A stretch of 58,242 bases of DNA, the filler included, from Platydemus manokwari (Eukaryota), in the NCBI GenBank assembly GCA_037951405.1. It is 5 parts of 5 records of this genome, joined end to end, with 100 filler letters (N's around TTAATTAATTAA, not from the genome) between each part and the next. Parts side by side here need not be neighbours in the genome. Positions count along the whole stretch, not along the records: positions 1 to 9,379 come from JBBMOY011257097.1; 4 more parts are not named here. One strand, written 5' to 3'. Position 1 is the first letter of the stretch. Each line of letters begins with the position of its first letter. Shown here piece after piece: positions 1 through 58,242 of the stretch. The position numbers and the translations under genes were made by a program. The notes beneath the pieces were generated by a model, which was not told the DNA's origin, ran no database searches, and worked only from the letters and a program-made list of their open reading frames with translations.

Positions 1-48
<48 letters not shown>

Positions 49-92
49 GATAATAATAATAATAATAATAATAATAACGATAATAATCATAA
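1..92. repeat. (AAT)n microsatellite
   Basis: Direct AAT tandem repeat with occasional AAC/GAT interruptions. Confidence 0.95.
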
Positions 93-799
93 TCAATCAA
101 ACAAAATAAATAAAGTATTTTATAAAACATGTATCAATCGATTCTCATATCAGAGTATAATTTATAATCGATAGATATTATCAATAATAGATGCCAATAA
201 TAATTGTTGTAATCCACAAAAACCCACAAAATAATGCATTAAGATATAATTTAGAAAAAAAACATTTCCTAGATCCAAATAAATAAAATGGTAAAAGATT
301 CTCAATGATTTATCTCACAAATGACGACAACTAATGGATAATTAGATCAATGATGTAATCGTTTGAAATTTTCGAAAGATATAACAACGACAATTTCAAT
401 CATTGTTGTTGTCTATTTATTACTAATCGAGATCAATCGGGAAAATAAATTACAAATAAAATTCATAAATTTACAACTCAACATAAGCAATCCGGACAGA
501 CGAAAGAACAATATGTATGTTTTTATTAAATCGAGCAATGTCACTAATGGAAAACTCATTTCATATGAAAACGATTTGTATTGATAAATTGCCATGGAGA
601 ACTTTATATTTTATCAACAAAACCCACCAATAATTATTATTTTGACAATATGGAGCACAATCTTAAATGATATTCCATCAATACAATAATATATAATTAT
701 AATTAATAACTCACAACAATGCAATTAATAATATAAAATTATTTTGAGAAAATATATTTTATTTCATTTTATCTGATAAAATTTCACAGAAATGGTGAG

Positions 800-910
800 C
801 ATATTAAAATTTAAGATTTTATATTGATTTGTTTAAATAACTGTTTTTAAATTGATAATTTGGTGTCGTGACTTCTCAGTTACTTTTTAATGCCTTCTTT
901 ATAAAATATA
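800..910 (-). repeat. Dispersed repeat copy A (core AAAGTCACGACACCAAATT, reverse orientation)
   Basis: 857-874 aatttggtgtcgtgactt is the reverse complement of the core at 2350, 6752 and 37453; flanks (ttttataaag...catt, ttatttaaacaaat) also align. Confidence 0.65.
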
Positions 911-2309
911 TTTAATTATTTTAAAAAATATGTTATATTTAATACGATATTACCCCACATGATATCGTATTATAAATTATAAATTTATATTGTTTTATTT
1001 TCTCAATAAATATTCCATTTAAACAAATACCAAATAAAAATCAGCAAGAACACTATTACAACGTTTGAAATAAAATTTCGATGAAAATGTTTCGAAAAAA
1101 CAATATTTTAATTATATTTGGTTTGATATGAAAAATTTGGTGAACCAAAATTGTGTGTTAGTGAAAACACTTCCAATAAAAAATGCCAGAATTCATCAGA
1201 TATATAAGGAAAAAATTGATCTTCACAAATGATGTAGTCTCATTCCAATTTCTAAATAATGGTCGAAAATCAATTCTGTGGAATATTGAAACCAATTAAC
1301 CTGAAATAAAAATGGCTAATGAGATTTATATGTTTCACACATCATTAATCTAAGTTACCAGCCAAATGTTCTAACAACATTTTTGTGTTGATCGACAAAT
1401 GTTTTCACTTCAACTGGCCTCATATTTTCGAGCAAATGAGAAAGTGTTATTTTTTAAAATTATCGTTAAAAAATATAGATGTCGATAATACGATAATTGA
1501 CGTTTCTCAGAGTTTGCTGGAGGATATTTTAGTTAATAAAATATTTTCTTCATCGAATTAGGCCAGACGAATTTCTTTTAACGCTTTGAGGTTGATAAAC
1601 ATTCTTATCAAACCTAGAAATCTTTGAATTTCAAATTAAATATTGTGTAATTTATTTATTTATTTACGAATAGTGAACATGTTACTTAAATACTATTTTA
1701 ACAAACTGACGGGCACTTGCGTTTATAACCGTCAAAGCAAAGTTCACTATGTGGCATGACGGCAATTGCCGTCTAAAACGAAACGGTCCTTTTTGGACAA
1801 TGCGGCTATAGCGGCACAAATGTGCTTTTACCGGCGTACAAATAGAAGACTAGTGTCATGTTTTGGAAACAATTCTTTTGGTTGACTTTTGATTTCCACC
1901 TATTACACGACTTGCAGCTTAAGTATGCACATATAGTGTTAAATTTCGAACTTCATTTGTTCCTACTGCCTCTAAATTTGTAACTATTGTGCTTTTCTCT
2001 TATAAGCCGTTGTGGTGCAGTATGAAAACCGAGTATTTCAAACACAAAGAAAAGATAGTAGCAATTTGATTTCAATTTTGTCACATCAAATGCCATCCAA
2101 TCTTGAATTTCATTTTTTTGTTACTAAAACAATAAAAATTGCATTCTCAAAACCGATATTTAAACAAAGTTTATGACACTGAGCCAGTACTTTGTTCTCA
2201 GTAAGATATTTTTGTGCCCTGATGTTTTCCCTTGTGTGCGCAGACATTTTACAACTGTGCGACCTTGTTTTCTCTCACGCGCACAGATTACAGGAAACAT
2301 TGACTGTAA

Positions 2310-2462
2310 GTCGCTACGATTTTATAAAGCACACATTGGAAGCGAAATGAAAAGTCATGACATCAAATTATAATTTAATTGTAATTATTCAAACAAACTA
2401 ATATTTTATAAGAACTTGATTTTAAATTATTTCAAATTTCAATGCATTATTAATCTTCACAT
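2310..2462 (+). repeat. Dispersed repeat copy B
   Basis: gctacgattttataaagcacacatt...aaaagtcatgacatcaaattat...tttcaaatttcaatgcattat aligns by eye with 37416-37568. Confidence 0.7.
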
Positions 2463-5400
2463 GTACTATTTAATTCAGTACAACTGTTGAGAAAATTCGA
2501 TAAATTTATTATTCAGAAGTGTAGTTTATTAATATCTGTATTGATGTTGGTATTTTACATATAATACAGGTTTCAGGATTTTCTTATCTTTAAATTTGCT
2601 TTCGTAAAATACAATTTAAATATGGTTGTGTTTACTTGGCGTAGAGCTCAACAAATATTTGTGTGTTCCAACTCTCTGACTCCAAAAAATAGATTTGTTC
2701 ACTAAGTTTTTTTCTTTACAACAAAATACAACTTTGAACACGAATATTACAATCAAGAGTCAAACCTTCAAATATAAGTTTACAGTAAACGAAATAAACT
2801 TGGAATATTGACCGAGAATATGCTCCTGGTCTAGCTACTTACTAGCGTGCGCAACAAAAGTTACGGACACACAATAATTGATTATATTTTGTAAAACCGA
2901 TATTCTGGAGTTGTATCCACAAATATATTTAATTCACAATCTAATTAATATTAATATTTGGGATACAACTTTCTCGAATATTATAATAACTTAACGATAA
3001 ATAAAATCGCCTGATCTAATTAATACGTCCTAATAAATCGCTGAATTGCGAGAATAGTCAAAAACTTTTTCTAGTTCTGTTTTACTTGCACAGTGACTAT
3101 TTCCTTTAGCAATTCTAATTCTTCTGATTTATTCTTTGAATTTCGTTATTTTTCTTGTTTTGATTAATGGCAGTGACCAGACTGTGTGAAATTGCATATC
3201 TTAATAGGATTGCCTTTGTTTATATACTGCAGCACTGTGCAGTAAACCAATCCATCACTATCTTGTGCTGGTTCTCCACCAATACCACTAATTGGTGTTT
3301 AGTTATCCAAAAATCGGTCGAAACATTTTTGTCGATTAATCATTTCCCAGTCAGGCTAAAGTGAAATTTCTCACCAACTTCACTAGTTGGCCCTGACCTG
3401 TTTTGAATTAATGACAATTTTAGAAGTCGGAAGTTGTTATCTATTTTTAATTAATTGATTCAGTTAAACAAACTGAATTATTTAAATAATTAATTCTATT
3501 ATTCATTTTTAATATTATTTTATTTAAATGTTTAATTTTAGGAAAAATAATTTTATTTTAATAATTACTATTCTCTTTTAGTTTTATTTATTTATTTTTA
3601 TCTTTAAAACATTCCAAATTAAATGCTTTTCGTATTTTTTAATTAATTAGTTTCATTATCTCTTTTTATCAATTATGTTCATTTGATGGGGTCGTCAATA
3701 TTATAATTATTAGTAAATCGAAAATATTTTAATTAATGATACTCAAAAAAATCAGAAACATTGAGAAACAATGTAAAAATAGAAAATTGTTAAAAATACT
3801 CTCGCAAACTGATAATGCAAGCAAATTAACAAATTAGTTTTTATAACTTATTCTAGAATTCTAAAATGAATTAAAATTAAAGAGATTTATAATTGGAATT
3901 TATAAAAAATTATAAATTATTAATTTATTTATTTGAATAATTTGGTTGAATATACTTTGCGTTTTGACATTTTAATTCATGTTCAATGCATGCTTTTTAA
4001 AAACGGTAGCAATTTACAACTTTCATGTTTATCTATTAAGACAACGTTTATCACACCATTTGCTTAAGTAGAGATCATATTTTAAAATAAACCAGACCCC
4101 AAACACTGAACCAACCCGTCCAGCTTAGATGCGGTCCCAAAAAGCAATCTTACAATTGTCTGTCCTGAAATTCAATAGACTAATTTACTTTTTTGTTTCA
4201 TTACTGGAAATCCTATTCTAGGTGACATTTCAAAATAATAGACTCGTTAATTAGAATTGAATGTCTTTCATCCGTTAACATATGCTTGATTTGTGTTCTT
4301 TGATATTATTTGGCTTTGATAGCGATTTTATCAACCCTAAGCAGTTCTGTTGGTATGATAAATAGTTGAAAAACGTTAACAATCATGGCAAATTGACGTA
4401 ATAAATTTTGTAATAAATTAAATATCAATATTAATCGAATTATTAATTTTTATAATTCAATTACATCATTGTTATGTAGTTATCATTATATTATCAGAAT
4501 AATTTTTATACTTTGTACAAGAAACTCAAGTCGAAAATATATTATAAACCCCTCGGAATTACAATGGATTTCATAAATATTTTAATGATTCTGACTCCAG
4601 ACTGTTAGCGTATAGTTAGTCTTCCATTGTGATTGGATGCCATCTCAGAAATTGAACACAGTTGGTTGCTGTTTTTAAATAATGATTATAATATTCTAAT
4701 TTATAAAATTGAGAATTAAATTTTGTTAATCAGTTTAACATAAAAATTATTGAAAATTTGAAATAAAAGAATGTCCAGTGGCATTTTCCTTCAAAAATAA
4801 AGAAATATGAAAAAAAAGATTATCGGTGAAATTTGTTGTTCGACTGTTTTAATATTCAATAAAACGAGACTAATCGATGAAATTGCACTTTTACGAACCT
4901 CTAATAATATCGGGGTTTAATTTCATGAATGAAAATAACTGTAAAAAAATTTTTTAAACTCCATCTAAATTATTTGCCTGTATATGTGTGGTCAATTTAA
5001 TACCACCACATTATTTATACTTGAATATAAATTAAATTTTAAAATATCAAATTCTTAAATTAATTGAATAACTGCTCTCGATCATTAATATTTATTTTCT
5101 AATAATCTATACAAGCTATTAGTTTTTCTAAAACTTTCTTTTATCATTTTAGATCATGATAAAAGAGAATAATATGATAAACTTCTGATTTAAAAGCCTA
5201 AATAAGTCGTTTAAAATATTAATAATTCTTAGTACTGGTCGACTGCTTTAGTTTTCTTTATCATATTTTATAAGCTCGAGCCATTTCAATTATTTAAAAT
5301 AAAATTAATCAAATTAATTAATTTAATTTAAATTTAATTTGTCAGATTTTCATTATTTGAATTCTTCAATTCAATTTTCTTAACTTAGTGTCAGATGTTT

Positions 5401-6727
5401 CCAATTAGCTTCTGATATTTAAAAATGGAATATTCATTTTCATACAAAAATAAAAATTCCGTTTAATTTTTCAGAGAAACTTATTCAATATTCCTTAAAT
5501 TTAACGTAGTTAATTTCTTAATTTAAAATTTACTTGTTTATATACATAGAAATTAATTAACTTATAAATTGAAAATATTTGAGTTTAAAATCGAAATTTA
5601 AACTTGTAAAAATTAGTTGATTAAATTAGTATTACATTGAAATGAAACATTGTTAAATATTTTTATAAACACAAAAAAAATTTTTAAATGTAATAACAAT
5701 ATAAAAATTAAAGAAATTCCTTTACTTAAAATAAACTTTGAAAAAATTAAACATCATTTTAAGAAGTCACATCTCAGGATTAGAGCTCATTATAAAAAGT
5801 GATTTATATGACGATTATATTTCACGTAAATTATTTTAAAAGAATGATTTTCATTGTTTAATCTTAATTAATAGTAATAATTCTGAAAAATAGGAAATCA
5901 GAGGAGACAGTATCAAACAGTCTCTGCTTTGAATCTGTGATGATTGTATGAACAATAGTACCTTATAATTGAATTTTCTATTTCTATTTTTCCAAAGGTT
6001 ACTCATTTAAAAACGAAATTTGAAAATTCATTTTTAATTTAAATCATCACTTACTTAAAGACTTATTTTATTCGTAGAGTTCTTGGAATCTTGAGATTTG
6101 ATTTAAGATTTTCAAAAATATTTAAATTAATATTTACTGAATCGATTGTAATTATCCAATAAAAACTTAATTCCAATGGTGTTTTTTGTTGAATTCATTT
6201 ATTGGAAATATTTCGTTAGAAGATTTGGATCACTTTTGAAGGCAATTAAATCATAAAATTTAGTTGGCAAATTCAGATTTTACGCCAAATTAATTCAATT
6301 ACCAGTGGTTATGAAAAGCCACGACTGGGAAATTGAAAACAATTAAAAAGTCAAACCAAAACCATTTTTGAAATATTTTTTTAATTTATTAAAATTATAA
6401 AAACATTAGAATTTTATCTGTTATTAAGGATTTCTTGATTTTTAACCCAGAATATGGATAAAAAGTTTAATATAAAATTGAAACAATTCGTTGTGAAAGT
6501 CAAGGAGAAATAGAAAAATCAATCTGGCATGTAATAGCTTAAATTGAACTTGTTATTTATATAAATTTTTTGAGCATTCTATATTATAACGTCATAAAAA
6601 ACTGAGCGAGGAGTAAGATCTATTTTTCCTAATTATTAAGCCTTACTAAAATCTTAAATGAAATCAATTTTTTCTTGCAGATATCGGTTAATAAAAGTAA
6701 TACTTTTTTTAAAGTTTGGTTGTCAAA

Positions 6728-6850
6728 ATTGCACGCATTGAAAATTAATTAAAAAGTCACGACACAAAATTTTACTTAACCAAATTACTTAAACAAATTA
6801 TTATGTTTTAATATTAAGTATGAATTAAATCTTTAAAATTTTAATTCATT
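6728..6850 (+). repeat. Dispersed repeat copy C
   Basis: gcacgcattgaaaattaattaaaaagtcacgacacaaaatt matches the family core. Confidence 0.6.
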
Positions 6851-7375
6851 TTAAAAACCTTACAATAATAACAATACTAATAAAAATAATAATGATGATG
6901 ATGATAATAATAATAATAATAATAATTTATAGTTATTTCATTTTTTAATGTAGAACAGTATAAAATCTTAATTTTAAAATACTAATTACACGAGCACATA
7001 CTATGCGATGACATTTATATGACCAATTTTGTTACAAATGTTTGTATCTACCTAAATAGTTCTTCATTAGCTCAACACGACTTACCGATATGGGATTTTT
7101 ACCTTTCAGAGAAAGTTTAAGGTTACCACGACTTTCCTAAAGCACATATATTCTTGAATAAATTATTAAATGCGGTATTACTCGAGATATGTAATGAAAT
7201 AGGTTGATTTAAAATTAATTTATTTCAGTATTAAGGAAAAAAAATATCTCAATATATCTCAAACATATTAAATATTTATTTGTTCTCATGAAATCGACCA
7301 TATTACAGTTCATTTGTAATTATAATTTATTTGAGAGTATATTTTTTTATGAATTTCATATTTAGGTTTTTAACA

Positions 7376-7642
7376 ATGTCACTGCTGGTATTTATCTTTA
7401 TTTTGAGTGCTTCTGTCATTTTGAATGTAACATCGGAATCTGGTCAGGGTAATTGATTTCCGGTTATTTTAAGTTTGAAATATATTTTAGCAGACGACAG
7501 GAATGCCATAAGGAATCTGATCGATGAAAATAATTTATTGAAAGCCATGATAATGAGAAATGACATCGATAATGACATTTACTTTCAAAGACGAATGGAC
7601 AAAAGAATGAAACCTCACATGCCTTTTCATTTTGGCCGATGA
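7376..7642 (+). CDS. Neuropeptide prohormone, 74 aa, exons 7376-7448 and 7491-7642; predicted mature peptide MKPHMPFHF-amide
   Basis: Spliced translation MSLLVFIFILSASVILNVTSESGQADDRNAIRNLIDENNLLKAMIMRNDIDNDIYFQRRMDKRMKPHMPFHFGR*. Hydrophobic signal peptide, acidic spacer, KR convertase site, C-terminal GR amidation signal; 42-bp GT-AG intron in phase 1. Confidence 0.9.
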
Positions 7643-8292
7643 ATACGGATTCGGTCTTGTTTGGAACTCATATAATTAATGTGATTGTTCTCGCTATATA
7701 ATATTTTTAAATATCAGTTGATATCGTTGTTTTATTGGTTTATATTTAATCNNNNNNNNNNNNNNNNNNNNNNNNNNNNNNNNNNNNNNNNNNNNNNNNN
7801 NNNNNNNNNNNNNNNNNNNNNNNNNNNNNNNNNNNNNNNNNNNNNNNNNNNNNNNNNNNNNNNNNNNNNNNNNNNNNNNNNNNNNNNNNNNNNNNNNNNN
7901 NNNNNNNNNNNNNNNNNNNNNNNNNNNNNNNNNNNNNNNNNNNNAAAGCTTTTCTATGCTTCTCTATGATTTAAATTTCATAAAATTCTTGTGGTTTATT
8001 TTATTGGTTTGTGTGTCTGTAATAAGCTTAGGAAGTAATTCCACTTTGCTTTGTCCAGGTCACAATGATCCGGTGGTGCGGATTGAATTGTGTTAAATAA
8101 TGTGTCATTTTTAGAGAATAGCTAAGTTGAATGGCTCATTAAAACAATGTTGATCAATAACGATTAATGAAACACTAATGAATTCTTATTAAGTAGAAAA
8201 AGTATGAAAGAATTAACTATGAAAACAGTTTATTTTCTAATGAGAAAATTCCTCAATGTAATGAAATTGGGGAGAAAAACACAGTAAAACGC

Positions 8293-8699
8293 CTAATAGA
8301 GACGTGATAACCAATAAGTTGGATGAATGGAAAATGTGATTCGAAATGACAATGACAACAACCAAAAAGAATTACTGAATTCGTCGCAAGAATTGGCCAA
8401 TAAATTGCTATTAATATTAAAGTTTAGACTGTTGGATACTCCAAGGTCGCTTGATCCGTTGAGCATGCATTTTTTGATCTGACGCGGTTGTTGTGAGATC
8501 ATATTGATGACAGGCCGACTTGACTGATATGAACCAGCCATGTGATTATTACCATTGTTTGTCAATGTAGTTGATGGTACATTATGAATCGTTGTTGAAC
8601 CTACAACATCATCTTTGGAATTTATTGTTATTAATGGTGGTGTGGCTTTACAGTCGATTGTTGGCCAATTTGATGGATGCATCACTTCCCGCTCAATTT
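8293..8699 (-). CDS. Terminal coding exon of a minus-strand gene (S/T/N-rich stalk plus hydrophobic, GPI-like tail); upstream exons not found
   Basis: 130-aa ORF extends upstream to a tttaag acceptor at 8701-8700, giving (E)IEREVMHPSNWPT...; more GC-rich than flanks; ends SFWLLSLSFRITFSIHPTYWLSRLY*. Confidence 0.55.
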
Positions 8700-9311
8700 C
8701 TTAAAGGTATAAAACAATTATTAAATAAATCACCTATAGCGATAAAATTATCAACATACACCCACATGGACATTAAATGTTGGAAAAATCATTGAAAAAT
8801 TCCATTCATCAAATTCGATTTCTGATTATAGGTGGCAAAATAAAAAAAAACAAACGAAAACATTTTATCAATTCTTTCCCCATTCTCTATTTGAAATCCG
8901 ATATTTACATCAATGAAAATCACATTCGATATCAGGTTCAACATTTTTACATCAACAACAATAAAATGGTTGACAACAAAATATGGTTATTGTGATTTGT
9001 CGTAAATAAATTTCATTTCTAGATCAAGTAATACCAGTAATCTTACATCGAAAATAAGGAGTTGAAACAAATTATAGGAATCATTGGGATGCCAAATGAG
9101 TTCAGCCGTAAATGATGAATTATATGGAGATTCTGTCGAGTCGCCTATATTTTATCAAGTTGTCGAAAGAGATAAAGATTTCGAAACATCTTTGTTAAGA
9201 AAGTAATTCAGCAACAATAGCATTGAATAAAATTTGATAAACAGGACTACCCAAAAACATAGAAAATATTTCTTCCATGTATTGCTTAAGTGGTATCAAA
9301 TATAAGTAATT

Positions 9312-9379
9312 TATTATTATTATTATTATTATTATTGTTATTATTATTATTATTATTGTTGTTATTATTATTACTATTA
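9312..9379. repeat. (ATT)n microsatellite abutting an assembly gap
   Basis: Direct tandem repeat. Confidence 0.9.
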
Positions 9380-12300
9380 NNNNNNNNNNNNNNNNNNNNN
9401 NNNNNNNNNNNNNNNNNNNNNNNTTAATTAATTAANNNNNNNNNNNNNNNNNNNNNNNNNNNNNNNNNNNNNNNNNNNNTTTTTTATTGAATTTTCCAAA
9501 TGAAACACGTTTTATTGAAAAGCATAGATTTACATTTTAAATAAAATTTTGGAATAAAAAATTCTAAAACAAACAATATAACTCATAATCAAAATGATTT
9601 TTATCATAAGAAAAATAACTTTAAATTTTACAAATTTGCTAACAGAAAACCAACTGAGTCGTCAACAAAGGAAATCTTAGATTACATAAATCGACAAATA
9701 AAATTTCTTTCCAAGAAATATTAACAAAGAACAACGTAGTAGAAAAAAGAACATAAAAAGAAACAAATCCAAGAGAGGAAAAAGAACAAATAATAAAAAT
9801 TTAATTCGGACTTACTTTGAATATTTTTCCTTGATTTAACCATTTTCTTTTTGCACACAACAAGTAAAACTTAGAACATCTGAGAATTATTAAGTTTCAT
9901 TTATCAACAACTATGTATTATATCGACAGAATATGTGCATGTGTTAATAAAGGAAGATATAACACCACAAATTGCAGAATATAGCCAGATTATTTAATTA
10001 CTACATAAAATAGAAAATCAATAGGTCACTATGCAAATTAGAAGAACACCGTTTCAGTTTTAGACACTTGATATCAGGACAAGAGCAGTAGATAGTGGAA
10101 TTTCATTCCAAAGAGGGTTTTTAAAGTGAAAATACATTCTACAAGACGTAGAAGAAACCAGAAAGACCATAAATGTTCCAATCAAACTACAAACTCCTGT
10201 TCATCGTGGACCACTCCAAGCAAGCCGACAAAAATGTAGAATACCAAAACATTGTATTTACAAAAAAAGTTAGGCAGTTAAGTGTTTGATAATTCGAAAA
10301 TACTGCAATGATTTACCTAAGCTCCAAACTCCATGAAATATTGAATACTATATTTAAAAAGATAATTTTCTTGAATTGAAAATGTATATATTTCTTGAGT
10401 GTTGAACATTGGGCATGAGAAAAATTTTAATTGAATAAGAATGATCATAAAACTTTAATAAAAGCCATTCTTGGATTCATTATCAATGTACATGATTATA
10501 GGATGTGGTATGATTGAAACAAAATATCTTAACGTCCATCTGAATGTATCATGTGAAAAGCCATGATCAAATGTATTTTAACAAAAAATTATACAAATTA
10601 GTGACTGACAAATGAATTTCAATTGCCTTTAATAAGCAGCATTCAATTATTTTGATATTGACATATACTTATTAGTGACTTTACCATAGATGAAATAAAT
10701 ATAAAAATTATATCTATTCCCATACACATAAATTTATCTGTCAATGGCTAATTTATAAGTTTGTTTATCTTAATATTTACATTTGATTATTCATTAATCC
10801 TAGTTTAAAATAATTCATTTTAGTATAAGAAAATTCTCATTATATAAATGAAAATTATGTGAAAACGCTTTAATTTGCTTATTCTAGCAATACTGTTGGA
10901 ATGTGATACGCAATTATCGTATAACCATAATTATATCATGCTTACTAGCTTGTTAAATTTATCGATGATTATCATCAAACATTGTTTTATAGACGAACCC
11001 TGTCCATTTGGACATTATCTATCACAGTCATTTCGTCTGTGATATTTCTTTCATCTTTTATTTCGTTGAGTTGAGAATTGAATTTCTAAAATTCTGTACT
11101 ATTGGATGAAAATATCCAAAAAAAATTTTAAATTGGCTTTATCTCATTGTCTTTCTGTTGTTCTTCTTAATCCTTAGAACAACTTCTTGTTTATCTTGAG
11201 CTTGTGCCAAATATTTACCATTGTGGACATGATGTTTATACAATTTCTACAACATCATCGGTGGTTTCGAGATCATCTTGTTTTATTTGCAGTTAAAATA
11301 TCATATTGGAATCGTTAAGTCATTCATATCCAAAGCTGAAAGCTTACGGACTTGTTAATGGTATTCAGAACAACTAATTATCTGTTATAGTGATGGGCTG
11401 CGATCCACATGCTATGCCTTCGCTAAGAGCAGGTTCAATTATATAAAAACTAGCATCTAATTAAACCACAAACATCAGATTTTTGAGATGATAATCTGAA
11501 ATTGGTATTGGGTCACTTTGGAGCACTTCATATTTACTGACACTGTATATAGATGCTGTTAGATCAAGAATGCACTACAACAACTTTAAAACGTAATCAT
11601 GATAATAATTTGTGCATCAAGCTTTCAAAAATTCTTTTGATCTTGCATAATATAAGGCTGACTAACTTCAAAACCAACATAAAATTTCAACACCACAAAT
11701 CCTAAATCATACCCTTTTCTAAGCCTAGTAATTCCATTATTTGTTTGACAGTTTACTGATTAAAATGTGTATTTTGTTCTGTGTTCAACTGGGTTTTACT
11801 GCGTTAATTTCGATGAATTCATATCATTTATTTCTATCAACTTGATTCCAAACACTTTAATTGTATCAATTTCACCTATGAAATGAAGATAGATTCTTTT
11901 GATCAGTTTTGTTTAAACTTGTTTATAATTCAAGATAATTTGCTGATATTAGAATCAAAGTAAGGGATATATAATTTCAACAAATAAGCAATATCCAGAA
12001 TTACACTTTATAGACGCGGCAACTCAGCCCTGGTTTTGTCTGCATTATTATTATATAGCTTCAAAATGACAGAATAATTATGAATTTGAGGTCAATAAAA
12101 TTTGAGCAAGTACAAAATAGATTAAGATCTTAAAATAACGGAAAGGTAAAGAAAAATAGAAGAAAGTTTGACAACATCTATCAACTGAAATCTGATATTT
12201 TTAGATAAAACAGGAGAAAATGCAGAAATTGTTAATATTTTATTAAAAAAATTAAACCTATTAATAAGTTATACATAAGCGTGACACGAAAATCAAGTTA

Positions 12301-12690
12301 TTTTATGGAAAACTTAAAACAATAAATGTATTTTACATATAGGATGAATAGCCTGATAGTTTTACGTAATTTATCGGACAGATCTTGAAAAGAATAGAAT
12401 AAAATAATTCGAATAATAATTAAATAATTGCGTGCAAGTTTCAATGAAAGCCTGGCTAATCATGATCCAAATATGATCTTTAATTCCATAGTTTATAATT
12501 CTGATAATAAAAGACTAATAACAGTAGAACTTGTTATTTGCCTGTTTCCTATCCAATAAACTGCCATGGAAATTTCTATCCATGTAAAAGCAAGAAAATA
12601 GTTGTGAAAATAACCAATAAGATATTGAATATGAACGTTATGGATTTTTAGCATTATAAAAGCGTACCAAAGTAGACAAAGCGAATAATA

Positions 12691-15600
12691 ATGAAAATAT
12701 TAACTATTTTATCTTTACTAATTTTCGAAAGTGATTATGGTATTAGTTTTATTTTCTATATAAATTTTATAATTTATTTTTGATCTATTATAAGCATCTT
12801 CGAGACATTTAACTTGTGCTTGGCAAACCGGATTGAATGATTCGAATTATTGTTACAAAAATATTAGCGCAACTGACTTTTATAACGCCAGACATCAATG
12901 CACTTTATTAAATGGTACTCTCATCGACCAAAAAAACACAAAGTATGAAAGTTAATAATTTAATTGAGATATTATACAGTTTAGAGTAAAGAAATATTTA
13001 ATATTGTTGTCCACATTCGAATCTCTAATTTATTGTGAACACATGTTATTCCATTATTATTAGATTTTTATTTGAGGATTGTATTATTAAAATCTCTGAA
13101 ATTTTTATTGGTAGATAATCAGTATGACAATACATTGAGTTTGCGATTATGAGAATTAGATATTTCAAAAGCTGTGTTATTAATTTATGCAAATATGAGA
13201 TGTTTCGATTCTTAGGTGAAAGATTTTTGCAACCAAATCTCTATAAAAATATCAAATATTTATAAATTATGGTTATAATATTATAAATACCGATAAAAAC
13301 TGTTTACTGATATTATAAATTCTACTAAGTTTGTATTATTTAATTTAATTTAATTATTATTTCTTTAATTTCACAAATTATATAATTATTTAATAAGGTT
13401 TCCAATAATAAATTCTAGATTTAAATCTCTTAAAAAATCTTGAATTTCTCATAATGCAAATGCAAAATAGTGATAAGGAAATTGTAGTTGGTCTTATATT
13501 CTACCTTTATGCGATATCATTTATACACCATGTTTTACTTAAAATTACATTTATAAATCTCTCAACCAGATTTGACCATGGTTTATTTTTAGGATCTTTA
13601 AAAATATTTATTTAATAGTTATATTGATGAATAAAATTAAAATGTGGCACAGGTGATGTAATATGAGATGTGCATCAATAAGAATTTCAAAAATGTGATT
13701 GAAACCAGAAACATTCTCCAAAAAGATTATTTTAATTCGGCTGTAAAGACTTTCATAATACGAAAATAGTATTGGAATAACTAACAACGCAAATTTTAAA
13801 TATTATTTATAAAGCATACCAATTTTCTACAATTCATTTATAAATACACAAAATTTATCTATAATCAATGGTAAAATTTGTTAGCTTTCACATTTTAGAT
13901 CGTTACGGTTTGACACGTGGATAAATTATTTTGCAAATTATTCGATTATGGAAATAGTAGATCAAAACCATGTCACAGCCACTAGTTTCAATAATCTCTA
14001 TTTAAAAACCTACCCCAATTCTTCAGAATATGGTTGCATGTCATTAGAATTTGGGAAAAAAACGTTTAGCAGACATTCATTTGTGAGTTGTACTAAATCT
14101 TCATATGGTTACTTTTGTGTTAAACCGATAGTCACTGGTGAGAATATTTTGTTTTACTTGATTCATTGATTTACATTAAATTAGGGGAATCAATGTGTCG
14201 AGATACGAATTGGTTTGTTTATAAAAAAGGATCTTGTCATTTATATGTAAGTAATTCGTCAAGTTTCTCAAGTGCATATGAGTCGTGTAAAAAAGTTTAC
14301 AATGAATCCGAGTTAGATATACATGAGATGGATATTCCAAATAATTTTTTCGGTGAAATGTAAGCAATTTATCAATAATTTATCAATATTAACAAATCCA
14401 TCATTACATTTTTGTTTTTTATTCACTACTCTATAATATTCCATTCTAATGGATTTAACTGATGGGATATAATATCCCTGAAATCCGATTGGTCGGTTAT
14501 GTATGGTTTTCAATAACAGTTAATTTCTAACAATATTCCCACGGTTATTTGATATTATCTGTATTTAAACTTTTTGTATGTATGAGTTCCAAAAGATCTA
14601 AATGATAACAATTGACCATTGTTATGCATCTATTATGTTTATTATTAAAAATATATTTATATTATTAACATTGACATAAACCCCATATGGAATTTCATAT
14701 GATGGAAATATTTTTAATTTTTAATACCGCTTAGACATTATATTAAAATTATCAACTAGAATTGAAGCGATTATGATTAATTTAAACTACTACTACTTTG
14801 CAATACATGTTTGTAATTAATCTTCAAAAACATCATTTTATTAACTTATGATGAGCTTCCTGTGAACAATTTTAGAAAATTGAAATTCAAAAGGGATAAA
14901 TGATATATTAAGGAACTATATTCGAAGCTTTAATTTAAAACAAAACAATATGAAATATAAGAAGGACAAATTCGTTATATTTGCTTGGTTTTGGGGTCTT
15001 TGACAATTTAATTAAACAATAATTACAACAAATCTCATTTTTATCTAACTATATTAAATTGGGGTCAATGGACCACTTTATTGAATTTAACCATAATTGT
15101 TTAAATATATAAATAATAATAATGTTGTTTCGATATATTAAAATAAAACTCATTGGTGTATATTTTGTTTAGAATGACAACTTATTGGGTTGATTTTAAA
15201 ATCGTTCGAAAAGGCAATATTCTTCAATCAGATAAGAAAACTTATATCAATATATATTTTAATGAAACATCAACTCCAGTACGCTTTCTGCGAATTTCAA
15301 AGATGTTTTCTAACCAGCCTCATCATATAATTAAAATCAAGTCGTTCAATAATAATTATAATCCTTCATACAAGACATCATTTCTAAAATATGTCAAAAT
15401 TGAGAAGAATTTCAATTATTTACAAAATTTTTCCTGTTTCGTTCGACTTAAAGGTATGCTTATTATTAACAATATTTTTCATTGTATACCTAATTACTAA
15501 AACAATTGCCTAATATTAAATAAAAATTGTTTCCTCTACTGCAGAGGTGGCCAACTTTTGTGCACGTAAGATCGACTTTTCATTTGAATAACATCTCACG

Positions 15601-18600
15601 CGACCGACTAAAATTGGCTTCAAGATCGATCAGTCAATCGCGATCGACCGGTTGGCCACCCCTGCTCTACTAAATGTTAATCGACAATAACATACTTCTA
15701 AAATTAATATTGATTTTTTGGACATAACTCGAAAGTGAAATCATTCACAAATGTTTTTAAAAAAAATTTAGATTAAAATCGAGTTTTTATTTTTTTAATT
15801 TTGAATAAACAAAGAATTATATAACAAATACTCCGAAAAAACAAACGAAATATTTATATAATCTAAACAAATAAGGATAACAGCCTAAAATCATCTTTCT
15901 TTCATAAAATTATTCTTGATAATTGTGTACTAACAAGCATTGTATTCGAGTCTAAGTGTTACATGATAGTGAACGTAGCTGAATGATGCCGATTTTCAAA
16001 ATATCACTGAATCGACAACAGTAAAAAAGACTTGAACATATTTAAAACAATATTGTATCACTAAAAGCGAAATCCAAGTGATTTAAAAAGTAAAAACATT
16101 TATTGCAAACTTTAATAATAAATTTCTTTTATTGGTCTCTTATCTCAAAGTCTTATTGTTTTTCATGAGTCCATTTGTTCTTCATCTATTAAATAATTTT
16201 GCTCTTTTTTTAATGTGCATCACTAAGAGTAATTCGTGAATAAAAATATTTTATTTCGCTGCCAGAGTTGAATACAATATATTATACTTTATGTTCATCC
16301 GGTCAATTTGACTCAATGACAACAATATCGACAGCAAATGAATTAAGAATGATAACAAATGTAATGGAGTGAGATCATTTATTGATAATTATAATTAATC
16401 GATACAATGTAGAAACCAACATTTGAACGGTGTTCATGTTTTAATAAATCTGAAATCAAATTCTGAACAATTTGATTTACTCAATCAGAATGATATTTAT
16501 TTTATTTATACAACCGGCATCAGTTTTAATGAATCATATTTTGCAAGAATAAATGTGGACAATTGCATAAAATCCTGTAAACCATGGTCTGTAATTTCTG
16601 TCAAAGGACAGCTTATAACTAGCGGATTTATTTGCAAATTGGTTTTAGGACCAGGTGAGAGAAATATTTTAGATGCATTAAAATTACTTCCTTTCTGATA
16701 TGAATACTAATATTTTCAATGAAATCAAGTTTTATCACATCATTATTTCTTGTTATTATTAATATCATTTAGTTATTATATTCATAAAACTAATAATTAT
16801 AATAATTTATATAGTAATATTATTAATGTGTAACATCAAATACACATTTGAAATATTTTTCAACTATTAATTAAAATTATATTTAATTATAATTTCAGTT
16901 TATGTTGATTGTCCCGTGAATTGGATTACCATTCGCCAAAACAATCTAGTTTGCTATTATATATCTAATTATTCAGTCCCATTCAATGAAGCTAATGAAT
17001 ATTGTAAAGGTCAACGAGCACATTTATTTTCATTCGAATCTGAGTCAGAATATTTGATGGTGTTGAATTTGTAAGTTTTTGAAATGGTTTACATTGTATT
17101 GAAATCAGTCATAAAATATTACATCATTTCAGTTCTTATATAAAAAAAACTAAAATTTATTTCACATAAACATAACAATCACGGGGATGCGTTGGCACAA
17201 GTCCTCACATCATTTTTATAATATATACATTTCCGAAGTCTTTGGATATTTCATTGAGAAGGTTTCCTAGTCAGGTTCCTTATGGTTCTTGTCGATTCTC
17301 TTTCAAATTATTGCTACGTCCAGTGAGTAGTTTGAAGGCCTTGTTCCATGATGGGTGCTTGAGGTTTCTCATATCCGTGTGAGCCTTGTGGGTGGTGAAG
17401 GCGTCCTTAAGCAATGAGCTTATCAAGAATCCAGCGATAATTGTCATTTGGGCTTTGTCGAGGCCGATGTTTGAGAGAACCCCACTGTTCTTTGGGTCCC
17501 AAGATCCAAGCACTCCGAGTAAAAGTACGTTTCAAAGCGAGTTTTAATCCTGATATCGGAGGCGATTGACCTGTATTTCTCGAAGTTTAGTAATCTATGC
17601 TTCTCAAAATTGTCGGCGATGTCGAATGGAATTTTCAGATCCACGATATAGGCATGACGTTTAGCCTTGTTCCTAATAATTAGGTCAGGTCTGAGTTTTG
17701 TGTTGACTTCCGGTGGACTTGTGTCTATGTCCGTGTCATAGCCTAACTATCTGAGATAACGTCCAAGATGGTTGAGAATTACAGCATGTCTTTTCATTGC
17801 AAGTCTTGGTACTGCATGGCAATGTATAAAGATGTGTGCATCGGTTTCTCTCTCAGTGTGGCATCTTCGGCAGAGTGGATTTTCACATTTTGATAAAATA
17901 TGGAATGTAGTTGACCAGCAGGAGGTTGTTTCTTGCTTGGTGAGCATACTTCATTAGCTTCTGAGACAGATGCGAGGCTGAGAGGCAGTGGGCCATTCAA
18001 GAATTACCCTTAATTTATTCATAATATATGTGATTTCATTATAATATCAATGTCGTGTCGAGTTGATATAGTAATGACTGCATAGAGTTGTTGATAGAAT
18101 CATTGACAATCTCTACAACTATTTCATTGATACACCCATTTTATAATTTCTTATGAACCTCGTCTCGGAAAGTATCGTAAACCCAACACTTAATGGATTC
18201 CTTATAATTTAATTATTATATATTAAACAAAAGTAAACTTACAAAGAAAAAACCTGTTTCATTTCTTTTCAGTGCAAATACGTCAATGGAATATTGGACT
18301 TCGTTAACTACTTCCAATACACAATCTCCACGAAATAACAGTCTGACATTTTCAACCAGCAAGACAAAACCATATTTGACTCTAATGGATATATTATTTT
18401 ACATTGAAGATATTGAACAAGGTGAATTGGATTGTTTGATGATTACAAACACCGAATCAACTTCTTCGGATCAATTTACAGTTAATAGACGTTGCTCAAA
18501 TCCATATATGGCCTTTTGTCAACAGCCACTTGAAGGTAAAATATTATGAAATATAAATAATATATTATTATTTTATTAATTATTTTAATAATTTCTTGCA

Positions 18601-18831
18601 CTTATTGAATGATAAGAAGTACTTAATAATTCTTTTATTATATTAATGAGGAGATACTTTGTCGACATCAAATATTAATATTAAATCTTTGAAATTTAAA
18701 AAATTTCATTATAACAAATCAATAATCAACAAAGCACTTTTATTTCAAAATTCAAAAGCGATAGTTGGCATTTGATGTTCTGCAATTATTATTTCAATCC
18801 AGATTTCACACCCCAAGATCGATTAAATTAA
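12691..18831 (+). CDS. Secreted protein with four C-type lectin-like domains, about 566 aa; exons 12691-12739, 12795-12942, 13899-14137, 14185-14359, 15173-15453, 16266-16368, 16413-16654, 16899-17070, 18273-18535, 18803-18831
   Basis: Signal-like MKILTILSLLIFESDYA. CTLD signatures CYKNISATDFYNARHQCTLLNGTL, CRDTNWFVYKKGSCHLY...AYESC, CPVNWITIRQNNLVCYYISNYSVPFNEANEYCKGQRAHLFSFESESE, YWTSL...DCL...RCSNPYMAFCQ. All introns GT-AG with consistent phases (total 1701 nt). The last exon is uncertain. Confidence 0.82.
15542..15664. mobile_element. 123-bp hAT-type MITE in an intron of the C-type lectin gene
   Basis: TIRs CAGAGGTGGCCAAC / GTTGGCCACCCCTG (13 of 14 match), flanked by 8-bp direct repeat ctctactg (15534-15541) / ctctacta (15665-15672). 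CAG ends and 8-bp TSD are hAT hallmarks. Confidence 0.9.
17150..18005 (-). mobile_element. 5'-truncated non-LTR retrotransposon with restriction-like endonuclease (R2/NeSL-type), decayed
   Basis: Minus-strand translation CRRCHTERETDAHIFIHC (CCHC knuckle), KRH, LRPDLII, IVDLKIPF, KY, then after a frameshift LGSW. One in-frame stop (17747-17749) and one frameshift near 17515; aataaa near the 3' end (about 17157-17162). Confidence 0.88.
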
Positions 18832-21382
18832 TTTTCCACCTTCTTTTAATCTACTTTTAGATTGATGGAAATATTTTATTCTTCAAATCCAGAGATAAAA
18901 AATTATAATATAATTATAGTATTTCGTAATTGAATTTCATTCTTCTTTTCTATTTATTCTTTTGTATTTTGCTATTGTCGCTTAATTAAAAATAAAATTC
19001 TTTACTTGGGTGGCCTTCGTGACATTTTATATTTGAATGGCCATGCTAAATTTATTTATGCTATTGCTAGATTACGAATAGGCTTAGAATTAAACAGNNN
19101 NNNNNNNNNNNNNNNNNNNNNNNNNNNNNNNNNNNNNNNNNTTAATTAATTAANNNNNNNNNNNNNNNNNNNNNNNNNNNNNNNNNNNNNNNNNNNNGAA
19201 ATCATTAATAAGTCATTTAAATGTTCATCAGACAACCGTGACCTGTAGCAAGATTTTTGTCATAATGTTCGTGTCTTTCATAGTAAGCTTGGCGGGCCGT
19301 ACTTTGGAGAGCCCTGATTTAGACCTATATTTGTTATCAAATATTTTCTGGATTTCCAATGGACCATCATTCATTCTTAGTTAAATCGATCACGGGATAT
19401 TCATGCGAGATCTGTCTGTTTTTGCAATCATTTGTAAACTCAAATTTTATCTAATATCTATCTATCTACTCCTTCTTCCACTTGTTCCAAGACCATGTTT
19501 TGCATTTAAAATATCAATTGATTGCTGATCAAAGTGAGGTATTTTAATTTTATCCTGATAATGTTACCATACTAATCAACGCTATCACCGCTTCACGGAT
19601 CGCTGAATTAATGAAATTTAATTAAATATCTTCCCACTTTTATCAGTCTATTTGAGGATCTCTCCGTAAACCTTATAATTTTGATCAAATTCCATTTTAA
19701 CGACGTGATTTTATGGTTTTAGTAAAGAAATCAAACCACTTGTTCCGCCTTTAGTATCAAATCCCGGCTGCCGAAATTACCATTTCATTGTATTGTACCG
19801 ACTTTTATTGTTTGATTACTGGAAGTGTGAACATTCTCAGCTAATGAATAACCAAAAAATTTTGTTATAATAATTTACATATAAATATATATCATCAGAA
19901 ATAATTCAGGTAACATCGAGTTTCATAGTAAAATGATGTCAAATTCGAATTTGAAAACATTCTGTCGAATAAAATATGGAACGAATGATTTAGTTATTAG
20001 AGATAGAGATACAGATAGTATACAGCTATCGGATAAAGAGTGGAGTCATTTGTACCGAATTGTGACAAGAATATGGAATATAAAACATTAAAATGTAAAG
20101 TTGATACATGCATATACTAATATTTATTCATAAACATTGGTAATTGAGATATCTATACATTAAAATATGGGACGTGCATGGTTTTTTCCTTCGACCGTGC
20201 CATGAATTACAGTTTACTTGTTAAATTATACCATTAATTCATCATTTTAATCAGATTTGTCTCCGCCTTCCAGTTTCTGTTGTCTGGAATATCCCTTCCT
20301 CTATTTTCAAAGCGGGCTTTGATGATGTCCTCTTTCTCTTGTGAAACCTCCATTACAGTTAGCTCACACATATATTCGTCTTTATGCAAGTAACAGCTAT
20401 TTTGTTTTTCATTTACCTACGCATCACTAGTTTCTTTAGGACTGCAATTTGCCAAGTTTCGAGAACCCCTATCATAAAAGTGAACAGTCCCAACGGTTTG
20501 CTTGATCATATTTCGGAGGTATGAGTATTTTTCAATGTTCTTTTGAGTTCTTTCAATCATTAAAGCAGGTTCGCTTATCTTAAATCGATTAGGACAATCA
20601 TGGATTTGTGGTCATTTGAAGATTCATCCTTAGTTTGGAATTCGTGACTTGGCATTCTTTCTTTACAAAGACTTTGTAATCCATATTATTAACAATTTCC
20701 TAGGCCAATATTTTTATGATTCTGTCGTACAAAAGAGTGGAGTGGTTTGCAGTAGGTTAAAACGTATGTTTGCTATTCCATTATGTCTTTCGATCTTTGT
20801 ATTGAGTTGAATGAACTTGAATGCGGACAGACGGTTGTCTAAAATTCAACCGGAAACGTATAAACCGGAAAACAAAATTTTCATTTGAATTATTACAAAT
20901 ACGGGCAAATAAAGTATTTTAAAATCATCAGATATAAATTATATATGAACATAAGATAACACATTAGATAAAAAATATAAATCAAGAAATTCTATTTTAA
21001 AAATTCCATAAGTCAGATGGTAATTTTAAAAAATATAATCATTTTAATAATTCTGATAAAAATAAAATAACTTAAGTCAGAATAAAGCTGATTGAAATAA
21101 TTTAACTAATCTATCTTTGAAAAACCAAAATTACAATATTCTTGAAGTATTCCTGGTCGAACGCTAACCTGAAGTAATTGATTTCTATCTCAAAGCATTC
21201 GATAGGATTGCTGATTCCTTGTTCAACGAGTCTAATGAAACTTGAATATTATTTTTTTCTGCTTGTTCGTTCTGTTGAGAATCAAGAACTGTACAAGTCA
21301 TGTGTGTTTGGTAAGTCATAAAAACAACAAACAAACTAAAAAAGCACTCAGATAGTTGATAAGACAGATTCGATAAGCGCAA

Positions 21383-21399
21383 TAACCAATCAGATTCTT

Positions 21400-21440
<41 letters not shown>

Positions 21441-21715
21441 GTCCATATTTAGAATTCAAAGATCGACTGGCAAAACAAACATCCGAATTCGCCAATGGCA
21501 TTGGAGATGCAAGAGAATTTCCTAACAGCACGACATATGAACGACTCCATTGAATGAAAAGTAGAGCTCGGAGACATCAAGTGAACACACACGATGAGCT
21601 TATCAAAGAAGTTGGATTTCACGAGTATCTAGAAGTGTTTTTGCTCGGTAACTTTTATTCAGTGTGACTTTTCCCTGATTTCTCTGACAACCAGTCTTTT
21701 TGGTTATCTTTAGTT
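21383..21715. repeat. Diverged direct repeat copy 1, interrupted by (TA)n at 21402-21435
   Basis: Collinear with 22142-22435: aaccaatcagattc, tccatatttagaa, gactggca, gccaatggca, gacatcaa, aaagaagtt. Confidence 0.75.
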
Positions 21716-22141
21716 TTGCTTCTTAACTTTAAGTTGCTGACTCCTTCTTGCGTGATTATCTAGCTTGATTTAACTGAAGTAGAAGTGATCATTTCGAATT
21801 GTAAACCATTTGTGAATTCTTGCTAAACACACCCTGATGACATATTTATCTTAAATCTATCGAAAAAAATATCTTGGGCCTTATAAATAACCCAAAAATT
21901 GACGCACAGGAAAATTTTTTGTTTTGTTTTGGAAATCCACAAACCACGCATTTAATAATGTTTTCATTTCTAATAATAACCAAAAAGAAATTTCAATAAC
22001 AATAAAATGTGCGTAAATTCCTATTTTAAATAAAAATGTGAAAATTCTTTTAAATACGCTATTCTCATTCGATGTACTGGAACCATGGAAATAACCCTTA
22101 AAGGTTTGACAAACGAAGATTGGATATACTTACATGCCCTC

Positions 22142-22435
22142 AACCAATCAGATTCCTTCTAATATTAATCCATATTTAGAAGTTAATAATTGACTGGCAC
22201 ATACCAACAAGTGACAACGAACCCAAATATTTGCCAATGGCAAAAGAGATGTACGAAAAATTGCTTGCAAACAAATTACGCAATTAAAAACGAAGTTCCG
22301 CGACATCAAATGTGCACCCACAATAGGCCTATAAAAGAAGTTAGAATTCATCAGCATCTGCTAGTCTTTTTTGGTTTTTACCTGTTCTTTAATTTTACTT
22401 AATTTTTTGACATCCCGTATTTTTGGATGTCTTCT
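22142..22435. repeat. Diverged direct repeat copy 2
   Basis: Same ordered motifs as 21383-21715. Confidence 0.75.
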
Positions 22436-24704
22436 ATCCGGTATTTGACTTTCCGGTGATGATCACTTATTGCATAATATTTCGTTATTGCATTGTATCA
22501 CGATTTTAACTGTATCTGTTCATAAATAGAGCTTGTGATATTGTAGTTTAAATTACATTTTTCAGGTTTTATCGTCAGTTAATACCGAACAATATGATTT
22601 AAAATATACAGATTTTCTTGTCCAATTTGGAATTTATAAATACTTTCCTCTAAGAAACCAATTTGTTTTTGTTCCCTAATTCTTGTTCATATATGATATA
22701 TTTTAGAAATATCAATCTCGGTTTTCATTATTTATCTATTCTACAAATTTGCCGTTTACACCATTGAAAACAATGTTTCAATGATAAACAAATTGCTTCA
22801 CTTCATGTTTAATCACAAAGTCACCACCATTCTGAATATTTATTTAAAAATACTGAGCCCATCTCTTTGCAATTTTTGGATTCTATCTAATTTAATGAAT
22901 ATTTCCGTAATAATTTTCAGAATTGTTAATGATCCTTAAACCTAGTTTAAACAGATTTTTTATTCTGTCATATTTTCCTTTTTAAAATTTCTCTAAATAA
23001 TTCTTCCCTAGTTGAAAGCACTAACAATTTTATACGACTCCAAATATTGTGAATCCATTGCATTGCATCAAAGGAAATCCTGACATCAAATTTTCGGAAA
23101 TTGAAATGAGATGGCTCCTTCGCTTGATTTTGGAGCATTTTCAACAACTATTACATTTAGTGACTTTTTATTACCAGGTTAATCAAAGAGGTGTTACATA
23201 TTTAAAATGTATCGTCCAGTTACATCATTCTGGTTAGAATTCAAAAGTCGCGTGTTATATTCATAAAATTGATTTATTTAAATCATATCGATCATTACAG
23301 AGGACGAATTAAAATGGTATCTTTGAAATCTTTGTCAAAGAGAATCAAATTGTTTCTCTGTGATAAAAATAATAATAATAATTAAAATATTATTTAAAAA
23401 AATAAAAATTTCGAAAAATTACAATAAATTTTTGTTTGATGGAGTCATTATCGATTTTTTTGGCTATAAGATCTAATTAATATTTAATTGCTTCAAATTC
23501 TAAACTTAAAATTCAACTGATATTTAAAAAATCCGGCTACGGGATTTTTAATAAATCTAAATTAATTTAATTTGATTATTTTGTAAGTACTCAAAAATCA
23601 ATCGAACAACAAGATCAATAACTGAAAATTTATAAAACATTGATTGATTATCTTCCATCATAATGTCTGATATTAATTTGATCAGCTTTTCGAATGGCCA
23701 TTTCCGAATTTTTGAAAGAAATTTTCAGATAAATCACTTCATGATAGATGATGAATTTATTTAAGCGCGCAAATAATAATAAAATAAAACACAAAATAAA
23801 AACCCAATTATCTTGATTAAAACTGAAAATTCTTCTTTTTCCACAATGAGTTCAATTAAGTGATTCTTTTCTCTGGATTTAGTGGGAAATTAATCGATTT
23901 TAAACGATCTTTTGAAATAGAATTGGCAAAAAATTTCTGTGAAAACTTGCTTTGAAAAATGATTTGAAGAAAAAATATTATCTTTTGGCGACAGCTGCAA
24001 ATGACATATTTTATTTGATTCTACATCTATAATTGTTTTCTCTAAATACCCACACAATCGTTGTTTTAATTCTAGTGGATTGTCGGAGAAAATTTTCTTC
24101 GACTCCCAGTGACAATTATTCAATTTCTCGATGCTTTTGGTAAACAAAACGTAAATAATACTGCTGGATATTAATTTAGATCAGCAAGAATGAGATGATT
24201 GTTTGTACTTTGTTGTTGTTTGTGAATATATATATATATATATGATCATATTTAATCCCAAAAAATACTTGTGATGTGTGTGACATGTTGGTGCTTGGAA
24301 ACAATTAAGCAAATCACAACAGATGCTTGCAACTAAATTGTTATCGAATCAATATTATTTTCAATGTAGAATGCTGAAGTAGCCGAAAACAAATGGAGTT
24401 TATCAGACTTTGCATATTTAGAGTGAATGATAAATTAAAGAATCCTTTAAACAATCGAAACATATCAACTAGTTATTTTGATATCCGAGAACATCCAAGA
24501 TTATTTTTAATTTTAAGTAGATTTAAAAAAACATTATCTTAAACTTAATTACTGCATAATATTGGGATTTATTTGGTATTGATTTGTAATTGATTTATAG
24601 AAACATCTATGAAAATATCCAGCGTTGTAAATTCGAATGTCGATTATCTGAAAGAGATTCTTCAATAGAGATTCTTTATATTATTATATTGTTATCATCA
24701 TTAT

Positions 24705-25781
24705 ATGTCGGAAAGTGATGGGGGTTTTGAACCCCCATTGATGATAACATCGAGTAATTATGATGAAATAGAAATTGAATTAGATTTGGATAAGATAATA
24801 GAGAATCTTGTTGTGGAAGGTAGGAAAGCGTCGAATCGTTTGAAATTAGATTCCAATGAATCTAAAGCATTAGCTTTGGTCGCTAGAGAAATTCTTTCGA
24901 AGGAAGAATTGCTATTGAAAATTGAAGCCCCATTGAAAATATGTGGAGATATTCATGGTCAATTTTTGGATTTGTTAAGATTGTTCGATATGTGTGGATA
25001 TCCACCGAAATCAAGATATTTGTTCCTTGGTGATTACGTTGACAGAGGCAAAAGAGGTTTAGAGGTCATCAATCTTTTATTTGCCTACAAAATAAAATAT
25101 CCCCAAAGTATTTTCTTACTTCGGGGAAATCATGAGAGTGAAGTCATAAGTAAGGTTTATGGATTTTATCAAGAAATCTGGGAACGGTTTGAATCTACAA
25201 AATTGTGGAAAACTCTTGTAAAAACATTTTGTTGGTTACCTGTAGCTGCAATTGTCGAAAACAGTATATTTTGTTGTCACGGAGGTATCTCCCCTACATT
25301 GATGAAACCTTCCATTAAGACTTTGAGTAAAGAATTCAAAAGCTATCGTCGTCCATTTGAAATACCCAGAGAAGGGCTTATGTGTGATATAACGTGGGCG
25401 GATCCAATGGATCAGACTAATCCATCAACAGTTCCTAAAGGTTGGAGACAAAATGACCGCGGTTGTTCATGGCAATTTGGATATGATATTGTAGAGAAAT
25501 TTCTGTCAAAGTTTAACTTGGATCTTATTGTTCGAGCTCACCAAGTTGTAGAGGATGGCTATGAATTTTATTGCAATCGACAGTTACTGACGGTATTCTC
25601 AGCTCCGTTTTACGGTGGTGAATTTGATAACGCCGGTGGAATTTTTTGTTTAGACAAAACATCTGGTAAAAAATCTGATGTATTGGAAGCTGGTTTCATC
25701 ATTTTAAAACCGGATTATTCACTTCCCAATCAATGGTTTGTGACACCCGATTCGAAGAAGAAAAAATCCCTATTTAAGTAA
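24705..25781 (+). CDS. Intronless serine/threonine protein phosphatase PP1-like catalytic subunit (divergent paralog), 358 aa
   Basis: PPP motifs GDIHG, GDYVDRG, RGNHE, HGG, WADP, NDRG, RAHQVVEDGYEF, TVFSAP, GEFDNAG in a single uninterrupted ORF. Confidence 0.96.
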   Translation: MSESDGGFEPPLMITSSNYDEIEIELDLDKIIENLVVEGRKASNRLKLDSNESKALALVAREILSKEELLLKIEAPLKICGDIHGQFLDLLRLFDMCGYPPKSRYLFLGDYVDRGKRGLEVINLLFAYKIKYPQSIFLLRGNHESEVISKVYGFYQEIWERFESTKLWKTLVKTFCWLPVAAIVENSIFCCHGGISPTLMKPSIKTLSKEFKSYRRPFEIPREGLMCDITWADPMDQTNPSTVPKGWRQNDRGCSWQFGYDIVEKFLSKFNLDLIVRAHQVVEDGYEFYCNRQLLTVFSAPFYGGEFDNAGGIFCLDKTSGKKSDVLEAGFIILKPDYSLPNQWFVTPDSKKKKSLFK

Positions 25782-28304
25782 TTCGGAAAGAAAACTTTCT
25801 TTGTATTGGCGTTTTCGGTTTTATTTTCACAACCTTTTTTAGTTTGATATTATATTTACTAACTTGAGTTCAGTGAGTTGTTCGAATGGCTTTCTAAATG
25901 TACCTGGTTGTGATAAAATAACGGATTCAGTTTTGTACCTTATTATTCTTTTATATTACGTGGATGGACAGATTCTTTCCACAGATCCATCGCAAAATAT
26001 TTGAATATTAAAAAAATTGTATCCTTAGATTTGAGGTGTTGCGTTATTTTATGTTCGAATTTTCCATAAGTAATCAATGGAATAAATTGCCAATTTCCTC
26101 ATCTTTAAGTTGAATGATTGTATTACTACTTTATATAAAAATTTAATGTATAAGTAGAACCTCAAGTATAAGTCAAGTGATTCAAAACCCTTGCAAAATA
26201 CGCAATAAATACTTATGATAATATTGGGAGGACAAAGGGGTTAGGGAAAGTGCTTCCCATGAGTACAGAGCAAAAGAGATTGCCCAAATACAAACCAGCA
26301 CAAATAGATCTAAGATCTGTGGACAAACATGTAACAAGAAAGAACATCTATCTATGAGTCTCCAATGAAGTGTCTGCAGGACCTAGATGAGTTGCATAAA
26401 ACTCACATCAATTATTATCCTTGCAAAGATACCACATAACATGGAAACTTATGGATTGAGTTTGGAGTTACGCGAATAGGAAAATTTGATATGGAAATGT
26501 AAGATTTGAATCAATATCTCAGCCGGACTATGCAATATGATAAATAATCCAACCCAAATCAATGACTGACAATAAGGTTATCTTATATCTCATTGATTAT
26601 CTGCCTGTCTTGTCTTTCTTGAGAATAATATTATCTTATATTTTTAGTTCTTGATATTATGTACCACACGTTATTTATTATTAAAAAATTTAGAATGGTA
26701 TTATAAATATGAAATTTATGGTTTTTAAATAGCCCAACTATTCATCAAATATGATATTTATAGTCGTATTAATTTAAAAAAAATGGTTATAAAAAATAGT
26801 CATAAAAGTTGATTTATATTTTTATGAAACTGTCAAAAAACTATAAACTATTTTAATATAAATACTTCTATGTAAATCAAAATAATAACGAGATCAGATA
26901 GATAATATGAAAGGTAAATAAATATAAAATGAGATTATCAATAAATGTAAAATAAAAGTTAATGTAAAACACAATTTGATTACTGAAAAACTAGCTATAA
27001 CCACGCAATTCTCATTTGAAAGGTTAATCATGGATAAAATAATGCGATACGATTAAGTACTGGCAATTACTGGTTGAACATTAAAATTTAATAAGATCTA
27101 CCACCTGCATTAAAAATGGTTATTAATGGTTATCGAATGGAAAATCAGAAAAAAAATAAAATGATGCCCATCTTGGATTTGTAAACTGGTATAAGATAAG
27201 GGATTACATTGACAATTGCTAGTCAATTGAATTGAGTTTACTGCAACAGTGGTTGAGACATCAATTATTATGTTTATCTATAGTTTGAAGGATCACAATA
27301 TAAACAATAAAACATATACTAAAGTATATATTCAAATAATATCGAAATCTTTGACAGCTTCATGAATGAATAATTTATTTGAGCTAAATCCGTTTGTGTT
27401 CTTGATATTTGCGAATAAATAATTGTTTATAAAACGGTGTTTGCATTATTTTTTCAGTAAATAGAACAGAATATTGATTTGGGGACACAAGAAATTGCTT
27501 TAGATTATCTCGATTTTGTGAGGTTGATATTTATAATATCAAAAGTAATAAAAGTCATATCGAGTGTAAGTATTTTTAAAGGAATAGAATCTTTAAAGAT
27601 TTATATCAAATTTTATATCAAATTATATAATTATATTTTAAATACTTAATTTGTTTAATACTTAATTTAAATACTTAATGTGTGGTTTTTAAAATACTAC
27701 TGGGTTACATGGTGACCACGCATCTGGATTCGATTCTGAAACGATCAATAACTGGAATTTATAGACGAGAAGGAGGAAGATACTGAGACTATTTTGGGAA
27801 TATATAAACAAGATTTAAGGAAGATATAAAGAAGATATAAAACACGATATTAAGAAGAGAGAAGAATTAGAGTTTTCATGTAAATAAATATGTATGGTAT
27901 TAGATATAGAGACATTTATCAAATTAGGGATTTTAAAGAAAGACGGATGTGAGAATTTTTATAGATTAAATTCAAATAATGTATAAAATAATATTAATTT
28001 GGCTATGTATATGTGCTTAAATATTAGGTTGTAAATAAAGTTCGCGGACAAAATTATAAATAAAAATTTGCCATCACGTTTTGCCATCGATTTATTCAAT
28101 GGATTAATTATTTTATTATTATTATATAATCTCNNNNNNNNNNNNNNNNNNNNNNNNNNNNNNNNNNNNNNNNNNNNTTAATTAATTAANNNNNNNNNNN
28201 NNNNNNNNNNNNNNNNNNNNNNNNNNNNNNNNNATGTTTAAATGATTTGGTAAAACAAAAACTTTAAACAACTAAAAAACATGAATAACTTTTGACTCAG
28301 CCTA

Positions 28305-28625
28305 ATAACTCCAACAGATTTTCATCTTTTCCGCTCCATGCCGAACCATGTTACTGGTCTCACATTTGAAAACGAAGAAGAAATAACAACGTGGATTGAA
28401 GAATTTTTCGACCAAAAATCACTAAGCTTCTTCAAATATGGGATTGACAAACTGCCAAAACGGTGGAAGGAAGTGATCGAATGTGGCGTAGAATGTGTCA
28501 CCGATTGACACTGAGACATTTGTTTTTTCTAATGATTTCATAAATTCATTTTGTTATCAGGAATTTTTCAGTATACATTTTTCATAATTGTAAAAAACCG
28601 CACGAACTTATGCACCAACCTAATA
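28305..28625 (+). mobile_element. mariner transposon 3' remnant with right TIR
   Basis: 28305-28508 translates ITPTDFHLFRSMPNHVTGLTFENEEEITTWIEEFFDQKSLSFFKYGIDKLPKRWKEVIECG..*, the mariner C-terminus. Right end aaaaaccgcacgaacttatgcaccaacctaa+TA resembles Hsmar1/cecropia-type TIRs. A possible degenerate left TIR (tattaggttgtaaataaagttcg) lies at 28022, across the gap. Confidence 0.9.
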
Positions 28626-29874
28626 TATTGGAAAAACTTATGTTCAAGGCCCTGCTGATTTGTGTGAGTGACCCAATAATACTGCATAGATAACATTGAA
28701 AAAATATTTGCAGTGTTGTAAACAATAAATGTAATGATGATAACATTGTCCTTCAATAAAAATTAAAAGACAAGAACAATGAAACTTGAAAACCAATCGG
28801 AAACAAAATGATTTGAGTTGTGAACCCCAAAATCAATTTTTTGTTTTTCATCGCTCATTAGCATTGGAACTGTACAAAAGTCGCAGATACGTAATGGTTC
28901 TGCTAAAGAAAATATATCTTTAAATGATATCATATGACACACAATCGAACAATGCTGTATTCATTCTTCACCTTTATTTCTCTTATCATTACATTTTCCT
29001 CTATCGATAATCTTCATATTTCGAGTACTCTACATGCCTCTTTAATGAATTTTTGATATTCCATTGCACCGATAAATCAATAGTTTGACCAAATTTTGTA
29101 TCGATGTCGATCGTTGAAATCATGGAAGATATCAGTGACCTATTATCATTCTCTTGCAAGAATAAATGTATTGCCATTAGTTTTGTTTCTTGGGATTGTA
29201 TTTCAATTTCGATGAACTATATTGTTAAAAATTCTATAAAAAACATATCTCTATTGTGAAAATAATAGTTCATTCAATAGAACAGAATGAAAACCAACAC
29301 AGATATTACACGAAAAATAAAACAATGTTTTCGAAGTTTTCATTTTATACAAAAACTTTTTAAACCAGAAAATGTACTTATAAGAATACATTTTCTCGAG
29401 CAGTAGTCAAGACGCATTGTGATGTCTGAACAATGAAATATAAAAAATATGATAAAAAATTTTCAGTATAATGTTTTGTAATAAAAATAGAATAAAATAA
29501 TAATTTTTGTGTCAGTCACAATATTAAAAGTGGACTCGTTAAGTGCAAGATATCAAATCGTTAAAAGTTCATTCACAAATACAATATCGATATTTATCAA
29601 TGATATTTAAAAAATTATCGATAATCTGAAACAACTCATTAAATAATCCAATATTTCTTATATCGGTCTCACATGTCGACTTTCAAATATTATTTATTTA
29701 TTCGATATCTGCTGTCAAGAAACATTTGTCTTTGTCAGGGTTACTTTTCTCGTTCAAATATTAGAAACTTTACAGCCACACAACAATATCAATCTCATTG
29801 GATGCATCACAATATTTTCTCGAAATTTTTGTCGATATATTGATTTGATATTCTTTCGTTCAGCATTTGTTGCG

Positions 29875-30729
29875 ATGATCATTTTGAATTTGTTTTGTTT
29901 TGTAATTGCTGCCCATTGTCACAACAGCAATCTACTCCCAATAAATCAAAAGATTTTTTCAGATCGTGATTCTATTCGATTTGCTCACAGAGTTGTCAAT
30001 AAGGACTGCGAGACAAACATCAAGAAAGGTTAATTTATTTGAATGATTTAAACTTATATTTGTATATCAGCTAAATGCTGGGGTATGAGATCTGAACGAA
30101 ACGAAATACAATGGTTGATGATTGTATTCAACAAGATTTCCGTCATTACTGAGATTAAACTTTGTCATAGGAAAATGAATCCAAGTTGATTTTGAGATAT
30201 AATTTTCATCGGATTTGATAATATATTTAGTCAAGGCAATTCTGTACGGTAGTTATGACTACAGAACATATTTCGATTCAAATTCTTCAATATTTTTCAA
30301 AGCTGGTTATTATGAAGGATTGGCATCAAATGATCAAGAAACAACTGTGATTACTTTCGATAGATTTGTATTGTAATTGATTGATGTAATCGATTTATGT
30401 CATTGAACAGGTATCGCGATTATTGGTCATTGAAAAACCATATAAAGTTATGGATTTACATATTTGCCAAGTGGATGTTTTCGATTATGAATTCATAAAA
30501 TCTAATCTGTCTACTTGTAAATATTGACTGAAATATGTGTGATTGATAAAATAATTTTAGATCAATATTATGGACCAAGAACGCGAAATATTTGAAGAAA
30601 ATAATTGTCCAATCAAAACTTGAATGTGCAAAACAATGTATGGATAATATGAAATGTGTCTCATTTACGATACAAGTGAGTAATCAATGTTTGATTTATG
30701 ATAACGTTGGTGGCGAATATTTCGGATGA
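29875..30729 (+). CDS. Small secreted protein, F-type lectin/discoidin-like domain plus PAN/Apple domain, about 223 aa; exons 29875-30028, 30071-30184, 30231-30367, 30411-30508, 30561-30729
   Basis: Signal MIILNLFCFVIAAHC. QWLMIVFNKISVITEIKL and SRLLVIEKPYKVMDLHICQVDVF match the galactose-binding jelly-roll pattern; SKLECAKQCMDNMKCVSFTIQVSNQCLIY is the PAN C-x3-C-x5-C...C pattern. Four introns of 42-52 bp; the last donor (gtctac) is weak. Confidence 0.72.
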
Positions 30730-33700
30730 ATTGGAGATAAGTAGAAAATCGATAAAATCTTAATTTGAGAAAATCATTTCGACATGATACATTCTGCATG
30801 TATAATTATATTTTTAAAAATCCTTTAACTATATGCTTAAAGGTTCATATTGACAAATTGTGACTTCATAGCATATCGATTACTGATAAATGATTTTTCG
30901 TTACATTTGATTGTTGTGTTTATGTGATAATGAATCTCACGCCTCATTTATATACATGTATCACATAAAGGGTTTCTGATATTTCAATTATATCCTATTT
31001 TATCTAATTATACAATTTCTTGTAATTCTCATTTCATAAACCTCATTGCAACACCAACTAATGCATCGTCATGTAAAAAGAAGACTTTACTTTTAGATAC
31101 TTTGTGGAATTATGGTTGGGGGTTCGTATCCGTTTTGTCATTTGAAAAGACAATCACTAACTTTACCTCTTGAACAATTTTAATGAAAGTTTTTCCAATA
31201 AAATGATTTACTCTTGTAATTTCAACACAAAATTGGAGTTAATAAAACTATTGCGGATGATTTAAATTTAAGGATTAAGATTTTAGTATTTCATTAACTA
31301 CAATTAATTAATATCTTAAAGCGTACATAGTAGCTGTAATTCATATGATGATGAATTTGGAAATTGCTGAAATTAAGAATCTCTTTCTGGAATAAAGATA
31401 TATTTTTGGGAAACAAAATAAATGAAATTAAGGAAATAAATGAGAGAAAGAACATGTGAGAGAAAACATATTAGTAAACCAGGCGACGTCATGAGATCCA
31501 ATTTAGAATCTAATAATTGTTGAAAAATAAATTTATGAAAAATTGAGAATAAATATAATAAACGGAAGGTTGATGAAGGTAAAGATTATTTCAATAAATT
31601 AATTGATACATTAAAACAAAATGATAGATAAAAGATTAACAAATCATCAAGGAGCTATTCATATACGGAGACGAGAATAAACACAGATAAAGCAATAAAG
31701 GGATTTAAAGAGAGCCTTGGTGGAATAAATAAATAAAACACCAATTTAAAGAAAATATTAAAAATCACTGAAAACATTAAATACGATAATGTTTAGAAGA
31801 TAAAGGGGAAAAATGATGGCTCAATATTCCAGAATATAAAGTTGAAGGCAATTGGATGAAAAATCAGATGAAAGGTTCGGTTATTAATTTTAAAAACGAG
31901 AACTTGCATCCAACAATGAAATAACTGTCACCAGCTTCAATAGATTTGCATTAGGTATAATGTATATCATTGATTTATCTAATTGAATGCTGGTTTCAGG
32001 AATGCCTATCCCATAAACAATTCTACATAACTAGAACTAGATTATTCAGATTTTCCAAACAATTTCAAATAAAATTGGGTGCTGTTACTAAATTTAGTGA
32101 TGACGAGTAAAAGTTTCCAAATATAGAAACACACTAAGAATGACATCATTAGGCATACCGATTAGTAATTGTCTTGTGATCCCCTAAACTCATATAGGAG
32201 ATCGACTTTAATTGTTACCCACTATCATTTTTAATTGAAAAGTTTGTGCTGTAGTTATCCCGAGGCATGTTAAAATCAATGATTAAACATCAACATATTT
32301 TTCTCTTCATTGTTTTGTTATTTATCTTTATATTTTATATTTTAAAGAATATTTATATTATAATCAAAGAGCCAACAATTTTCAATTTGAAGTAGTCAAA
32401 TTTCGTTGAGACTTTGTGGGTTGAAATTCCTATAGTTGTTTTAAATTGTGTTGAATAATCCATTAACGACTGATATATGTGATGATCTTATGCTAAAATA
32501 TATATAAAGTAAAATTCTTATGGAAATAATAAAAATAACAAAGGATGTTTTAAAATGGAACACAATTTATGTAAACTAATCACGATTCATGCAATATGGG
32601 AATAAGATAAGTGTGGAATTACAGTCAATGGAGGTTTATATGGCTAGTAATACCTTGGAATGGAGTGAGTTTGCAAGGCCGTAACTACTTGTCAAAGTTA
32701 ATAAAACATTAATAAAAGGTGTAATCGAAACCTATGAAAGGTGCTCTTATTTAATAAAATGTGCGTTGTTAATGATTTTTAGAAGTAAAATGAAAAAGTG
32801 TATTTAAATGGAAAATTTTAACAAAATATGGTTTTTTTAATAAATATATTTTATTTTTATTTAATTTGTTAAAAATTCAAAATCAAATCCTTGAAATCGT
32901 CTCAATTTTCACGAAAATAACACAGCATTTAACAAATAATGTCGATCATGATCAGAATATTTTTATATCATTTATATTTAAAAATTTGAAAAATAAAAAT
33001 GTTTTTTAATTTTTTAATTTTTTAATTTTTTTAAAAAAATTTAACTTTAAAATTTAATTTATATGAACATATTTAGACACTTGTGATACACGTGTAACAA
33101 TCTAATAAAAAGATGGTCGAAGAGAACAGAAGATTATGTCTTAACTAGCGATAATCATCAAAATATACCACCGAATTTATAATTACTGAGTAATTGATGA
33201 GGTAAATCATTTTCTGACTTTAAAATTGCTATATCGTTTACACAAATCACCTTGACAACCATAATGAAAATTAAGAGAACGTAAAAAAATTGTTGATGAG
33301 ATACTAAACAACGCGATCAATAAGAATTAAGGACACTCAAAAAGAATACAAATCAAGAAAATAAATCAATGAGAAGTCTTTTTTAATATTTGAAATACAC
33401 AACCTAATTACTGCTACAGTTTTCTAATGCTGCACATTTCTTTATTGATTAATAAATCTTTACATCTGATAGCCATAATAAGATCATTTTAAAAATGATA
33501 ACAAATCAAGATTGCCAATGACCGTTAGGAAATCAATGAGATAATATTGTGGTTAAACATTTTTAATATAATCCAGACATCAATCACTAATAAGCATTTT
33601 ATGAACACATTTCATTGATCTCTCACAGTTTTATTATTTCTTTTCTTTGCATATTTTTTGTCACTTTATTCAGACTGGTGAATCTTGTTTTACGGTTCAA

Positions 33701-36700
33701 TCATAATTTCAATATATCAATATCAATCAATAAATCAATCAACAGCTACATAAATATCCAATAAAATCGATAACATTTGTTGATGATATCATGATTCAAT
33801 AGTAGATCTATAAAGGGTTGAAGACTGATAGCAACACTAAGAATTCATAAATTGTTAAACATCGATATGAATAGAGGGAGGGAGAAATAAACAGACAAAA
33901 TTAAGCATTCTTACCAAGCGATCTTATATAGTAAGAGATCAAAATCATTCCCATGGGCAATATAAGGTGGGATCAAATGATAAACCTGATCGAAATTAAA
34001 TGTCTCAGATACGAGTGAGTAAAAATTGGATAAGATCTCCTATTATTTTTTCTCATTTTACATCAATCAATTAAATAATCCTCACAAAACATCTTGAAAT
34101 ATTATTTATTTGTTTTATCAGACTCTTTATCAAACATGATCAAGTTAAAAAAAATTTGAAATTAATTATAAAATCTTTTAATAAAATTGCTCAAATTGTT
34201 CTGACGTTCATTGTCGACACGCATTGTAAATCAACATGTTATTATTATCAAATTGTCCTTGGCAAATGTCGCTTTCGGGATGAACTTGTAATCGAGAAAA
34301 ATGATCTGCAAATATGCGATGGAGTAAAATGCATCCACAATGTCTAAACTTTTTGAAACAAAATGAACAATTTTCTAACAGCAAGTGAATAATAAAAACA
34401 AAATTGACCGTGGTAAATGCACATGAATTCGAACCAATGCTCCACCCGCTTTTATATCAGTTATTAATCTGTTCGATAACAAGCATCTCCATAAATTATA
34501 TTTGCAAAATTTATTTCTAATTTTGATTGTCATAGCAATGAATTTCGCATTGAATCAGAAATCGTTACCGGATTATAATATCGATTTAAATATTAATGCA
34601 AACTACTTAAAAGGAATCTTATAAAAATAATCTTTGTTTATATTTTGTAAAAAATATTTTGATGCTACTGATAATCTTGAGTAGTATATATGTGTTATAA
34701 GTAATATTTTTATCATAATACAATGTTATGTTGAAAACGGAATTCGAGCTCGAATAGATAATTTGGAGTTCTAATTGATTGTGTTCTGATGTTCTTGGAC
34801 TGGCGTTATTCTTTGAAATGATCATAGATCGTAGAGTCACTTGCAGTATCCAATTTTGGGCAACAAATAATGAGCCTAAATTTCAACATTATATTCATTA
34901 TAAAAGTAGAATAATTTCTCATGAAATTAAAATCAATTCGATATCACCATGTTTCCGAATTCTTAAATTTAACTTTAAAATCAATTAATATCGAATCAAT
35001 AATAATTATAATTATATTATCAAAATTATAATTAATTTATTATAACTTACAAAATATATCTGAAATTATCTAACTATACAAATAACAACTCAATATGTTA
35101 CCTTTATTGATTTTATTATATTTATTCATTAAATGGCTCGTACTGTATTCGATCTTTACAAGCAAATTAATAACAAGCTATAATGGCAGTCATTAATCAA
35201 TCTCTATTGGAGACCTACAAAACAAATAATTCCATGGTTACGCAGTAATGAGATTTTCAAGAGCTACTGGTGTTAGACTATTTAATTCGTGATGGATTTC
35301 GAAATATTCGATCAGATTGAAGAATATATGTTAATAGAGATTGTTATCAATGGGCTAATATTTGCAGAAGATACATTTTAAGAAAATAGCTTAAATATTT
35401 AGCAATGAATTCATACTACTGCTTAAATTTATCATTGATCTGTATTGAGATGGAGTGATATTAAGATTTAACTTTAGAACAAACAGAAATTTATCCATAC
35501 GTTCAAGATCAAACCAATTTAGAATTATCGATTGATATTTGTGAGAGGACACAATATTTTCTGTTAGCACCAGCGTTGGATCTACCTGCTGTATTTATTA
35601 TCTACCTTTAAATTTATTATTTTCAACTAATGGGCTCTTTCACCATAAATAATAAAATTATGAAATGTTACCGCTTTATGAATGAAGAGATTAAAGAAAA
35701 ATAATATTTTTACCGAAAAGTGAATGTTAACAAAATAGAATAAATGTAAATACTTTGTGTTGAGAAATAATTCCGATTTCTATGTCGATCGAGGAATGAT
35801 ATTGGAACAGATTGATTTACTGAATTCATTATGAAGACTAAGTGTTTGATTATTATAATTACCCGTACTTTAATATACAATAAATAAAGAACACATAATT
35901 AAAAAAGACGATATTAAATAGGAATGGTTTTAATTACTTCATCTTCATTTTAGAGGAAGATAATTGAGAATGCGAGAAAACGAAAACATAAAAATAGTAA
36001 ATGACGAGAAATAATTGAAAATAAAGACTGAAAGTCGCCTGCAATAGCTTGGGCGTATTTACAAAAGAGGTTATACTGGTTCATAAGTTAACCTTAAGTA
36101 GTTTTTAAGACTAATCAAATAAAATGTTAATCGTTATGCTCAGATAATACATGCAGCTCAATGATCTCTTGCAGCTTCTGTACTTTTTCCATTCCTATCT
36201 TTGGACATCTGATCCTAACTGACTAATATTGCAAATTATGAAAACTTTTAAAGAATTTGTTCTTTATTTTAGCTTTGATTTCAATTACTTGGTTATGATT
36301 TTTCAATCCCATAGCATTATTATTACTACTCATCATGTTAGACTTTTAAGTTGTCTGATAATCCTTCTAAAATTCCTCCTTTTACTTGAACTTTTAATCA
36401 AAGAAAAAGTTGTAAAATTCCGTATGAATAAGAGCACAACTAAACCCAAACGTTTTGAAACTCTATTCGACTTACACTATGAAAGTCATATTTAGCTTCA
36501 TCTTCATCTAAACATGCAGGAAAGGTATCGAGTGAAGTCTATATTCTCAGAAAGTGTTTTGTATTGCCCGATTAACCATTAACTGAATCTTACTTAATGT
36601 ATAATGTGTAGTGACTCTGTGATTGAGGATATTTAATTGAAAATAACCGAAATCGGTGAACATCACTACACAAAACTATTATATGTTGCTCTCATTTCGT

Positions 36701-37415
36701 TTAAGACATAATATTTTCAAATAATAGAAAAATGAAAATATTACTTATAAAATACATGATACCCAGAATTTGCGAGTAGTATTGTATTATAGTTTGATTC
36801 ACAACTCGCCATTTATATATTTTATTAGCTAAAACAAGTATGGAAAATAGTGATTTTATTGTGAAATTCCTGTTAAAACTATTGAGAACAAAGACAGCAA
36901 ATTTTATCCAAGACAAAAGCCATCAATGTTCTCATCAAAGCACTTATTTAGATTTATAGAAAGTTATGTTTTGATATTTTTTTTAATGAATAATTTTGAA
37001 ATACTCCTTACGTTGCAATTAAGAAGTCAAGGGAATTTTCTAAAAGTGAAAGATGGAGATAGATTAAAATTTTAGAGCTCGAAATTTGATAACCTCTTGT
37101 AAATGATTCCCATTTTTTGTTCTCAGTTGGCAAGAAATTCCACTGCGTCAGAACTGAGCTTTTTGGGATGCTAATTCATTAAACATGATTTTAAAAGTAA
37201 TATAAGGAGTTCAGCCTAAAAATCTATATTTAATCGAAATATTCAAACAGGTTATTGATCGTTTATACTTTTATTTGAATATATTTTGTATTCAAATTGA
37301 TTGGTTAAAATATATTTTTCTGTAGAGCCCTCACAGTTAATGGCATTGTGTTACTTTTGTCTCACTAACTGTCATGCGAATTCGTCCTAAGAGATCTTCA
37401 ATCACGAGAGCAAGC

Positions 37416-37568
37416 TGCTACTACTTTATAAAGCACGTATTAAAACGAACTAAAAAGTCACTGCACCAAATTATATTTTAATCACAATTATTAAAGCAAA
37501 TAATAAATATTTCACTAAAATCTGATTTACAAATTTTTCAAATTTCAATTCATTATAAATCCTCACAT
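37416..37568 (+). repeat. Dispersed repeat copy D
   Basis: gctactactttataaagcacgtatt...aaaagtcactgcaccaaattat...ttcaaatttcaattcattat aligns with copy B. Confidence 0.7.
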
Positions 37569-38431
37569 CGAGCAACATTGCATTCGCTAATTGAGATCTG
37601 TCATTTCATTCGAATTTTTATTTTTCTCATTGATTTCTCTTACCACTGCGCTTTACTTTTCGATGTATTCATCATTTATTTATTTAATTATATCTAATAT
37701 ATTTGCTTGCAAAGTTACCCTCTTCATAATAAATCTCTAGTCAAAATAACAAAATAGAAAATATTGTCAAGGGGACATTTATTTATTGATATGATTTGAT
37801 TAATTTAATTCAAATATATGTTGTTTCATTGGCATGAAATTTCACAATGTGATGATAGAACCTCTTGAACATTTAATTGGTGCTTCCATGCTTCATTCAA
37901 TCTCTTTATAATACTCGGCTTCTAACTGGCGGCTGGCCATCCTTACATTAATATTTATACTTAAGATTTGAGTCCAGTTTGTGTTAAACTCTTTTATTTG
38001 GTTTTTTGCCTTTCGATCTTCAATTGAATTTATCGATTTTCAGTGATCTTCATTGGCCAATCCTTGTGTTCAAAAAAATATTTGAAATTTTTATTTAAAT
38101 AAGAAAAAATTTAATTTTTAAAAACGAAACATTTTTTAGACTATCATTTTCATTCTTGAATTGAAATATTTTTCAGTTTTAGTTATTTTGTGTCTATTTC
38201 ATTGGTGTTTTAAACCACTGGTATCTTTGGCATGATAAAATGGATAAAGTGCCAAAATAATATAAATTTCATTTGGAACACTGAGTTGATTTGTATTTAT
38301 GTTTATTTGTTTAGATATTGTATTTTTGATGGTAAAGGGGAGATATATTTTGTATTCCATTATAAAATAGAAGTAACAGTAAATAAAATATTTTAGTTCA
38401 GTACCAATGATTGAACTGGAATCATTTAATT

Positions 38432-38500
<69 letters not shown>
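38432..38500. repeat. (AAT)n microsatellite abutting an assembly gap
   Basis: Direct tandem repeat. Confidence 0.95.
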
Positions 38501-38501
<1 letters not shown>

Positions 38502-39781
38502 TAATTNNNNNNNNNNNNNNNNNNNNNNNNNNNNNNNNNNNNNNNNNNNNTTAATTAATTAANNNNNNNNNNNNNNNNNNNNNNNNNNNNNNNNNNNNNN
38601 NNNNNNACAGATTTCTGAAAAGCCCATTTTAGATTTTCAAGATCGAGTCAAACAGAAAATTCTGAACACGAAAATATTTTTTCAGCTCAAATTATTTTCC
38701 ACAGCTATCCAATTGATAAACAAATGAATTTTAATTTGTAAATTTTATCTAAAAAAAAAGAAAATCTGTAAGGCGAAAGTGGCCTTTCAATGGAATGGAG
38801 AAAAAATGACAAAGACTTTAAAAGGAAAATGCAAATCACAACTGATTCGTACGATGAGAAGTGAGGGATAGAGTGTATTTATGATCAACCGAGTGGAATG
38901 CCTCAAATTTAGTGGGAACACAACCAATTTCCGATATATACATTGGTGTAACAAAACAAAACATCCTGTTTATTCTCACATCGTAACTAAAGGATGATAC
39001 TGTGCCACTTGTATGGCATGTGATCATCTGACGACTGGCTAATGCAAATCAGTGGAACATTGAAATCCGTCTTAGCGCGGAAATACGTTGGCTACTTTGA
39101 ATCTGTTCGTCTAAAAGAAAAGATAAAAAATTACGACAATAATTAATATGAATAATCGCATATTATGTAATGTTCAATTCAAATTCCGATATTACTTGCT
39201 TGCGACCTTGTGAGCAATATATCGGATTACGATAATTAAATTATCAATATCCGTATTAATAAACGTTCTAATAATGCCCCTCTATCAAAGAGAGATATTT
39301 GTATCTCGCTAAATTCTCGCTCAAGCGAATAAACAATTCTAAGTTTGTAGGATTTACAATTTTAATTTGACTTACAAGCATGCTCGAAAAAGTTTCGTTT
39401 TAATAGTATTTCGTTTTGTATTATATTTATAAAATTGTATTGAATTTCATTTGGTAGTTCATAAGGTGGACAAAATCGCGAAACGTTGACGTTGAAAGAT
39501 GTTATTTTCACAATTAGACTATCACAGTTTACTCATATATGCATAATTTCTGCCATTAAACCCTGATGTGATTTCTAAGCATATTTTTAATTCATATCAA
39601 ATTCAAATTTCGATTTTAGAACTCGTATTTTGTCATCCCAAATTTAATCACAAATCCTGTAGGTCAATGGAATCGAAAAATCATAATAATAAATATTACT
39701 GAAAATAGGAAACAATATTTTTGAAGAAATCGCCAATTGATAATATGGTATAGGAAATTTTATTTCAAATTATCTTGTTAG

Positions 39782-41374
39782 ATATCTTCAATTAATCGAA
39801 TTCTTCGAAGTCTCGCAAATGAGTCGCCTTCAAACAATCCCAATTTCAAACCGTCTTTAAGCAATTCACATCAATTATCTCTTGCCAATCAAAACAGTGG
39901 ATCTAATTCTTGCCTACCCCCATATGATTCATTCAATACAACATCCAACAACAATTTTAATTTATTACATACACCATCAAGTTTCATAAACAACTGGACC
40001 CCGACAAGTGCCCCACCAGTATTTCCCAATTGGTATTCACAATCAGGAATTTCTTCGCTATGTCATTCGACATTGTTTGGATATAATACACCCAATTATT
40101 ATCCAACTCACTTTCCAGATTATTCGTCATCCCAGATATCGTTTGAAGAATCCAAATCCCGATTAATTTCATCTTCCAATCACGAGTCTTTGCGAGATTC
40201 GACAATGAAATCGTTGCTTCAATCCGAAGCCGGAATTGGAAATGGTTTAAAAATGAACAGTGATAAAGCTTCAGGTAATTAAATAGTATTGAATAATTAA
40301 CTTCTTGATGTCGATGTTTGTCAAACACACACACACGCACACACATGTATATATACTGTATTTTACAGCATTTTCGTAAATAATATATCAATTAACAAAA
40401 CATCGATATAAATTCCAATATTTATTGATTTTTTACTTATTCTAATTTTATTACAATCAAGATTTCAATTCTGATCGAGAATCGGAAAACGAACGAAGAT
40501 TTTCTAATTCGGAATCAAAAATTAGTAAGAAATCTCAAAGAAGCCGAACTTCCTTTACGAATGATCAAATTAATTTGCTCGAGAAGGGTAAATTAAGCAG
40601 ACGAATTTCTTTATTAATAAAAATGATGATTAATTTAGAATTTGAACGAACTCATTATCCCGATGTTTTCTCTCGAGAAAAATTATCTCAAAATTTAAAA
40701 GTGGCTGAAACTAGAGTTCAAGTTTGGTTTTCAAATCGAAGAGCAAAATGGCGAAGAGAAGAGAAAAATGAAGAGAGCAATATGTCCAATGTTATAATGC
40801 GAAATGATATGACAAATATGGAGCAAATTTCGGGTGTTTCAGCCACTTCGAACGATTCGATTTTGAATAATAATACGAATTTCTTTTCCGATTGTTTCCG
40901 TGGTAACTTCCCTTCTATGACTGACGATATCCGCAGTAGCTGGAATACATTTGGTCCATCGTTATTTCAGCCACCTATTGGATGGTATAATAGCGAATCA
41001 TTTAGTAAACTGGTAGAATTTTATTATTAAAAATAATCTTAATAACATGAAATGTCCTTCAGAACCATGAACAAGATTCTTATAAACTCAGCTTATTTCC
41101 TTGCTGTAAACCATTTTCAAGACCACCAAACCCATTTTATATTCCTCCCGATCCCAATTTATCTCACAAAATCGAAGACAAGCCAAATAAACAAGACAAC
41201 TCTCCTAGCGAATTTAATCAGTCCTATACTAACTTTTTTTATCAAAATCTCGATCAAAATAAATCCCAATCGACTATTAATCAAGATTTTCAAAGGAAAT
41301 CTACTCCAGTCGATGATTCAAATTCGACCTTCCAATCGCCAAGTAATATGATTGATAACATTTTTTGTATATAA
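39782..41374 (+). CDS. pax6B: Pax6-class paired/homeodomain transcription factor, 3' part (pax6B type); exons 39782-40274, 40462-40587, 40639-41012, 41063-41374
   Basis: First exon starts ISSINRILR (end of the paired domain, at the conserved Pax6 intron position). Homeodomain [18 protein letters not shown]^[43 protein letters not shown] has S50 and the conserved intron after LEK. The B-paralog call is from recall of the divergent planarian sequence. The main paired-box exons were not found. Confidence 0.88.
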
Positions 41375-44300
41375 GATATTTTTCTTAATATACACCCATT
41401 TGGTATGCTTTTACAATCACAATATTGATAATTGTAAATAAATAATTTAATTAATTTGAGATAATACAATTAACTTTGAAAGAAATCTAAGATGTCATTA
41501 TCGTTATAACGACTATCATAATTTCCGAAATTACAAATTTTATCACATAAAAATTGAAGTTTTAAGTAGAGTATAAAAAAATAATTAACTGACATGCACT
41601 ACTGTAAATAGTGAGTAAATTAATTATAAATAAATCATTTAAAAAAAAGCAAAATATTAATTTTATTAAAACAGTGAGCAGAATTTTTGTAACGTTTTTT
41701 ATAAGAATCTAATTATTTTAAATATTAATACTAGGATTTATAATTAAGATATTCAATTCAATTATAATTGATTATAATGATTAATATTTATTTCATTTCA
41801 GAATGGTGGTCTAGTAACACAATGAATGATCATTACGAACAAGTTTATCCAGCATGAACATATTTGACAATTTTTTGAACTTAAATTTGAAATCAATGCA
41901 TTTTTACAATCACAGAGATATAAATAAATTAGTTCATACTCGATATAGTAACTTTTATGATTTCATTTCATCTGAGAACATCTGAAATAACAGAATATGT
42001 AGGCATGAATGCATTCAGTGTGAATTGCTTGATGGGATTTCAGATATTGAAATATTATACAATCTATTAATATTCCTTAAGCATTGAAAACATAATAAAA
42101 TGTTTAATTTACTTAATATGATAAAATATTTTTAATTCAATTTATCATTAAAGAAATAGAGAAAAATGAGAAATTTCTAAAATAATGATAAAATAAAATT
42201 TCAATTGCGGCCCCACCTTAGCTAGACTTTGGGTGAACTTGTTTCTTTCAAGAATATTTCTACTCTCTGTCGTGTTGTCGTTATCAGTTCCGTTTGTATA
42301 TTTTGTTTTGTCCAAATTGTCAAAGAATTTCTTTTGGATATCGTCGATTAAATTACTTTCTATAATTTAAATACAGGCTTTAAAGTCATTCGCTGCTATC
42401 GTTTTAAAGAATTCAATGTGAAAAGACAATAAAAGTCTCATTTCTAATGTGCAAGAGGAACTACATGTGCTAAAATTTAGATTTTATATCAACTTCATAT
42501 TGAAACTTTAATTCTGCTTTTTAAGATTTTGTAAATTTTAAATTGTTAGTCTAATTTAATTCATTGTTATCATTATTTCTTATTTCCTTCATTTTGCTAT
42601 AATAATTTTGAATAAAAAGTCAAATTACTTAAATATTATATTGAATTTCCAGATTAAAATATAATTAATAAATACAAGTTCGGATTTTTACAATTTTCTC
42701 GGTGACATATTAGTGAAAACGAACGAGTGATGAGCAAAATATTTAATTCGCTAATAGATCATGTGATTCCTTAATAATGAATTATATTCAATAAGGCTTA
42801 TATTAAACGACCATTGATTTTGACCGACTTTTGATGTAAGTAAAAACTTCTTTATATCATTCCAAAATTTTTTCTAAACAGTATTATTTATTTAAATAGG
42901 TAAGATATATTCTAATATATTATAATTTTTTAGGAAGAAGATCTTTGATAAATAGTTAAAAAGCATAAGTAAAATAATCACATCCTATAAAACACAATTT
43001 CAACAACAATTAATCCAACAATCAGCTCTTCTATCATTTTAGAACCTTACAATCACAAACATACACATCATGTTGACATAACATATATTAGAATAGTTAC
43101 TAAGTCTGCATGCTCGAAATTTTAACTGTAAAATAATGTTTCGTACAAATTCAATAAGTTTACCAAGGTATATCACACAATAATCTTAAATCAAAGTGAC
43201 TTAAAAACACAAAAATTCCAAAAGATACATGCCAAATACAATGAGTCCAAGATCCGAAAGATAAAAACAACTACTGAAATTACCGACCTTCAAAGCTTGG
43301 CATTTATCATAGAAATTCGACTCCTTTTATAAACTCGTCGTATGTGTTGACATTTTTATTCGAATCTTCTGAAGACAAGCCTATTAACTGTTTTCCTTTT
43401 ATCCCTCTTGCCCTTGATGTATCACCAAATCCATTGCCTCTTGTTGATTTGCACCAATAGACGAATGAAGTCCAAACAGATATCGAAAATTTGAAGGAAT
43501 ATAGATTGCTACCGAAACAGTTTTTCCTGCATGTGTGTATTAACTATTTAAAGGTTATTCCAATAGTTTTGATAATCATTCTTGACCGATTTATCAGATA
43601 CTCCACACTTATCTATTTGACATCATATGAGTTACATGCACAGTTATCAAAACCAGAAACTACAGTATGATCCAATAAGTTACATGTTAAATAGCCTGAT
43701 CTAATAAAGAATACCTGAGTACTTTATAACTTGATATTCAGATTTATTATTGTTTTATTTTTATATCCTTTAAATATTAATATTCGAATATTTTATCGAA
43801 TAGAGTTATTTTATTTATATATTTAAGCCTATTAAGCGCTGCTATATCTTATCATCCGATTCTTCATTTAATTCAAGTTATCCACTAAGTTAAATACAAT
43901 TATTTATAATAACACAACAATGATTAATCCTTCAAAAAATATACATAAAAATTATACGCATATAATATATCTGAACTACATCGTTGGGTATCAAAATACT
44001 CCAATAAATAATAATAAAAGGATACAATTTTATAGAAAATCCATGTATTAGCACCTTCCTAAAAATAGAAAACATGTAAATATAATTTAATAATTACAAA
44101 CATAGTACCAAAGATGAGTAGGAGCCTATAAATAGAACAAATAAAATACAATAATAATAATAAAAAGATGATTAGTTAGAAAAGAAGAAAAAGAATAGTA
44201 TAAAAAAGAATTTATAACTCAAGAATACGCCAATAGTTATTGTAATAAAAAAGCTCATTACTCTCCAAAAATATCATTATTGGAAAATTTTATAGTGGAA

Positions 44301-44404
44301 ATTCAACGTTATTGATTAATTTTATGAAGCAAGTGATGGAATCCTACTAGCCTGTGCTAAGTAGTATTTGGTGACTGCTTCTGAGAGATAATTCAACTAG
44401 TATA

Positions 44405-44774
44405 AACTCGATGAATTACCTGTGTACCATTTAAATGATTGTTATAACCGGTATAATGATGATTCCACCAATAATCCGACTTTAAACAGTAATTAGGTTA
44501 TGTGCAATTCGGATAGTATAATAGTAATATAACTGAATAACGAAATAATAAGATGAATACGTTTATTATAATAAAAATTAACAAAAGCTAAAGATAAACA
44601 AAAAGAAGTGTTATGTCCTTGTGAAACAAACCGAAGTAAGGAACTACGTGCCACCTTACTTCGACTAAAAACTAAAGAAGATACGATTTTAGTTGCTTTA
44701 ATTTTAGTGGCTACAAATCCTTGCGGCTCTGCAGAATAACGACACTGTTATACAAATGCTTTCGCTTTTGTACC
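44405..44774 (-). mobile_element. LTR-like repeat copy 1 with conserved hairpins
   Basis: Collinear with 45137-45530 (aactcgatgaatta, atgatgatt.caccaataatccgactt, tacgtttattataataaaaattaa, aaactaaagaagat, caaatccttgcgg). Minus strand has TATAAAG near 44830 and AATAAA near 44562-44567. Confidence 0.6.
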
Positions 44775-45136
44775 AAGGATTGATAGTTAGTTTAGATGTG
44801 GTACCAAGCTCAAATCCCTGCTGCTTTATATTCTGGTACTGATGAAAATAATCAAATTTACTGCGTGCATCATTATTCGTTTGTAGTTAGAGGAAGTTCC
44901 TTCTGTATCGCTGAGTATTTCTGCTTCCTAAACACAGTCGAGAAACGTTGATTTTGATACTATTCGCAGTAACGGATGCTTTGGCTTGATTGGCAATAGT
45001 AATTTGCTGAATGATCATAGTTCCACTAAGCCGGTTGATGAAGGAAGATAAATTCCGCTACGCAATGTAATACATGAATGTAACTTCCTTTGAGCACTTC
45101 GATGAAATAGAGCGATAAATAATGTCCAACTTGCAG

Positions 45137-45530
45137 AACTCGATGAATTATCTGTGCACTATTAAGTGATGATTAGAACCGGAGTAATGATGATTGCACC
45201 AATAATCCGACTTAAATCAGTAAATAGGTTGCGTGTAATTATTCAGGTACTGTTTAATATAATAATGATATGAATGATAACAAAATCTTAATACAATACG
45301 TTTATTATAATAAAAATTAATTAATGTGTCATGCAACTATTTGACAGAGAGCAGTGTGGTGTCCTGAAAAGTTTAAAACAAACCGACGTAAGGAACTAAG
45401 TGCCGCCTTACTTCGGACGATAAACTAAAGAAGATGTGATTTTAGCTTATTAATTAAAGGTGACGTCTGCAAATCCTTGCGGGGTTACAGTGTACTGATA
45501 GCTCGGTACAAATGTTTTCGCCTTTGTACC
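45137..45530 (-). mobile_element. LTR-like repeat copy 2 with conserved hairpins
   Basis: Same blocks as copy 1; followed by a 59-bp tandem array and a minus-strand TATAAAA near 45951-45957. Confidence 0.6.
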
Positions 45531-45667
45531 GCTATATGATTTTATGAATGAGTATCAGTACAAACTCTTTCGACGATTGCATTTGATGATTGAATAACGA
45601 GTTTATCCGATGATGCGAGTGATCAAATTTATTGAGGATTTGAATATGTCCGACACACCTGTAGAAC

Positions 45668-45800
45668 GAGACGTTGAATCTCAATAACGAATTTACTTGA
45701 GGATTTGAACGATTGATTCGAAGCACGATACGTTGAATCTCAATAACAAATTTAATTGAGGATGTGAACGATTGATTCGAAGCACGAGACGTGGAATCTG
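45668..45800. repeat. 59-bp tandem repeat, about 2.3 copies plus degenerate flanking units
   Basis: ga(g/t)acgttgaatctcaataac(g/a)aattta(c/a)ttgaggat(t/g)tgaacgattgattcgaagcac at 45668 and 45727, partial at 45786. Confidence 0.9.
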
Positions 45801-47105
45801 ATGAACAATTTTTTCGCTGGCTCCGATGAACAATTTTTTCGTTGAATGTGATGAATAACATTTCGTTGAATCTGATAAATAATTCTCGTAGCGAATCACA
45901 ATTTTGGCGAATCAATGATGAACACATTTTTGTGGCCACATCGCTCACTATTTTATAGCAATTTTCCCTGTGGACGTACATGGGAGTTCATTATTAATTT
46001 CTGGGATTTTTTAATGATTTTATAATTTATTTTGCTGTTGCCATGGTGATATATTAAATCACAGTGGTGATGTGTATTTTAAATATTATTACTATTATTA
46101 TTACCATGGTGATGTATCATGAATTTTATTATTATTTTTATTATTATTATTTTTTCGATGGTGTGGCAGTACGTGGGCAATTACATTTTATATTTATTAA
46201 TTTTGTCTTTAGTAAATTATTTTATTTTATATTTTGTTTATATTTTGGTTCCCAACAATATTATCATTGTATTATTGTTATTATAGTATTGTTATCATTG
46301 TATTGTAATCCCAATACAAGCAAAATACCCCCACGAATTAGTGCAATTCACTGAGAGGAAATTTAGTTGCCAATCAATCTCAGGACTTTATTTAAGTCCT
46401 TCATAAACTAATTATAGGCGAAAATGTAAAAACTATTCTTGTGTAAAATTCTGTTTTAACAGTTAAATTAATTTTCTTTTTTTTAAAATTTTCATGCATT
46501 TATTAAAGTTAAATATTTTTATTATTGTAATTAAAATTATTATGTTTAAAATTACTTTAAAAATGAGTTTGAGCTTGATTTTCAGTATTGTTAAACCAAA
46601 GGGTCATCACACAATTTACCATATATCTTATTACTGTTAACATAAACCCATTACAGTACTATTTCGACAACTACCGATTGATGACAACTTCACTAACTTT
46701 TAGTAAAATCGTTAAATATTGTTAAATAAAAAATGAAATATTTGATTTTAATTGAGTTCAATTGTCTCTAAATTACTTTTAAAATGGCTATATAAATTTA
46801 CTTATGTAATTTTTCTGGTTGTCATTGCAATTTGATCATATAAGGATTATTTACTTAGTATTAAAAACTCATTCGAAAGTTTAATTCAATATTCTTACAA
46901 AACTTTGAAGGTTAAATATCAGAATTCTTGTTTATATATTATTTAACTGGTTTAAGTTTTTGCCAAAATACAAATCTTTTCAATTTTAATTATTATGAAA
47001 CGATATTAATTTTAAATATCTCCTATTAACATAACTTAATTTTTCATTTTATAAATTACAAACAGTTTGAAATTATCATTCAATAGTAATTTTTATTAAT
47101 ACTAG

Positions 47106-48880
47106 ATGCGTGTCAAACTGGTTGAAATTCTTAAATTCATTGTGTGTGTAGCGATTGGGTTTACATTGAGAATTATGTTCGAAAATTCCCACTCGTCACA
47201 ATCGTCAAATAAAAATTGTGATTTATCCAAAGATACCGATTCAGATCTTTTGTTGAATAATATTCATGAACAATTACGTCAACCTTATCAACCGAAATCT
47301 ATTATGGATGTCATTGAATATCGTTATTTTAATTTGTCGAAGATTTATGATACACATTTGGGTCAGATAGAAACAAAAATGAAATCCTATCATCAATCTG
47401 ATATTCGAGATATTATCAATCAAGTGATTCCACAAATCAATCATGGACAAATTAATAAGTAATATCAGCTTTCTTGAATGAAAAATAATAGTTTAAATAT
47501 ATTTTTTATTAATATTAATTTTATATAATAATATGTAAATCTTCTCATTTAAAATATCAATTCAATAGAGGTCCATTTAATTTCAATAATTTAATAATTA
47601 CTTAACCAAATAAATTAATAATTTTAATAATTAGCGAAATAATTATTTTGTTATTATGTTCCATTGAAATCAATTACAAATGTGATGACTGGAAGATTTG
47701 CTTTTTCGATCGCCATGATTTATTGAAACAAAAATTTGAATAAAATTAAGCAAAAAAACTCGATTTGTTTGGATTGAATCTTCGAACAGTTGTGGGGGAT
47801 TTGGTATTTGGGAAATAAGTCGAATTGTATAGGTTTTATTTGAAATATTCAACAGTTGGTTGCATTTGTGCTTGATAATCAAATAAAAGCAGTCACTTGG
47901 GGCATTTTCTTTATCCCTTGGGATTGCATCAAAAACCATGTATTTAAGTGACATTGCACTGGGAAAAATTGCATGATATATCAAATGACAAATGAGTAAA
48001 TTGATTATTAATTATTGACAGTAATAAAATATAAAAGGCTAAATTTTATGAGTTGTCATCCGCAATCATCCATTTACATGGAATATCAAGATCACATGAA
48101 TTCACTTGATGATAATAACATCTATTAATACATAAAGCAGCTGAATATTCAAGAGAAAATTTTTCCCTAAAGAAATTCTTTTGGTTTCATGGATTAATAT
48201 GACCACCCCGATATCTCAGGAAAATACAAAGGTAATTCAAAATAGAAAATATTTATAAATATTTCTCATAATTGGGTAAGTACCATTTTCGAATTTTGTT
48301 GGTCTTAAAACTTTATTATAATTATTATGGTCGTCGAAATAATAAAATATAAAATTAAAACTGTGACTTGTATTAACATTACCAAACATAAGGACGTGCA
48401 AAATATCCCCAAATGCTGATGTCTTTAACAATCCAAATTAGTGTTTGTTGTGGTATATGAATTTCATTTCATTCAATATTTTATCAATCAAAATTTTAAT
48501 TTGTGATGTTGCATTTTTTCTGATATTTGTTTTGTGGATTCTTGGATTGGCAATTCGTGATTGTACAAGAGATCAATCTGTATAATAAATTACGGCATAT
48601 TGTGTGTATTCTGATTGACCCTTGAAGCATATGTTTGTTTAGCTTGCTTGCTTGCTTGTATGATAATAAAGTTGATAAAGAATGTTTATTTTAGTCAATT
48701 ATTTCTTTCGAACAATCAATATTGACCGATGGAGCAGAAACTTTTCAAATAATCAATTACTTATCGAATCATGGATATCAACCAGTATTCCCCACAGACG
48801 ATCCGATAGCTGGGATATTCAGTAGCTTTAGAAATAACACTATTCGAATTCCTTTGCATTTAGATAAAAATACTTGGTTG
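47106..48880 (+). pseudogene. Type II membrane protein gene, probably incomplete (possible FkbM/Star-like methyltransferase); coding pieces 47106-47458 and 48695-48880
   Basis: Exon 1 has an N-terminal TM segment (ILKFIVCVAIGFTLRIMF) plus stem and ends at a phase-2 gtaata donor. The downstream piece SIISFEQ...IINYLSNHGYQPVF...TWL is phase 0, so exons are missing; no SAM-binding D-x-G-A-N-x-G exon was found. Family call is pattern-based only. Confidence 0.45.
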
Positions 48881-49386
48881 GTTATGCTTTCTAATAATAA
48901 TATTTCGAAATTCATTCGAATTTAACCGATGTTTAAAAAATAAATAATATAAATTACAAGTGCTATGTAGTTCATCAATACATGATTTAAAAAGAAATTC
49001 GAAAACACTCAAAATTATATCTAAACTTTTCATTTTAAATTCTTTTCCTATACACACACATGTATAAATATTTGATTCGTAGATCATCAAGAACAGTAGT
49101 TAATATAATTTATAGTATTGTCTTTTTATGTATCATTTATACATTAAGCACACAATTACACTGGTCAAAAAAATTTGAAAAAAAATTTTCCTCCTAATAA
49201 AAGTGGGTCATTTTTACCTATATTTTGCATTTAGCTCGTATATGGTTTTGAATATTTCCTATTATTGGGATTCGCAAATGAGATTTGCAGTTTCAATTAT
49301 TTGAAAATACCACAAAGATTATACTTCTGATTGATATTTTTGTATGAAAAACGTCTCTGAAATAAACTCTAAATCCAAAACGATCG

Positions 49387-52300
49387 GTGATTTATTCAAA
49401 CCTGCCAAGCCAATACCTCAATAATGAAGACGTTCCAGTTCAACCATTCACTTTAAATATCGTATTCCGTGACTGCAATGACCTTCATAAAGAATTAGAA
49501 CACCCTAATGTCGTTAATTATGATCCGAATTTCAACTCACTCTTTTCAAGAGTAATTCCAAAAACCTATTGGGAAACAAAAACGCTGAAAATTATGTGAA
49601 CTTAATGGATGATTTATTAAGGGCCTATAAAGCTATGGAATAAAATATGTTACTAAAAATACATTCACACATTCATTTATTTTGTCAACATACTTGATTT
49701 GAATGTAAAAAGCCAAGACATTTTAAGCACAGAGAAGCGCTACCGGGAAAAGTGGAGCCTAGAAATATTTACTGACTGTATTATTCTAAAATGAGAAGAT
49801 TCAGATGCAATGCATCGTAGCAAATTAATATTTCATCAATTTAATGTAAAATTTCTTACATTTCACGTATGCATGCAAGCACACACACACATAAAATCAG
49901 AACTGAACTTAGAATAAAAATGCAAATGAATAATCCACTTTCATTCAAGGTACAAAGTCTTTATTCATCAGTGATAGGGGAATAATCGTAATAAAAATAA
50001 ACTGTTATTCTCATGTTTAAAAATAGAGACTAAATAAAGGTTTTGCTAAATTTAAAGTGGTTTATGTAAATAATTATCGTAAATAATAATTTTATCGTGC
50101 ATAGAATAAAGTGGTGACCTCTTCATGACTGTAATATCGTATATTTAAACTTTTCAAATGAGACTTTTTAATGCAGTAAAACAGAGAGAATGTTTTTGTG
50201 TTTCTTTTGCAAATCTTGAAATATATTTTCGATAACTAATTTGTGTTATTCAAAAATATTTATAATCCATAGGAGAACTGTTCAAGCCATACAATTAGAT
50301 AGCCTCAATATTTCAAGTTCTAATAGTAAGTTTTTTGAAGTATTGACATCTATTTCACTTACTATTCTCCAAGTTCAATACCGATCGCTCTCAGTTGATG
50401 AAATCATTCCAAAAAAATCGAATTGTGAAATTCACAAAACTTCTGAACTATTCGATATTAACATTAAAAAATTGCCTCTTATTATTGAGAATGAAATTCA
50501 ATACAAGATGCTTCAAAATGATGGAGAAATCACACCGCGTCTATGTGACAATCAAGTTTGTTCCAAAGAAGCGACATGCCAACATGTTGTATTGGGCCAG
50601 TGTTGCAAATGTAAAAATAATTGGATTGGTGATGGCATTACCTGTATACAGTCAAAATTTGGTGGTAAAACAATTTTTTTAATATCATAATTTTATTCTA
50701 TTTTCAAGGTGAATCACCACATAAAATTATTTACGAAGGCAATTTAACCATTGAGAATTACAATGATAAACTAGATCAGCAAATTTTTCAATTGATAAAC
50801 ACTGCTAATGGACGACAAGAAAGCGAAAGAGTGCTTGTCAAAGTTCAACCTTCAAAAAATATAAATTACATGCTTACTAGCTTTGCAATGCCAACCTTGT
50901 TTCTTTTTCCTATGTGGATCACTGCGACCCCGTACGACGGTGGGCGAAATCTTATACAACTATCCGGAGGATCAATCAAGGTATCAGCAATAAATATTGA
51001 ATGAATTATAGTGAGAACGTACATCGTGATACCGGAATACAGATTCATAATTAATCTTGACAACGTATTTTAAAAATTTAACATTCTAATTAGTTAAGAT
51101 TCATGAAAATTTGTTGATCATATACTACTGTGACGAAATATGACGGGAAATTTCAATTTAAAATTCACAGGTTTATCTAATCTAACAAATATTTTTTTTA
51201 GTTGTATATTACACCGGTTTCAAATTTAATGTCAACATCTTTATTAGTTAAAAAAATGCTAATGAGAAGCCTCATTATTGAAGATGATAATTGAATCTAT
51301 AAGGTAAGCAGCCGTTGGTTTGAACCTCATGATAATGCACATTTTCACTCTGTTTTCATTAGAAATTTAATTCATATCATTCCACAAACCATTGTATTTA
51401 GCATCTGATTTAGTACCACGTGACTGGTGGCTATTCAATAAACTTAAAACCCCTTTCAAGAACACTGTTTTGACTCGATTGATGAAATAAAAGCTGAATT
51501 GAAGAAGCTATTGAAGATAATTTGGGAAACAGACTTTGACAATTATCTCGAGAATTTGGAAAAACTTCGACCTAAGTGTTGTGTGGAAGGGTTTTATTTC
51601 GAACAGATAAAATTGATTTGGAAGAATAAAGAAAACATTTCATTTTTTTTGCAAAATATTTGGTCATATCTGATTACAGTAGTATATAAACTTGATTCGT
51701 GCGTGCTTACAAATATAATTTTATATATAAAAAAATATTAGAAAATTTCGAAAACCCAATAAGATTATTTTTCAAATAATACTCTGGTTATTTGTAATGA
51801 ATAAGAATTCTTTGATCAAACCCTAATTTCAGAGCTTGAAGTCATTATGCAGTCTCGATAAGATGACGTCTTTCTATATAGAAGGTCACGCAGGTCGTGT
51901 TAATCAAGACCGGAAAGGAGATTGGAAATTTGTTGTGAAGACCTTTGGAGCAGAAAATATAATTGACAAAGTAACCGATTTGGAAAGTGATTCACAAATG
52001 TACACGATACAATTCCGACGAAACGGTAGAAATAGTTAAATCTCCAATTGTTTTTCGTACAGATTGAACTTTGAATTTCCAGATGAGGCCTTTGTCGAAC
52101 ATGAGCTGGTATTACTAATGAATTCTAAACGACTGCCTTTCAAATGCCGAATGGAAATCAAATTGGATAGAGGATGTATTCAGGAACCAGATTTGGAAAA
52201 CAAACGAATGTTCTTGATCATACAAAGAATTTCATTGGATATGAATTCTCTAAGTGGAGCCTTTTATGTATCACGATCTTTGGTGACAAGTTGCTTTCTT

Positions 52301-55300
52301 TACTTGATTTATTATTATAAATGCCGAATTTTCTTAAGCCAATGCTTGTCTAGTGTCAGAAGTAGCTTGTGCAGCTCCAAATAGTTTTTGTGTTCATGAT
52401 AATTCTATTGAAACATACAAATGTGTTTGTAATTCGGGCTATACAATGGTTCAAAACGTGTGCCAAAGTAATANNNNNNNNNNNNNNNNNNNNNNNNNNN
52501 NNNNNNNNNNNNNNNNNNNNNNNNNNNNNNNNNNNNNNNNNNNNNNNNNNNNNNNNNNNNNNNNNNNNNNNNNNNNNNNNNNNNNNNNNNNNNNNNNNNN
52601 NNATTTCAATAATACAAAAATAAGGTAATAATAAATAAATAACATGCTATAAATTGTTTTTGTGGAAATTTTATTAGGAACCTATTTCAACTTCCAATGT
52701 TCCGTACCATGCCACGTCCATGCAACGTGTATCGATACTGATAAGTGTCTTTGCAATCCTGGATATCAAGGAGATGGTCATTTTTGTTTTAATTGTAGTA
52801 TATGTAACAAAAATGCCGAGTGCTTTCCACAATTGAATATATGTCGCTGCAAACCCGGTTATGTGGGTAGTGGCTATGAGTGTCGAGAAGAATGTATTGC
52901 TTGTTATATCTTGGTTTAAATAGGTTTTAAAATGGTTAATATTCCAGCAGAGTGTCGAATAACGTGCCACGAAAATGCAAGTTGTATTAATGGATATTGC
53001 AAATGTCGGGATAATCTTATCGGTGATGGAATCAACTCATGCTTCGATTGTATGCAATGTGATATTGAGGCAGATTGTAATCCATTTGGAAACAGATGCT
53101 ATTGCAGACCTGGATTTGAAGGAAATGGCTTTAAATGCACAAGTGAATTTGAAATTAATATTATTTCATAAATTAAATAACCTATTCCATAATAAGTTCT
53201 ATATTTTGTTTTCGTTTTATTATAATCTTGAAAGTACAGTATTTGTATTCAAGGACGAATAGAATAAAGAATGCATTAAGGTATTTTAATATTAAAAATA
53301 AAAGATGGATATTGCAAGCATTCGACTATATAATTTAATATCATCTTCAAGTTATTTTCATTATTTTTGATCATTGTTTTTATTTTTATAGAATCCTGTA
53401 AAAATATTACTTGTCACAAAGAAGCCGTTTGTTACCAGGGAAAATGTACTTGCAAAGAAGGCTTTGATGGAGATGGGTCATATTGTTTCAATTGTCAGCA
53501 GTGCCATAAGGATGCTGTTTGTATTGCTAAAGAATCAAAATGTGTTTGCAAATCACCTTTCATCGGCGATGGAATTAATCAATGTGCTCATTATCTCATC
53601 CCGAAAGGAAGTAAGCTATTTTCACGACTTGTCAAGGATTTATATTCATTCAATGATTGTATTAAACTTAAAGCTTTTAACGAAATGTTACGAAATTTTA
53701 ACTATTAATTGATAATATTATAGAATGAAAATGCGTATTTTTAAATACATAATTCATTCGTCTATTAATAGTAACAATATTTACAACTATTTTCACGAAA
53801 TAAAAAACCAATAAATCAATAACTGAAATAATCAAACTTTCCAGTTTTTATATAAATTCTTATAAATTGTTTTATTTTTGTTTAATCAAAGCTTACTTCC
53901 TTTACAAAGTACTATGAGAATTTTCTTCCAATCACGCTAATAAAACAATTATTAGAATTTTGTGCTTCATAAATTCATTAAACGAATACATTATTTTAAT
54001 TTCCTCTGCAATTTTTGTAAAAAATAAAACAAATCTTTATTTTTATAGACTGCTTTCCACCTTGTGCTGATCATGCCATTTGTTCAATGGAAAACAAATG
54101 TCAATGTCGTCCAAACTATTATGGGAATCCATTATTCAAGTGCAACATCGACTGTTCCAAATGCCATCCAGACGCAGATTGTGATGTCAAATCCGGTTAT
54201 TGCATATGTCGCTTGGGTTTCTTTGGAGATGGATTCATTTGCAATAAAACATGTAACGATTTGACTTTATCAACGTCACCAGTTAAAATTATTCAATAAA
54301 CAAGGTTGTATTGAAAAATGTCATGAAAATGCTCAATGTGTTGATGGTATATGCAAATGTAAAGTTGGATATTTTGGAGATGGTGTTAAACAATGCGCTA
54401 GCTGTATACAGTGTCTTTTTGAAGGAAACTGTGCTAATGTTACAAAGGAATGTGAATGCGCTCCATATTTCTACATGAACACAAATTGTTCGAGACGTTA
54501 GGGATCTGAATAATTTTTTTCGATTAATTTAAAATTATAATTTCAGAAATGGCATGCAAAGATAAATGCCATACTCATGCTAATTGTATTAATGGAAAAT
54601 GTATTTGTAACAAAGGACTAAATGGAGATGGAATCAATTATTGTTTTGATTGCAAGACTTGTAGCAAAAATGGAATTTGTTTACCGAATCAGAATCGATG
54701 TGAATGCAATCCGGGCTATGAAGGAGATGGGAAAACGTGCAGATTTATTCAAACTTGTAACCCAAATTGTCATCCAAAAGGAAGCTGCATTAACGGAAAA
54801 TGTGTTTGCAATAACAACTTAATTGGAGATGGTGTTTTGTCATGCTTCGATTGTGATCGATGTTCCATGTATGGTGTTTGCGTACCAAATAATCAAACCT
54901 GTGTTTGTAAGCCAGGTTATGAGGGAAATGGATTTTATTGCGTCAGAAGTATTTTCCTTGATTATTATAATTATCATTATTATAATTATTATAATCCCAA
55001 CTAAATCTCAAAACGTTGCTTGCAACATTTTTTTTATAAATAACCTTTACTAATAAGATATCTTTATATTTCAATAAAATAGGTGATAATAAATTTGAAA
55101 ATGTTTGAAAATGTTTAGAATGTCCTCAGAATTGTCATAAATTAGCAATTTGTATTGGTGACAAATGTATTTGTGGTCGAAATTTTTCTGGAGACGGTGT
55201 GAAATATTGTTTCAATTGCTCGAGATGTGATAGAAATTCCCAATGTCTTCCGAATCAAGAACGATGTCAATGCAATGACAAATTTGAAGGAGATGGATTT

Positions 55301-58142
55301 AAATGCAATCCAATAGGTTGGTGAAATTTTATTTCATAATCGAAAACTTTCAGAGTCATTGATTGTTTACATTGAAAGGCTCATTATTTTTTATTTGTAT
55401 TTAATAATTTATTACTTATATTATTATTAATAATTATTTTTGTTAAAACTGATGGAATTTTTATGGGTTATTTCAAACTAGTAATTATGAAGAATAAATC
55501 AATTATTGATATATCGATAATTTATTCTGGTAAATTAGTATGAATAGTTAGAAGTAGATGTTTGATTTTTTTCACCAAAGATCCGACAGCTAACAGATTA
55601 ATTGGCTGCGTGTATTAATTATAATAATGATAATAAACAAATAAGAGGTTTAACAATATAATATCTATACACAGTTAGAAAATGTGTAATGCTCAAGTTA
55701 AAAGATAGGAGTTTGATACCATAAAGAATTATAACAATCACCAGAGATGACAAAGTGACGCTTTACTGGGATTGAAAGAAATAAAAATGATTTCAAGTCT
55801 TTACAAATTCGATTGAACTTTGAGAAATTGATTTATCGTATTACACAGAATCTTCTTTCGTTAATTGATATGATTCGATAATAATTTAATGAAAATAATT
55901 TATCTTGCTGATAGTTTGTTTGAAAGATAGTTAAATTATGATCATTTATTCGAACCGAAAAAATATTCCGATGCGTAATAATGGTTCACGAATATAGCGC
56001 GATTAAATATATCCTCCGATATATGCGCTTTGTGTCTATTATCAGAATTCTAATAATTATGCTACGATTGATTGAAAATTATTTTGCGTTTGTAAACTGT
56101 GCCATCTGTTTATTTTTCCTGTGTAAGCGGGGCAACAACCCATTTTAATATATGCTTTAAGCTTTGGTTTTAGGTGGTGCTCTCTTCATAGAACACTCTA
56201 AATACACCCCATGAATATTTCAGCTTGTTTTACTCTCTGAATAATTCATCTCATGGTCATTTATTTTTTGGTTATTATTGTTAATCGCAAGACTTTAATA
56301 AGGGAACATTTATTTACAACAATTAGAACTTTATATATCATCACATTTCTAATGATGTAATCAGATTATGGAAGGTTAAATGGTTAGTAGCAACTGATAG
56401 TTTGCGCAATCACTAATCGCATTTACGTATCTCCCTTACAATTATCATTTTTTCTTTTCCTATTTATTACTTTTTGTGTTCCTAGCATTTTATGCTACAA
56501 GGCTTTTCAGATATTTTTCCTATCTATCTTTATTTAACATGAATTTAAGCCATAACTTATTTTTAGTAAATTATCAATATTTATTAGTCGAATGTCGAGT
56601 TAAATGTGGAGAGAAAGCCACTTGTAACAAAGGAAAATGTGAATGTTTACCAGGACTTTCCGGAGATCCTTTAAAACATTGTTTCGATTGTCGATCGTGT
56701 AGTCCTTTTGCCGATTGTAATGTTCCAAATAAGACGTGTTTCTGTAAATCGGGATATGAAGGCAATGGTATCAAGTGTATAAAAATTCCAGGTAAATATT
56801 ATTCAATACAAACAGTTCAAATACAAATCGAATAGAGTGCGTTCCAAAATGTCATCCAAAAGCGATTTGTTCAAATGAAAGATGTATATGTAAGCCTGAT
56901 CATATTGGAGATGGTGTATATTTCTGTTTCAATTGTTCGAGTTGTGATCGAAATGCACAATGCTTTCCTAATGAAGAAAAATGTGTCTGCAATTCAGGCT
57001 ATTCTGGAAATGGAAGTCAATGCTTGATTATCAAACCGAGTGAGTCACTTTGTCGAGGATACAGATTATTTAAAGTGGGATAAAACTCGTTATAATCAAA
57101 TAATAGTAATTCAAAGTCTGTTTTATGAAAACTTATGAGAACCCACGTCCAATTATTAAGTTAGACTTTTAGCAAGTTTAAAATATAACTTTTCTAAACG
57201 CTTTTTGGGATCGTTATAAAATTTAAGTTTAATTTTTGTTGATGGACTTTGTATATCTAAACTCGAAATCTCTAGTCAGTTAGCTTTATATGTTTGTCTC
57301 TTTTTCTCTCAATTTATATCATGTCATTTTAATCGTATTTCCAATTGTAATTGCTGATATTCTTAGAAAAAATAATAAATTATTTCTTTCGAGATTATGT
57401 CTGTTTGTTGATGTAGGTAAAATTATCAAACGGATTCCGGATATATTGCTTCAATTTCTATCATAAAACTTCAGAAACAAGTTTACAGGAAAAATCTAAA
57501 TTGTGTATAAACAACAATCTTAACGTTTTAAATTCAGTTCAAATTTCGATTGACATTTTGAGATAAGAAACTCGATTAAACCAAAAATAACATTAATTTA
57601 AAGATCAAATTTAAGGAAGAAAGTGTATTAGACTAATAATTATCTCTAATTTCAAATCTTTTCTATGTCATTTGATTACATTTCTTTCAGAAACTTGTCA
57701 GCCTCCGTGTGGAGAAAATGCTATCTGTGAAAATGAAAAATGTGTCTGCCAAACCGGATTATTCGGAGATCCTTTGAAACACTGTTTCGATTGTCGAAAG
57801 TGCAGTTCTTATGCTTATTGTAATGTCAACAATAAACGATGTATCTGCATAGAAGGTTATGAAGGAGACGGGATCAATTGTACATTTAAAGGTAGGTATT
57901 ATTAGTATTATATGATGATGAGAATATTAATTTTCCAGGATGCGATGTAAAATGTCATGCTAATGCATCGTGTATCAAACAGCAATGTGTTTGTATGACG
58001 GATTTCATTGGTGATGGAGTAACATTCTGTTTCAATTGTTCGAGTTGTAGCCCAAATGCGTACTGTTTTCCCGATAAACAAAGATGCACTTGCAAACCAG
58101 GGTTCTCTGGAGACGGAAGGAGATGCGAATTACCCATATTAA
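49387..58142 (+). CDS. Nidogen-like extracellular matrix protein (EGF - G2 - EGF - long compact EGF array), partial at both ends
   Basis: Exons about 49387-49595, 50273-50663, 50709-50980, 51833-51999, 52063-52289, 52339-52467, then EGF-doublet exons 52678-52893, 52948/51-53142, 53392-53610, 54049-54252, 54305-54496, 54547-54948, 55119-55316, 56588-56791, 56836-57039, 57691-57891, 57939-58142. CSKEATCQHVVLGQCCKCKNNWIGDGITC has the CCxC of nidogen EGF1, followed by a G2-like WITATPYDGGRNLIQLSGG segment. Confidence 0.82.
51123..51684 (+). mobile_element. Internally deleted mariner element in an intron of the nidogen-like gene
   Basis: TIR pair TACTACTGTGACGAAATATGAC / GTCATATCTGATTACAGTAGTA flanked by TA. 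Internal decayed transposase HDNA..H, SDLVPRDWWLFNKLK, FDSIDEIK...KCCVEGFYFE. Confidence 0.9.
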
Positions 58143-58242
58143 GTAATATATTCATTAATTTTGTTTTTAGTTCAGTAAAAATAAAAATAAAACTCATTTA
58201 AATATACAGACTTTTCTTTGAAATTTGAATGGGAAAGAATAA

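What the first reader, a model, noticed from the sequence alone, without database searches (positions are those of the whole stretch)
7376..7642. Hidden neuropeptide precursor encoding an HF-amide peptide (MKPHMPFHFa)
Absent from the ORF track because both exons are short, yet it has textbook prohormone grammar: signal peptide, acidic spacer, RR and KR sites, and a single C-terminal peptide with Gly-Arg amidation signal. The PFHF-amide end looks like an RFamide (PxRFa) with His replacing Arg. I do not recognise it among described flatworm peptides, so it may define an uncharacterised peptide-GPCR system. Novelty and family assignment are inference. A NAGNAG acceptor (tagcag, 7488-7493) could vary the spacer by one residue.
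Basis: partly seen in the sequence, partly recalled or inferred. Interest (0 to 1): 0.8.

Follow-up and report, generated by a model that had tools for sequence, protein, structure and literature searches.

The report
Candidate orphan HF-amide prohormone gene
A small two-exon reading frame has every sequence hallmark of a neuropeptide precursor ending in one amidated peptide (MKPHMPFHF-amide), but no RNA, relative or peptide data could be reached to show it is a real gene, so it remains a good unproven candidate.

Summary
ATG 7376, exon 1 7376-7448, a 42-nt GT-AG intron, and exon 2 7491-7642 give a 74-aa product. It has a hydrophobic leader, a 33-aa acidic spacer, RR-MD-KR, MKPHMPFHF, then Gly-Arg-stop. 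The NAGNAG acceptor is also there.

In about 235 Mb of Markov-simulated sequence, loosely similar patterns arise at about 0.5 per Mb. None in 119 Mb had splice sites as good as these. The exons are GC-richer (0.36-0.37) than the intron and upstream flank (about 0.2). They match a neighbouring exon that is conserved in a related species.

The gene is not confirmed. The only public run holding the locus is genomic DNA. No homologue appears in two very large protein collections, which barely sample this lineage. No flatworm peptide with this ending and a retrievable sequence was found; a polyclad "XHFamide" is only named.

I put about 0.5 on a real prohormone gene and about 0.3 on a chance pattern. 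If real, it is a new orphan member of a known kind, closest in form to flatworm xFRF-amide peptides with His in place of Arg. The flatworm origin could not be verified.

The parts
7349..7351 (+). Alternative in-frame upstream ATG; it would add MNFIFRFLT and give a 22-aa leader with an Arg in the n-region and a possible SAS|V cleavage site
   Evidence: the Kozak context is weak (T at -3). Whether it is inside the transcript is unknown.
7376..7448 (+). Exon 1: start codon with A at -3, hydrophobic signal-peptide-like leader, and the first base of the Ala codon
   Evidence: passes the hydrophobic-core test; GC 0.37 against 0.19 in the 150 nt upstream.
7449..7490 (+). 42-nt GT-AG intron (GTAATT ... 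TATATTTTAG), GC 0.21
   Evidence: The donor GTAATT is identical to the donor of the conserved neighbouring exon. Splicing itself has not been observed.
7488..7493 (+). NAGNAG tandem acceptor (tagcag); using the second AG would drop the Ala residue
7491..7642 (+). Exon 2: acidic spacer, RR and KR sites, terminal peptide, Gly-Arg and the TGA stop
   Evidence: GC 0.355.
7607..7633 (+). Predicted mature peptide MKPHMPFHF, amidated from Gly 7634-7636 after removal of Arg 7637-7639; predicted [M+H]+ 1170.570
   Evidence: Processing is inferred from the established rules for prohormone convertases, carboxypeptidase E and the amidating enzyme PAM.
8376..8699 (-). Neighbouring gene, not part of the candidate: a coding exon conserved at 88% amino-acid identity in a related species. 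Used here as a control for coding GC, for splice-site style and for database coverage.

Best explanation
A small, single-copy, two-exon gene encodes a 74-aa (or 83-aa) secretory prohormone. By inference, the leader directs it into the secretory pathway. Prohormone convertases cut after RR and KR. A carboxypeptidase removes the final Arg. The amidating enzyme then converts the exposed Gly into a C-terminal amide, releasing one nine-residue peptide, MKPHMPFHF-amide. That peptide would act on a G-protein-coupled receptor or a peptide-gated channel. In form it is closest to flatworm xFRF-amide / YIRF-amide peptides, with His in place of Arg. Shown here: the sequence grammar, its rarity under null models, and a coding-like base composition. 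Inferred: transcription, splicing, processing, and neuronal or endocrine function.
For: 1. The grammar is complete at the stated coordinates.
2. It is the only locus in the window that passes a formal scan for leader, at most one short intron, and dibasic-peptide-G-basic-stop.
3. In 119 Mb of order-3 Markov sequence, none of 65 loose hits had an intron of 70 nt or less with a consensus-like donor and acceptor, as this locus has.
4. CDS GC is 0.36 and GC3 is 0.405. This exceeds all 28 chance hits under the whole-window null (means 0.276 and 0.288).
5. The exon/intron/exon GC pattern is 0.37/0.21/0.355. It mirrors the verified neighbouring exon at 0.38.
6. The donor GTAATT is the same as that of the conserved neighbouring exon.
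7. The locus is single copy at the depth of its surroundings, so it is not a repeat.
8. The architecture matches validated planarian prohormones, which are short and end in ...FRYG...TRFG or ...GYGR (Collins 2010, supplementary file 6).
Against: There is no transcript evidence. The only run holding the locus is unspliced genomic DNA.

No homologue was found. The searches were a word search, an exhaustive phmmer of 1.84 billion representatives, a mixed-frame search and a metagenome scan. These blanks are weak, because even the conserved neighbouring exon has a single relative in 5.8 billion proteins.

Loose look-alikes arise at about 0.5 per Mb. The first stage read very many windows with a flexible idea of prohormone grammar.

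Under a GC-richer null, 2 of 23 chance hits match the candidate's GC and GC3. No canonical AATAAA lies in the 109 nt before the assembly gap. No trained signal-peptide predictor was available.
Confidence: 0.5

Rival explanations
1. Chance pattern. A stop-free stretch in a locally GC-richer patch of AT-rich non-coding DNA happens to end in KR-x9-GR-stop. It also happens to lie downstream of one of the many hydrophobic ATG-initiated frames, with usable GT and AG dinucleotides between them. There is no gene.
For: Signal-peptide-like ATGs are common here, 13 of 318. A 61-codon open frame is not unusual in this window, which has about a dozen of 60 codons or more. Loose-grammar loci arise at 0.4-0.7 per Mb in simulations, so hundreds are expected in a genome of several hundred Mb. 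The antisense strand is open as well. There is no RNA and no homologue.
Against: None of 65 simulated loose hits in 119 Mb reached this locus's splice quality. None of 28 hits under the whole-window null reached its GC or GC3. The AT-rich intron sits exactly between two GC-richer exons. The tail motif is unique in the window.
Confidence: 0.3
2. A real gene for a small secreted protein or peptide that is not a neuropeptide, for example a gland, epidermal or antimicrobial product. The dibasic sites and terminal Gly-Arg are either not used or used outside the nervous system.
For: All the evidence for a real gene applies equally here. Nothing in the sequence specifies the cell type.
Against: The combination of an acidic spacer, two dibasic sites and Gly-basic directly before the stop is what validated planarian prohormones show. 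It is not typical of generic secreted proteins. There are no cysteines to form a folded domain.
Confidence: 0.12
3. The GC-richer patch is coding on the other strand. The 67-codon antisense frame 7466-7666 would be a terminal exon of the minus-strand gene whose conserved exon lies at 8376-8699.
For: An AG at 7668-7667 puts that frame in the phase left open by the neighbouring exon.
Against: The acceptor is GAG, which has a disfavoured G at -3, and its pyrimidine tract is poor at 7 of 12. The product is Cys/His/Phe-rich and unlike the neighbouring exon. A better-looking, phase-compatible terminal exon exists at 8028-8134. Phase compatibility alone is a one-in-three event.
Confidence: 0.05

Closest known systems
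Planarian FMRFamide-like prohormones Smed-npp-4 and Smed-npp-3 (Collins et al. 2010, PMC2953531, supplementary file 6)
   Same: They are short precursors with an uncharged hydrophobic leader, acidic spacers and KR-flanked short peptides. The last peptide runs to Gly at the very end of the protein. The peptide core is aromatic-basic-aromatic-amide (xFRF-amide, FRY-amide, TRF-amide), compared with FHF-amide here.
   Different: Those precursors carry two to five peptide copies with Arg at the penultimate position. This candidate has one copy, with His. No sequence similarity was detectable, and no HFG motif occurs in any of the 51 S. mediterranea prohormones.
Smed-npp-8 (same source)
   Same: The precursor ends ...G-R-stop, the same amidation and trimming signal at the extreme C-terminus.
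   Different: The peptide family is unrelated (SGY-amide) and has three copies.
Arg-to-His variants of FMRFamide-like peptides in arthropods: Drosophila FMHF-amide; Ixodes YLHF-, ILHF-, IMHF- and MLHF-amide; spider and scorpion MIHF-amide (review PMC12035899)
   Same: They are HF-amide C-termini derived from RF-amide. The Drosophila FMHF-amide still activates the FMRFamide receptor.
   Different: They come from a different phylum. The variants sit inside multi-copy precursors of a recognised family, whereas this candidate is a single-copy orphan. The shared feature may be convergent.
XHFamide proneuropeptide of the polyclad flatworm Prostheceraeus crozieri (Piovani et al. 2023, PMC10396302; cited in PMC13551398)
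   Same: It is a flatworm neuropeptide precursor named for an HF-amide ending, expressed in GnRH-positive larval neurons.
   Different: Its sequence is not in the held text or supplement, so neither homology nor copy number could be compared.

Membership tests
Neuropeptide / peptide-hormone precursor (regulated secretory pathway) | N-terminal signal peptide | tested here: met
   A hydrophobic core of at least 10 uncharged residues with mean Kyte-Doolittle score of 2.2 or more starts within the first 8 residues. Small residues (SAS, SES) are available for cleavage. This is a heuristic only; no trained predictor was available.
Neuropeptide / peptide-hormone precursor (regulated secretory pathway) | Peptide flanked by dibasic convertase sites | tested here: met
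   RR at 7589-7594 and KR at 7601-7606 lie directly before the peptide.
Neuropeptide / peptide-hormone precursor (regulated secretory pathway) | C-terminal Gly as amide donor, followed by a basic residue or the end of the protein | tested here: met
   GGC CGA TGA at 7634-7642.
Neuropeptide / peptide-hormone precursor (regulated secretory pathway) | Transcribed and spliced as predicted | not testable with these tools
   The only run holding the locus is genomic DNA, collinear through the intron.
Neuropeptide / peptide-hormone precursor (regulated secretory pathway) | Peptide and its processing sites conserved in related species | tested here: inconclusive
   Four searches found no relative. The lineage is almost absent from these collections: the conserved neighbouring exon has one relative only, an ORF call on a 966-nt genomic contig.
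Neuropeptide / peptide-hormone precursor (regulated secretory pathway) | Mature peptide detected biochemically; expression in neurons or endocrine cells | not testable with these tools
   This needs LC-MS/MS and in situ or single-cell data.
FMRFamide-like peptides (FLP / RF-amide) | C-terminal Arg-Phe-amide | tested here: not met
   The C-terminus is His-Phe-Gly, giving HF-amide. His variants occur within true FLP precursors in arthropods, but always beside RF-amide copies.
FMRFamide-like peptides (FLP / RF-amide) | Precursor homology to known FLP precursors | tested here: not met
   There was no Pfam hit and no hit in the protein collections.
FMRFamide-like peptides (FLP / RF-amide) | Activates an FLP receptor | not testable with these tools
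   This needs a receptor assay.
The 51 catalogued Schmidtea mediterranea prohormones (Collins 2010) | Same or similar terminal peptide | tested here: not met
   PFHF, FHFG, HFGR, HFGK, HFG and KRMK are all absent from the 8 held supplementary files, which contain the precursor sequences. FHF occurs only inside ilp-1.
Polyclad XHFamide proneuropeptide | Sequence similarity of peptide and precursor | not testable with these tools
   The sequence table S1 of PMC10396302 is not held.

The most novel reading that the evidence does not exclude
The locus is a real, lineage-restricted neuropeptide gene. Its single product, MKPHMPFHF-amide, is a stand-alone HF-amide descended from flatworm xFRF-amide peptides, or related to the polyclad XHFamide. 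It signals through its own, still orphan, receptor. That would be a peptide-receptor pair not yet described in flatworms.
Probability: 0.3. Interest if true: 0.45.

Novelty: new member of a known kind. Interest (0 to 1): 0.35.

Why it matters
Short neuropeptide genes are routinely missed by gene callers. Flatworm peptide repertoires are known to be incompletely sampled (PMC13551398). If real, this would add one orphan amidated peptide to the repertoire. It would also give a concrete ligand for receptor deorphanisation, and a case of Arg-to-His drift at the position that defines RF-amides. It would not change how peptide signalling is understood, because lineage-specific orphan prohormones are expected in flatworms.

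The main practical lesson is about method. In a genome this AT-rich, a hydrophobic leader carries almost no information. The weight lies in the terminal dibasic-peptide-Gly-basic-stop motif together with good splice sites.

Tried and rejected
1. RNA evidence. The look-up of sequencing runs found a single holder, and read laying showed it to be genomic contigs at about 9x depth, collinear through the intron.
2. Homology. Searches tried:
   - a word search of exon 2
   - Pfam
   - an exhaustive phmmer against 1.84 billion representatives
   - a word search with an artificial alignment of all four open frames over the locus, meant to catch an ORF call in any frame on a relative's contig
   - a back-translated scan of JGI metagenomes
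   All were blank.
3. Atlas look-alike search: the machine was busy twice.
4. Organism identity. There were no tRNA or Rfam hits and no Pfam domain in ten other open frames. The accession of the relative's run is not mentioned in any held paper. I therefore cannot confirm that this is a flatworm.
5. Paralogues in the window: none by tblastn.
6. Codon usage against the neighbouring exon: too few codons to discriminate.
7. Literature strings. PFHF with neuropeptide gave 0 papers. HF-NH2 with neuropeptide gave 0. HFamide gave 8 papers, none with a matching flatworm sequence.
8. Antisense-exon reading: considered and judged unlikely because of its GAG acceptor.

Full report
**What is in the sequence**

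- An ATG at 7376 has A at -3. It opens a frame encoding a strongly hydrophobic 24-residue leader.
- After one further base the frame meets G|GTAATT at 7448|7449.
- Forty-two bases later an AT-rich tract ends in ttttag|cag (7488-7493).
- Splicing 7448 to 7491 keeps the frame and gives a 74-aa product.
- After the leader the product has a 33-aa spacer with 7 acidic and 4 basic residues (pI 4.3). Then come RR, Met-Asp, KR, the nonapeptide MKPHMPFHF, Gly, Arg and TGA at 7640-7642.
- The tandem acceptor would allow an isoform lacking one Ala.
That gives a more textbook leader with a charged n-region, a hydrophobic core and SAS. Without a transcript I cannot say which start is used.

**Is it more than chance?**

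I wrote the grammar as a formal scan with four requirements:
- an ATG with an uncharged hydrophobic core near the N-terminus
- no intron, or one GT-AG intron of 35-120 nt
- a product of 50-130 aa
- a tail of dibasic, 5-20 residues, Gly, one or two basic residues, then stop

Results in the real 9.4-kb piece:
- Only this locus passes.
- The leader carries little information, because 13 of 318 ATGs in the piece pass the leader test. This is expected where Phe, Ile and Leu codons abound.
- The tail motif occurs exactly once in all six frames.

Results in simulated sequence:
- Order-3 Markov sequence trained on the whole piece gave 23 loci in 60.6 Mb and 28 in 59 Mb.
- A GC-richer model, trained on the richest parts including the candidate itself, gave 42 in 58.6 Mb and 23 in 57 Mb.
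- That is about 0.5 loose look-alikes per Mb. This is negligible for one window (about 0.005). It still means hundreds across a genome of several hundred Mb, and the first stage read very many windows.
- The candidate is better than the loose class. None of the 65 simulated hits in 119 Mb had an intron of 70 nt or less with a GTAA-type donor, a pyrimidine at -3 and a pyrimidine-rich tract, as this locus has.
- None of 28 hits under the whole-window null reached its coding GC (0.36 against 0.276 ± 0.035) or its third-position GC (0.405 against 0.288 ± 0.047). Under the deliberately generous GC-rich null, 2 of 23 did.

**Composition and context**
- GC is 0.37 in exon 1, 0.21 in the intron and 0.355 in exon 2. 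It is 0.19 in the 150 nt upstream and 0.26 downstream.
- An independent yardstick for coding sequence in this genome lies 730 nt away on the other strand. That exon, at 8376-8699, is 86.7% identical in DNA and 88% in protein to a 966-nt genomic contig of another, GC-richer species (Logan SRR33002330). Its flanks do not align at all.
- That exon has GC 0.38 and third-position GC 0.35. Its donor is GTAATT, the same hexamer as the candidate's donor.
- The candidate locus is single copy at the depth of its surroundings, unlike the AT-rich repeat at about 6724-6860.

**What could not be obtained**
- Only one public run holds the locus. Its contigs run straight through the intron at about 9x depth, so it is genomic DNA and probably the source of the assembly. 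Both reads tools are limited to one call each.
- No homologue was found by four routes: the word search, exhaustive phmmer against 1.84 billion representatives, a search with all four open frames at the locus, and a metagenome scan.
- These blanks carry little weight. The demonstrably conserved neighbouring exon has exactly one relative among 5.8 billion proteins, and that is a prokaryote-style ORF call on a short genomic contig. The window's own 130-aa frame is not in the collection at all. A 30-55-aa frame from the relative would very probably never have been called.
- I could not identify the organism. The 42-nt intron, AT richness and precursor style are compatible with it.

**Rival readings**
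- The main rival is a chance pattern in a locally GC-richer patch.
- I also examined the other strand. The 67-codon antisense frame 7466-7666 happens to be in the phase left open by the neighbouring exon. However, its acceptor is GAG with a poor pyrimidine tract. A better phase-compatible terminal exon exists at 8028-8134. The two genes more probably converge tail to tail around the assembly gap at 7752-7944.
- A third possibility is a real small secreted product that is not neuronal.

**Comparison with what is known**
- The architecture matches biochemically validated planarian prohormones. Smed-npp-3, -4 and -8 are 85-110 aa. They have uncharged hydrophobic leaders and acidic spacers, and a final peptide that runs to ...TRFG...FRYG or ...GYGR at the end of the protein (Collins et al. 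2010, supplementary file 6).
- The peptide core Phe-His-Phe-amide resembles the Phe-Arg-Phe-amide of npp-4, with His for Arg.
- That substitution is documented inside arthropod FMRFamide-like precursors. Drosophila FMHF-amide still activates the receptor, and Ixodes, spiders and scorpions have xxHF-amides (PMC12035899).
- It is not a member of the RF-amide family by the defining test, since it has no Arg-Phe-amide and no precursor homology.
- None of the 51 S. mediterranea precursors contains HFG.
- The only flatworm HF-amide I found is the XHFamide precursor named in Prostheceraeus crozieri larvae.

**Verdict**
It lacks expression, conservation and peptide evidence.
- I put about 0.5 on a real prohormone gene yielding the predicted amidated peptide. 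I put about 0.12 on some other real secreted product, about 0.3 on chance and about 0.05 on the antisense-exon reading.
- If real, it is a new orphan member of a familiar class, of moderate interest to flatworm neurobiology.

Noticed in passing
window 8376-8699 (-), and L001 502-826: A 324-nt coding exon (acceptor ttaag|AA, donor TTCA|GTAATT) is 88% identical in protein to an ORF on Logan contig SRR33002330_91501, and its flanks do not align. It is Ser/Asn/Thr-rich and has no Pfam domain. That contig is its only relative in 5.8 billion proteins, so it belongs to an orphan gene of a poorly sampled lineage.
   Followed up: partly
window 8028-8134 (-): This is a possible terminal exon of the same minus-strand gene. 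It has a TAG acceptor in the correct phase, 35 codons, then a stop. The patch around 8040-8100 is GC-richer. If real, the two genes converge across the assembly gap.
   Followed up: no
window 7466-7666 (-): A 67-codon open frame lies antisense to exon 2. It is Cys/His/Phe-rich and phase-compatible with the neighbouring exon, but it sits behind a GAG acceptor.
   Followed up: partly
window ~6724-6860: A short AT-rich stretch has very high summed contig depth in the DNA run (570-2566 against about 9-10 around it), with many contigs ending there. It appears to be a high-copy dispersed repeat or low-complexity element.
   Followed up: no
window 1-100, 6880-6930, 9300-9379: Trinucleotide microsatellites (AAT/ATT and ATG/ATA runs) give poly-Asn or poly-Ile pseudo-frames.
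   Followed up: no
window 1685-2370: This patch is GC-richer (0.34-0.42) and has overlapping open frames of 45-69 codons in several frames on both strands. It has no Pfam match. It may be a degraded mobile element or non-coding.
   Followed up: partly
window 7360-7366: The sequence atttag|g, 10 nt upstream of ATG 7376, could be a 3' splice or trans-splice acceptor. If used, it would exclude ATG 7349 from the mRNA.
   Followed up: no
window 7010: The DNA run's contig reads T where the window has G. This is a single difference, either an allele or an error.
   Followed up: no
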